DNA of 64,000 nucleotides from contig OX597821.1 in assembly GCA_951406725.2 (NCBI GenBank), forward strand, positions 82,026,001-82,090,000, in the 5' to 3' direction. How positions within the stretch are numbered: the first letter of the stretch is position 1; each line of letters opens with the position of its first letter. Shown piece after piece: positions 1-64,000 of the stretch. This DNA comes from Octopus vulgaris (taxonomy: Eukaryota). The translations under genes and the position numbers were made by a program. Below the pieces are notes generated by a model that saw only the letters and a program-made list of their open reading frames with translations, was not told the origin of the DNA and did no database searches.

Positions 1-421
<421 letters not shown>

Positions 422-704
422 GAATATGGATGAAATACCTCTAAGTATTTTGCTCGGCATGCTAACGATTCTGCCTGCTCACCATCCTCAGTTGTTAATA
501 TTGGGAAAATTGAAAAATCAAAAGACACAATACAATGGTAACATTTATATAAAAATATCTAATTTTTTTCTTGATATTAAAAAAATTATATGATATCCTC
601 TGGTTAATATTGATTTTTATGTATCAAGTCTGTAAATTTTATTAGCCCTGGAAGGTTGAAAATCAAGCTTAACCTCTGTGGGTTTTGAACTCAGAACACA
701 AAAA

Positions 705-885
705 AATATTACTGATATCACATATTTAATGCACATGTCTTGTTTATGTGCCTATTGACTGTGGGATTTGTCCAAGGAAAAGTCCCTTTAAAATGTGGAG
801 AAGGAACTTTATCGTGGATGAATCCTGCACCCAATAAGTGCATAAACAAAGCATATACATTGAGTATGTGACATCAGTGATGTTT
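705..885. repeat. Imperfect fold-back palindrome (MITE-like), arms about 85 nt
   Basis: Left arm ACTGATATCACATATTTAATG...GGATTTGTCCA matches the reverse complement of right arm TGGATGAATCC...CATTGAGTATGTGACATCAGT, mostly with transition mismatches. Confidence 0.7.
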
Positions 886-899
886 ACATTGTTAGAACA

Positions 900-1625
900 G
901 CTTCTAATTCAGAAAGAAATACAACTTATTATCACAACATCTTTATTCTGAGACTCTATTATTTCTGCCAATCCATCACCTATATCTCTGATAAATGTTA
1001 GAATGGTGAAGTTCTGCATAGCAACAAGCCAAACTCTTACAACTGTACATATTGAATATAAGACAAAGTTGAGTATTCTGAATATTTGATGTTTGACCAA
1101 CTGATGCCAACAAACAAAGAATTACACATATCTTGTCTCGAAGTAATCAATCATGAATAAGGATTTCACAATGAGATAAAGTCAAGAATCTACAAATGCT
1201 TCTTTTTGCTGTAAGAGGCAGATAGCAATAACAGCAATTCGTATTGATATGATCATTGATATTCAGAGGAAAATCTAATTGGATATCTTCATGATATTTT
1301 GAAGATATACTTGCAGCATTTTTTTCATTTTTAACAAAGTTAGCAATAATACTGTAGATATGCAAAAAATGTTCAAAATGAAACTTAGAATTTAAGAGAA
1401 ATAAAGCATTCTTACATCAGTTCTTTGAACATAAGAAAGAAATCTATGTCCCAATGAAATATCCAGGTACTTTCTCCCAAGCACATCCCCTCGAAAAGAG
1501 AATGGTAATAAGAAAGCAACAGCAGAGTAACTATTGCTTGATCAGAAGTTTGAGGAATGAGTTTGAATAAGAAATTACACAGTGAATACCAAACACTGGT
1601 AAACAGCACAGGCCCTCAAAATAAA
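900..1625 (+). pseudogene. Highly decayed RTE-type LINE, C-terminal RT region
   Basis: Frameshifted translation KNYTYLVS...HNEIKSRIYK resembles the RTE FTYLGS...EIxxRIxKA motif; many stops. Confidence 0.45.
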
Positions 1626-3525
1626 CCTTACTACCTCTCTTTTATTCACCCTCCTGTGACTTGAGGGTATGCTGTGACACATTTTCCCCACAGTCCTCCC
1701 TCTCTTCCAACTGGGGTAACCATATATCTCTTCTCTCATATTTTAGATTCTCATCACCTGGTACAAAATCAATTCACTCGACTACTTCACCCACTCAATT
1801 GAGGGATCTTGTCTTGTGAGTTGACTTTATTAGTGCTGGGGCCACATAAAAAGCACCCAGTGCACTCTGTCAAATGATTGGTGTTAGGAAGGGCAACTAG
1901 CCATAAGAAACTATGTCAAAGCAGAGGAATGGAGTTTGTTGCAATTCTTTGCTTCATCAGCACCTGTTGAACCATCCAACCTATGCTAGAATGGGAAATG
2001 GATGTTAAATGATGATGATGTGGAACACTTGATGTGAAATACAAGAATTAAAAAAACAAAATATCACATCATATCAAAACAGATTCAATATATACAGCAA
2101 TATTGCTATGAAGAATATTCTACTGTGTAATAATGTTGTTTGTAACTTTTACTATAAATATATAAATATATAAAAGACTGGTATTAAATTTCCGGCATGG
2201 TTTTGTGGTAGTGATATCACTGGCAGGTACTGCATTTCTGATGCTAATGGACAGTGCAAGGATATTGTAATGATAGTAAAGGATGTTGGAGATAGGATGT
2301 TGTGTGACATTTGGTGGTGCAGCCGGAGAATGTGAGGGTGGAGGGTACATGGTTGGGTTGTCATGTAAGATGGTAGTGAGGACTGGTAGAAATATAGATT
2401 TGTAATTGGCAATGATGATGAGGAAGGACAGTGAGTTAGCAGAATCATTAGCACATGGGACAAAGGTCTGAATGACATTTCTTCTGGCTCTTGATGTTCT
2501 AAGTTCAAATTCCACCAAGGTCAACCCTCCCTTTCATTCTTTTAGGATTGATAAAATAAAGTACCAGTCAAGTACAGGAGTTAATGTAATTGACTTGTTC
2601 CCACCTCTCAGAATTGCTAGCCTTGAATCCTGCAATGGACTAGCATCCTCTTCAGGAAAAATGTGATCTTGGTCATTTATATACATTGGAACTGGCAAAC
2701 CAGCTTTATGAGTCCTAGCGCTGAAGCAAAATTATAAAACAAGAATGGTGAGTAGAAAGTGATAGTGGTTGTGATCAGACGGAAAAGCAAAAGAGAATGA
2801 TGATGATGTGAAATGTGGATGCAGAGTTGTAGTATAAGGTGCTGGAGGATGCAAAAGTGTTGGTATATGATGAAGGTAATGATGAAGGTTGATATGGAGT
2901 GCAATGATGTTGATATACAGGTGAGGATTGTAGTGGTAATGGATATAATAAGTGTTTGTGAATGGTTTGGAAATGAGGTGACCAAAGCTAATTGGTGATG
3001 AATTGTACAGGAGCCTAGTTGCTGCTCACATTGTGCAGACCTATTCTCAAAGGGATAATATGACTAGAATAGTAGCTATTACCATAGTAAACCAGAGTGC
3101 ATAAATAATAACTGCACAAGGTCCTACTACATCTAATAGAAACAAGATTAGAAAACACAATAGGTTACATAAACACATTATTTTGTGGCTCAGCACCCCA
3201 CTTCAGTCTAAATGTTCCTTAAATGTGGCAGGTAAAATTTTCCAAACCTTCCTCTCAAATACTTCCTCTTATTCACAAAATTTTCAATAGACACACAGTA
3301 AAACTATTTTACTCCACCATGCCAAATAATGTTGAATACTTAGCAAAATTTAAATGTGGAAATTTAAATTGTATAACTAATAACACTATAACCATTGACT
3401 ACCCCTGTAATAACACCATACAGGACTTTATATATGTATGTACTGTGTGCGTATGTGAGCATGCATATATATGCATGTGTGTGTATATACATACATATGT
3501 ATGGATGACAGCGATTTTACTTAGC

Positions 3526-3564
<39 letters not shown>

Positions 3565-4324
3565 ACACACACACACATACACATGCACACACTCACACAC
3601 ACATGCACACAACCATGTATGTATGTATGTATCTTTGTATGTGAGTATGTATGCATGGGACTATATGTATGTATAAATGTAGATAACTGTTAATATGTGT
3701 GTGTGTGTTTTTATGTATGTGTGCAATATTGTAGTAGTTATTTCAATTTTTCTGGATGTATGTAATTGTGGCAGAATTTGAATAAAAGTTGATTGTTGAA
3801 GAACATCGTTTTTCAAGTTCATGAGTGAATTCCATCATTGAAGCACTCATGCAAAAATTCTTTTAGAATCTTTAGAATCTTTGTCTACAGAAGAATATCT
3901 TTCAAAACGTTTATAAGATTCTTCTTGTATTCTTTGGTACTCTTATCTGTGAATTATATTTTGCAATTTCCTATATTTTTCTTTGTTTACTTATGTTATT
4001 TTATTTAATTCTTCTTGTTATTTTGCTTAAATTAAGGATTGTACATTCTTTCATTTATTTATTTATTTATATATTTATTTATTTATGTATTTATTTAGAG
4101 TGCTTTGACTTATTGATTTGAGTGAGTTCATAACTAAAATTCTTCTGTAAAGACTAACACCACAGTACAAAACTTTGCCCTGTTGTTCTCCTTTTACTGA
4201 TCAAATTAATGTAGTCTTGTCAATCATTGGACATGCAAAGGGCCTTCCAAACATTGTACATGTAAAGGGTATATTTTGTGTGTATATTTAGAGTTGAATT
4301 GTAAATGTAACCATAAAGTTTCTT

Positions 4325-4483
4325 ATGATCTGATGTGTTAACTTTCTTTATTTGCATTAACTTGTGAATATTCAATTGTTATGCATAATCCTGAGCATAC
4401 ATATTAGTGAAAGCATTCGCATATAATTTTTCCTGCTGAAATTAATTATTACTTGATAGTGGTTATGAAACAGCTGTAATCAT
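4325..4483 (+). ncRNA. Degenerate type I hammerhead-like motif with very long loop II
   Basis: ATGAT-CTGATGT-GTTAACT...(about 120 nt)...GGTTAT-GAAAC-AGCT-GTA-ATCAT; perfect 5-bp stem I and palindromic stem III, but A9 is replaced by U. Confidence 0.4.
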
Positions 4484-4779
4484 TGGAGAGTCATATGGAA
4501 AGTTAAATCTATCTTCACTTTTCACTCCTGCTAATTTTATTCTTTATTTATTCCTCAAGGAAAAATTTATTGTTCAGATTTCCAGGATTTTTAGTTTTGC
4601 AGACTACTACATTACACTACAAGATAATTGGTTATTATGTAAACTGAGAACCAATTCTGAATGGAGAGCTTACTGCAAACACCACTTGAGTCTCTGAATC
4701 CATATTTTCTACTACTCTTTGAAATATAATACATACATATCTAAACATACATACATACATACATACATACATACATACA

Positions 4780-4810
<31 letters not shown>

Positions 4811-5205
4811 GTACATACATACATACATACATATGTACATATATATAGATATATAAATACATGCCTCCAACTTCTATATCTGGACTACAAATTTACATTT
4901 ATACCAATAATAATTGGTGAACTTCGTTTTGTAAGTAAATGTTTAACTGTCAGTCTAGATAAACTAGGATTTTCAGAAAAATAAATCACCCATCTGACTC
5001 ACACATTACCAATACAATCTGTAAGCAGAAAAGTAAGACTATGCAAGACTTTTCTCAGGTTTAAAATGTAACATTGTTTTCATGTAACATTGTTTCATGT
5101 AACATTGTTACAATGATGGAGTTTGGGATTTTGTTAGAAACCAGCTCCTTTTTCAAAGGAAGAATTTAAATAATTAATAACAGAAGAGACATACTTACAT
5201 ACATA

Positions 5206-5600
5206 CTCTTTTACTCTTTTACTTGTTTCAGTCATTTGACTGCGGCCATGCTGGAGCACCACCATTAGCCACACAAATCAACCCGAGGACTTATTCTTTG
5301 TAAGCCTAGTACTTATTCTATTGGTTTCTTTTGCTGAACTGCTAAGTTACGGGAACGTAAACACACCAGCATCGGTTGTCAAGTAATGTTGGGGGGACAA
5401 ACACACATACACATATATATATACATATACATATATACGACGGGCTTCTTTTCAGTTTCCATCTACCAAATCCACTCACAAGGCTTTGGTCGGCCCGAGG
5501 CTATAGGAGAAGACACTTGCCCAAGGTGCTATGTAGTGGGACTGAATCTGGAATCATGTGGTTGGTAAACAAGCTACTTACCACACAGCCACTCCTGCGC
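5206..5600 (-). mobile_element. SINE family A, near full length
   Basis: Minus strand starts GCGCAGGAGTGGCTGTGTGGTAAG (A box), then the family body and an AAGAGTA-repeat tail. Confidence 0.85.
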
Positions 5601-6182
5601 ATACATACATATATCCTCATCAGCAGAACCAATACAAACCCTAAACATTTTCCCTATACCCAGCGCAGCCCAACCATACATACTCAAAACACACACATTC
5701 GCATTTATGCATATATACACAATTGTATAAAGACTGATGGAGGTATCTTCTGGAGCATACATTGGTACACGCACAAATTGATATATATGTATGTGGATAT
5801 GCAAACATATATATACATATATACATATGTATAAATGTTTTTAGATATAGTTACACATATGCATAGACAGACATAGAGATGTATACACACGTACATATGC
5901 ATATAGATATACATACATACATACATACATAGATAAATATATATAATATATATATCAACAATAAAGGAACATAATAGGCCATTCACCCACTAGAAATAAC
6001 AGCCAAAGCTTCAACCGCAAATAAAAGTTAATTCAGTAAACAGGAGAAAATTTAAAAACATTTACCCTGTAATTTCTTATACGATATACCGTTTCATCTG
6101 GTCTATGACTATTTTAATTTTTTCCTACTAGCCGCTGGTGGCAAAGAATTCTACAAAACTTTTTTTGCCACCCTATATTGAT

Positions 6183-6234
<52 letters not shown>

Positions 6235-6429
6235 CATGTATGTATACATAAGCCTTCATTAAGAACAACACAAACATCTTATGAGAGTATAAGGAGAAAG
6301 GAGAGGTGGAGGAAGAGGAGGAAGATGAGGTGGGGAGAAGAGTGAGGGCGAGGGAGAGGGGGAGGGGGAGGTAGATTTCGTGTTTTGATAAATTAGGTCA
6401 CATCTGAGATTATAAAGAATATATCTTAA

Positions 6430-6822
6430 GCATCAACACCATTGCTGTCACCAAACCAAAACTACCATCAGTGCCATCACCAATTACATGACTACTACTA
6501 CTGTTACCACCACCACCACTACCACCACCACCACCATCACCAGATGTATTGGTAATGATGCTATTACCAATACATCTGCACCACCACCACCACCACCACC
6601 ACCACCACCACCACCACCACCATTGCCACCATTATTACCACCATTACATTACTGCCAAACTGAAAGTACCACCTCGACCACACCATTATGCTACCGGCAA
6701 TACAACAGCACCACCACCACTACCACCAACATAAATTATTACATTACCACCACCACTACAGTACTACTAAAACAACAGTAGCACCACCCAAACATAATTA
6801 TTACACAATAAGCTCCACCACC

Positions 6823-6854
<32 letters not shown>

Positions 6855-6870
6855 CAACGCAAAAGAATAA
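6430..6870. repeat. Degenerate (CAC/CAA/TAC)n trinucleotide low-complexity tract
   Basis: Direct inspection; source of the poly-Pro/His/Thr ORFs. Confidence 0.85.
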
Positions 6871-7134
6871 TTACCCAAACCAAGAAGAGAGTATTTGTGG
6901 GTTCCTGATCTGGTAGAAATAGCAACCAAATCTTACTCAAACCACATACCTTATTGTCTTAAAGATACATGATAATGTATGCATAGGTACACTCTGTCTG
7001 AAGAAGATAGAATGGTCACAGGTGAGACAGCCGTGATCATGGGTCTACTCAATGAGAGCTGACCTGGGGTTAAACAGCAAACACTATTATTGTCTCCATC
7101 TTCACCACCACCACCACCACCAACATCCAACAAT

Positions 7135-7366
7135 ACCTATTTCTTTATTACCCACAAGGGGCTAAACATAGAGGGGACAAACAAGAACAGACAAACGGAT
7201 AAAGTCAATTATATCAACCCCAGTGTGTAACTGGTACTTAATTTATCGACCCCGAAAGGATGAACGGCAAAGTTGACCTCGGCAGAATTTGAACTCAGAA
7301 CGTAACGGCAGACAAAATACAGCTACGCATTTCGCCCGGTGTGCTAATGTTTCTGCCAGCTCACCA
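7135..7366 (-). mobile_element. SINE family B (GGTGAGCTGGCAGAA...GAGTTCAAATTC...TTTCATCCTTTCGGGGTCGATAAA)
   Basis: Matches the copies at 15720-15935 and 39493-39724; B-box GAGTTCAAATTC. Confidence 0.8.
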
Positions 7367-7727
7367 CCACCAACATCCAACAATACCGCCACTACGCCAC
7401 CACCACCACCACCATCACTGCCACTACAATTATCACTGTGTCTGCTCTATCACTGTCATGATTATTATCATATCACCCAACTTCATAAAAACCATCATTA
7501 TAACAATTATTATTACTGCTAATATTACCGATAGCACTATCATATTCCTCTTAGTATTACATTTCTTCTTGCACCACTATTATTCTCTCTCTTGAATACG
7601 ATTACATTTCCAGCACTATTCTATCCACCATTTTACCTCCACAACAACCACTGCTAAATGTAAATAAATATATATATATATATACACTCATATTTTGAGT
7701 TCTATTTTTCCTATTTGCATCACCATA

Positions 7728-7760
<33 letters not shown>

Positions 7761-7962
7761 TCCTTTACTCTCTCACTTGTTGCAGGCATTTGACTGTGGC
7801 CATGCTGGGGCACAAGGATTGGCAAACCAGATGGCTGCACCAGGCTCCAATCTGATCTGGCACTCCTAACATAACCCATCCTTAGTGTTGGTACCTACGG
7901 ACAATCGGCTTCATTGGACGGACCAGTGTTCCCTACTTTTGGTCCATTGTACTGAGGTATGG

Positions 7963-8009
<47 letters not shown>

Positions 8010-8019
8010 AAAAAAAAAA

Positions 8020-8192
8020 TTTTTTAATTTTTCTCTCCTTGTTTCTTTTCTGTGTATCTTTCTGCTGAAGAGCGTAGGCTCGAAACGTAAAAGACTTGTT
8101 TTATTTATATTCTTGAGCGCCATACTAATACAATTGTTTGTTTGTATTCCACCTGCCTTCGTCTTTTGTTTATTTTCATAAAGCTTCCCGTT
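8020..8192 (+). mobile_element. Short Penelope-pLTR-like element with minimal hammerhead motif at 8057-8094
   Basis: TCTTT-CTGCTGA-A-GAGC(GTAG)GCTC-GAAAC-GTA-AAAGA; flanked by (TA)n on both sides; related copies at about 20.2k, 20.8k, 26.4k and 59.0k. Confidence 0.6.
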
Positions 8193-8884
8193 ATATATAT
8201 ATATATATATATATCGTTGATGCAAAACCAATTCCAACAAAATTTAGTCTGCTAAATAGAATCTATGCTTTTTAACTTGACACATTTACACATGGGAATT
8301 TCTCAGAGCAATCACTGCAGTTTATGGCATCATTTTCATAGTAGCACATCTAAGTTCAGTTGGATGTACAAATTGATATGTATGTGAGATTAATTTTATG
8401 TTTCCTGTGTATATACAGATATACATGTATATACATATATATCTGTATATACATATATATCTATATATACACAAGAAACATAAAATTAATCTCACATGAA
8501 ATCGTGACTTTTAGTTTCCTCCAGGCATTTAGTTTAAATTTTCTTTGCATTTTATTTAGAACCATTTTTTTTTACCTTCTTTGATTAAGTTTTTGTTGTA
8601 AAGTGAAGTTTTTCATGTAAACATGTGTGTTGTGCGTTTGTATTTATACATGGTGACTGTTTGTTGCTTTGGGTAGACATGTAAGTAGTTTGTCACTTTT
8701 TACAGGATGTGATTGTGTGTGGTGTTATGTGAGTGATGTATCTTGATATGATGGGTGATGCGCTACATGTGTACATGCATTTAGTTTTGTGATTTGTGTG
8801 TATGAGTGGGGCCAGCCAACATGTATCGTTTACTGACACTATTGTGAGTACAAGTATGTAATAAATTAAGGCATGTTTAGTGTA

Positions 8885-9298
8885 TACTCTTTTACTCTTT
8901 ACTCTTTTACTTGTTTCAGTCATGTGACTGCGGCCATGCTGGAGCACCACCTTTAGTCGAGCAAATCGACCCCGGGACTTATTCTTTGTAAGCCCAGTAC
9001 TTATTCGATCGGTCTCTTTTGCCGAACCGCTAAGTGACGGGGACGTAAACACACCAGCATCGGTTGTCAGGCAATGCTAGGGGGACAAACACAGACACAC
9101 AAACACACACATGCATATATATATACATATATACAACGGGTTTCTTTCAGTTTCTGTCTACCAAATCCACTCACAAGGCATTGGTCGGCCCGGGGCTATA
9201 GCAGAAGACACTTGCCTAAGATGCCACGCAGTGGGACTGAACCCGGAACCATGTGGTTGTTTAGCAAGCTACTTACCACACAGCCACTCCTGCGCCTA
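8885..9298 (-). mobile_element. SINE family A, full length, young
   Basis: Head GGCGCAGGAGTGGCTGTGTGG...GGTTCAGTCCC on the minus strand; CpGs retained; (AAGAGTA)n tail. Confidence 0.9.
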
Positions 9299-9595
9299 TA
9301 TGTTTATATGTATTTATGAGAGAATACTGTATTACTAATATCAACCATTCTGCATTACTACATGTTTTGTTGCACTACAAATGTCACATACATCCTTGCC
9401 TTAATGCTGCACCACCACCACCACCACCACCACCACCACCGCCGCCGCCACCACCACCACCACCACCACCACCACCACCACCACCACCACCACCCACCAT
9501 CATCACTACCCACCATCACCACCACCACCACCAATACCCTAGTCACTCTTCTAATGACACATATTCTAATAGCATCTAGTCTTGAACTTCTTAAT

Positions 9596-9863
9596 CAGTC
9601 GTTTCCAAACTGGGTGGTACTTCCCCCTTGGATCCCAAGGGGTGGCACTGAAGAAAAGTGGGGCAATAATGGAGTGACAAAGAGGGAGTGATGGATGTAA
9701 AAAATCTCAATGGATTAATTATGCTAAGTTTTATTTGTGACATACAATTGTTTTGTATTTGCTGCAGAAAGTGGTCTGTTTGTGGTAGGGAGGGGAAGAG
9801 GGTGTTAGGAATGTGACCTGGGGGCTAAGGGGGTGGGAGCCTGAAAAAGTTTGGGAACCCCTG
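9596..9863. mobile_element. hAT (Charlie-like) MITE
   Basis: TIRs CAGTCGTTTCCAAACT / AGTTTGGGAACCCCTG; imperfect 8-bp TSD TTCTTAAT / TTCTAGAT. Confidence 0.7.
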
Positions 9864-9910
9864 TTCTAGATGATACAATCTTAATATCAATTTCTCCTTG
9901 TATAGTAAAG

Positions 9911-9967
<57 letters not shown>

Positions 9968-10139
9968 AAGAGTCCAAGCCTTGAATATTACAGCATGCTT
10001 GATGAACCAATTTATGACTCAAAGAGGAAGCTTCTATGTGACCACTTGGCTGACTAAAAGTAGCAGCCAAAATCTTCCTTATATCACCCCTTAGCATCTA
10101 AAAAAATGAGAAAAAGGCATTGGGTAATAATAAATAATA

Positions 10140-10500
10140 ATAATGAAATTATTGTGTATAGTGCTCAGGTGAGCTACAATTCAGCAAAGGTGCATGTACA
10201 GTACATAGAATTATGTACAAAAGTCAGGAAAGTGATCAGTGTATGAGTCATGATATACATGTGTGCATGCGTGTGGAGTGGGGGATGTAGTGTTGGTGAA
10301 TTTCAGGAAGCATGGAGGTTTTAAAGGATGCAATGTCTTGGCAACTAACAACTGATGCAGGTAGAGTTTGTTCCATGCTTTTGCAACTCTGAGTCTGAAA
10401 AAATGTTTCTGAAAGTTACGGGAGCTGTGGTACTTTCTGACTTTGTAGGCATGCCCGGTCCTAGATGTATTAGATTTTAAAAAAGAGATTGGATGGTCAC
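10140..10500 (-). mobile_element. CR1/L2-type LINE 3' end
   Basis: Translation RTGHAYKVRK...KHFFRLRVAKAWNKL resembles the CR1 C-terminal TRGH...FFxxRVxxxWNxL motif; (TTA)n tail. Confidence 0.75.
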
Positions 10501-11278
10501 TTGTCAATAAGTTTACTTTAATTAAGGCTAATTTAGAACTAAACAAGAACAACAGGAGATTTTCGTTGAAGAAATTTGGCCGTGATCAAGTGTCTTGATA
10601 CAGGTTACAACTCCAGTACAATGAGCATGTGATTAGAATGTTGCCAGGAAGGATCAGAAAATGGATACTTCAAGAGGAGGCATCTGATTGGAGATGTGGA
10701 GGGAGCTGAAGAATGAAATTGCTGGATAAATGCTGTAGTCTCAGTTGGGGATATTTGGGAATCCAGCTGGAAGGAATACTGACAGGTGCTTCTGATGGGG
10801 TCCGATGGAGGAAGTGGGTGAGGAGTTTACTCCATATGATGCCACCAGGAATAGTAAAGAGAGAAAATAGATGGGTGTGATTCAAATCATGAGTTATAAG
10901 GAGAAAAAGATGAAGCCAGAAGACTGAGTAGAGACATTTAGAGTTAACATTGTTTATCAATGTAAAGTTTGGAAGTTTAAAGATTAGAAATCAGAGCTGG
11001 TTTCTGTACATTGGACAACAATTGTGTATGAGTGTGCTTGTACACACACACAATACATACATGCAGATACTTTCACACACACACACACACACTATTGCAA
11101 AAGCACAAACACACACACACAATGGGTTTTCATACAGTTTCTGTTTACCAATTCCACTCAAAAGGCATTGCTCAGCCTGAGGCTATATTTGAAGACACTT
11201 ATCCAAAGTGCCTTGCAGTCAGACTGAACCTCAGAACACGTGGTTTCAAAATGAACTTCTAATTCACACATCCAGTAG

Positions 11279-11353
<75 letters not shown>

Positions 11354-12109
11354 TGTATGGGCACCTTGAGAGAAAGAAAGAAAGAGAGAGAAAGAGATAA
11401 AAAGAAAGAGATACAAAGAATCCTTATGACTCGTTAACTAACAACAAAATTGACTGGTTCAATCTGCATTATATTAGCTACCAAAAAGGTTTCGCAGCCC
11501 ATAATTTCACAGCAAGACTAAATATATAGAGACATGGCTCTGTATATATATTTATTATTAATTCACATTGTATCGATACTCAATATGATTATATAGTTAT
11601 GATTATTACAACAGCTTTAGTATATTACAATAAGGATGATGTACTTATAACAAGCTTACTGCAATTAAGTACAATATTTTAAAATGCTGACCTCCAATAT
11701 CCTTAACACATTCCTATTGTCTAGTATCTACACTTAAGCACACTTTGGCACAGAGTTCTTCATTGTGGTAAACTTCTTGGCACTTTGCTTCTCATATGGA
11801 TCAAATCATATCATGAACAGGACATAGAATTTTAAAAAAAATATTTTATCCTTGGTAACATTCCATACCAAAAATTCATTGGTCTGGTGTTCAGAGTGAC
11901 TATTTAACTGGTCTTCATTGATCTATCCACTGGCAAGATAAATATTTGTGAGTAAGAACTACACACTCTAGAATATAGTTTATGTAAGTGTGTACTGTAT
12001 GTCTTTGAAGCTGGCTAGTTACTCTATTGTTACTCTGTGATCCTTATTTTGTGCTTTTATTCAGGTATAAAATCTCAGAATAACAATGGTATGAAAAATC
12101 AGTTTCAAA

Positions 12110-12260
12110 AATATATATATTCTACATTATTTACATTTGATGGATATTTGTCCTCTTCTCGTTTGTTGTTAACATGTTCCGGCTGATATCCCCTCCAGCC
12201 TTCATCAGGTGTCTTGAGGAAATTTCGAACCTGGGTTCTCATTTCTAAGGTATTTTTCGA

Positions 12261-12265
<5 letters not shown>
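12110..12265 (-). mobile_element. Penelope-pLTR-like element with decayed hammerhead at 12170-12213
   Basis: Minus strand ACAC-CTGATGA-A-GGCTG(GAGGGGATAT)CAGCC-GGAAC-ATGTT; A13 is replaced by G; abuts a (TAT)n tract. Confidence 0.6.
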
Positions 12266-12296
<31 letters not shown>

Positions 12297-12454
12297 CATT
12301 ATTATTATTATTCAGGTCACTGCCTGGAATCGAACTTGGAATCTTGGGGTTAGTAGCCTGTGCTCTTAACCACTATGCCATAGGAAAATATTAACCCTAA
12401 AATTCACTCCATAAGTGCCTACAGGCATTTGACGTAGTGGTTAAGAGTATGCAG

Positions 12455-12576
12455 ATTTTCTCACAGATGGTATCTAACTGACCCTATTATAATGCAGAGT
12501 CAACAAAATTGAAAACAAACAATGCTCATGCACAAAATTAAAAATATGAAGTGGCAACAATTTACCCATCACACCC

Positions 12577-12628
<52 letters not shown>

Positions 12629-13140
12629 TACACACACATACCACACACTCACACATACACATATGTATTCCTGAGCCTGTGACCCATATTTACATTGGAC
12701 ATCTTGCTCTGGCTTGTCTCTGGACCATGTCAGTAGAGTGGAGAATGTCTGTGAGGTACTGTGCAAGCATTATTGGACCTAAAACATTTAGGTTGTGCAA
12801 CCAACAGCAAGGCAACTATCCAATGCCAAGTTCAGTAGGAGGGGGCCACGGCAAGCATGGAAGCCATGGATGCAATCCCAGGTGAAGCTGACTGCACCAT
12901 GACACAATTCACTCTGCCAGAAATTTGGAAACATGTTACACAGCTTGGCATTCATGCTGGAAGTTCCAATATGAACATTTCAGTGTCAATTGGGTGTCAA
13001 TCTGAGGAGAGTGCAGAGGATTCGGAAAAAGTTGGACGAGTCTGATGGTGATTGCAAATAATCTCAAGCATGTGTATTGCTGGCATTTTGCATGGGAAAT
13101 GGTCAGTGATGGTCTTCCTCGCTCACAAGTGGACAGCCAT
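12455..13140. mobile_element. Rearranged maT (Tc1/mariner) relic: 5' end on minus strand (12455-12582), internal part on plus strand (about 12893-13140)
   Basis: Both pieces match contiguous sequence in the copy at 18560-18860. Confidence 0.7.
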
Positions 13141-13161
13141 CATCATCGTCATTATATATGT

Positions 13162-13541
13162 ATACTCTTTTACTTGTTTCAGTCATTTGACTGTGGCCAT
13201 GTTGGAGCCTTTAGTCGAGCAAATCGACCCCAGGATTTATTCTTTCAAAGCCTAGTACTTATTCTATTGGTCTCTTTTGCTGAACTGATAAGTTACGGGG
13301 ATGTAAACACAGCAGCATCAGTTGTCAAGTGATATTGGAGGGACAAACACACACACATATATATATATACATATATACGACAGGCCTCTTTCAGTTTCCG
13401 TCTACCAAATCCACTCACAAGGCTTTGGTCGGCCCAAGGCTATAGCAGAAGACACTTGCCCAAGGTGCCACGCAGTGGGACTGAACTCGGAACTATGTGG
13501 TTCGTAAGGAAGCTACTTACCACACAGCCACTACTATGCCT
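13162..13541 (-). mobile_element. SINE family A
   Basis: Colinear with 8885-9298. Confidence 0.85.
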
Positions 13542-13625
13542 ATATCTATGAATTATATACATCCTATTTCTTTTTAGCGATAGCTAATTTAGGATAGATG
13601 TACAGTAAAATATATTTACATCTCA

Positions 13626-14007
13626 CTAGCAGTATCGCCCGGCGTTGCTCAGGTTTGTAAGGGAAATAACTATAAAGCATTTTTAGAGAGTTATAGCCAA
13701 AAAATAGCAAAAAAATGGAAAAAAATGATGGTAAATTTTTTTGAGAGTAAAAAAAGGTGGAGTTGCGTCCCCTAGACAGTTTGCTGTTTGTGTTTCTGAT
13801 TCTCGACTCCATGTCGAATTTATCGATTTTTTCAGAACTGGGGGAACTTTTCAAAATTTTCGCTGCGTTAGTTTTGAATTATGACATTGGGCTATGTGTG
13901 TGTCAAGTTTCATCAGAATCGGTTGAAAGCCGTGGTCAGGGTGAGGGTACAAGCAAACAGACACACAGAAACACGCACAGACAAACTGCCGTTTATATAG
14001 AGAGAGA
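13626..14007 (-). mobile_element. Non-autonomous Helitron
   Basis: Minus strand A|TC...CTAG|T termini; GC-rich subterminal hairpin CCTGAGCAACGCCGGG about 11 nt before the end; no TSD. Confidence 0.8.
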
Positions 14008-15719
14008 TGATGCATTATATACCAACACAGCATACACTAAAATCCATTGGCTGTTGATTATATTTTAGTATTTTTCACATAATGTCAACAAATGTTTCTT
14101 AAATATACACTGGTAGAATAACAGCACTATAAACACATACACTTCTTCAATATGATATATTTTCATCACAATTTGAAATGATTTACAAATACAGCAATAA
14201 TTTTCCTTTTACTAATTTTTGTTTTCCTTATTTTCAATACTGTAACTTATAATGACTTATAACTTTATTCTTAAGAGTCATAAATTGAAAATTATTGTAA
14301 AACTTAAATAACTGAAATATTTATTTACACTTAAAGTAACACATGAATTAACAATACAGCTCAATTGAAGTATAGTAATTATGAGATAAGTATACTATAT
14401 CATGATGAGTTACTTAAATGTGATATATTCATGCCAGGAGAAGGGTCAAAACAAGATCTCTGTTTTGAAGAAGTCTTGAGGTAACTTTTCTCTGCATGAA
14501 AGTCTGCAAATGGCAAATAATTCTGTTCTTCATGAGTTTTCCATGACTGCTATGATAACTTTAACCCTGAGGTCATAATTTCCACAACATTAATTCTCTT
14601 TGCCGATTGGTCAGTTAAACATCACTAATACAGTGATATGCAATATTTATAACCATGAATATATACATGGATTTACTCAAGCCTACCTGCTAGAAATAAC
14701 AACCAAATCAGTAACATAGCTAGTGACGAATAGTGGCAGAGCTGCCCACCCTGGGTAGTGCTTTTATGGGGGTAGCTTTTTAAGAGGGAATCATTAGCAA
14801 TATGATTTTTTATGGGCCCCAGAGGTGGTGGGGAGGAAATTCAAGGGCCAACCCAAGTGGCACCTACTCTAACTAGTCCACTTAACCAAATCCCTCCTTG
14901 CTGTCATACAAAAAAAGGCTATATTGGACAATATAATCCTGGACACAATGAAAAGACAGAATGGTCATTACCTGAACATCTTTGATCATGTCTGATCAAT
15001 CATAACTGACTGGAATAACAACAATAAACATACATTCCCTACTTTGGTGTTCGATTTAACTTCACTGATTTAGCAGAAAGCAAGAATATTAGCTGTCAAT
15101 AGTCTTTGAGTTAAGTTAATAATTCTTACCAAAGTATAATGATTATAACAGTAACACCTTTACACCGACACAAAACTACTGAACTGCAGGAGAGGATATT
15201 ATTGGTTTGGATCATCTAAAATATACGACAGTGACCTATTCTATTAAAACTGTGAATGTAAGTGAATAAAACTAAATAATGATAAGGTAAAGTCATAAAT
15301 AAGAGGAAACTGGAATAGTTGAGTTGGATAAGTTAATTTGTTATTAGGGGTATGGAATCTAATGTTTCTGGGTGGAGGAAATTAAAATGTTTGCCTGCTT
15401 GCAGCCCAACACCAGGTTTTTTTTCCTCCTTTTCTAATCATTAGATGAAAGGCAAGGCTTGAAAGCATTTAGCTTCTTACTTTCCCCATAGCAGACAATC
15501 TTATATTACTCTTCTAAATAATGGTAACCACTAGCAATCAACTCTACCACCCTTTGTATATATCAGGGATGATATACTTGTTCCTGTATATGATCGATAT
15601 AGTTATCTTTATTGCTAAAAACATTTCAACAAGGTTTACATTTACACATTAAAATCGTTTACCTTTCTACTTATAAACGGTAGGTTATTTATTTACCCCA
15701 GCTTTAGAAGAAACAAATA

Positions 15720-15935
15720 TTCTTTTCTACTCTAGGCACAAGGCCTGAAATTTTTGGGTAGGGGTCCAGTTGATTCGATTGACCCCAGTATGCAACTGGT
15801 GCTTAATTTATCGACCCCAAAAGGATGAAAGGCAAAGTAGACCGTGGCAGAATTTGAACTCAGAATGTAAAGACAGACAAAATACTGCTAAGCATTTCGC
15901 CTGGCGTGCCAACATTTCTGTCAGCTCACCTCCTT
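15720..15935 (-). mobile_element. SINE family B
   Basis: Colinear with 7135-7366 over the head and body. Confidence 0.8.
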
Positions 15936-16155
15936 AGAAGATACAAATATTAGAATGATACAGACTATGTCTTATCTATTAAATCTAATACAGTATTTAA
16001 TTATTTTCACTGACCAGTAGGACAAGGAACTCAGAACATACCACACACATTTTAGATATTCTACTGAGAAAAAAGGCTTTTCTCATAATGTATGCATACA
16101 TAAGCACACAAGCACAAATATTTCTATATCTGTTTTTGTGTGGGTGCACATGTGT

Positions 16156-16869
16156 AGGGTGTGAATAACACCTACATTGCTAGAAATAAGAGCTAAAATG
16201 CTCCAATGTTGTTACAAAGCACATAACATATACTCTGATAGGGGCTGCAGTCACCCTGAATACCAAACTGAGAATTCCCTAGACTGGCCGGCCAATTTCA
16301 GCTATTTCTGTAGCCATTGTTAGTAAAGCCAGCTCATTCAGTTGATTCCGGCCTACTTCACCTATCAGAGTATATATATTTACCATAAAAATCTATGGAT
16401 GATTTAGCAGATTGCTAATGTGTATTCAAAAAATTAATAGAAACAGCAGTTTGCAATGTTATACCATCAAGGAAAATTATAGTCGTCAACTAAACTTGAC
16501 TCAGGTTATGAATAACACTCATACATTTTTATGGCGAATATATATATATATATATATATATATACTACAAAATTAGAAAATGGAGAAACATACTTATCCC
16601 ATGGTGGGTTGAATTTTCAACCCCTATCTCATTTTATATATATATATATATATACTCTGATAGGCGAGGTAGCCCAGAATCATCTGAATGAACTGGCCTT
16701 ACTGATGATGGCTATGGAAATAGCTGAAACTGGCTGGCCAGTCTAGGGAATTCTCAGGTTGGCATTTGGGGTGATTGCAGCCCCTATCAGAGTACATGTT
16801 ATGTGCTTTGTAACAGCATTGGAGCATTTTGGCTCCTATTTCTAGCAATGTATGTGTTATTCACACCCT
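16156..16869. mobile_element. Inverted pair of about 217-nt hammerhead-bearing repeats (16156-16372 minus; 16653-16869 plus)
   Basis: The two units are reverse complements of each other; each contains a TACTCTGATAGG...CCTATCAGAGTA inverted repeat enclosing a hammerhead; the spacer contains (TA)n. Confidence 0.8.
16697..16748 (+). ncRNA. Type I hammerhead ribozyme, near canonical; predicted cleavage after GUC at 16743
   Basis: Stem I CCTTA/TAGGG; core CTGATGA plus an extra T; stem II GGCTAT(GGAA)ATAGCT; GAAA; stem III ACTGG(CTGG)CCAGT; triplet GTC. Confidence 0.8.
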
Positions 16870-16959
16870 TAATCAAGTTTTGTTGATGACTATAATTTTC
16901 CTTTACAGTATAACATTGCAAATAGCTATTTTTATTAATTTTATATATGTGTGTGTATA

Positions 16960-17044
<85 letters not shown>

Positions 17045-17821
17045 GTTTTCCATGTTGCTCTGTTTTATGTGTCTTTGAATCCTTTAAACACTCTTTGCAA
17101 CAGGTTGGTTAATGTCCAAGTTTTGTCACATAACACTTGATAGTTCTGACCAGAATTTGAAATAATCTATTTAAAAAGTATTACAGATCTAATAAGCTAT
17201 TGACAATCATTCCTTGTAACATCTTATTTAATAAAATATTGTTTCTATGATTATTACTGCTGTCATTGTTCTAATTAGCAGAAATATGAGAACATCAAAC
17301 TGGATTATATTCTGAGTTAAACCTTTCTGGTGTCAACATTAGCATTCAACTCTTCAATGTCAATAATATGTCAGTAACAGAAGTGGAGGGATCAAGGAAG
17401 GAAGGATGAAAGGCAAAGCTCTTCTCAGTCGGATTTATACTCATACTATTTACTCTTCTATTCTGCTAAAGTGTACACACATATGCAAGTGCACATGTAT
17501 GTGTGTACTAAATATATGAGTGTGGTGTCGTCGTCGTTTTAGCTTCCTCTTTTCCATGCTGCATGGGTTGGATAGAATTTGGTAAGGAAGATTTTCTTTG
17601 GCTGGAGAGCCTTTCTGTTGCCAACCTTCATCTGTTTCCAAGAAAAGTAATATTTCCCATTGACCAGAGATGCTTTTTAAAGAAGACTGAAACTGAAGGA
17701 CACTGCTTGTATGACGGTGATACTCATTTACAACTATTATGCAATGTCAAAGCAAGGAGCTTATCATACATACATACATACATACATATATACACCACAC
17801 ACCCACCCACACACGCACATA

Positions 17822-18031
17822 TCATCATCATCATCATCGTTTAACGTCCGTTTTCCGCGCTAGCACGGGTTGGACAGTTCGACGGGGGTCTGGGAAGCCA
17901 GGGGCTGCACCAGGCTCCAGTCTGATCTGGCAGAGTTTCTACAGCTGGATGCCCTTCCTAACGCCAACCACTCCGCGAGTGTAGTGGGTGCTTTTTATGT
18001 GCCACCTGCACAGGTGCCAGGGGGGTCTGGC
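17822..18031 (-). mobile_element. SINE or LINE-tail family C (…TTAGGAAGGGCATCCAGCTGTAGAAAC…GGACGTTAAACGATGATGAT)
   Basis: Many copies in the window, all ending in a (GAT)n tail. Confidence 0.8.
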
Positions 18032-18084
18032 ATTATATAAAAATATATATATATATATACACATATTTATATATAAATAAATAA

Positions 18085-18122
<38 letters not shown>

Positions 18123-18140
18123 TTATAGATAAATAAATAA

Positions 18141-18184
<44 letters not shown>

Positions 18185-18270
18185 TGTTGTGTCTTGGGAG
18201 AATCATTTTCTTTTTGTGCCTTATAATGTAACACACCGGTAAAATTTCCACTTATTTCTTATTTTTATTT

Positions 18271-18311
18271 TCCTAAAATTTTCGTTGCGTCTTGCAACCT
18301 TTTCAATAGTC
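18271..18311 (-). ncRNA. Minimal hammerhead-like motif with U3-A8 covariant core
   Basis: Minus strand CTA-TTGAAAA-G-GTTGC(AAGAC)GCAAC-GAAA-ATTT-TAG; lies in a short repeat next to (TA)n. Confidence 0.45.
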
Positions 18312-18559
18312 TTGACTCTGTCTGTTATTTACACTGCATTCCTTTTTGTTTGTTTGTGCGCACGTGTGTGGGTCAGTGTGTGTGTGTATGTGTGTGTGTT
18401 ATGCAACTATGTATCATGTTTGTATGTATGGATGGATGTGCATCTCTATATGTGTGGATCCGTTTGGAGCGTTATACTAATACATCTCTTTGTTTTCTAC
18501 ACCACCTGACTTCGTCTTTTGCTTTTTTCGTGAATTATCCCTATATATATATATATACA

Positions 18560-19422
18560 CATTGTCGCCATTTTATATTTTTAATTTCACATATGCGCAT
18601 TGTTTGTTTTTGATTTTGTTGACTATGCAGTACAATAGGCTCAGTCGGGTACTATCTGTGAGAAAAACAGCACTATGACACAATTCACTCTACCAGAAAT
18701 TTGGAAACAACATGCTGTACTACTTGGCATACATGCTGGAAGCGCCAATACAAACATTTCAGAGTGTTTGGGGGTTAATCTGAAGACATGTACCAAGAGT
18801 GATAAAAATCAAACATCCAGTCAATATCAAGGTGTTTGGAGTGATCACCAGTGATGGCAACGTTATGCCTCCATTCATCTTCTCACATGGCCTCAGACTC
18901 AACACAGAGGCCTACATCAAGTGCCTGGAGGATGTAGTACTGCCCTGAGTCAACAGGGTGGCTGCTGGAAGATCCTATGTCTGGCAACAGGACTCTGTAC
19001 CATGCCACACAAGCAGGAGAATCCAGTCATGACTGTCAGACAATTTCTGCGACCACATCACCCCTAACATCTGGCCACCTAAGTCCTCATACTGTAACCC
19101 TCTTGATTATTATGTGTGGAGCACACTTGAGTGAGAGACCAACAAAACTCCTTGTAATACCAGAGATGAATTGAAGGCAAGGATTATGGAAGCATTCACC
19201 AATTTAAACAAGGAGACCGTCCAGAAAAGCTGCAGGAGATACTGAAGTCGTTTGGAAGCTGTGGTTGAAGTCAATGGCAATTTTATTGAATAAGTTTATT
19301 TTTTTTGTATTTCAAGATATTTTTATGTAATTTTGGTAAATATATCTGTTAAAATGAGATGTTAGTGCTATTTTCATTTTTGTGTAATTTAGACAAAAGT
19401 TTATACACTGCACCATGTATAT
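18560..19422 (+). mobile_element. Decayed maT-family (DD37D) Tc1/mariner transposon, internally deleted
   Basis: Translation VWQQDSVPCHTSRRIQS*LSDNFCDHITPNIWPPKSSYCNPLDYYVW has 37 residues between the two Asp; in-frame stops present. Confidence 0.85.
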
Positions 19423-19454
19423 ACACACAATAGACTTCTTTCAATTTCTGTCCA

Positions 19455-19862
19455 CCTGTTGAGGCAAGTGAAATCGAAATCAAATTCGATGACTGGCATC
19501 CATGATAGTGGGGCACTAAGAGCACCATCCGAGAGTGGCTAAATCCACTTCCATGCCGGTGACACATAAAAGGCATCATTTGAGCATGATTGTTACCAGC
19601 GTCACCTTACTGGCACGTGAAAAAACATTCGAGCAAGGTTGTTGCCAGTACCACCTGACTGGCCCTCATACCGGTGGTATGTAAAAGCACCCACTACACT
19701 CTCGGAGTGGTTGGCATTAGGAAGGGCATCCAGCTGTAAAAACTCTGCCAGATCAAGATTGGAGCCTGGTGCAGCCATCTGGTTCGCCAGTCATCAGTCA
19801 AATCATCCAACCCATGCTAGCATGGAAAGCGGATGTTAAACGATGATGATGATGATGATGAT
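19455..19862 (+). mobile_element. Family C repeat, long copy
   Basis: Colinear with 53730-54140; (GAT)n tail. Confidence 0.8.
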
Positions 19863-19887
19863 GTATATAGATATATATGTGTGTGCG

Positions 19888-19925
<38 letters not shown>

Positions 19926-19928
<3 letters not shown>

Positions 19929-20040
19929 TGACCACTTTCCAGCACCCACACCAGTGCACACACCTGCACTGACCACTTCCCTGCACCCCACCAGTGAACA
20001 CACTAGTGCTGACCACTTTCCAGCACCTACACCATCATCC
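19926..20040. repeat. Three copies of an approximately 40-bp tandem repeat
   Basis: CTGACCACTT(T)CC(A)GCACC(C)ACACCAGTG repeated. Confidence 0.7.
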
Positions 20041-20209
20041 ACACACCTACACATGCACACACATACATGTCAATGTCACCATCCCCCTTCCACACATACA
20101 CACGCTCTCACATACACATGCACGCGCACCTTCATTTTAGGATCACCACTACTTTATTATCTCCCCTTCTTCCTAGCTCTCCTGTGTGACCCCTCTGTCT
20201 GGCATTTGC

Positions 20210-20395
20210 CATGATACATTGCTAGCCGCTAAACCTTTTTCTGTTTTCTCTTCCTGTTTATTTCTGTGTTCCTTTCTGTCGAAGCGCATAGGCTCAAAAC
20301 ATAAAAAACTTTCTCACTTCCGAGTGTTAAACTAATACATCTGTTTGTTGTTTACACACCCGTCTTCGTCTTTTGTTTTTTAGTAAATTCTCACT
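20210..20395 (+). mobile_element. pLTR-like element, same family as 8020-8192, decayed hammerhead
   Basis: CTTT-CTGTCGA-A-GCGCATAGGCTC-AAAAC-ATA, followed by the CTAATACA...TTCGTCTTTTG tail and (TA)n. Confidence 0.6.
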
Positions 20396-20802
20396 ATATA
20401 TATATATATGTATGTATATTCCATCTTTGAACTTCTCTCCATTAACATCTCAAATGCAAGATCTCTTCCCTGAAGACAGGGGCTTATCTCATCTTATGAT
20501 GAAATTAATGTTCAAACTTTATTATGGACTGCTGAGCCCCCAGAAACAACTGTTGGATTTGTAATTCTTTTCCTTCATTTGTACTCTCTGTTCATTGAAC
20601 ATTTTGATATGTATATATATATATACATACACTTTTTGTATTTCATGTATTTAATATACATTATATATTGATCTGTCAAATTTGCTTATCCCTACATTTA
20701 TTTCTGTATCTGCTTAAGTTTAAATCTTTTGAGTACTGCTAAATGTATTCTATATGGAGAATATCTGGGTCTCATCTATGAACTGTATATATATATATAT
20801 AT

Positions 20803-21067
20803 GCCATGATTGATTGCTAGTCACTAAACCGTATTTTTAATTTTCTCTCTCTGTTTATTTCTGTGTTCCTTTCTGTCGAAGAGCGTAGGCTCAAAACGTA
20901 AAAGAGCTTCTCATTGCCTGAGTGTTAAATTAATACATCTGTTTGTTGTTTGCACACCCGTCTCCGTCTTTTGTTTTGTTTATTTTTTAGAAATTCCAAC
21001 TATATGTTGTTTGCACACCCGTCTCCGTCTTTTGTTTTGTTTATTTTTTAGAAATTCCAACTATATG
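20803..21067 (+). mobile_element. pLTR-like element with hammerhead motif (20869-20904) and a 61-bp tandem duplication of its 3' tail
   Basis: CTTT-CTGTCGA-A-GAGC(GTAG)GCTC-AAAAC-GTA-AAAG; the tail unit occurs twice within 20944-21067. Confidence 0.65.
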
Positions 21068-21544
21068 TATATATCAACTGAGGTCTGGCAGATCTGGCAG
21101 TGTCTCTGGCAGTGTAGAAACACTGCCAGATCTGACTGGCCTGGTGCAGCCTTCGGGCTTCCCAGGCCCCAGTTGAACCGTCCAACGCATGCTAGCATGG
21201 AAAGCGGACGTTAAACGATGATGATGATGATATATATGTAGTTGGAATTGTGTGTGTGTGTGTATATATATGCACACACACACATATATATGTACATTGG
21301 CATTCATTACATATATATATATGTATAAAGGCATTTGTTAGCCTGGGGCTATAGGAGAAGGCACTTATCCTAAGGTGCCACACATTGGGGTTGAACCCCA
21401 AACCACATGGCTGCAAAGTGAGCTTCACAACTTCACAGCCATGCCTGTTCCTGTAGAAGTATTTTATGCAACTCCAAGTACTTTTGTGTATGTGCGTGCG
21501 TGTATGTGTGTGTGTGTGTATGTGTGTGTGTGTGTGAGGTAAAT

Positions 21545-22620
21545 TTTTGCTGTTGTGTCTAATGTTCTTAATTGTTGCTGGTAAGAAGGGAGATAGTAGA
21601 TTTAGTAGGTCTGTTGTTTTGGAGTCAAATTTCTAGGTTAATGATGTAGGGTTGGCATAGGTGTGCAGCTGTATACAAAGAATTAAATATAAACCTGCTC
21701 TGATCTGTATACGAGGCTGTGTGAATGTGAAAATGCAGTGTAGGTAGAGGTTGAAAAGAATGGGTGAGAAGACTGATTTGAGAGGTACTTTCATTTGAAA
21801 CATTGCAAGTTCTGGAAGTGCTGATCTTATGTACTTTATAAGCCTAATGAAGGCACATGGCTCAGTGGTTAGAGCATCACAATCATGAGATGTTGAGTTC
21901 GATTCCCAGACCGGGCTGTATGTTGTGTTCTTGAGCAAGACACTTTATTTCATGTTGTTCCAGTTCACTCAGCTGTAGAAATGAGTTGGGACATCACAGG
22001 TGCCACGCTGTATTGGCCTTTGCCTTTCCCTTGGATAACATTAGTGGTGTAGAGAGGGGAAGCTGGTATGCGTGGGTGATTGCTGGTCTTCCATAAAAAC
22101 AATCTTGCCCAAACTTGTGCTTAGGAGGAGAACTTTCTTGGTGCAATCCCATGGTCATTCATGACCTAAGGGGGGGTCTTTAAATTTGATGATCAGGCAA
22201 CTATTTTGTCAGCCGCCAGTTTGTGTTGAGTAGTGGAGGATAGAGATGAAAATTTTGTCAATGTTTGTTTGAAGGATGCACTTGAAAGATGTTTTTTTAT
22301 TTAAAGCAGTCTGTATTGGATTTGTGTACAGTGAGGAGGTTTAGGGTGATGGTTGAGTACAAAGGCTGGAATCCATGCTGCAATTTAATGAATGTGATGT
22401 GTGAGTCTGTGACATCAAGGATGAATTTCTCTAAAATGTTTGAGGATGTACTCAGGAGGGAAATGGGTCTGTATGAAACTACTTCATTTGAATTTTTGTT
22501 GGGTTTTAAAATTGTCGTTATTTTTCTCCCAACTGAAAGATCCTAAAAAGTTGACAGTTTTGGTACAAGTGATTGTAGATGTTGTTAAGGGCAGTGATTC
22601 TTTCATGCTCAAGCTGTTTT
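21545..22620 (-). pseudogene. Decayed LINE reverse transcriptase (Jockey/CR1/L2-like) interrupted by a SINE
   Basis: SYRPISLLSTSSNILEKFI, QHGF, KVPLKSVFSPILFNLY (GVPQGSVLSP-like) and YANP (decayed YADD) occur in the correct order. Confidence 0.75.
21849..22181 (+). mobile_element. tRNA-derived SINE family D
   Basis: A box TGGCTCAGTGG, B box GAGTTCGATTCC; colinear with 29223-29557. Confidence 0.85.
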
Positions 22621-22711
22621 ATGTATATCTTCTATCTTTTACTTGTTTCAGTCATTAGAGTGCAGTCATTCTGGGGAACAAACATAGACACACAGACACT
22701 CACACACATAG

Positions 22712-22751
<40 letters not shown>

Positions 22752-23087
22752 GGCTTCTTTCAGCTTTTGTCCACCAAATCCACTCACAAGGCTTTGATTA
22801 GCCGAAGGGGCCTTGCAGTGGGGCTGAATCTGGAACCATGTGGTTGGGAAGCAAACTTCTTCCCAGACAGCCATGCCTGTGCCTATGTATGTTCATAATT
22901 TTGTCAGGCTCCGAGCTTTTTGATTTCTCTACTGCTTTGCTTTGGGGAGTCTAGTGAAAGAATGCAACCAAAATCATAGTTCTATGTGGAAGGTGCTTAT
23001 ATTTTTGTTTTGTTTTCTAGAGTTCTTTGTGTGATTTTCTCAGAAAGATCTTTTAAGAACATTCACTGGTGTTAGAATGTAGGTGTA

Positions 23088-23183
23088 TTATTTGAGGTTT
23101 TTATTTGAGGTTATTACTTGAGGTTATTACTTGAGGTTATTATTTGAGGTTATTATTTGAAGTTATTATTTGAGGTTATTATT
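23088..23183. repeat. 13-bp minisatellite TTGAGGTTATTA(T/C), about 7 copies
   Basis: Direct inspection. Confidence 0.85.
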
Positions 23184-25460
23184 GCGACATAAGGTGTGAT
23201 GTCACCATTGTTGTTATTAGTGCTGCTACTGACTACATGATTGTTTAACTGCTTATTTTGTGGTTTACACTGGATATAAATATTTGCCAGTATCATAGTA
23301 TTTTATAGTTTATTTTCTTTGGTATTTTCTTGTTTAATTGTTTTATGCAGAGTTCTTGTTCAGTTGCATGTGGTGTTGATGTATTGCTATCTGTTCCATT
23401 CTTCAAAGCAGCTGAATTCCAGTCGATGTGAATTGAAAAAAAAAAAAAAATCTCAGAATAACGATGAAGTCAAGTCCCAATTTTGAATCTATAAAGTCCA
23501 CTGATGCATTTTTACTTTCATTTGTATTTTGTTTCCCATTTCTCATCCAAACAAACACATATGTGAGAGAGAGAAGGAGAGATAGATTGAGAGACATCCA
23601 ATGACATGGGTGGTGTTGTTACAATTAAAAAGTACTTGATACTGTCGTACTTGTTTGGAGATTGGATACAAAGGAAGAGAGACAGTTTGAGTGCTGAGAA
23701 GTCAAGTGTTGAGCAGACCTCTTCATACACAAAATATCATCCACAAAATACATATATTTTTAAATGTATACATACACAAATATAAACACATTCATATGTA
23801 TATTAAAAAAAAAACATGTGTGTTTAAGTACGTATAGATTAGGTGTATGGCATAAGTAGTTACATAATAATATTGTAGAATAACTATTTAGTTGAATTGT
23901 CATAGGCAATTAAATTTACTTGAAAATAATGCTACATAAATGAAGTTTATATGCAATTATTTTCTTTTCAGAAATATAAGTCTATTACACCTCATCATTA
24001 CAGAACATGTGTAGCTTTGTTAAGTAGAAATATTTACTTCAGTATCTAATTTCATATTCAACAAGAATGGAGGAGGGAGTTCAGAAGTGATCCAACAACC
24101 AAGACAGAAACTGACATGTTATTTAACAAGTGGAAGAGTCAGATTCAACTGATAATGCGGTCTCTTTCAGTTGGCCATGATCAGTCAAAATAGAAGAAAA
24201 GAATATTCAATTAGTCAACTAATATTATGAACAACTCTCTCCTTCTAACTCTCCCTCTCTCTCTCTTTCACACACACACACATTACATTAGAGTAGAGTA
24301 GTTTGAATGCAACATTGCATGTTAGAGTAATTAGAATTGTTTGAAAGTCAGTAAAATGCAAATTTGAAATGAAAGAGTGAAAACAAGAGCAAGAAGAAGA
24401 ACAAAACAACAGTTTACACTTTGCTTTATATTTTGAAATTTTGGAGTTAAGAACTCTTTGTCAAGAGAAAATGTAGGATGCTGTCAAGTTGGTATCTTTC
24501 ACTTAGATATATGGAAAAGAAAAATGTGATGTGCAGATTGACAATGTTATAACAGCTAGTCTGTTTCATGCAATTCCTGTCTAATGTTAATGGTTGAGTT
24601 CAGTTAATGAATGAGGATGGCCTACTTTATCCTTTAATTACTAATGTTCCACTCTGTCACTTTCATTGCAATGATGAGGCTTTGAGAGTGGCATTTTTCT
24701 GGGTGATTCTCAAAAAAATATATTTATCAACTCGTGTTCCTTGATGCAGATATGTAGTTTACAGATCATAGTACCTATGCATTGACTAAACATGAAAGTG
24801 GGTGAATAATCTAAAACACAGCACCCTTAATGCATTTCTTTGAGAGAATCCATGTGGCACAGTGCGTGAAAAAGCTGCCTCGAATTAGATGTACAATCGA
24901 TCTCAAAGGCTTCTGCATAGTTTCCATCAACCCAAATTTTATTCAAAAGCCTTATGTTGACATGTGGTAAAAGGTGCTTGTCTGTGTCATGTGGTGGAAC
25001 TAAAAGAGAGACCTTGTGATTGCAGAGCAAACTTCTTAACCATTCAGCCATACTGCATTCACATGCATTTTGTACATATGTACATGTATAAAAATATATT
25101 GAGAGACAGACAGAGAAACAAAGATAGATTGATATACAACCCTCCATCCTTCCATCCACACAGACACATACACACACACATCATCATCATCATCATCATC
25201 ATAGGCAGTCTTTCGACAATTAAGAATGACAGTCCATAAGAAACGTGGCATGTCATATCAGAAGTGAATCAATTTCCTCCACAAGTCTCTTTCCTCTGCT
25301 ATTGTGTTCCAGCTGTGGGTATTAATATCCAATCTCTCCATGTTGTGTAAAGCTACATCCTTGTTTCACACATGGAATCTAACCTGCTTTCTCATATCAA
25401 TAGGCAAGTGTAATGCCAGCATGGAAGGCAGACGTTAAACATTAATAAGGATGATTATGA

Positions 25461-25510
<50 letters not shown>

Positions 25511-25558
25511 GCACATATATATATATACATATATATATATCCACACACACACACATAT

Positions 25559-25869
25559 GTGGAGGCACAATGGCCTAGTGGTTAAGGCAGCGGACTTGCG
25601 GTCGTAGGATCACGGTTTCGATTCCCAGACTGGGCGTTGTGAGTGTTCATTGAGCGAAAATACCTAAAGCTCCACGACGCTCCAGTAGGGGGTGGTGGTG
25701 ATCCCTGTTGTACTCTTTCACCACAACTTTCTTTCACTCTTTCTTCTATTGGCCTGCTTGCTTAGCCAGCGGAGTGGCATCATTGAAGGCTAAAACAATG
25801 CGAAGCGCATTGTGACCAGTGATGTGTAGCAACATCTGATGGCCTGGTCAGTCACGTGATCACGTGATA
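25559..25869 (+). mobile_element. tRNA-derived SINE family E
   Basis: A box TGGCCTAGTGG, B-box-like GTTTCGATTCC, tail (CACGTGAT)2; decayed relative at about 41400-41650. Confidence 0.75.
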
Positions 25870-25876
25870 TATATAT

Positions 25877-26093
25877 ACTCTCTTTACTCTTTACTCTTTT
25901 AGTTGTTTCAGTCATTTGACTGCGGCCATGCTGGAGCACCGCCTTTAGTTGAGCAAATCGACCCCGGAACTTATTCTTTGTAAGCCTAGTACTTATTCTA
26001 TCAGCCTCTTTTGCTGAACCACTAAGTTACAGGTACATAAGCACACCAACATCAGTAGTTAAGTGATGGCAGGGGACAAACACAGACACACAA

Positions 26094-26190
<97 letters not shown>

Positions 26191-26330
26191 TACACACAAT
26201 GGGCTTCTTTCAGTTTCTGTTTTCTAAATCCACTCACAAGACACTTGCCCAGGGTGCTACAGAGTGGGACTGAACCCAGAACCATGTGGTTGAGAAGCAA
26301 GCTTTATACCACACAGCCACTCCTACGTCT
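25877..26330 (-). mobile_element. SINE family A
   Basis: Colinear with 8885-9298. Confidence 0.85.
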
Positions 26331-26339
26331 ATATATAGT

Positions 26340-26500
26340 TCAAAATTATACAAAAAGTGAAAAAAACAAAACAAAAGACAGAGATAGGTGAGGGAACAAC
26401 AAATGAGGTGTATTAGTGTGACACTTAGGAAAAATGGAAGAAGTTTTGATGTTTCGAACCTATGCTCTTCAACGGAAAGGAAGGAGAGAGGAATAGAATG
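26340..26500 (-). mobile_element. pLTR-like element (8020 family), decayed hammerhead
   Basis: Minus strand TTT-CCGTTGA-A-GAGC(ATAG)GTTC-GAAAC-ATC-AAA. Confidence 0.5.
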
Positions 26501-26689
26501 AAAACAAATGTGTGTTTGTGAGTGTGTGTGTGTGTGTGTGTGTGCATGTGTGTCATCAATATCAGGGTCCTATTTTCTTTCTTACTTACAAAACCATAGT
26601 CTTTACTTTATTTTAAGGCCTTGGGATTCTAGGTTTAGCTTCTATGACTAGAAATTCCTCTCAAATTCCCTCATAGATTCAGCTATGAG

Positions 26690-27225
26690 AATTAGATCAT
26701 CAGCATTTAAGAGTTCTTATTAGCAGCTAATCTTAAACTCCCTTGTGAAAGCCCGTAGAACTATGATGGAGAGGAGAGGATTGAACCTTGATAGACTCTT
26801 ATGTTCATGTTAAATTTGTCACTGAAATCATTGTTGACTCTTACTTTACTCATAGCAACTTTGTACATGGCTTGAACACACCTTAGAAGTCATTCATCAA
26901 TACCTAGTTTCCCTAGTAACCACCAAATTACCGAACATGGTATCCTGTCAAATGTCTCATCCAAGTGAACAAATGCAAGGTCTCTTAACCAAGTATTTCC
27001 TCTGCAGTTACCTTACAAGGAAAATTGTGTCCACAGTATCTTTTCTAGATACAAACCCAAAGTGCCTCTCCTCTTGGTCCACTCTGTCATGGATCCATTC
27101 TGCTATGACTCTCTCTGTAACCCTCAGAACCTGCTCCAGTTGTGTGAGTCCTCTCCAGAAAAAAAACAACTTTTCTCTAAAGGCATCTCCTTTGCCTTTG
27201 TAACAGTTTAAGATGATACTACTGT
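26690..27225 (-). pseudogene. RTE LINE reverse transcriptase fragment
   Basis: IILNCYKGKGDA...RHFGFVSRKDTVDTIFLVR matches RTE RT N-terminal motifs (KGKGD, QFGF, TxDAIF). Confidence 0.8.
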
Positions 27226-27292
<67 letters not shown>

Positions 27293-27297
27293 TATAC

Positions 27298-27529
27298 ACT
27301 CTTTCTCACTTTTTTACTCTCTTTTACTTGTTTCAGTCATTTGACTGTGGCCATACTGGAGCACCGCCTTTAGTTGAGCAAATCGATCCTAGGACTTATT
27401 CGTTGTAAACCTAATACTGACTCTATTGGTGTCTTTTGCTGAACCGCAAAGTTATGGAGGCATAAACACATCACCATTGGTTGTCAAGCAATGCTGGGGG
27501 GACAAACACAGACACACAAACATATACAG

Positions 27530-27582
<53 letters not shown>

Positions 27583-27992
27583 CGACAGGCTTCTTTCAGT
27601 TTCTGTCTACCAAATCCACTCATAAGGCTTTGGTCGGCCTGAGGCTATAGTGGAAGACACTTGCCCAAGGTGTCACACAGTGGGAATGAACCTGGAGTCA
27701 TGTGGTTGGTAACGAACCACAAAGTTACAGAGGCATAAACACATCACCATTGGTTGTCAAGCAATGCAGTGGGGACAAATACAGACACACAAACATATAC
27801 ACACACACATATATATATACATATATATATGACAAGCTTCTTTCAGTTTCCGTCTACCAAATCCACTCACAAGGCATTGGTCGGCCCGGGGCTATAGTAG
27901 AAGACACTTGCCCAAGATGCCATGCAGTGGGAATGAACCTGGAACCATGTGGTTGGTAAGCAAGCTACTTACCACACAGCCACTCCTGCGCC
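27298..27992 (-). mobile_element. SINE family A with an internal tandem duplication of about 270 bp
   Basis: GAACC(G/A)CAAAGTTA...GTGGTTGGTAA occurs twice in tandem. Confidence 0.8.
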
Positions 27993-28931
27993 TATCTATC
28001 CAAGTATACACATGTAAATCTATATGGTTATGAATGCATATGTTATTTTTACCTAGATTTTGGCATGTTGGCCTTGACGATGATTTAGTCATTTATTTTT
28101 CACACCTGGATGTCATCAGGACCGTTAACTACTCAACAATGAAATATGAGTAAATACCTTCAGTTATTCCTTTGTTTCTCTCCTCATTCAAGCATACTTT
28201 ATCAATCAGATGCTGAGAACCATAACAGTGCAAGAAATACACGCTATGTACTTAGGAGTATGTAGTTAGTATTTCAGCTCCTTAACACTTGTTTCAGTCC
28301 CTAGATTGTGGCCATGCTGGGGCACTATCTACCAAGAGATATTAGATGAATGAATCAACGCCAAGACTTAATTTCATTTTTTTAAACCCTCTACTTATTC
28401 ATTCAGTCTCTTTCTCCAAACTGCTAAGTTGCAGGGATGTAAACAGCACTAGTTGTAAAGCAGTGATGGGGGATGGGGGGAACACAGACACAAAGATACA
28501 CACACACACACACACCTACACATGTATATGTAAATATATTCATATATACAACAAGCTCCCTTCAGTTTCCAGCTACTATATCTGCCCACAAGGTTTTGGT
28601 TGATGCAAGGCAATAGTAAAAGGCACTTGCCCAAGGTGCCATGCAGTGGGACTGAACCTGGAGCCATGTAGTTGGGAAGCAAATTTCTTACTACACACAC
28701 ACACGCACATGTGTGTGCGTGTGTGTGTGTGCAGATGTGGCTCTTACGTATGTTTGTAAGGTGCAGGTGTGGCAGTGTGGTAAGAAATTTGCTTCCTAAC
28801 CACAAGGCTTCAGGTTTGGTTCTATAGTGTGGCATCTTGAGCAAGTATCTTCTACCATGTCCTTGGACCAACCAATGACTTGTGAGTTTGTGAGTGGATT
28901 TGATAGACAGAAATTGGAAAAGAGTGCATCA

Positions 28932-29019
<88 letters not shown>

Positions 29020-29222
29020 GCTTGGATCTGTAGTCTTTGAATTAGCTTTCTCCTTTCTGGTTTTGAGAAGCCTAATTTCTCAAGAATAGCACTTAGGCAG
29101 TGTGTTACATATCCCAGTACCCAATAATTACTGGTATAAACCTATACTTGTAATCTGGATAGAGTAGCTGTAGATTCCTCATGTATGTATGTATGTATTT
29201 ATGTATGTTCATATGTATGTGT

Positions 29223-29557
29223 GAAGGCACATGGCTCAGTGGTTAGAGCATTGAGCTTACGATCGCGAGGCTGTGAGTTTGAATCCTGGACTGGCCTGTG
29301 TGTTGTGTTCTTGAGCAAGATACTTTATTTCATGTTGCTCCAGTTCCCTCGGCTGTAGAAATGAGTTGCAATGTCACGGGTGCCAAGCTGTATCGGCCTT
29401 TGACATTCCCTTGGATAACACTGGTGGCATGGAGAGGAGAGGTTCGTATGCATGGGTGACTGCTGGTCTTCCATAAAAACAAACTTGCCCGGACTTGTGC
29501 CTTGGAGGGTAACTTTCTAGGTGCAATCCCATGGTCATTCATGACCGAAGGGGGTCT
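29223..29557 (+). mobile_element. SINE family D
   Basis: tRNA-like head GGCACATGGCTCAGTGGTTAGAGC...GAGTTTGAATCC. Confidence 0.85.
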
Positions 29558-29937
29558 CAGTATATACGTATGTATGTATATATGTAATTTATGTATGTAT
29601 GTATATGATTTATGTATGTATGTATGTAGGTAGGTATATGTTCATGTGTGTGTGTTTTACTGTCTCCTTGCCGTGATTTCACATGATAGTTGAAAACAAG
29701 TGTCACCAGCATGCATTCGGTGTCTTTTCCAATCTTCTGTGAAAACATGTCTGGTCATGCAAGAAATATTACCTTACTTAGAAGCAGGTGAGGGTTGGTG
29801 ACAGGAAGGGCATCCAACTATAGAAAGACCTCCTCCCTATACACCTCAAGAAACTCCGTCTGACACATGCAAGCATCATAAATGAGAATGTTACAATGCT
29901 GATGATGATGACATATATATATATATATATATATATA

Positions 29938-30256
29938 CGTAAAAAGCACTATCCGACTCGTGGCCGATGCCAGCGCCGCCTCGACTGGCTTCCGTGCCAG
30001 TGGCACATAAAATACACCAATCCGATCGTGGCCATTGCCAGCCTCGCCTGGCACCTGTGCAGGTGGCACGTAAAAAGCACCCACTACACTCACGGAGTGG
30101 TTGGCGTTAGGAAGGGCATCCAGCTGTAGAAACATTGCCAGATAAGACTGGAGCCTGGTGCAGCCTTCTGGCTTCCCAGATCCCCGGTCGAACCGTCCAA
30201 CCCATGCTAGCATGGAGAACGGACGTTAAACGATGATGATGATGATGATGATGATA
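29938..30256 (+). mobile_element. Family C repeat, young and CpG-rich
   Basis: Colinear with 32427-32698 and 17822-18031. Confidence 0.85.
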
Positions 30257-30863
30257 TATATACATATATATATATATATATATGCATTTCTGATATAGCT
30301 CTCACCTGCAGACAATCAAGTGATACAAAATACGGATAAACCACAGGATATAATTACAAGCAACACAAACCATATTACATACAACACATAAACACATACA
30401 ATATACACCAGTTATATCTTTACAGCACAAGCAATACAAAACACAGCATATATATGAGTATTTATATACACATGCACATGTGTGTATTTATATGTATATA
30501 TAATATATATAACATATGTGTGTGTAGATATATGTGTATATAAATATTTAACAGCATACGCTATCAGACAGAATGGAAAACGAAAGAAGATAAACTAATT
30601 AAATATGTCTGATGACCTTTCTAATGCCATCGTTCAAAGAACAGACAATGCTATATCGGAATATCTGCTAGACCTACAGATGAGTCAGGCGTCTATTTTG
30701 GATATGTCTGTTCTTTTAGCAGAAGCTGAAACATTTCTAATCAATGCTAGTCTGATTGCTTCCATTCCAATTCCACTCCACTTACCTGAATTTGGTTGAT
30801 AGTATTCCGTGTTAATATTTATTCCATCCAAAAACGCTTAGTAAATACTTCGAATGAACTTGT

Positions 30864-30864
<1 letters not shown>

Positions 30865-30899
<35 letters not shown>

Positions 30900-30942
30900 A
30901 GATGCATACACACACACACACACACACACAAACACACAGATG

Positions 30943-30993
<51 letters not shown>

Positions 30994-31080
30994 AGATGCA
31001 TACACACACACACACAAACATACAGATGCATACACACACACACACACAAACACATACACATAGATGCATACACATCTACA
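30865..31080. repeat. Higher-order compound microsatellite [(CA)n-AACACACAGATGCATA] x5
   Basis: Direct inspection. Confidence 0.8.
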
Positions 31081-31664
31081 CAACTACTTACATACATATA
31101 TAATATAATTATATAGAGAGAGACACACACATACACATATACACACACATGTACACACACATGCACACACACATGCATGCACACACACAAATACTAAATA
31201 TTTGCATACACAAACACACGCAGACACACGTACACATGCTCACACACATACATAAAACAAATGCAATAATACATACACCACTCACTCTTCCATTCTCTTC
31301 TGCGGCTGTGGAGGCTTCTTAGCCTTGCTAAGAGCATGACAGCCAATGCACTGCTGCCAGTGTATTGGCTGTCATGCTCTGTTGACCCTGTCAGGTGTTT
31401 GATGCTAGGAAGGGTGTCAAAGCATAGAAACTATGCCAAAGCAGATGTCTGAGCAAAGCCTGATCCACCAACCTGTCAAATTCTGTGGAACTGCCCTGTC
31501 CATGCCAACATGGAAAGTAGATGTATAATGATGATGATGATGATGATGTTCATAATACGTGAATGGCAACATGCAGAGCATCTGACCATAGAAACTGTGC
31601 CAAACCTGACATCGGGGCCTGAGTCAGCTATGTGGCTTGTCAGAGCCTGTCAACGATGATGATA

Positions 31665-31888
31665 TACATGAAGGGGTGATGCAAAGTTCTTTGTTTTAAG
31701 GGCATCGTGAAAGACCTGGTTGAAGTTCCAACTGTCCAAGTTATTTACAAGCCTAAGAAAAAACTGAAGGACTGCTGCAATAAGTGAGTGAATCTGAGAG
31801 GGGAATATTTTGTATAAACTCATAATTAACGGATCCTCCTGTATTTTCTTTTACCCAAAGCCAGGAACTTTTCAGTACCCTCATCGTA
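31665..31888. mobile_element. Mariner-type MITE
   Basis: Imperfect TIRs TAC..GGGGTGATGCAAAGTTC / GAACTTTTCAGTACCCTCATCGTA with TA ends. Confidence 0.55.
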
Positions 31889-31933
31889 TGTACATACTTG
31901 TACATATGTGTGTGTGTGTATGCACATACACAC

Positions 31934-31978
<45 letters not shown>

Positions 31979-32356
31979 GATGCACAGGCATGACTCTGTA
32001 GTAAGAAGCTTGCTCCCTAAGCACATGATTCAGGATTCAATTCCACCGTGTGGAACTTTGGGCAAGTGTTTTTGCTGTAGCCTTGGGCCAACCAAAGCCT
32101 TGTGAGTGGATTTGGAAACTGAAGGAAGCCTATCATATATATATGTATATTTATGTCTGTGTGTGTCTTTGTATCTGTCTTTATCCCCCACCATTGCTTA
32201 ACAACTGGTGATGGTGTGTTTATGTCCTCATAACTTAGAAGTTCAGCAAGAGTCCAATAGAATAAGTGCCAGACTTTTAAAAAAGAAGTACTGGGGTCAA
32301 TACATTCAACTAAAAATTGTTCAAAGCAGTGCCCCAGCATAGCCACAGTCTAGGTA

Positions 32357-32409
<53 letters not shown>

Positions 32410-32426
32410 GTAAAGATATATATATA

Positions 32427-32698
32427 TCGACTGGCTTCTGTGCCGGTGGCACATAAAAAGCACCATCCGAACGTGGCCAATGCCAGACACCCCTGGCACC
32501 TGTGCAGGTGGCACGTAAAAAACACCCACTACACTTGCGAAGTGGTTGGCATTAGGAAGGGCATCCAGCTGTAGAAACACTGCCAGATCAGACTGGAGCC
32601 TGGTGCAGCCCTGGCTTCCCAGACCCCGGTTGAACCGTCCAACCCGTGCTAGCGTGGAAAACGGACGTTAAACGATGATGATGATGATGATGATGATA
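32427..32698 (+). mobile_element. Family C repeat
   Basis: (GAT)n tail; colinear with other copies. Confidence 0.85.
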
Positions 32699-32706
32699 TG
32701 TAGTGT

Positions 32707-32850
32707 TGCAGGAGTGGCTGTGTGGTAAGTAGCTTGCTTACCAACCACATGGTTCCGGGTTCAGTCCCACTGTATTGCACCTTGGGCAAGTGTCTTCTAC
32801 TATAGCCTACTATAATGGATTTGGTAGACGGAAACTGAAAGGAACCCATC

Positions 32851-32896
<46 letters not shown>

Positions 32897-33058
32897 ATGT
32901 ATATGTTTGTATGTCTCTGTTTGTTCCCCGAACATCGCTGGTGTGTTTACGTCCCCGTAACTTAGTGGTTCAACAAAAGAGACCGATAGAATAAGTACTA
33001 GGCTTACAAAGAATAAGCTGCAGTCAAATGACTAAAACAAGTAAAAGAGAGTAAAGAG
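32707..33058 (+). mobile_element. SINE family A with internal deletions
   Basis: Head GCAGGAGTGGCTGTGTGG...GGTTCAGTCCC. Confidence 0.8.
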
Positions 33059-33070
33059 AAAGTGTATATG

Positions 33071-33102
<32 letters not shown>

Positions 33103-33294
33103 TGGGAGTACACACTCCACACATCTTCTTATATAGAAGTACATATACACACGAACATATAACTACATACATAGATATCTACACATCTACATACACTTGT
33201 GTATATGTATGTGTGTACGTGTACACATGTCCTAACCTATACCTTCAAATACATCTCTACTTCCATGTATTCAAGCACACACATATGTACGTAC

Positions 33295-33360
<66 letters not shown>

Positions 33361-33629
33361 ATAAAACGGTAAGATAACAAAAGAAAGAAAGAGACCTCAA
33401 TATTATGTAAATAGAGGAAATTTATCTATACAATAATATGTTACATTACTCAATAGTCAAGATAATATATATATATATTATATGTATATATATATATGCA
33501 TACATATATATTATATATATATATGCATACATATATAAAAGCATACATATATAGACATATATATATACATACATACATATGCATGATTGCGGAGTTGAAG
33601 CAATGATGAGGATATGTTATTTTTGTATG

Positions 33630-33667
<38 letters not shown>

Positions 33668-34355
33668 CACACATGCGTTCTCTCCTCCTATATACACACA
33701 TACATATGGACACACACACACACACACACACATATACATACACATACACACACAATCAACTACTGGTGTGGTCATTAATTAATTTAATCCCCAATTAATT
33801 AATTTAAATGTATCTTAAATGTCTTAATTAAGGTATTTATTTCACTAATTTATTAAAAAAAGACAAATGACTATTTACCATTGCAAACCACAAAATGTTT
33901 TTGTAATGTGAATCTACAATCAACGTTGTACGGTCAATATTATGATGGATTTCTTTGAAATATCTGAGTTTAAAGACATAACTTTTAAATACTTGATCTT
34001 TGACTGTGGCTCTAGAGATCAGCTGAAGCAGAAATGGCTGGAGCTAACACGATAGGAGTTTTCCAGGCAATTAACCTTCACCTTTATCTTTCTACCTATA
34101 TATTTCTACCTGTCTATTCTACATTAGTGCCTGAGGATGTCTGTCTGTCTGCCACTCTATCTCCCCCCCCACACACACACACATGCATATATATTTGTAA
34201 GTTTGTATCACATATATGATGTAGAGTAATGGACATTGCTATCATTAGCTGGTATATTCATTACTCAGAGTTTAGCATAAAGGTGTTTATATGTGTATAG
34301 GAGTGTGTGTGTGTATGTATCATCATCATTTTAATGGAAAAGTGGATGTTTGATG

Positions 34356-34391
<36 letters not shown>

Positions 34392-34394
34392 CTA

Positions 34395-34980
34395 TATATC
34401 ATAAGTAATGTCCAGACATTTATATTTTCAATTCGTAAATCCTTTTTGGACATATTTAAACTGATTAGATTTCGTTTTGCAGGGTAATCTAACTGAAATT
34501 TCACTAGTTATAGCCCTTCAAACATAGAAGTGTCTAAGGAGCATTTGAGGCACATAATACTTTATGAGTTTAAATAAAGGGAGGTCTGAGTGCCTGAATG
34601 AAAGAACTTGCAGAAGATGGTTTGCAAAATTCAGAAGTGGAGATTTCAGCCTTGAAGATGAGACCCGAACAGGACGTCCACTTGAGTTTGATGATAAGCT
34701 CCTTTTGGCAGAACTTGAAAAAGATCATGCAGTTTCAGTTGAAGATTTGGCAAGCAAACTTTGTTTAAGCCACACAACTATTCACAGCCATCTTCAACAG
34801 CTTGGAAAGGTCTCAAAACTTGGAAAATGGGTGCCTTATGATTTGTCTGAAGCTGCAAAGTCTGAAAAGTCTGCAAAAATTTGAAATTTGTCTGAAGCAG
34901 TGGACATCTGCTCTTCTCTTCATTCTTGTGAACCTATCTCACCCTTTTGGGACAGACTGGTGACTGGTGATGAACAATAG
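34395..34980 (+). mobile_element. Mariner transposase relic, N-terminal half
   Basis: ERTCRRWFAKFRSGDFSLEDETRTGRP, GKWVPYDL (WVPHEL-like) and RLVTGDE; frameshifted. Confidence 0.9.
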
Positions 34981-37039
34981 AACCAGTGTGTGTGTTTATT
35001 ATTGGTATAATAACCCTCCCAAAATACAACAGAAAGAAAGCATATTTTTCATTATAATCATACTTTGATATCTGGTAATCAGGCATTCATGAAACTTAAA
35101 GAAACTTACAGTTTATTCTACACCTTTTGTTATGTTTTTTCTATTTCTTTCATTATAAAGAACATATATCATCCTCATCATATGCTTGCTTTCAATGTAG
35201 ATGTAAGTTGGATAAGGTGTCACAGAGCCATCAGAGTTACCTCCCTCCTGGGACTGATCAGAGTACCGTGTCTCACTCATGTATTCCATTTATGCTATGG
35301 CTTCTATGGCTTCTATGGCCTTTTTAAATATCAACTATTTTACAGAATGCAACAAATGTCTTTTACTATAGTTCCAGCACTGGAGGAGACATTGTAATGT
35401 TGAGAGTCCTCTCTGCTTGTATGATGACTCGGTTCTTTCAAGGCAAACATGATAGATGAGATGAATCGAAGAAGGAATAATGACTAAGGGAATGAGAAAA
35501 GAAGGAGTATGAGTGTGACAGGGGAAAATAGAGTGCAAGGAGCGAGATGTTAGAAAGGGTAAGAGTAATAGCAGAGAGAGAGAGAGAGAGAGAGAGAGTG
35601 AAAGGGATAGTTAACTATTTAAGCATATGATTGCTAACAGTATGAAGCAGTGTGATAGGATAGCAATAAAGCCGAGTGATAGTATGACAGAGGGCAAGTG
35701 ATGGATAGCATGAGATGGCCAATGGTGAAAGCAGTTGAAGCTAGTAAAGACCCACATAAGGGAAGTCCAGTGGTAATGACTGTCCTCTTTTTTTCTTCAG
35801 GCAAAATATATTACCAACTGCATTCTTCAATGTATCTTTTCTTTATTAATGTGATGTGATTTGAGAAAGATTTGGCCAATATTTCTATCTGGTCGAGTTA
35901 ACATGTTTGAAGGTCTTTCATTAGTAGTGACTAGAAAAATGTGATAGAGTAGATGTGATCTTGACGATGATGGTGATGTCTATGCTACTGGTGGGGTAAC
36001 TGCCCCCATTATTGTCACCACCACCACCACCACCACCACCATCGTTATGTCTGCCTCAGAATATCTCTCTCTCTCTCTACTCTTCACTGTACACCCAATC
36101 ATTTGTAAAATCTAGATCTGTCTTTTATGAAGATTTCTATTAGAACTAAAAAAAAAAAAAAGTCAGTTTCATATTTTGCACCTTTATTTATTTTTTTACC
36201 CAATTCTTTCATAGCTTAGTCAGAGGAAGAAGTGCAGCATTCGTGATATTTAGAAGGAGTCTGAGACTGGGGTAAGGTGGGGGTGGAGCTGGGCGTTGAG
36301 AAGGAAAGAAGAAACTATGACTTGTGAGCTGCAATAATATGAAGCAACACGAGATTCTGAATTGTCTTAGATTGAAGAACTGATCCTAAGGAATGTGACA
36401 GAAAAGCTACTAAAGGACCCCAAAAGAATCAGCTGCTGCCCTTCAGATTAAGTCTACCACCATTAATACACCTCTTGCATATAGAGGTGCAGGCATGGTT
36501 GTGTGGTTAAGAAGCTTGCTTTCAAGTCATGTGGTTTTGGGTTCAGCCCCACTGTATGGTACTTTGGGCAAGTGTCTTCTAGTATAGCCCTGAGTTGACT
36601 TATGATCTGTGAATGGATTTGGTAAGTGGAAGCTGTGCGGAAGCCTGTCATACACACATGCATGAGTGTGTGTGTGTATGTGTGTGTGTTTCTTTGTGTT
36701 TGCCACTCCTCCACTGCTTGACAACCAGTGTTGGTTTATTTATATCCTCATAACTTAGTAGTTCAGCCGAAAAGACTGGTAGAATAAAAAATTAAGTACT
36801 GGGGTTGATTTGTTTGACTTTTCAAAGTGGTGCCCAGGCATGGCCACAGTCTAATGACTAAAAGAAGTACAAGATAACATTTGATCTTTATACACCCAAT
36901 CATCTTTAACATAAACTATTCAAAGAGACAAGGAATCCTCTATATGATCATTTGACCTGCTAGAAAGAGAAACCAAATTTCCTTTGAATCATACCCTATC
37001 ATCTTTAAAAAGATGGATAATGTAGTCCTTGATGCACTA

Positions 37040-37770
37040 TAATTTATAAAAAGTACCCAGTGTAAGCTATGGACACATAAAAGGTGCAGCAATATCAAAG
37101 GAAGGTTAACCGGGAAGATAGTTTTTGTGTGTGACAGATGCACAGGGGCAATAATATACTGAAGATGTATAGAAAACAGATTCCATTACATGCTGGGCGA
37201 AAAAACTAGAAGTAGTTGATAGCTTCCGCTACCTAGGTGACCATGTAGTGGGGATGGTTTCTCTGAGTGTGTAGCGACTAGAATAAGAATAGCCTGGGCG
37301 AAGTTCAGAGAGCTCCTACCTCTGCTGGCAACTAAGGGCCTCTCACCCATGATGAAAGGTAGACTGTATGATGCATGTGTGTGAACTGCCATGCTACACA
37401 GCAGTGAAACATGGGCCATGGCTGCAGAGAACATGCATAGGCTTGAAAGAAATGAAGCTTGTATGATCCGCTGGATGTGTCAGTGTGCATATATGACAGA
37501 GTGTGAGCACCATCGAGAGAAAAGTTGGACATAAGAAGCATTAAATGCAGTGTGCAAGAGAGACGACTGCACTGGTATGGACAAGGATAGCCATGTGAGG
37601 AAGTGTCACACTCTAACTGTGGAAGGAACCTGTGGAAGAAGCAGACCCAGGAAGACATGGGATGAGGTGGTGAAGGATGACCTTTGAACATGGGGCCTCA
37701 CAGAAGCAATGACAGGAGACTGAGACCTTTGGAGATATGCTGTGATTGAGAAGACTCAACAACTAAAGTG
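37040..37770 (+). pseudogene. RTE LINE 3' end
   Basis: LEVVDSFRYLGD...RIRIAWAKFRELLPLL...KGRLYDACV*TAMLHSSETW...MIRWMC; stops and frameshifts present. Confidence 0.85.
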
Positions 37771-39331
37771 AGATCACAGCCATGGCCGATGCCAGTGTTA
37801 CATATCCAGCCCATTTTAGTCAATATTGACCATGCATCTGTATATGTATGTGTAGGTTAGGACAAGATTTTTTGAGGAAGACTGGCAGTTGTCCATATAT
37901 GCAAGTCTCTCCTTTACATACCACCAATGTTTATCAAGAGAAAGGCCACTGACTTTGGCCAAAACAGCTTGATATCAGTATCATCTAGGCATTGTTGTCA
38001 GAGAGCAAAATGCCAGAATGGACACTGCAAAGAATCTTTTCTGTGGCCTTTTACAGTTCTACCAATCCACAACTCTGGATTGGTCCTTTTTTTATTGACC
38101 TTGAAAGGACGAAAAGCAGATTTGACCTTTGTGGGGTTTGAATTCAGTTTGCAGAGTTTCAGAACAAACCCTGTGAGTTATTCTATCTAATGCTCCAACA
38201 ACTCTGCTAAAATTGCTGCCATTAACTAGTGCTGGTAAATCCAATAAATATACATAACCCACACCATCAAGCTGTTTAAAATGGTGGGTATCATCCATAT
38301 CTGTGTCTTGATGAGACTAGAAAACCTGACACAATAAAATAATTTCCAAAACAGATCTTGAAGAAATACTTTTATTGCAAATATCACAGGGTTAAATCAA
38401 GTATATGTAATAAAGTAAGTGCTAACACATTAGATGTCTGCTACTGGGATTTCTTCTGACAAGTATTATATCCACAATTTCATTAACAATGGATCAGAGA
38501 AACCAATTTCTCCTAAAATAATAAACTATAGTAACTAAATGAATGTTGTATATGTCACTGATGTAGTTTGAGAGACGGACTTGTCTAGCAAGTGATTTGA
38601 TTTGAGACCATGTGTTGAAACTAAAGCAATTACTGTATGGAAGGAAGACACATATTAGCAATCCAATAACACACAACCTGTGAACTTCACTTAAACATTT
38701 ATTATTTGGTGTCAACATTTTCATTGCACCAATTGTAACCTGGTCACCAACACAGTTCCATTACAAGGCTGTTGCTCTGTATATCTAGGCTTCGGGGTCA
38801 TAAATATAATTTTTTTTATTCATGTAGGTCAGTCAGCCCTGAAGCCTAGACAAACTGACCAACAACTTCACCTTAAACCAGTTGCAGTGGAGCCGTAAAA
38901 GTGATCAGGTTGAAGCTGGCACAATGAAAGTTCTGACAGGAAAATAATAAATGTTGAAGTGAAGGTAACAGATTTTGTGTGTTTTGGAATGGTTAATATA
39001 CATCTTCTAGTTGGCAATTGTCATAGATGTAGTGTTGGTCATAAATATGGCATGGCTCATTAATAATCATTAATTTTCCCTTAGTTGCTACGGTTATGGT
39101 TGATTAGCATTATGATAAAGATCATCAATTTTACTTCAGATTTCTGTCATCTTTTCTGTGAGGCTAATTTATTGAGATTTCGTGTCATCACTTCTCCCTT
39201 AGTTTTCCTTTACCATGAACACCTCCCCCTATCAACAAATAACAGAAACCTTTTTTGCGCCCTACATTCATTATCCACTCATACCACATGTCCGTACCAA
39301 CAATCACCTCACTTGCATCAATCAATTAGAT

Positions 39332-39799
39332 CAGTGGGTCTCAGCCATTTTTTACCTATGAACCTCTTTGATTCCTATTTCACTTGGGTAGACCCTTATA
39401 GCATTTCAATGTTTAAAAAAAATCCCTTTATATTTTTAGAATTAAATATTATTAGGAATTGCATAAAAAAATCATTAAGATATTTAGTGTATTGGCAAGC
39501 TGGCAGAAATGTTAGCACACCGGGCGAAATGCTTATCGGTATTTCCTCTGCCGCTACGTTCTGAGTTTAAATTCCACCGAGGTTGACTTTGCCTTTCATC
39601 TTTTTGAGGTCGATTAAATAAGTACCAGTTATGCACTGGGGTCGATATAATCGACTTAATTCATTTGTCTGTCCTTGTTTGTCCCCTCTGTGTGTAGCCC
39701 CTTGTGGGCAGTAAAGAAATAAGAAGTATAACCAATTTATTGCACAAGAATTTTAACAAACAAAATCTTTTGTGGATCCATAAAGGTTGAGAACCATTG
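39332..39799. mobile_element. hAT MITE with a nested family B SINE (39493-39724)
   Basis: TIRs CAGTGGGTCTCAGCC / GGTTGAGAACCATTG; perfect 8-bp TSD AATTAGAT on both sides. Confidence 0.85.
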
Positions 39800-39893
39800 A
39801 ATTAGATTGAGAAGGTTAGTATTTCTAGCTTTTGACTTTATTGATGAGAAAGTTTTCATTCTTTAATTTTTCTCAATAAAGAAACACACACAC

Positions 39894-39970
<77 letters not shown>

Positions 39971-40114
39971 ACATATATATATATATAAAATTGTACAATG
40001 AAGGTTTCTTGTGTGAATGGGAGTAAATCCAACCTTAATGATTGTTCAGGAAATTTTGAGTCATTGCAAATAAATTTCTGTGTTGATATGAAGAGAAAAG
40101 TTTTATAATCTTAC

Positions 40115-40175
40115 CCTGATACTTGAATAACATGTGTACTTACCTGAAATAGATAAAAGAAAACATTAATTAATA
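40115..40175 (-). promoter_or_regulatory. Candidate recursive splice site (3'ss abutting 5'ss) at 40144|40143, with a 29-nt RS-exon
   Basis: Minus strand TTTTCTTTTATCTATTTCAG|GTAAGT; second donor AGG|GTAAGA 29 nt downstream. Confidence 0.4.
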
Positions 40176-41109
40176 ATTTAAAAAATTAGAATTATATAAT
40201 TTAAAAAAAATTTATGTTAGAACATTATTTTTAGATAATCTGTGAAGGTGGAAGAAAATCTTAGTATTGCAGTTCTATACAAAATATTTTCTGTATATTT
40301 ACCAAGAATTTTATTATAGATTATGTTCATCTTGCAACAACAACAGCTCCACTTTAGTTATTGAAACAAACAATTATTAGTAACATTAGCACTACTGTCT
40401 CATAAGATAATGAGTCCTTGAATTCATTTGGGTCTTGTGCCCTTCTCTGAAAATATTGTCAGTTAATTTCATTCAAGATAGTTACATCTTTGAGAAAAAA
40501 AATGCCTTTTTAAATCTCAGATCATAAAAACATTGCAGATAAGAAATATAACCTGAGACAAACAACCAACAAAAAATAATGACCATGCAAGATCCAGTAA
40601 CACTACTTTTTGCTAATGCAAAATGATAAGAATGTTATGCAAAATTTCTTGCAACTCTTAAGAGGGTGAGTTATGAGGATTGTTGGTACACGAGACAAAA
40701 TGCTTAGCAGCTTTCATGCCTTTATGTTCTGACTTCAAATCCTGTCAAGGGTCAACTTTGTGTTTCATCCTTTCAGGGTCTATATAACAAGTACTAATTG
40801 ATGTAATTGATTAGATCCCGTCCCAGAATTTCAAGTCTTGTGTCTATAGCAGAAAGGATATTTCTTTTAACTCTTTACTTTTTGAGTAGACAACATAAAT
40901 TAAGGAATTCTTCTTTGATCTTCTCTTTTCTGCAGTCATCTTTTTATGTTATTTACGAGAAGAAAAACGTCTCATAATATTCAAACAGTTCCAGGCTGAA
41001 TATTTCTAATGGAATCCAGATCAATTACCTATGTCTGGAAACATCTCTGCACCTTTACTCAAATGGACTATGGGGCCCAAAGAATTATTCTAATATGAAA
41101 CATCATTAA

Positions 41110-41326
41110 CCCTTTCATTACCAACCTGGCTGAAACCAGCTCTGGCTCTGAGTACAAATGTCTTGTTTTCATAAGTTTTGAATTAAAATCTTCCACCAAA
41201 TCTTAGTCACAATTTATGTTCCTAATACAAGCTTAATGATAACTAAGTTATTTTACTAAATTTTTTATTATATTTAAAGTAATTGAAAGAAACAGTGCAT
41301 CTCAAAATAAATACAGTAACGAAAGG
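41110..41326. mobile_element. piggyBac-type MITE
   Basis: TTAA|CCCTTTCATTAC ... GTAACGAAAGG|TAA imperfect TIRs. Confidence 0.6.
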
Positions 41327-41917
41327 TAACGTTATTAAGTTAATCATGGCCTGGGCCAATTCTGGCCAAGTCTTATCTAAGAATATATATATTGTGTGAA
41401 AGCGCGTGGCCTAGTGGTTAGGTTGTTGCACTCATGATCATCACTAGATCATGAGTTCAATTCCCTGATTGGGTGGCATGTTGTGTTCTTGAGCAAAGCA
41501 CTCCATTTCACATTATTCCAGTTCCCCTTTTGATCAGGGGGTAATGTTGGCCTGCTTGCCTAGCCAGCAGGGGGGCCTCATTTGAAGGCTAAAACAATGT
41601 GAAAGCACACTCTGACCAAAGATAGCCTGGTTGGTCACATGATCACATGAAATACATTGTGCTGGTGACCCATAAATGGCACCCACGGGAAGGGCATGCA
41701 GCTCTAGAAACCAAGCCAAATCAGACTGGTACAGCTCTGTGGCTTATCAGTCCCAGTCAAACCATGATGATGATGATCGTTTATTTTTAGAATGACATTG
41801 TAGAATAGGTATGAGAGGCTGGATCTGACCAGTTTTAACATAAAACAGGTTGGATATTTGATCCAGATGTGGTCCGTTTAAATGTTAAAGGGTCAATATT
41901 TATACATCCAAGGTTAC

Positions 41918-42150
41918 CTCAGTCAACAAGAATAACTTTGAAGGAAATAACATTGAGAATTAGTATTAATAAAACAAAGTAAAATACGTCTGCTACACTG
42001 ACAAGAAAAGAACACAAACAGTCGCAGAACACTGTCAGGCGTAATCCAGTTACACAGACTGGTTTAATAGATTCTACATAGTCAAATAACGTTGCAAAGT
42101 ACCGTTTAGTTAATAATTTAACGGCTTTGTTATTACTGGACTTATATAGC
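41918..42150 (-). promoter_or_regulatory. Candidate TATA promoter plus non-coding first exon
   Basis: Minus strand TATATAAG at 42148-42141, Inr-like TTAAATT about 30 nt downstream, CpG-retaining unique sequence, donor GAG|GTAACC. Confidence 0.3.
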
Positions 42151-42518
42151 CCGCATCTACCCATCAACTACACCACTACTACCATCCTTGGACAATGGCT
42201 GAAGTTCTGCTAATCTGACTATTTATATTTCTCTATTAAATCTGGCAGGTTTGTTAAGTCAATTTGGCTGACACCTATATAGTTGTAGGTGGTGTAATTA
42301 TTTCCAATCTTTCTCTCTCTCTCTGTCTCTCTGTTTTACTCTGTTCTTCTCATTCTCTGTTCCTTTCTCTGCCTCTCTCTCTCTCCCTCTTTCTCTCACT
42401 CTCTTTCTCTTATTCTCATTCGTCTTACATTTCTTCTCTCCTTATGTCTTCCATTTTCCAACAACTTTCTTCTCTCAATCATTCTTCAACTCACTGTTCT
42501 CATGTCTAGTTCGTACAG

Positions 42519-42561
<43 letters not shown>

Positions 42562-43038
42562 TTGCTATTTAACACTAGATCATCCTAGATCCAACAAACC
42601 TATGATCAATGACATTCTAGCCATGGTCATTCCATCTATTTTCTTATTCATATATATATATAGTATATCTTAGAACTACTTTCCTTTTCAGTGCAGGAAG
42701 GTATGATCTGAGGGAGATTTGGATGCTATTTTTAACAGGTCATTCAATTTCCTAAAAATAGCTCAATATGTAGGCTTGTATCATCTTTTTTTTATATGTA
42801 AACATCTGAATCAGTATTTATTTTATATGTATTGTTAGTCAATCAGTCATTTCATATTTATTAGTGAATGTATGTATGTAACAGTCCGATGATAATAATA
42901 TATATGTTTGTGTGTTATCTCTTCTTTTCACAGCATAAAATTTAATCCACTCTAATGTCTGGGCATGTGTGTGTGTGTGTGTGTGTGTGCATGTACATGT
43001 ATATACACACACACATATATATATGTATATGTATGAAT

Positions 43039-43070
<32 letters not shown>

Positions 43071-43169
43071 GAATATGAATATATATATATATCATCATCA
43101 TCATCATCATCATGTATATATATATATGAATATATATATATACATATGAATATATATATATATACATGA

Positions 43170-43237
<68 letters not shown>

Positions 43238-44535
43238 TATAAAATATAGGTATATGCATACATGCATACATGTATGCATACATACATACATACATACATA
43301 CATATCCATCTATAGTATTCATCAGCAGAGTCCATCACTGTATGTATGTATGTATGTATGTATGTACGTATGTACATATGTATATATATATCAGTTAATA
43401 GATGTATGTAATATCACATTTACAGGACTGCCCGAAAGTGTATGTATATGTCAACCAGCCAACCAGCCAGTCAGTCAGTCAGCCAGTGTGTCAGTGAGAA
43501 AGTCTATCAGTCAGTCGGTGCACCGGTATATAAACAACTGCCCACCAGTTACATCACTGATCAATGGATGATAACTACATCAGAGTACAAGCAGAACTGA
43601 CGCATCTGTTATCTTGCACCAGACACTGATTTGAATGTGCAGTGTGTTATATATTTAAAAGTACACACACATTGTGTGTGATCTGTGTGTTTGTGAGTGT
43701 GTGCATGTGCATGTATGTGTGTATCTGTATGTATGGATGGATGGATGTGTGTATATGAGTGTGTGTGTGTGTGGGTGTGGATGTGCATATGTATGTATAT
43801 ATGTAATTGTATGTATGTGTGTCTTTGTGTTTGTATCTATAAAAGAATGAATGAATGTACATATGTATGTAGTTACGTATGTGGTTACATATGTATGCAC
43901 GTATGTATGTGGTTATGTATGTATGTATATATGTATGTATGTATGTATGCACGTATGTATGTGTGTATGTATGAATGTATGAAAGACTGAATGAATGAAC
44001 AGTTATCTGTTTAATCTATCTATATACTTGAGATAAGCCAAGTAGAGTGTAGCTTTCTCAAGATGGTAGATAGGATAAAAAGGTGAGTCACGTTCAATAA
44101 AAGGATATACTTAAAAAGAAGAAAAAAAATATTCGTTTCTTTCAAACAAAAACAAAAAAAAAAATAGCCGACCAACATTTTGTAAACTGAGGTTTGTAAT
44201 CAGTTCAGTCAGATATTGGAAGCTCTTTTATCACACTGTGAAGCCACGTGGTTTAGTGGTTCGGGTGGTGTACTCATGATCTTACAATCATGGTTTTGAT
44301 TTCTGAACAAATGCAGTGCATTGTGTTCTTGAGGAAAACGTTACATTTCATGTTGACCCAGTCCACTCAGCTGTAAATGAGTTCAAGCAATAGCTGGGAA
44401 GTTAACTCTGTGATTGCATCCTATCCAGGAGGGAGTGTAGCTCAACAGCAAAATAGCATTCTGTAGTAAGATCAACTTGTTCTGCCTTCCCCACAGATTA
44501 CACCCTACCCCTTATTATTATCATTATTATTATTG

Positions 44536-44591
<56 letters not shown>

Positions 44592-44624
44592 GTTGTTGTT
44601 GTTGTTGTTGTTATTATTATCATT

Positions 44625-45135
44625 GCTTTTGCACAGCTTCTAATGCTGGAGATGTGCTATGGTGTCAGCTGTTCACTACCAGTGAACTAAGGTAACAACT
44701 CTTATTTTTTTGAGCACCTTCCGGACTATTCGAGCGGATCCAAGCAGTGCTGTTTTCTGCAAGTGCTCCACCCTTATTGCAGCCCCTATTTGTTCCACGT
44801 ACTTCTTGAGATTTTTGCTCACTGTTACCAGGGCTCCGACAATTATTGGTACTACTGCTACCTTTTTCATCGACCACAGCGGCTTAACTTCCCAAGCTAA
44901 CCTGTCAGATCTCTCAACTTTTCTTTCTTCCTTATCGCATACCTTGTTGTCAGCTGGGCATGCTATGTCTATGATCCGGCATAGTTTGTTTTCTTTCTCA
45001 ATTAAGACTGTCTGGCTTCCCATTCTCTATCTCATGGTCGCACTGAATCATAAAATCCCAAAGGATCTTTGCATTTCTATTTTCCACAATGCCTTCAGGT
45101 TTGTAGTTGCACCAATTTTTTGCTCTGTCAAGTCC
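44625..45135 (-). mobile_element. R4/Dong-clade non-LTR retrotransposon 3' end (restriction-like endonuclease)
   Basis: KILWDFMIQCDHEIENGKPD / IIDIACP...VVPIIVGAL...LQKTALLGSARIVRKVL; (TAA)n on both flanks. Confidence 0.85.
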
Positions 45136-45152
45136 ATTATTATTATTATTAA

Positions 45153-45198
<46 letters not shown>

Positions 45199-46669
45199 GT
45201 TATTATCGTTATTGTTGTGGAGGGCATATGGCCTAGTGCTTAGGGTGCTACATTCAGGTTGCAAGATTGTGGTTCCAACTCCTAGAACGGGTGGTGTGTT
45301 ATGTTCTTGAGCGAAATATTTCATCTCATGTTGCTCTGTAATCATTTCGACACCTGACACATAGTACACAATGCACCCATTCAGACAATGTCATTTTAAA
45401 GGTGAGAATGAGCTAATGTGCAGCACATGCATTTAATCACTATAAACAAATCAGGTGTGCAGGTCGTTTGGCAATCGGGAAACATCCATACATCGTCTTC
45501 GATGGGAGAGCCCGTTATTACTATTATTATCATTGTTGTTGTTGTTATAGTTGTTACTACTTTGGCTATGTTTTATATGAGTTGCACCCGAGTCTCAGCC
45601 ACAGATGTCAAGGGACAACAAGGTTTTGCATCAAAAGTTACTAACAGGTGAAGTGCCGTGCAGCTGAAAACACTGATGTCTGTTGGAGAAAATCTAACCA
45701 CAGAGAAAAAGGAACCAAATGGTTAAGGGTTCATTCCCAAAGGGAGGAATTTATATTGAATATGTGAATATGGTAGAATACATGATGTGCTAGCATTATT
45801 AAAGCAGAGAGCTAAACAAAAATAAAAAATAAAATGAACCCCTAAAAGAATCAAAGAAATGAGTGAAAACATTTGAGGGAGCTAACTGGCAGGGGTGTAA
45901 GATAAAAAGCCTTGTGTTATTTGCTCCAGCTCTCTGTACTCTGAGTTCAAACCCCACCAAGATCAAATTTGCCTTTCATCCTTTCTGGGTCAATTGCTGA
46001 AACTATAAGACAACAGGACCAAATGCTTTGTAGTATTTGTACCAGTTCTTTAAGCTCTGAGTTCAAATCCCACTATGGCCTATATAGGTGGTAGATTTAA
46101 TTTGTTGTTCAAGTTATTACCACCACTTGGCACTTTGGGTGCTTTTAACGAGAATCCTTCTAATGCAAGTATTTGGGCCAAGGCTTCGGTTTGAGGAAAA
46201 CTTCTTCCTTCTCTCTTGTCTTGGAAGCCTTGCAAAGCATCATAGATATCCCTTCCCTTCTGACTATAATATTAAAAGAAAAAGAAAAAAAAAATCCATC
46301 CCAGAGATATTTCATTCTAGCTTCCATTCCAAGAGAAAAAAATACAGCTCACCCAATTAACATTGTAAATCTAGCTGTTTCAGAAACATTTTGGAATCCA
46401 TTCCAAGAGATACAACTCTGAAGAGTGTCATAGTTAACTAGATATACCATATTTATGCAACACACCAGGAAGTACGTGAAATAATTAATTCTCTCCAGGG
46501 GTCATAATGCTAAAGTTATTCTAGAGCAATGCTAAATGTTTATTCTTATTTACAATTAATTAATACAAATGTGCTATGTTTGGTTATGTGATTTACCTGT
46601 AAACTACTGCTTGCCAAATTACTATCACCAGATGAGTCAATCTGGATATTAGCTGATATAAAATGGGCT

Positions 46670-46711
<42 letters not shown>

Positions 46712-46779
46712 GAAATCATAATTCTGACCTCAGTGAGGCTGAGGGAACCTATCTAAACAAAATAGCAGCCGTTCTGTGG

Positions 46780-47500
46780 TCAGATCCATTTGTTCTGTCT
46801 TCCTTCCACTGTCTTTGGCACTTGACATTCTTATAGAGAACCCATTTCTTGTCACTGGTCACTATTTGGTCCAAAAAAGGCTCATTGGTGAGACGTGACA
46901 ACAAAAAAAGAGCACACATTCACTCTCTGTGCACAATTAGACTTGAAGAGTTTGTGAGGAATCCATTGACCCAATTTGCTGACTTTTCTGATGGCACACA
47001 GGTGTCAATGAATGATTGAATGACCAAATCCAAGCTTCTCTGCTAATTTCTCAACAGTTACAATAGGATTTTGTTCCACCCGGGTTTGCAGAACATCCTC
47101 ATCGAGCTCTACATATCTTCCAGGACAAGACTCATCTTCTAGGCTGTAGTTTCCAGCTCGGAATTTCTGGAACCACTGTTGACACTGGCTTACACTTATT
47201 GTCTGATCCCCATATACTGCATTAATATCTCTCACACTTTCCATTGCATTATTACCGTTATTGAACTCATAAAGCAAAATGAGCCGAATGTGCTCTTTTA
47301 CCACTTGCATTATAGCTTTGAAAAAAATAACTGTTAAAATCGAACTGCACTCTTCCAAATTTGCACTAGGTAAAAAAACAAGGTAAAATTACTACCTGCT
47401 TTTATAGCAAGTTGATGCAGGTAGTTTAACTCATCTCCCTCCGACTTTTAGTTCATGCAATTAAAAAAAAAATCCCATCATTTATGGGATTACCCAATAT
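46780..47500 (-). mobile_element. Mariner relic, 5' half with TIR
   Basis: KEHIRLILLYEF...QWFQKFRAGNYSLEDESCPGR, later IVTSDKKW; TIR TATTGGGTAATCCCATAAAT. Confidence 0.9.
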
Positions 47501-47534
47501 GTACACACACACACATGTACATATACATACATAG

Positions 47535-47609
<75 letters not shown>

Positions 47610-47663
47610 CATATATATATATGTGTATATGTATCTTGTATGTATATTTATATACACACACAC

Positions 47664-47700
<37 letters not shown>

Positions 47701-48340
47701 TATGTCAGTTTGATATACAGAGATTGCTAAATTAAGTATCCAGATTATAAAATTATTACTGGAGTCTAAATTTATGAAGGCTGTACCCCAGAATGGCCAC
47801 AGGGCCACAGTCTGATGACTGAAACCAGTAAAAGAATCAAAGGATATATATGTGAATGAGTGTGTGTACACGTTTGATATAAGTAAAGAGACATATTCAC
47901 AATCACAAGGAAACGGACAAATGTAAACTCTATTGAGCAATTTCAATTTTTACTGAAATCCCCAATAAAAAGCCTATCTTATCCTGACATAAATACTTCC
48001 ACGTCTTTGGATGCTATCTTGTAGATAAATATTCTTGGGTTGTCTCAGAGAACTGATATGATTTTTGGTTGGAAAGACACGTATCTTATGTTTTTATTGT
48101 CGAGATATTTGTCTGGGTGGGGCACACAGCTGAGATAAATCTCCCATCCTAAGATATGTTGTTGTCACATTTATCTTAGTTAACAACACACACACACAAA
48201 CACAACATGATTATGTATGATGTATATATATATATATACACACATATATATATGTATACACACAGTCATGTACATATATGAGATGTATATATTTATGAGT
48301 TTTTCTTAATGTGCTTGGGTGACAGTATACATGCTGATGA

Positions 48341-48740
48341 TAGGCGCAGGAGTGGCTGTGTGGTAAGTAGCTTGCTTACCAACCGCATAGTTCCGGGTTC
48401 AGTCCCACTGTGTGGAACTTTGGGCAAGTGTCTTCTACTATAGCTTTGGGCCAACCAAAGCCTTGTGAGTGGATTTGGTAGATGGAAACTGAAAGAAACC
48501 CGTCGTATATATATATGTATATATATGTATATGCTTGTGTCTGTGTTTGTCCCCCTAGCATTGCTTGACAACCAATGCTGGTGTGTTTGCGTCCCCGTAA
48601 CTTAGCCGTTCGGCAAAAAGACCAATAGAATAAGTACTAAGCTTACGAACAGTAAGTTCTGGGGTCAACTTGTTTGACTAACGGCGGTGCTCCAGCATGG
48701 CCGCAGTCGAATGACTAAAGCAAGTAAAAGAATAAAAGAA
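48341..48740 (+). mobile_element. SINE family A, full length
   Basis: GGCGCAGGAGTGGCTGTGTGG head through the AAGAATA tail. Confidence 0.9.
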
Positions 48741-49954
48741 TACAACATACACACGTACGTATAAACTTTCCATCTACCAAATCCACACAAAAGGCCTGGA
48801 GCTATAGCAGAATATAATTTCCAAGGTGCCACACAGTGCGACTGAACCGAAGACCACATGGTTGGAAAAAAACCTTCTTAAGCATGCAACTATGTGTGTA
48901 TGTGTGTTTACCCTTGTCTCTTTTTTCATTTGATGATTTCCAATAAGCATCCTTGCCACAGAAGTGATGTTGTTCGTTTCCGTTCTTCCATGGTAAATTA
49001 TTACCTTGCTTGGAAACAAGTGAAAGAGAAAAGAGTGACAAGGAGGAGATCAGGCCATAGGAAATCTGCCTCAATAAATTCCATCTGATTTATGTAAGCA
49101 TGGGAAAGTGGACATTAATCGATGATAGTAAAGATGAAGGTGATGATAATGACGAAGAGGCAATGAAAAATTAAGCGAAGTTTGGTGAGATAGGTTTGTA
49201 TTTAGAATATAAAGGGATAAAACGAAAGACTGCAAAACATTTAGCCAAACATTTTATCATTCTGCTCCACTGCTAATTAATCCAATGCTATTCTGCTGCC
49301 CCCATTATTGTATAATTACCAGTGAAGTACAAGCATCCCCCCCACACACGTGGTTTTGTACACATATTAAAAAACAATATTATCTTGTGATATTATATAT
49401 AAAATTATGTAAGGATAAGTTGGTTAAGACCAAAAATTGGAAAAACATCATAAGATATTTTATTTGAAGTTAATTATATTTCTTAGATAACCTAAATAGT
49501 TTTTGATGGGATCTGATAGCATAATGTAAAAGTGTTTGACATAGTTGGAATAAGTTTAGAGACGGGAAGTTATTTTTTCTGTGCAAAGTAGAAACTGTAT
49601 GTGGTGCGTGTAAAAAAACTGATGCTGTACAACAGCAAAACACGGTAAATGAATAGAGAGGTGCTAAAGCAACAGTAATTCTAGAGGAATTATTTGAATA
49701 TAATCTTTAAGATATCATCATCATTTAATGCTTGCTTTCAGCGTTTGTATGGGTCAGATGGAATTTGTTGTGGCAGATTTTCTATAGGTGGATGCCTTTC
49801 CTGTCATCAATCCTCAACTGTCTCTAAATTAGGTAATATTTCCTCATGGCCAGACAGGTTTTCAGTGGAAGACTAGAAATGAATAATGTTACATGTATAA
49901 TGGTGATGTTCATTTACAACCATCATGTGACGTCAAGAGAAGGGCACACTTAAT

Positions 49955-49994
<40 letters not shown>

Positions 49995-50294
49995 TGTAAC
50001 AAGCTTCTTTCAGTTTCCATTCACTAAATCCACTCACCAAGAATTTTGTCAGCCTGATGCTATAACAGAAGACACTGGTTCAGGGTGTTGCACAGTAGTA
50101 TAGAACCTGAGAAGCAAGCTTTTTAACCATGCAGCCATATCTGCACACACACACACAAACACACACACACACACACGTGTGTGTGTGTATGTATACAAAT
50201 TCTATTATTATTATTATTATCAAAATTTGGCCAGTTCTTATCATCAGTCAACTCTGATCATTTTCCTAAATTCTACATAGTCATCTAAATTTTT

Positions 50295-50640
50295 AAGTAT
50301 TTTGCACTACTAACTATTATAGCCCAAACAATATTGAGAAGAAGTTATGTTGCTTTGTACCTATATGTTTGAACATATTTCTTTACAAATGCAGTCAGTA
50401 TTTGAATATATTCTGCACTACAAACCATCTGAACAAGTAATATCTGAACAAAGTGATGTAGTTATGTGCCTATAAACATATTTTGCACTACAAACTACTG
50501 TAGCCCCTGGTATCTGAATGAAATTATGCAGTTATATATTTATGTGGATAGTATTTGAATATATTTTGCCTTACTAACTCTTTTAGCCACCAATATATTG
50601 GAAGCAATTTTGTTGCTATGCGTATGAACATATTTCCAGT
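50295..50640. repeat. Degenerate tandem repeat, 4 units of about 70-110 nt
   Basis: TATT(T/C)TGC(A/C)(C/T)TAC(T/A)AAC recurs at about 50298, 50409, 50479 and 50562. Confidence 0.55.
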
Positions 50641-52824
50641 GCATATTGTTTGTTCGTACAATTGATTTTGTTTTACTGGTCCATCATATGATGTATTGAA
50701 TAGAAATGGATTATTTAATTAATAACTTGCCAGAAATGTAAGTTTTGTAAAACAGGAAAAAAATATAGAAATTTTTATATTTTGATAAAAAAACTTGGAC
50801 CTCCCAGCTTCAGTAGCACTGAAGACAACCAGAGTCGCTACTCAAGCAAACAATTAAGCAAATAAATGAGAGTAGAATAGTGGCACCTAAATTTTTAGTG
50901 GTTGGCTATGAGAGGGACATCATTGGTTAGAACTACAAGATTTCTAGTTGAACAGCCTGCTCTTAAAATTGACATATAAGGGGCTGAGTACTTCATAGAC
51001 ATGTGTGCCCTTAATGTTCTTGTGTTGACTCAACATGATATAGAATGTGACAATGCTGGCCCTTTGGATCACATGCACAACTCATTTTTGCCAGCTGAGT
51101 AGACTGGAGTGATGTGAAAGAACGTGTCATGTTCAAATACACAATGTGCCATGAGGAAGTGAACTCACAACCTTATAATTGCGAGCTGAATATCCTAAGC
51201 TATGCACCTTCATGGAATTTTACCTCAATGTGGTTAAAAAGGTCGCTTTGCAACTATATGGTCTCAGGTTCATTCCCATGGCATCATGGGCAAGAATCTT
51301 CTAATATAGCCCTAGCTAGACCAATGCTTTGTGAATGAATATGGTTGATGGAAACTGTGCAGAAGGCTGTCATGTGTGTGTGTGTCTTTGTGTTTTCCCC
51401 CTCTACTGCTTGACAACTGATTCTACCACATTCACTCACAAAACATTGGTCTGGCCAGAGCTACATTAGAAGACACTTGCCAAAAAGAGACCGACAGAAT
51501 ACGTGCCAAACTTAAAAAATAACCACTGCAGAATGGGTCAATTTGTTCCACTAAACCCTTGAAAGTGATGCCCCAGCATGGCCACAATCCAATGAATGAA
51601 GCAAGAGAAAAAAAAAAGAAAGAAAAGGAAGAACAGAAATGAATTCAGACAGTTCTTTGCTATCAAAATCATAAACCAAAGTTGTACAAGAAGAATGATT
51701 GTCTTTAGTATGAACATGTAACATGAGCAGCAGATGCATGCTGGGAGATGAAATACTGGGAGGTGACAATATGGATGCAGACCAAAGAAAATTTATGAAG
51801 TCATCAGGTTGAATCTAAGAACATTAGCTTTAATGACACAGGTTCAAGATGCATAAAAAATTGCAATTTTATTTTTTAGAAATGTATAATTTATTTCAGC
51901 AGGGAAAACCTGGGCACTAAAATGTTTAAACTTAGAATATCTAAGCAGGCATACATTTGCCTATGTTTGTAGGTGTATAGGTGTTTATATATGTATTTGT
52001 ATGCTTATGATTAAGTGAATATATAGATATCTGGATGTATGTATACCTTCCTTTAAATTTCTCCAATAGTGATAGACCCAATTTCCAACCAAGAAACAAA
52101 TTCCTTCTTTGGCAACTCAACAAGAATAGCATGTAGATGGAGTCACATGTCAGATTTTGAAAACTTTTGCTTACTGTTCCTATTATATATGTGTGTATTA
52201 GTACACACACACACACACACACACATACATACATACATGCATACTTATATACATACATCTGTTTCTATATATGGGTGGTAGACTTAATTTTGTCATCCAA
52301 TTTAAAATCACTATCTGGCATCTTCAGTGCCTTTAGCATTGTTGCAGACATTCAGGCCAGACCTCTGGTTTGAGGGTATTTTCTTTCCTCTCACCAACCT
52401 CAGAGGTTGTCCTTCCTGACTAACAGATACAAAAAATAAAATGGCATATGTGTATATGTAATTTCACTACAAGAAGTTTCCTTCATGATAAAATACACAC
52501 ACACACGAATATTTTTGTTCATTTTATTTTAGAGGTTTGAATTCTCAACAAATTTTAACAGGCCCATGCATAGATTGGACATCTTTGGAGTTTGTAAATC
52601 ATTTGTGCTTTCTAGGTTTTTGAGAACTCCATCTTTTCAAGAGTTGTGTCAACATCCTCAATTGCATGACCATTTGTTTCAATGACACCAGAAATGAATA
52701 CAAATTCATAGTCCAAGCGTACATGCATGCCTGCCTGCAAGCATACTTACATATATTTCATATCTTTGATTTAATTATATATATATATATATTTACACAA
52801 ATTCATATATACATATAAATTGAG

Positions 52825-52855
<31 letters not shown>

Positions 52856-53729
52856 CATACATAATTATATATACACACACACATACACACGTACATACAT
52901 ACATTCATACATCCATCCATACATATATATATATTTATTTGTATATAGGTAGTAGATTTATTTCAAGATACAGTGTGATTTGAGTGAGATTTAGCTGCTA
53001 CTTCTAGCAGGTCTGGCTGCAGAACAGAGGATTCCCATCCATCATGGCTCCAGTGCTTTGTCATTAGTTTATTGTGTTGCTGATGTGTAGTAAATTCACA
53101 ACAAAGCATACCAAATAATGGAACTTGAAACCCAGTCAGAGCAATAACTTCATGTAACCAGCTACAGTGAGATGCCATGCTCAGGATTTAACCACATGCT
53201 GTCTGCTAGAATGAAAATAATATTTAATAACATTTGATATCAATATAGAATTACCTCTTCTTTATTAGTTTGCTTGGGAAATGTTTATTTATCAAATTTC
53301 TTGAAATTTTAATGAGAACATTTGGTAAAACCATTTCAGTTCCAGCATTTAGCATCCATATTTGGTGGTGGAATATCAAATGTGAAATAACTAGAAGTCG
53401 GTGAAATTTTGGTGCAACGTGTTTTATAGTATTTTTTCTTTTTATTTTATTTTATATAACAAAAAACTTATCTAATATTTCCTTGAACTAGTTAACCATT
53501 TTATGGCCATTATCAAAACTGTAGAATGATTAATATGTAATGATTTCTTATATTGGAACAAAGATACATATTTTAATATATTCCTTCTATGTTTTTTCCC
53601 CCATCAGATAACCGAGTGATGAAAGGCAACATTGATCAAGCAGGAGACAAACTTACAATGAGAAGAAATAAACCTAAAATCTTGTAAAGGGTTCTACCAC
53701 TTTTACGAAACACCATCATTAGTAACTAT

Positions 53730-54140
53730 TCAATGACTGGCATCTGTGCTAGTAGAGCACTAAGAGCACCATCTGAGTGTGATTGTTGCCAGAGTGGCTA
53801 ACTGATGTTCATGCCAGTGGCACATACAAAGCGCCATAGAGTGTGATCATTACCAGTGTCACCTTACTGGCACTTGTGCTGGTGTGCAGGTGACATATAA
53901 AAAAAAAACACAATTTTTCCGTGATCGTTGGCATTACTGCATGACTGGCCCTCGTGCCGGTGGCATGTAAAAGCACCTACTACACTCTTGGAGTGGTTGG
54001 CATTAGGAAGGGCATCCAGCAGTAGAAACTCTGCCAAATCAAGATTGGAGCCTGGTGCAGCCATCTGGTTCGCCAGTCCTCAGTCAAATCATCCAACCCA
54101 TGCTAGCATGGAAAGCGGACGTTAAACGATGATGATGATG
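53730..54140 (+). mobile_element. Family C repeat, long copy
   Basis: Colinear with 19455-19862. Confidence 0.8.
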
Positions 54141-54201
54141 AATAAAGGCTTGAATATATGTATGCATATATACAACTATCATCGTTGTCATCATCATTGT
54201 T

Positions 54202-54233
<32 letters not shown>

Positions 54234-54453
54234 TATTTTTAATGTTCACTTTACCATGCTTCTATGGACTGGAGGGAATTTGTTGAGGCAGACTTTCTCC
54301 AGCAAGATGTCGTTATCTTTCATTTGTTTCCCAGCAAGTTAATGTTTCCCAATGGCTAAACAAGTGTCCATGGTAAACTGGAAACAAATGGTACCACTTA
54401 TATGACTTTGACACACATTAACAAGTATTGTGTGCTGTCAAGGCAAGGAGACA

Positions 54454-54520
<67 letters not shown>

Positions 54521-54678
54521 GCAACAGGCTTCTTTCAGTTTCTATCTACCAAATCCACTCACAAGTCTTTGCTTGACTTCAGTAAAAGAAACTTGTCTAG
54601 GGTGCCATGTTGTGGAACTGAACCCCAAAATGCATGGTTTAAAAGCAAACTTCTTAGCCACACAGTAATGCCTGTGCC

Positions 54679-54714
<36 letters not shown>

Positions 54715-54721
54715 AGTGTGT

Positions 54722-54872
54722 GTTATACCGGGCATTTAGGTGAGGTTATGATTCGTGTAGATAGTATTTTTCCCGATGGCCGGATAACTGAAGAGATGGT
54801 GGCATGGATTTCTACTCCGACATCCAAAACTCGGAGTTTTATCATGGCTACCAAATAATTGTCACATATTAC

Positions 54873-54875
<3 letters not shown>
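54722..54875 (+). mobile_element. Penelope-pLTR-like fragment with hammerhead-like motif at 54778-54849
   Basis: GATAA-CTGAAGA-GATG...CATC-CAAAAC-TCGGA-GTT-TTATC; G12 lost, probably by CpG decay; lies between (GT)n and (TA)n. Confidence 0.55.
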
Positions 54876-54915
<40 letters not shown>

Positions 54916-55839
54916 TCAATTGTCATCATCATTTAACGTTCATTGTCTATGCTGGCATGGGTTGGACAGTTTGAGTGGGTTGGCATGTTGGAAGGCTGCA
55001 CCAGGCTCCAGTCTGATTTGGCATAGTTTTCTATAGCTGGATGCCCTTCTTAATGCCAACCACTCCGAGAGTGTAATGGGTATTTTTACATACCACCAGC
55101 ACAGGTACCATTTGCATGACACCAGGGTGTGTTTACATGCCAATTTTAATGATATAGTCTGTTATTGATAATACATTGTAACACGCAGTTCCACATGCAA
55201 GGACTCTAGATAATCACTGTTATAAAAAACGCCACTTGCATGAATGTCAGTAACATGTCTGTAACAGTCCTGTCTGATAAATTTTGATAGACCTAGCTAA
55301 TTGATTGGTTGACTGACCAAATGATTAATCAAACAAATGATGAGTTAATTGGTTAGTAGTAGTAGAGGTAATAATAAAAGAAATGAAATAGAACCAGTGC
55401 ATGTATGTTTATTATTGGCACAATGACCCTCCCAACATACAGCAAAATTTGTTTCCCAGCACAAGTTCATATCAAGAATCTTGCAAACTAAAGTACAAAA
55501 AACAAAATATTTTAGAATGTAATGAAAAATTAGAGATAAAACACTAACGAGCAATAAAAAAAAAATACTTAAGATAAATAAATATTTTTCTATAAAATGT
55601 TTTCATTGCCCAAATTTGCTTCAGTATAAATAAATATGTTATTTATGTTTAACTCTAGGTGTTGGCCATTTTAATGTTGTTGGTAGCGCACCAGTGTCGT
55701 TAGTATAAAACCAAACTGAAACCAATTGCAAACCTTAACCCAAACACCCAACCAAATTCTAAAAGCGCTTGGGGGTGGCTCTCCCTGACATTTTACTGAA
55801 GTGGATTGTCGGGTGAGGAGAAAGTGAAGAGTGAATCAG

Positions 55840-56067
55840 TAGTAGTGGTGGTGGTGATGGTGATGGTGTGGTGGTGGTGGTGGTGGTAGCAGTGGTAGCA
55901 ATGGAGGTAGTAGAGGCAGCAGTAGTGGTGGTGGTGGTGATGTGGTGTGGTAGTGCTGGTGGTGCTGGTGGTGCTGGTGGTGTTAGTGGTAGTGGTAATG
56001 GTGATGGCGACAGTGATAGTGTAGGTAGTAGTGGTAACAGCAGTAGTAGCGGTAGCAGCAGCAGCAC

Positions 56068-56127
<60 letters not shown>

Positions 56128-57380
56128 CTGTTGTTGTTGTTGGCAGTGGTGATAGCGGAGGGGGGGTGATGATGATAGTGGTGATGGTGATGATAGCTGC
56201 CGTAGTTGTTGTGGTAGTGATGGTTGTGGTGGTGGTGGTGGTGTCAGTAGAAACCCAAACAGCAGAGTACTTGGCACTGATGGTACTGCAGAACATAATT
56301 GAGGAATGATTTAGTCTGGAGCAGAAAAACTGTACATATCAGCCATGACTGATCTTGGTAGTCGTGGTGATGGTGATGGTGATGGGGGGTGATGGTGATG
56401 GGGGGGGTGATGGTGATGGGGGGGGGGTCGTGGTTAGAGCAGTGATGGTGATATTGAACTTCGTTGGTGGCAGGGATGGTTTTGGTAGAAACGTCTGGTC
56501 TTGTTGGTGGTCTTGGAAGTGGTGGTGGTGGCGATGGTGGTGGTGGTGGTGGATTTGGTGGTGGCGGTGGTGATTATAGCACTGATGAGGATATTGAGAG
56601 CTTTGCGTGGTTGATGGGGGGGGGGGGGGTGGAGTAAGCTTGGTGGTAGTGAGGGCTTTAGTAAGAGGTGGTAGTGGAGCTATTTGGTCTTGTTGTTGTT
56701 GTTGTTGTTATTGTTGCTGGTGGTGGTGGTGGTGGGGACAGTAGTGATGGTCCTTATAAAGATGATAGTTAAGATGTTTGGGCTTGTTGCTGTTGTTGTT
56801 GGTGGTGATGGTGATGGTGCAGTGGTGGTAGTGATGGTGGTGGTGGTGGAGGTGATGGTCTTGGGAAAGGTGGTAGTGGTAGTGGTGGTGGTCTTGGCAG
56901 GTATAGCAGTAGTGGGATATTAAGCTTGATGATAATGTTAGACTTAATAAAGTTGTTGTTGTTGTTGTTATTTGTGGTGGTGCTACTGTTTGTGGTGGTA
57001 GTGGTGGTGATGGTGGTGGTGGTGGTAGTCTTAGTAGTCATAGTAACGGTAGCAATACTGATCTGGATGGTAATGTTGGTCTTAGTAAAGGTGGTAGTGG
57101 AGATGGTGGTGGTGGTGATGGTAGTGGCGGTACCAATAATGATAGTGTTAGGTCTTGGTCACGAAGGTGGTGGGGGAGGAGATGTTGATTTTTGGGTGGT
57201 GGGAGGTAGTGAAACTGGTAGAAGAATATGGTGGTGGGGGTCATGGTGGAATGGATGTTAGTGCAGTGATCATGGTAGTAGTGGTGTTGATGTTCGCAGA
57301 GATGGCAGTGGTGGTGGTGGTGATGGTGGTGGTAGTAATTGTGGTGATGGCGAGGATGAAGATGGTGGTGGTGAGATGAT
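55840..57380. repeat. Long degenerate (GGT/GAT/TAG/GTT)n low-complexity tract
   Basis: Direct inspection. Confidence 0.85.
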
Positions 57381-58025
57381 AGAGGCTAATAAAAACAAAC
57401 ACAAGAGACATACTTGGCACAGATAGGAAGTAAATGTGCATTTAAGTATATCAGGTTTGTAAGATAAGACGTGTGGGCTATATACTATTAAGGTAGAAAT
57501 ATATACACAATCACACTCACATACACACACACACACACATGCATATATACGCATGCACATGCATGTGCATGCATAAAAACACACAAACACACACACACAC
57601 ACACACACAGAGGTTTGCTCATGTATGCAAACGTAAACATACTCATGTATGCATGCTGAAGCAAATATGCAAATTGATGGGTAATTTGCACTTGTAAATA
57701 TGAAATGCATGTTTTACAAAACATATATATATATATTTATATATCATCCTCCTCCTCCTCCTCCTCCTCATCATCATCATCATCATCACCGTCATCGTCA
57801 TTTAACATCCGTTGTCCATGCTGGCATGGGTTGGACGGTTTGACCAGGGCTGGTAAGCTGAGGGGCTGCACCGGACTCCAGTCTGATTTGGTAGGGTTTT
57901 CTACAGCTGGATGCCCTTCCTAACACCAACCACTTTACAGAGTGTAATGGGTGCTTTTACGTGCCACCGGCATGGGTGCTAGCTGTGTGATACCAGGATC
58001 TGCCATGACTAATATATATGTGTGT

Positions 58026-58073
<48 letters not shown>

Positions 58074-58540
58074 TTGTATTTTACAAATTTAATCATTTAG
58101 CAAAGAAACTTACAAGAATTTTCTTAAGTCACTTGTGTACATACACATGCAAACATGTGTGCATGCACATACACACAAGAGCATGCACACATACATACAT
58201 ACATGAGCACATGCACACACACACATACATCATGATCATCATTATTTTAGTGCCTACTTTTCCCTGCTTCCATAGGTCAAACAAAATTTGGCTGAGGCAG
58301 ATTTGTTTTGGACAACCCAATGCTCATCCTGTCACCAACCCTCACTTGATACTAAAAATAATATTTCTTCAAGTATTTTGAATATTGAATAGCTTGCACA
58401 TGCTGTTGGGAAGTATTTTAACCAAAATGATACCATTTGCATGAATGGTGACTCTTGTTTCTAATCATGCATAAATGTTTTCTATCATAGCTCAAAGCTA
58501 ACCAATGTCTTGTGGGCAAAATTGGTCAATGAAAGTCTAT

Positions 58541-58600
<60 letters not shown>

Positions 58601-58671
58601 TATGTGCATGAGTCGTCTAAGAGACCATAAGTCAGAGAAAAGATGCACTTGTATATCTATCAGTAGAGTGG

Positions 58672-58982
58672 GTATATTATCCAAAATGTATAATATTATA
58701 TATCCATCATGACTTATTTTACCAATTGGTTTCATGTAAAGAATATAATGAAGTGTTAGGTAACAATCTGATTATATGACTTTATGCTCATCAGAGTTAG
58801 CTGATATGGAAGGGAATATGGTGACTGTAGTCGCCAAATTCTCTTCCATATTGGCTAACTCTGATGTGCATAAAGTTATATAATCCAATTGTTACCTAAC
58901 ACTTCATTATATTCCTTATGCGAAACCAGTTGGTAAGATCAGCTGTGACAGATATTTAATACTATACTTTTCAGATAATATA
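58672..58982. mobile_element. Fold-back of about 310 nt made of two head-to-head hammerhead-bearing units
   Basis: Arms are complementary around GACT-GT-AGTC (58823-58832). Right arm CTGATGT-GCATAAAG...CCTTATGC-GAAAC-CAGTTG-GTA; left arm (minus) CTGATGA-GCATAAAG...CTTTACAT-GAAAC-CAATTG-GTA. Confidence 0.8.
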
Positions 58983-58999
58983 TATACATACATATATAT

Positions 59000-59180
59000 A
59001 GGGAGAATTCACAAAAAAACAAAAGACGAAGACAGGTGGTGTAGACAACAAACAGATGTATTAGTATAACGCTTGGGAAGTGAAAAAGTCTTTAACATTT
59101 CGAGCCTATGCTCTTCCACAGAAACGAAGACAGAAAAAAAACAAGGAGAGAAAATAAAGAATGTGTAGTGGCTACCAGTC
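59000..59180 (-). mobile_element. pLTR-like element (8020 family)
   Basis: Minus strand TTT-CTGTGGA-A-GAGC(ATAG)GCTC-GAAAT-GTT-AAA, followed by the family tail. Confidence 0.6.
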
Positions 59181-59443
59181 TATATTTAGTTAAAGATAGT
59201 TATACCCAATTTCATGTCCATAAAGTACTTAGCTTTACAACGTCTCGTCAGACCCTAATGGACAGAGACCTGTAGTCTCTCTTGAAAGTAAAAAGAGAAA
59301 AGACCTCATTGCAAGTTGATGAACACAGAGACAAAGGAGAAGGGTTAAGACTGGCCATGACTATCTTTATCTAAATACTCTATTCTTCTATAACTTAGAC
59401 TGTGCTTCTCTTTCATATTTATGATTTACTGACGATATATGTA

Positions 59444-59484
<41 letters not shown>

Positions 59485-59489
<5 letters not shown>

Positions 59490-59700
59490 ATCCAAACATG
59501 AAAACACAAAGAGAAAACACAACAACGCGAGGACGTGGAACAAGTATAGTATTATTGGACGCTCAGGAAAGGAGGAAAGAAGGAGAGTTTAATGTTTCGA
59601 GCGGAGCTCTTTGTCAGAAACATAGGAAAAGGAAAGATCCATAGAAGGGAAGATGGAGGAAAAAAACATCACCAACGGTACACACGCAGTCACATTTTGA
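59485..59700 (-). mobile_element. Related pLTR-like element with minimal hammerhead at 59587-59621
   Basis: Minus strand GTTT-CTGACAA-A-GAGC(TCC)GCTC-GAAAC-ATT-AAAC; (TA)n on both sides. Confidence 0.6.
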
Positions 59701-60294
59701 ATATATATATATACACACACACACACACATGCACAAACATATGTTTGTGTGTGCATGTGTGTCTCAGTGTGTGCACGTGTGTATGCATGAGTTTGTGTGT
59801 ATGTACATGTGTGCATCTGTGTCTTCCTGCTTGTGTTTTGACATTGTTTACATCTGCCACATAGATACGTCCAGCTGTTTAGGCAGTTCATTATTTACAA
59901 GAGCAAGGAAATAAGTACCTTACTTGGTGACAAGTATATGTTGGTGACAAGAAGGGTATCCAGCTCTATAAAAACAGTCTCAGTGAAGTCATGTTTAGAC
60001 CATGCTAGCATGGAAAAGATAGAAATTAAAATTATATATTTATATATAAGAAAATAGGATGAGAAAAGAATAAAAAAAAATATGTCACGAACTTCATTGG
60101 CTTGCAGCTGTTTTTGTTATGTGATGCAAGGTAATGGTTTTCCTAAATAAAATTGCACTTCATGTTTGAAGCTTTGATCAAGCTACTGGGTGATACACAA
60201 GCATTCACCAATTAGTGCATTGCATCATATAGCAGAAACGACTGTAAGTTCATGAGAAAACTTTTTATTCCTTTGTCATTCTAATTTCTTGGAT

Positions 60295-60757
60295 TTAGTC
60301 ATTCAACCATTCATTGACACCTGCATGCCATCAGAAAATGACCATATTTGGTTTCAAGATGAAAGGTGTTCTTCCATCAGGATTATGCTTGGCCACATAT
60401 AGTGGGAATGACATTTCAAAGGCTGGAGTAGTGTTAATGGGAAACGATGTCCCACCCACTTTGTTTGCTGGACATTGCCCCATCTGATTATTATTTATTC
60501 TGCAGTCTTCAAAATCATTTGGATGGAAAAAATATGAATTCTGTAGGTGAGGTCAGAACAGAACTGGAGGAGTATTTTTTGTCATGGACAAGTGAATTTT
60601 GAAAGTGGGGCCTGGCAAGTCTACCAGATAGAATGGAAGAGCATTGTAGAAAATGAAGGAGAGCATATTTTAGATTAAAAAAGAACTTTGTTTATCTTAA
60701 ATTTGAAAAATAAAAGAACTATAAAAACCCACATTATTTATGGGATGATCCAATATA
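60295..60757 (+). mobile_element. Mariner relic, 3' half with TIR
   Basis: HQDYAWPH...DIAPSDYYLF (HDNARPH...DLAPSDY-like); TIR ATTTATGGGATGATCCAATA matches the 47.5k TIR. Confidence 0.85.
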
Positions 60758-61949
60758 ATGTAACCATGCTGGTGCCACATAAATGCACCCGTACCAAAAA
60801 CGTGTACAAGGTACCCAGCACATTCTATAAGGTGGCTGGTGTTAGGAAGGGCATCCAGCCATAGAAACCATGCCAAAACAGACAATTGGGGCCTGGACAG
60901 CTCTGCAGTGGGCCAGCTCCTTTCAAACTGTCCAGCCCGTGCCAGCATGGAAAATAGATGTTAAACAATGATGATGATATATATATATGCATATATTTCT
61001 GTATGTATGTATGTATGTATGTATGTATGTATGTATGTATGTATGTATCTGTATGTATGTATGTATGCATGTATGTATGTACTGTATGTATAGATTAATA
61101 TTTAAAGATACACGGTAGTCTAAGAAAAACCAGAAATCTTGATAAAACCTGATCTATGAGACAAAATATGGCATGCAAACTTCATTGCAGCATTCTTAAA
61201 CTGTGGATCTTAACTGAAGCTAATCTTTGGATCTGATGGATTCTTTTTCACTGTAGCTTATCAACCAATCTCTTCCAAGATTTTATTCCAACAACTTTGA
61301 CATGTTCCAGTGATGTGTCATCTCCTCTAGATCTCTTCTCTTCCTAAATAAATTTCCATTAACTCAATTTTCATGTATTCTTAAGCAAATGTCACATAGA
61401 GTAATTTTTATTAAATATTCCAATCAAAATAAGAGTGTACTAGAGAGCATTTACGTGCTTGTTGGGCCTGCTAGTAATAGTAGCCAAATCAACCTCAGAT
61501 CACAACTTAAACATGTTAAAAAAATTAAAACAAGACACACTATATAATGGTGTTCTACATTCACTATGTCTAAAAACAAATTACAAGATCATTGTGGCTG
61601 GAACACCTCTAACTATTAGTATAGTTGATCATAGGAGGCACATGGCATAGTGGTTAGGATGTTGTACTCACAATCGTAAAATTGTGGTTTCAATTCCTGG
61701 ACCAGGTTATGCATTGTGTTCTTGAGCAAAACACTTCATTTCACATTGCTCCCAGTCCACTCAACTGTAGAAATGAGTTAAGCCTGGGGAGGGATGGGCT
61801 CTGCTAGGCTTTCTCACTCTAGATACGCTGCATGGTGGCAATGCCGCAATAACCCCCAAGGGACTTGTCAATTGTCAATACTTGATCAAAACTGACCTGT
61901 GGATAAGCAACAACAATAACAACCAGCCGTTCCTAATGTGGGATTCATG

Positions 61950-62187
61950 GAACCCTTTAGCATATAAAATGATCATCAGGCCCAAATATCCTAATTCTTT
62001 TTTATGCTGGCCTCTCACACCTATCCTACAATGTTGTTTTAAATATTTATACATCATTGATATCTTGAAGCTACAAGATAATGCGTGATTAATTAAAAAC
62101 TGTGTGAAGGAAATAAATATACATATATATATGTATTATACATACTCATCTATCTATCTGTATGTCTATGTCCTTCAATCTATTTAG

Positions 62188-62220
<33 letters not shown>

Positions 62221-62312
62221 CCTATCTATCAATCTGTCTATCTACACACACACACACACACACACACAGAGTAAATACATTTGTCAGAGTAATCCAAATG
62301 CTAATGGGTTAA
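61950..62312. mobile_element. piggyBac-like MITE, decayed
   Basis: AACCCTTTAGCAT ... ATGCTAATGGGTTAA; related fragment at 41780-41895. Confidence 0.5.
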
Positions 62313-62412
62313 AGAATCTGTTGAGAAATTCCAATGATTCTGGGATCTTCTACTGAGAGGTTCAGTTCCATTTTCACGCTATTCCTCTGCTCTACACATG
62401 TTTATCCTACAG

Positions 62413-62499
62413 GTGTTGACTTCTAACTATTCAATACACTACATTAACCATGTTGATTTCACCTCACAGGTGAGATCACAGGGGACCTAAGAAGGTCAG
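62413..62499 (+). other. Candidate small exon(s): 62413-62469 and/or 62470-62499
   Basis: Acceptor TTTATCCTACAG, then CTCACAG|GTGAGA, then strong donor CAG|GTGAGT; the 57-nt piece reads VLTSNYSIHYINHVDFTSQ and the 30-nt piece GEITGDLRRS. Confidence 0.3.
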
Positions 62500-62607
62500 G
62501 TGAGTAACCCTTTGCCTTAGAGTAATTGAATTAGGAATAAAAGACAAGAACAAAAAAAAAAAATTCTGCATTTCATTCCCTACTGAATGTATCTTCTATG
62601 TTTTCTA

Positions 62608-63045
62608 CCTTTTACTTGTTTCAGTCATTAGACTGCGGCCATGCTGGAGCACTGCCTTTAAGAATTTTTAGTCAAATGAATCGATCCCAATGCTTATTTT
62701 TTTTAAAGCACGGTGCTTATTCTACCAGTCTCTTTTGTTGAACCACTAAGTTTGGGGATGTAAACACACCAATACCAGTTGTCGAGTGATGGGGAACAAA
62801 CACATACACACCAGGCGTTAAATGATGATGATAACAATGATGACAACTATGATGACAATGATGATGATATACACATACATACATATGCATATGACAGCTT
62901 TCTTTCAGTTTCTGTCAACCAAATTCACCCACAAGTCTTTGGTTAGCCCAAGGCTATCAAAGAAGACATTTGCCCAAGATGCTACTCAGTGAAAGTGAAC
63001 TTGGAACCATGTGGCTGGGAAGCAAACCTACCACAGAGCCACACA
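62608..63045 (-). mobile_element. SINE family A, older copy
   Basis: Colinear with the family, with more substitutions. Confidence 0.7.
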
Positions 63046-63414
63046 TGTGTCTAAATATATTTAGTTGTGTAAGATATCTTTGTTTCAGAGAATTGTCCAA
63101 GGTATTTCAAAATTCACAAGAATTTCAAAGAAAAAAGAGAAAAGGTTAAGAACCCTACTCTAATTCTTTCATTTATTTTTTTAAGTTTAAGTCACAATTT
63201 TTGAACAGTTATATCATTGGTTACAGGTGTCTAGCAGACCAAGCGTTTGTTCACCACATCATACATTTCTGCCAATAAGAGTGGGCAAGGGAGTGTTTGC
63301 AACATGATTCTGAGCAAATATCACAATGGACATTTTAATGTGGAACTTAGCAGATGAAAGCTCTGCAGAAAGCCATCATCTGTCTGTCTGTCTGTCTGTC
63401 TATCTGTCTGTATG

Positions 63415-63506
<92 letters not shown>

Positions 63507-63788
63507 TTGATATCTATGCAATTTGCTAGCTTATATAGTCTCAAATATTCATCCCTCTATAGCACTTACAGTTACTCATACACATCTACACACGCAGACT
63601 AAACACAAACCTTCAGATACACTCACATACAAGCGTATACCACGTACATCTCCACCCACATCAGAAACAAAGAAAATTACACATTCAAGTACATATGTAC
63701 TGATTCTCGTATATATTCACACACACACACGTATACACAAATGCAAGCTCAAAGATACAGGAATACACAGATATGCCTATAGAAACAT

Positions 63789-63827
<39 letters not shown>

Positions 63828-64000
63828 TGCACACATATGCACTGAAATACATCCAAATACGCACATATAAACATACATGCTAAAATAACACACGCAGCTA
63901 ACCACACCCAAACATATATACATACCTCCACATTCCTAAACATATATACTCACAGCCACATACATATACACACATCCTTAAACATGCCCACCCCCAAAGG

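Follow-up and report, generated by a model that had tools for sequence, protein, structure and literature searches.

The hammerhead motif found in the window, which is the whole 64,000-nt stretch of Octopus vulgaris DNA analysed here, most likely belongs to a decayed copy in a family of 350-nt non-LTR retrozymes, spread via the reverse transcriptase (RT) of Penelope-like elements (PLEs) and now probably inactive. The motif is real, the element carrying it is of a known kind, and the anatomy of the family fits non-LTR retrozymes, which are already known in a mollusc. The flagged motif itself is ordinary, and the interest is carried by the insertion record of the family and by a predicted lock/dimer switch. 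Hundreds of dispersed copies, belonging to four subfamilies, provide countable insertion scars, and these suggest that PLEs primed within a template that was circular or multimeric. A literature search (without supplements, subscription papers and Repbase/Dfam) found no paper on this repeat family or on cephalopod retrozymes, and the main text of PMC7229834 does not mention octopus, squid or cephalopods.

Structure and predicted folding of the hammerhead motif

The core, the three helices and the GUC triplet were all present where the first-pass annotation of this DNA had placed them (Table 1). A hammerhead descriptor matched the window a single time, with 15 bp over the three helices, and 200 dinucleotide shuffles of the window yielded ten matches of at least 9 bp and none of at least 15 bp. 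Scoring with Rfam, which the annotation had proposed, gave no hammerhead match in this region even at E up to 10. The best Rfam scores in the family were 29.8 bits (locus L111) and 23.6 bits (L106) against Hammerhead_3, below the cut-off of 48.5 bits, and the gathering cut-off of the Hammerhead clan (CL00010) was reached neither by the window copy nor by the best family match.

Table 1. Features of the probable retrozyme locus and of the window (positions of the window; strand as +, - or. for none)
Feature	Position	Strand	Remark
Inverted copy	16156-16518	-	366 nt, longer than one unit (unit 111 round to 126)
Forward copy, 5' start	16520-16548	+	unit 233-261; 93% over 29 nt
Expanded internal (TA)n run with ~70-nt insert	16549-16643	.	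sequence
Forward copy, main part	16644-16942	+	unit 251 via cleavage site to 199; 90.3% to majority
Rod domain carrying the hammerhead	16653-16794	+	
12-bp inverted repeat	16653-16664/16783-16794	+	closes rod domain
Type I hammerhead, whole	16697-16748	+	core and helices; family covariation
Helix I	16697-16701/16744-16748	+	sequence and descriptor
CUGAUGA core	16702-16708	+	sequence and descriptor
Extra U	16709	+	directly before helix II
Helix II	16710-16715/16720-16725	+	
GAAA	16726-16729	+	
Helix III	16729-16733/16738-16742	+	near-palindromic
GUC	16741-16743	+	predicted cleavage after C16743
(TA)n/(TG)n microsatellite	16943-17040	.	directly after forward copy 3' end
Mariner transposase HTH fragment	47008-47388	-	Pfam HTH_48, E 9e-20

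The GNRA loop II described earlier is present in this copy. Its closing U-A pair was created by C>T at 16715, and the family majority carries a 6-nt loop II instead. A second change of the CpG type, C>T at 16725, accounts for the G10.1-U11.1 wobble, as had been suspected. The extra U after A9 is ancestral in subfamily A (50 of the 50 parsable among 52 similarity-found copies) and fixed there; it is absent from 26 of 35 parsable copies found by pattern. Hammerheads with an extra base in this position are known, and in a viroid hammerhead U was the favourable base, raising trans-cleavage 3-4-fold (PMC3705267). Altogether, the 142-mer that had been flagged differs from the subfamily majority at 19 sites, ten of them CpG-type.

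Folding, also proposed in the first-pass annotation, did not return the hammerhead. The predicted minimum free energy (MFE) structure of the 142-mer (z -2.0) contains helix II and lacks helices I and III, the hammerhead fold has a predicted probability of ~6e-4, and a rival helix, 16692-16698/16736-16742, dominates the predicted ensemble. The window copy is therefore predicted to misfold, which is to be read as a hint, since nearest-neighbour models ignore tertiary contacts and the folding had no known-active control.

The 350-nt unit and the two copies in the window

The 142-nt rod had been taken for the RNA unit and its 12-bp repeat for the terminus. Neither reading is supported: homology passes both ends of the 142-mer and the unit is 350 nt long; the repeat is an internal stem whose sequence differs between subfamilies. 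Copies map onto the unit in circular permutation. The unit has a GC content of 0.41 and folds as a circle with z -5.5 against 100 shuffles, and it lies within the size and composition of retrozymes (~150-450 nt, GC under 50%, highly self-paired).

The window harbours two copies. The inverted copy was found as an inverted repeat 260 nt upstream; it is 89.9% identical to the subfamily majority, and its hammerhead core is dead (G5>A, G8>A). The start of the forward copy at 16520 abuts it head-to-head. Within the forward copy, a ~70-nt insert (16561-16635) in a (TA)n run separates the start from the main part and appears to have arrived later than the copy. The two halves of this insert match pieces at unrelated loci (L071, L072 and L190). 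The 3' end of the forward copy at 16942 is one of the two 3'-end hotspots of the family, and the microsatellite that follows was presumably the insertion target. Both copies share three non-majority variants, in helix I, helix III and the rod, as would be expected if one insertion event had copied one template twice. Li, Clavereau and Pollet (2026, 10.64898/2026.07.22.740005) require two consecutive intact hammerheads of an active element, and the window has no such pair.

Two further observations concern copy number around the locus. Positions 16156-16212 of the window have a far higher contig depth than the rest of the unit, as if this motif were shared with a more abundant repeat, which a local motif search did not explain. 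A very high-copy short repeat lies just upstream of the locus, at 15700-15950.

Family size, subfamilies and age

The copy-number search suggested by the first-pass annotation revealed hundreds of copies in the genome, in at least four subfamilies. The 142-nt query gave 52 matches from the 40 candidates that were scored out of 99, and each of the longer queries brought up between 742 and 1503 first-look candidates. Three exact patterns of 17-18 nt occurred at 66, 119 and 18 places, against none for reversed controls. For the first pattern, 44 of the 46 loci examined were family members, and 12 of its 66 matches fall in one array; of 23 similarity-found copies, no more than 7 contain an exact match to it. 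Several hundred copies is thus an estimate of the floor type. Alignment A1 left out, from the 46 loci, two chance 17-mer matches (L097, L135), as well as the truncated or gapped copies L093, L099, L101, L102, L112, L124 and L131. The majorities of the four subfamilies A to D are 350, 353, 351 and 354 nt long and share 78-90% identity with one another. Subfamilies B to D were first found with a 17-mer including the start of helix III, whose conservation is in part selected by that search.

Across 117 loci, identity to the subfamily majority has a median of 84-88% and a maximum of 93.8%. Young copies were found neither in the four similarity searches (40 candidates scored in each) nor among 20 loci drawn from the 119 pattern matches, which showed 76-95% identity on short pieces and 87% for the best pair. 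A 33-nt core pattern had one exact match in 2.8 Gb. The forward copy of the window shows 13 CpG-type changes over 14 CpG sites. It had been suggested that the motif may be active or recently active. Given the maximum identity, the CpG decay and the predicted misfold, that suggestion is not supported; the window copy is probably no longer active. In this assembly, where collapsed or unscored young arrays are possible, the family appears to be extinct or dormant.

Diverged family members also occur in sequencing runs labelled as two other organisms. No RNA record was listed as carrier of the locus sequence, and two presumed-RNA runs contained only diverged, low-depth contigs over the hammerhead part; neither result says anything on expression.

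Conservation and covariation of the hammerhead

All four majorities keep CUGANGA, GAAA and NUH. Position N7 varies in the 50 parsable of the 52 similarity-found copies (A 32, C 10, T 7, G 1), and the other six core positions are kept in 46-48 of these 50. At position H17, subfamily A has C and the other three (B, C and D) mostly have A; both GUC and GUA are natural cleavage triplets (PMC1636495). In the four majorities the strands of helix I are CCUUA/UAAGG, CCUUA/UAGGG, CCCUA/UAGGG and CUUAA/UUAAG.

The hammerhead structure named above is paired to 80.9% on 90 natural copies, against 24-41% for slid controls. Covariation on these copies was 0.185, compared with 0.160 in shuffles, none of 500 shuffles being as high; by the number of pairs changed on both sides, the copies did not stand out from the shuffles (301 of 500). 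Both-side swaps comprise 12 A-U in helix II, 6 A-U in helix I and, at the tip of helix III, 14 A-U versus 50 C-G. The C-G to A-U swap at this tip keeps the palindrome, at a place where a hairpin could not pair. RNAalifold predicted no pairs on the 90 copies, which are short and noisy, and recovered helices II and III unaided on 24 natural full monomers. The four majorities have 101 pairs in common, of which 17 are changed on both sides and 24 include a broken cell. Such changes inside the supposed 12-bp terminal repeat mark it as an RNA stem and not a transposon end. Pair counts are inflated by related copies, and the independent events are few subfamily swaps.

Compensatory changes in helices I-III, whose absence the first-pass annotation had named, next to a lack of cleavage, as refuting its proposal, were observed. 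Together with the conserved core and the three helices, they support a type I hammerhead of the retrozyme/Penelope type.

Insertion anatomy and mobilisation

The anatomy of the copies was recorded at 117 de-duplicated similarity-found loci, leaving out overlapping or duplicate loci, the array at C25 and loci found by the 17-mer. The copies are circularly permuted, and 126 of their 147 terminal 3' ends fall in two windows of the unit, 45 at 136-165 and 81 at 186-218. Both are AT-rich stretches inside the unit and are common to all four subfamilies, whereas a single 3' end of the 147 lies 15 nt or less from the cleavage site. Later interruptions account for some of the apparent 3' ends and were filtered out only within the flank of each locus. 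A microsatellite was present within 30 nt of 94 of the 147 ends, compared with 517 of 3830 random flank windows (13.5%). Head-to-head inversion was found in 41 of the 117 loci, and 80 segments are longer than one unit, reaching up to 2.5 units; no longer array of the 350-nt unit was found among the loci examined. That copies span the cleavage site is in part selected by the queries, and the clustering of ends is also seen in loci found with the 142-nt query. If a cleaved linear monomer had been the template, the copies should be bounded by the cleavage site; the data presumably require a circular or an uncleaved multimeric template, primed internally.

The insertions show 5' truncation, partial tandems, an inverted 5' copy and microsatellite bias. 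The last three of these features are also described for PLEs (Craig et al. 2021, 10.1101/2021.04.23.441226). No ORF is attached to the unit, as judged from the unit and the flanks of the loci. The unit therefore appears to be non-autonomous, and the insertion scars suggest a PLE as its mobiliser.

The genome possesses an abundant intact PLE family, with numerous open frames for a 775-aa protein carrying RT and GIY-YIG domains (12,005 first-look candidates). There is no DNA similarity between this family and the 350-nt unit. A tblastn search with one PLE protein on 158 loci, with flanks of 0.8-2 kb for most, detected no RT + GIY-YIG ORF flanking the unit. PLE fragments occurred at three distinct places (L032/L013, L046 and L173), each downstream of the unit, separated from it by microsatellite or unrelated DNA and not joined to it. 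In four members of the PLE family (L082:775-4682, L083, L084 and L085) a CxxC-type linker precedes the endonuclease, and an overlapping upstream frame of 557 aa had no Pfam match. The descriptor found no canonical hammerhead in these members; its single match was weak and lay in a flank.

Proposed life cycle and predicted lock/dimer switch

A life cycle can be proposed for the family. A tandem locus would be transcribed and its RNA cut after GUC or GUA, probably best as a double hammerhead formed via the palindromic helix III. Ligation would turn the monomer into a circle, where pairing between the core CUG and the 3' strand of helix III is predicted to lock the ribozyme. A PLE endonuclease would nick a (TA)n target, the nick would pair with one of two AU-rich sites in the circle, and reverse transcription would run round through the ligated cleavage site, yielding permuted copies that are 1 to 2.5 units long. 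A template switch would produce an inverted 5' copy such as that in the window. Copies would afterwards decay, mostly at CpG.

The predicted lock arises from a repeat of the core letters at the start of helix III. Its P is 0.95-1.00 in four of four majority circles, in which a single hammerhead lies 2.1-6.1 kcal/mol above the free ensemble. In predicted dimers, the double hammerhead is cheaper than two single ones in three of the four subfamilies: 3.1 versus 12.3 kcal/mol in A, 0.5 versus 4.8 in B and 4.3 versus 10.5 in D. It is the MFE structure in B only, and in C it is disfavoured (7.8 versus 4.3 kcal/mol). Axolotl retrozymes are known to depend on dimers for cleavage (PMC7229834), and the same has been proposed for PLE hammerheads (PMC4209133). 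Which retroelement moves animal retrozymes, and why their circles do not cleave again, were raised as open questions (PMC7229834). We tentatively suggest, as an interpretation with less than even chances, that the fossil family records the step of transposition in which a PLE RT, primed internally on a circle, copied past the junction, together with a lock/dimer switch that would spare the circles, since monomer circles would lock and a double hammerhead would open in tandem precursors only. If true, the switch would explain how animal retrozyme circles avoid cutting themselves.

The same family could have been copied from something other than a circle, such as uncleaved linear multimers or through template jumps, or by a LINE. 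PLEs themselves make partial tandems and inversions (Craig et al., 10.1101/2021.04.23.441226), any uncleaved template would account for copies that run through the cleavage site, and the predicted lock would slow the cleavage of linear RNA as well. However, all four subfamilies have the two internal 3'-end hotspots, which are more in line with internal priming than with one fixed RNA end, and the hammerhead is conserved across subfamilies, implying that cleavage mattered; we regard this origin as unlikely. Less likely still is that the unit is the pseudo-LTR (pLTR) of an autonomous PLE and the copies its 5'-truncated ends. The anatomy is of PLE type, PLE hammerheads often have an unpaired base before helix II (PMC4209133), and Xenopus retrozymes derive from pLTRs (Li et al. 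2026, 10.64898/2026.07.22.740005), but upstream of the copies there is only more unit, the helices are full instead of the minimal PLE form, and the three PLE places among 158 loci (one PLE protein, flanks mostly 0.8-2 kb) are all downstream and cut off from the unit.

A functional ribozyme, currently used at its locus, is an improbable reading of the window copy, although all core nucleotides and the three helices survive and an extra U is favourable in the viroid hammerhead. Judged by the same rule, twelve of the 52 similarity-found copies are intact, a number that decay alone could leave. The CpG changes and the competing helix count against function, and the partner copy, dead and on the other strand, would allow no dimer in cis. 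Hardly credible is a 142-nt MITE with 12-bp terminal inverted repeats and a TA target duplication, in which the hammerhead would be incidental. The inverted repeat is perfect, TA stands on its flanks, and the first search matches looked sharply bounded; yet homology continues on either side of the 142-mer, the stem differs between subfamilies by compensated changes, and family ends do not fall at the 12-bp repeat. A decayed copy of a retrozyme family spread by PLEs accommodates these results best.

Comparison with known retrozymes and Penelope-like elements

Metazoan non-LTR retrozymes measure 350-390 nt in mussel, 330/350 nt in axolotl and 220-245 nt in coral (Cervera and de la Pena 2020, PMC7229834). 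Similar to those described there, the octopus family has a type I hammerhead, a self-paired 350-nt unit of low GC, partly tandem copies, no ORF, and PLEs in the same genome. In contrast to them, it is old and dispersed, with 1-2.5 units and no long array found. Helix III has 4-5 bp with a palindromic tip, against 1-2 bp in the metazoan retrozymes of that study, and the circle is predicted to be self-locked, whereas most metazoan circles (some from mussel excepted) are predicted there to leave the hammerhead free. Axolotl retrozymes were cleaved in dimers by experiment (PMC7229834), whereas the octopus family is known here from sequence and folding prediction.

Like the vertebrate retrozymes of Li et al. 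(2026), for which mobilisation by PLEs was also proposed, the family has many monomeric dispersed copies. That proposal is based on co-occurrence and pLTR homology; here it is based on insertion anatomy, and no pLTR homologue was found. The type I motif, the extra base before helix II and a palindromic helix III suited to dimers are shared with the Penelope/Neptune pLTR hammerheads (PMC4209133). Unlike these pLTRs, the unit has no RT/GIY-YIG ORF attached, and its helices II and III are of full size, not those of a minimal motif.

Other hammerheads and repeats

Twelve head-to-tail units of 112 nt, deletion forms consisting of the hammerhead only and 90-100% alike, were found at L033:2400-3750 (G000:C25). 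The array sits within one ordinary copy, and seven of the 12 units carry U4>C in the core. It is probably a local DNA amplification; a mini-retrozyme origin is also conceivable.

A genome scan with Rfam Hammerhead_1, in which 73 of 263,217 candidates were scored, gave six matches, none related to the unit. These other hammerheads above the Hammerhead_1 cut-off lie at L149-L154, of which L150, L151 and L154 belong to one family with an insertion of ~60 nt in helix II. In the window itself, a Pfam search on 23 of the 91 long frames detected the mariner fragment alone. The window also contains a near-perfect palindrome of 116 nt at 8382-8497.

Follow-up and report, generated by a model that had tools for sequence, protein, structure and literature searches.

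The occurrence of inverted arms and optional tails in Penelope-like elements (PLEs) has already been published (PMC3846280; Craig et al., 2021, PMC8557442), and the account of Pen2a_Av favours antisense self-priming (PMC3846280). Penelope-13_HM is listed with an inverted 5′-truncated copy and a hammerhead on each strand (PMC8557442), and opposite-strand hammerhead pairs lying 100–700 bp apart are recorded for Schistosoma (Cervera & de la Pena, 2014, PMC4209133). A Penelope-like protein has been described in vitro as extending both strands, with start sites at either limit of the tail (Frangieh et al., 2024, PMC11167929); for the PAc element of that report no RNA-seq reads ended at the hammerhead cut, and cleavage is described only with protein. 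Two questions are left open in PMC8557442 and PMC11167929: whether the weak hammerheads of PLEs are active in cells, and by what route the inverted arm and the one-sided tail originate. In work on LINE-1, RtcB is reported to join U6 snRNA bearing a cyclic phosphate to RNA with a 5′-OH (Moldovan et al., 2019, PMC6789731). We have followed up a fold-back from the genome of Octopus vulgaris, and in our judgement it is likely that this hairpin is one old Hydra-clade Penelope-like insertion, composed of two 5′-truncated hammerhead-bearing 3′ ends set head to head. Reverse transcription of a single sense RNA is likely to have begun from both cut target ends, with priming at two fixed sites separated by about 65 nt. 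The hairpin locus itself is ordinary, a dead insertion of known type with a known head-to-head layout; the part of the result that was not found in the literature searched is the presence of doubled U6 junctions in its relatives.

The fold-back, at 58673–58982, is the longest inverted repeat within the 55–64 kb portion of the window (the whole 64,000-nt stretch of DNA that was analysed). The preliminary description had given arms of about 150 nt with almost no spacer, and indeed the arms (58673–58826 and 58829–58982) are each 154 nt long, lie 2 nt apart and are 83% complementary, with 26 mismatches in 154 positions. Its predicted fold of −184 kcal/mol (z = −22) was equalled by none of 100 shuffles. 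On the evidence of the inverted repeat, genome matches and family alignment, the left arm (58673–58826, minus strand) is a 5′-truncated 3′ end, or pLTR, of the element, and the right arm (58829–58982, plus strand) is a second such pLTR that terminates at a tail-less 3′ site. The left arm runs past the repeat to about 58609 and thereby carries, at 58609–58672 on the minus strand, a 64-nt tail that is a 3′ extension of the element and is absent from the right arm; in alignment to the family the left arm matches up to position 2039 of 2041 and the right arm ends at 1975. At the head-to-head centre (58827–58828; locus L001 of our series) the left arm starts at family position 1821 and the right arm at 1822 with a gap of 1, a near-symmetric junction with at most 1 nt unassigned. 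The left target side is a (GT)n microsatellite (58546–58608) and the right a TA-rich flank (58983–59000). A 9-nt stretch at 58601–58609 agrees with 58979–58989 at 7 positions, either as a decayed target-site duplication or by microsatellite chance. The locus 58609–58982 is itself without an ORF, and no host gene was identified among the 17 long ORFs of the window.

Several other features lie in the same window. Two more Penelope-type relics (59001–59190 and 59500–59630, both minus strand) are found in TA tracts beside the hairpin and carry minimal hammerhead-like motifs with cores at 59121 and 59617; the relic at 59001–59190 is far commoner in sequencing contigs than the hairpin's family. Hammerhead-like motifs are also found at 8062 (plus), 16702 (plus) and about 59240–59330 (minus), the last, spotted by eye, having core words of uncertain order, and the cores at 8062 and 59121 deviate from CUGA at the fourth base. 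Positions 55800–57400 are taken up by an extended, degenerate trinucleotide repeat, (GGT/GTA)n, whose GC skew is strong.

Each arm of the hairpin contains a decayed type I hammerhead, and the lesions given in the preliminary description were confirmed in both. In the right arm (58845–58952, plus strand; core words and fold prediction) the helix II base is paired and the core word is CUGAUGU (58861–58867) with an A9U lesion at 58867, followed by GAAA at 58922–58925 and a GUA ending at 58935, so that the predicted cut falls between 58935 and 58936; in addition to the A9U change, other pairs are broken. In the left arm (58700–58810, minus strand) the core is kept, with CUGAUGA at 58794–58788, GAAA at 58733–58730 and a predicted cut after 58720, and the helix II base is broken, together with one inner helix I pair. 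When a type I hammerhead is taken to comprise CUGANGA, GAAA, NUH and three helices, the A9U change and the broken helix II base leave both arms outside the definition, and the family majority (71 arms) falls within it, having a complete core and a GUA site, with 8 bp at the base of helix II and 3 bp in helix III. The doubt originally entertained, that the family consensus might lack the hammerhead core, can thus be set aside. An Rfam scan of the window gave no hammerhead match at the locus among the 150 of 251 matches listed.

The canonical motif that had been reconstructed by combining the arms stands as regards its core, its self-complementary helix III strand and its GUA triplet, but the 38 nt that separate the 8-bp strands of helix II, originally taken for a loop, are predicted in the family majority to form a further interrupted stem, with 13 of 14 pairs at probability 0.77–1.0. 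A covariation test of this long-helix structure in 25 copies gave no excess over shuffles (210/500), a test that is uninformative for copies decaying from one source. The helix III strand is predicted to form a 10-bp dimer (−12.4 kcal/mol); pairing of the 3-bp helix III within a monomer is also predicted, with a probability of 0.72–0.78.

The two arms had been said to bear complementary lesions, as if this were meaningful. Over 121 nt, the left arm differs from the family majority at 14 positions and the right at 15; 11 of these 29 differences fall at CpG sites, as do all three changes that break the left helix II base, and of 70 copies chosen by sequence 3′ of the cut, only 14 retain the full core. 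Since the divergence of the arms is so nearly equal, the helix II damage of the left arm is of CpG type and intact cores are so few, the apparent complementarity is an outcome of decay, and the lesions are likely to be ordinary neutral changes. Moreover, neither arm could make good the defect of the other, since each strand has only one of the ribozymes in sense and no transcript holds both in that orientation. Core positions were less variable than the rest (27/700 against 383/5415), a count limited to copies anchored 3′ of the cut, an earlier count having been dropped because many of its loci were anchored on the core itself; we take this lower variability to reflect selection acting on the source elements, although an influence of base context is possible too.

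It had also been proposed that a ribozyme placed beside its own antisense would be silenced, and structure prediction agrees, every hammerhead pair having a probability of 0.0 inside the fold-back on both strands; both ribozymes at the locus are therefore predicted to be dead and sequestered. A stronger form of this idea is that the locus acts as RNA, either as a deliberately silenced ribozyme or as a long duplex for ADAR or Dicer. Extensive A-to-I editing is a feature of cephalopods, the predicted folds of the two strands are stable (−191 and −177 kcal/mol, with unbroken stacks of 27–32 bp and no hammerhead pair populated), and by geometry the antisense arm is transcribed first on either strand. 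We nevertheless regard an RNA role as very unlikely, as the arms are 12% apart at non-CpG sites, near the 11% of other arm pairs, the layout is common to a quarter to a half of the family, and no A-to-G change common to both arms marks the template. Two sets of contigs, presumed to be RNA, contain family-like pieces, none of which extends over the unique flanks or the centre, and so indicate neither expression nor silence; A-to-G differences in these contigs were considered as editing and rejected, the same differences being present in DNA runs and hence differences within the family. In one DNA run, which may be the source of the assembly, contigs match 58680–58776 exactly and 58799–58945 with one difference, the second reaching only 28 nt left of the centre.

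A first look at the animal's own 2.8-Gb genome gave 1315 and 1440 candidate matches for the two arms, the best at 90–91%, and a core 15-mer has 315 exact matches. Longer copies have upstream sequence in common for about 1 kb, and the majority of 12 copies is open there for about 420 aa, encoding in one frame the thumb-side half of a reverse transcriptase (RT) and a GIY-YIG-type endonuclease, with the CxCx5C linker, CxxC and CxH by which the Hydra clade is defined (PMC8557442), and conserved E and N residues flanked by CxxC and CxH; no CCHH motif was found in this majority. The N-terminal part of the RT is present in locus L095, and the hammerhead lies about 580 nt after the stop codon. Counted by eye, about 136 of 182 residues are identical to Hydra-1_Obim. 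As Pfam named none of five ORF fragments of the hairpin's family, assignment to the Hydra clade of PLEs is based on these motifs and this likeness, by which it is shown. The hairpin's family is a separate one, its hammerhead having no match in the supplement of PMC8557442 (two motifs, 0 matches).

This linkage to an ORF also settles what the hairpin is not. A DNA MITE with terminal inverted repeats would be short, palindromic and of high copy number, as is the hairpin, and an ordinary MITE with a target-site duplication (TSD) was the finding that the preliminary description had named as contrary to its own proposal. The ends of the insertions are asymmetric, however, their 5′ truncation falls at varying points, roughly half of them have a single arm and no TSD of fixed length was seen; TSDs were not above shuffles (13/51 against a shuffled mean of 7.4 and maximum of 14), and the RT/endonuclease ORF of the longer copies refutes a MITE, to which we attach next to no probability. 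The flanks of the one-tailed insertions described below adjoin TA repeats at 45 of 102 ends, CA/TG at 25 and other sequence at 32. A non-LTR retrozyme was likewise considered and rejected, given the link to the ORF and the lack of direct hammerhead tandems in 88 insertions searched within 1.5–2.5 kb, a search that retrieved no full-length copy.

The frequency of inverted arms was determined in two position-ordered samples, which replace an earlier palindrome rate of 23/52 obtained from best-scoring matches and possibly biased. Sample A consisted of 88 insertions in genome order, from the first 100 of the 315 core matches, and had an upstream inverted arm in 45 (24 with both cores) and none in 43. 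Sample B was drawn from the first 100 of 158 matches and consisted of 96 insertions with their anchor 3′ of the cut; 41 were two-armed, 10 had another inverted piece and 45 were single, giving an inverted arm in 51 of 96. These samples still over-sample two-armed loci, and the true share with two full hammerheads may, as a rough estimate, be nearer one in five. To the question posed at the outset, whether the family occurs as monomers or always as palindromes, the answer is therefore that it is neither always palindromic nor MITE-like, with an inverted arm in about half of the sampled insertions.

Such recurrence bears on whether the hairpin could stem from two independent insertions, or from a later inverted duplication of one copy at the DNA level. 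The best genome matches of each arm (90–91%) do exceed the 83% between the arms, but higher matches elsewhere are expected after separate decay from one template. Furthermore, the arms of the locus have two derived non-CpG states in common, there is no duplication of the flanks, the fixed tail of the family distinguishes the two 3′ ends, and 45 of 88 insertions show the same layout, so that the probability of either event is in our view minimal. Across 33 arm pairs, the two arms had on average 1.15 derived non-CpG states in common, whereas arms from different loci had 0.32, and none of 20000 resamplings reached the observed value. What had been called an inverted pLTR duplication is thus indeed the inverted pLTR of a Penelope-like element, but the ‘duplication’ is better read as formed during insertion.

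We found 84 distinct tight head-to-head junctions, of which 58 have both 3′ ends intact. Exactly one tail is present in 51 of these 58 two-armed insertions, none in 6 and two in 1 (29 expected to have one, p ~1e-9), so that 7 break the one-tail rule, and the tail can sit on either arm. In 25 of the 51 one-tailed insertions the longer arm is the untailed one and in 15 it is the tailed one; in the other 11 the arms agree to within 5 nt. Inserted bases occur at 41 of 84 centres, and an overlap of at least 3 nt at 21 of the 43 centres without them (control 4.6%), a microhomology that BLAST-defined ends inflate. The 5′ ends of copies cluster just upstream of the ribozyme, with 31 of 96 in a 40-nt window against 2–7 per 20 nt on either side, and we infer that the 5′ end of the RNA lies there; this common 5′ end would explain why both arms of the locus are about 150 nt long.

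A further indication of how such insertions arise came from U6 snRNA. In L239, a two-armed sister insertion of the hairpin's family, each arm begins immediately after GUA and abuts the 3′ terminus of U6 (identified by Rfam at 54 bits, against a gathering threshold of 44). It is the only U6 junction found for this family and one of only 2 of the 96 copies of sample B that start within 2 nt of the cut, where copies without U6 do not pile up. Two further candidates for cut-site starts, L111 and L259, were rejected, being explained by a deletion and a microhomology. The genome contains 362 exact U6 3′ ends; flanks were examined for 196 of 244 rows of the listed class, and most proved to be SINE starts. 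Among the dispersed U6 copies, including those at L266–L317, fusion to the 5′ end of a member of one of a few SINE-like families predominates, the join showing T-runs of varying length and additional bases. Two variants of the U6 5′ end occur in the genome, seven gene-like U6 copies stand in tandem about 1.1 kb apart (L284–L290, G000:C1:139.42 Mb), and in L299 and L311 a U6 3′ end is joined straight to the 5′ end of another U6, as U6–U6 tandem chimeras.

A uniform test was applied to 98 U6 ends from 85 loci (50 unselected and 35 picked by eye) with nine hammerhead parents. Of these ends 23 could be assigned to a hammerhead family, all of them in sense, and 17 of the 23, representing 8 families and 11 insertions, fall precisely at the cut, the base that follows it standing right behind five T. 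The remaining six did not do so in this test, two of them looking exact by eye, three being placed on a related proxy parent and one (L352) possibly being a true off-site join. Cut sites were assigned after viewing the junction, except for L239 and L328; in L328, whose family has a Pfam GIY-YIG match and a CxxC linker upstream, the junction position was predicted beforehand and then confirmed. A prediction was also made for L322 and L308, two independent U6 copies joined at the same position of a low-copy repeat, but a genome search did not find the parent of their flank. The sister families with U6 joins include a young C3-G8 family (2 insertions), a U3-A8 family (1405 exact-pattern matches, 5 insertions), a family whose core is apparently A3-U8 and in which a base near G12 is unusual, being either extra or changed (231 matches), and four more hammerhead families. 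The U3-A8 and apparent A3-U8 families, which are of high copy number and have swapped 3–8 core pairs, were seen at L338–L343, L364–L367 and L369–L381, and U3-A8 occurs in the L328 family as well. Exactly five T stand at the join in 21 of 28 hammerhead-type arms against 6 of 35 SINE-type joins, a control in which one duplicated locus is represented by six copies and three entries are not SINEs; at GUU sites the T-run overlaps the parent, making such joins less diagnostic than those at GUA and GUC. All 13 two-armed U6 insertions have one tail, and single-armed ones number 3.

A U6 ligation chimera may be recognized as the mature 3′ U-run of U6 joined directly and in sense to a partner end that would bear a 5′-OH, and this arrangement is found in the sister insertions, not at the hairpin locus. 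Hammerhead cleavage leaves a 5′-OH. Ligation and a template jump from the cut end onto U6 alike need a cut end, and on either account the RNA was cut at that site; the uniform five-T join, as read from the genome, fits ligation better. Given that so rare a chimera is present on both arms, one RNA molecule underlies both. As far as genomic junctions can tell, these ribozymes are thus likely to cleave in living cells, and a single RNA is likely to be the source of both arms. Contigs placed on the young sister family showed no loose U6 end among the matches listed. The open-access literature searched yielded no paper on a U6–PLE junction; judged by listing, matches for U6, ribozyme and RtcB chimeras concern LINE-1 or Alu, and those for Penelope with inverted and twin priming are unrelated.

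The principal alternative for the origin of the palindrome invokes the same element but a single priming event, either the cDNA folding back on itself or an antisense transcript self-priming, the version argued in PMC3846280. Short complementary overlaps are frequent at the centres, and derived states and the doubled U6 junction are common to both arms, as they would be if one arm had been copied from the other. When a cDNA primed once at the tail site folds back, however, the tailed arm always ends up the longer, yet the untailed arm is longer in 25 of 51 insertions and bears the longer, near full-length U6 piece in 4 of the 13 two-armed U6 insertions too. The sense orientation of 23 of 23 assignable U6 joins means, on this evidence, that the template RNA was sense, against the antisense self-priming of PMC3846280, and the single-armed U6 insertions that might have been antisense sources are outnumbered by two-armed ones, 3 to 13. 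We therefore consider self-priming unlikely, and favour two primings at two fixed sites because one priming with fold-back cannot give a longer untailed arm beside a shorter tailed one; a fold-back coming after two-ended priming is possible. Arm lengths fit equally a shorter arm copied from RNA and one copied from the first cDNA.

Our current working model of two-ended priming is that the hammerhead of the source element would cut in vivo and that its 5′-OH product would sometimes be ligated to U6 in an RtcB-type reaction. Both target DNA ends would then prime reverse transcription on one sense RNA, at two fixed sites whose spacing of about 65 nt would leave a tail on one arm only. At the centre, annealing or end joining would unite the two nascent cDNAs, and the nearly equal lengths of the hairpin's arms, about 150 nt each, would represent run-off at the common RNA 5′ end. 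More generally, we think it on balance probable that the hammerheads of at least eight PLE families, including those with U3-A8 and apparently A3-U8 cores, cut in the germ line, that the 5′-OH product is ligated to U6 and that the enzyme of the element copies this single sense RNA from both target ends. If this is true, PLE ribozymes are active in vivo, and the inverted pLTR with its one-sided tail results from two-ended priming and not from antisense self-priming. The doubled U6 junctions bear on both of these questions at once; they also give base-precise cut sites for variant cores missed by descriptors, and can be counted in any animal genome.

The hairpin's family resembles the Hydra clade, as represented by Hydra-1_Obim and Penelope-13_HM (Craig et al., 2021, PMC8557442), in its C-terminal GIY-YIG-type domain, CxCx5C linker, CxxC and CxH, and in its 3′ hammerhead and TA targets. 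Protein identity to Hydra-1_Obim, counted by eye, is about 75% over 182 residues, but a different hammerhead is listed there; the hairpin's family has a 54-nt domain II, and its tail of 64 nt compares with 30–40 bp as described (PMC8557442). With other PLE hammerheads (Cervera & de la Pena, 2014, PMC4209133; PMC6765202) it has in common type I topology, a canonical core and a self-complementary helix III strand, and the U3-A8 core variant of PMC4209133 is also found in sister families here; it differs from the hammerheads of PMC4209133 in its long interrupted helix II, extended helix I, lack of an extra base before helix II and a helix III predicted to form as a monomer too. The head-to-head arms with a tail on one end are as in Pen2a_Av and endonuclease-bearing PLEs (PMC3846280; PMC8557442, Fig. 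2), but here the tails have been counted (51/58, on either arm) and tied by the doubled U6 junctions to one sense RNA. For the PAc Poseidon element, two start sites at the limits of the tail are likewise reported in vitro, together with cutting and extension of both strands (Frangieh et al., 2024, PMC11167929), but in contrast to the findings for PAc, the genomic U6 joins reported here point to cleavage in vivo. Finally, the U6/LINE-1 chimeric pseudogenes attributed to RtcB ligation (Moldovan et al., 2019, PMC6789731) likewise consist of the 3′ U-run of U6 and a retroelement RNA, retrotransposed together; in the LINE-1 case the partner end is ascribed to an unknown nuclease, whereas here it is fixed at the ribozyme cut, the carrier is a PLE and the junction usually occurs twice, head to head.
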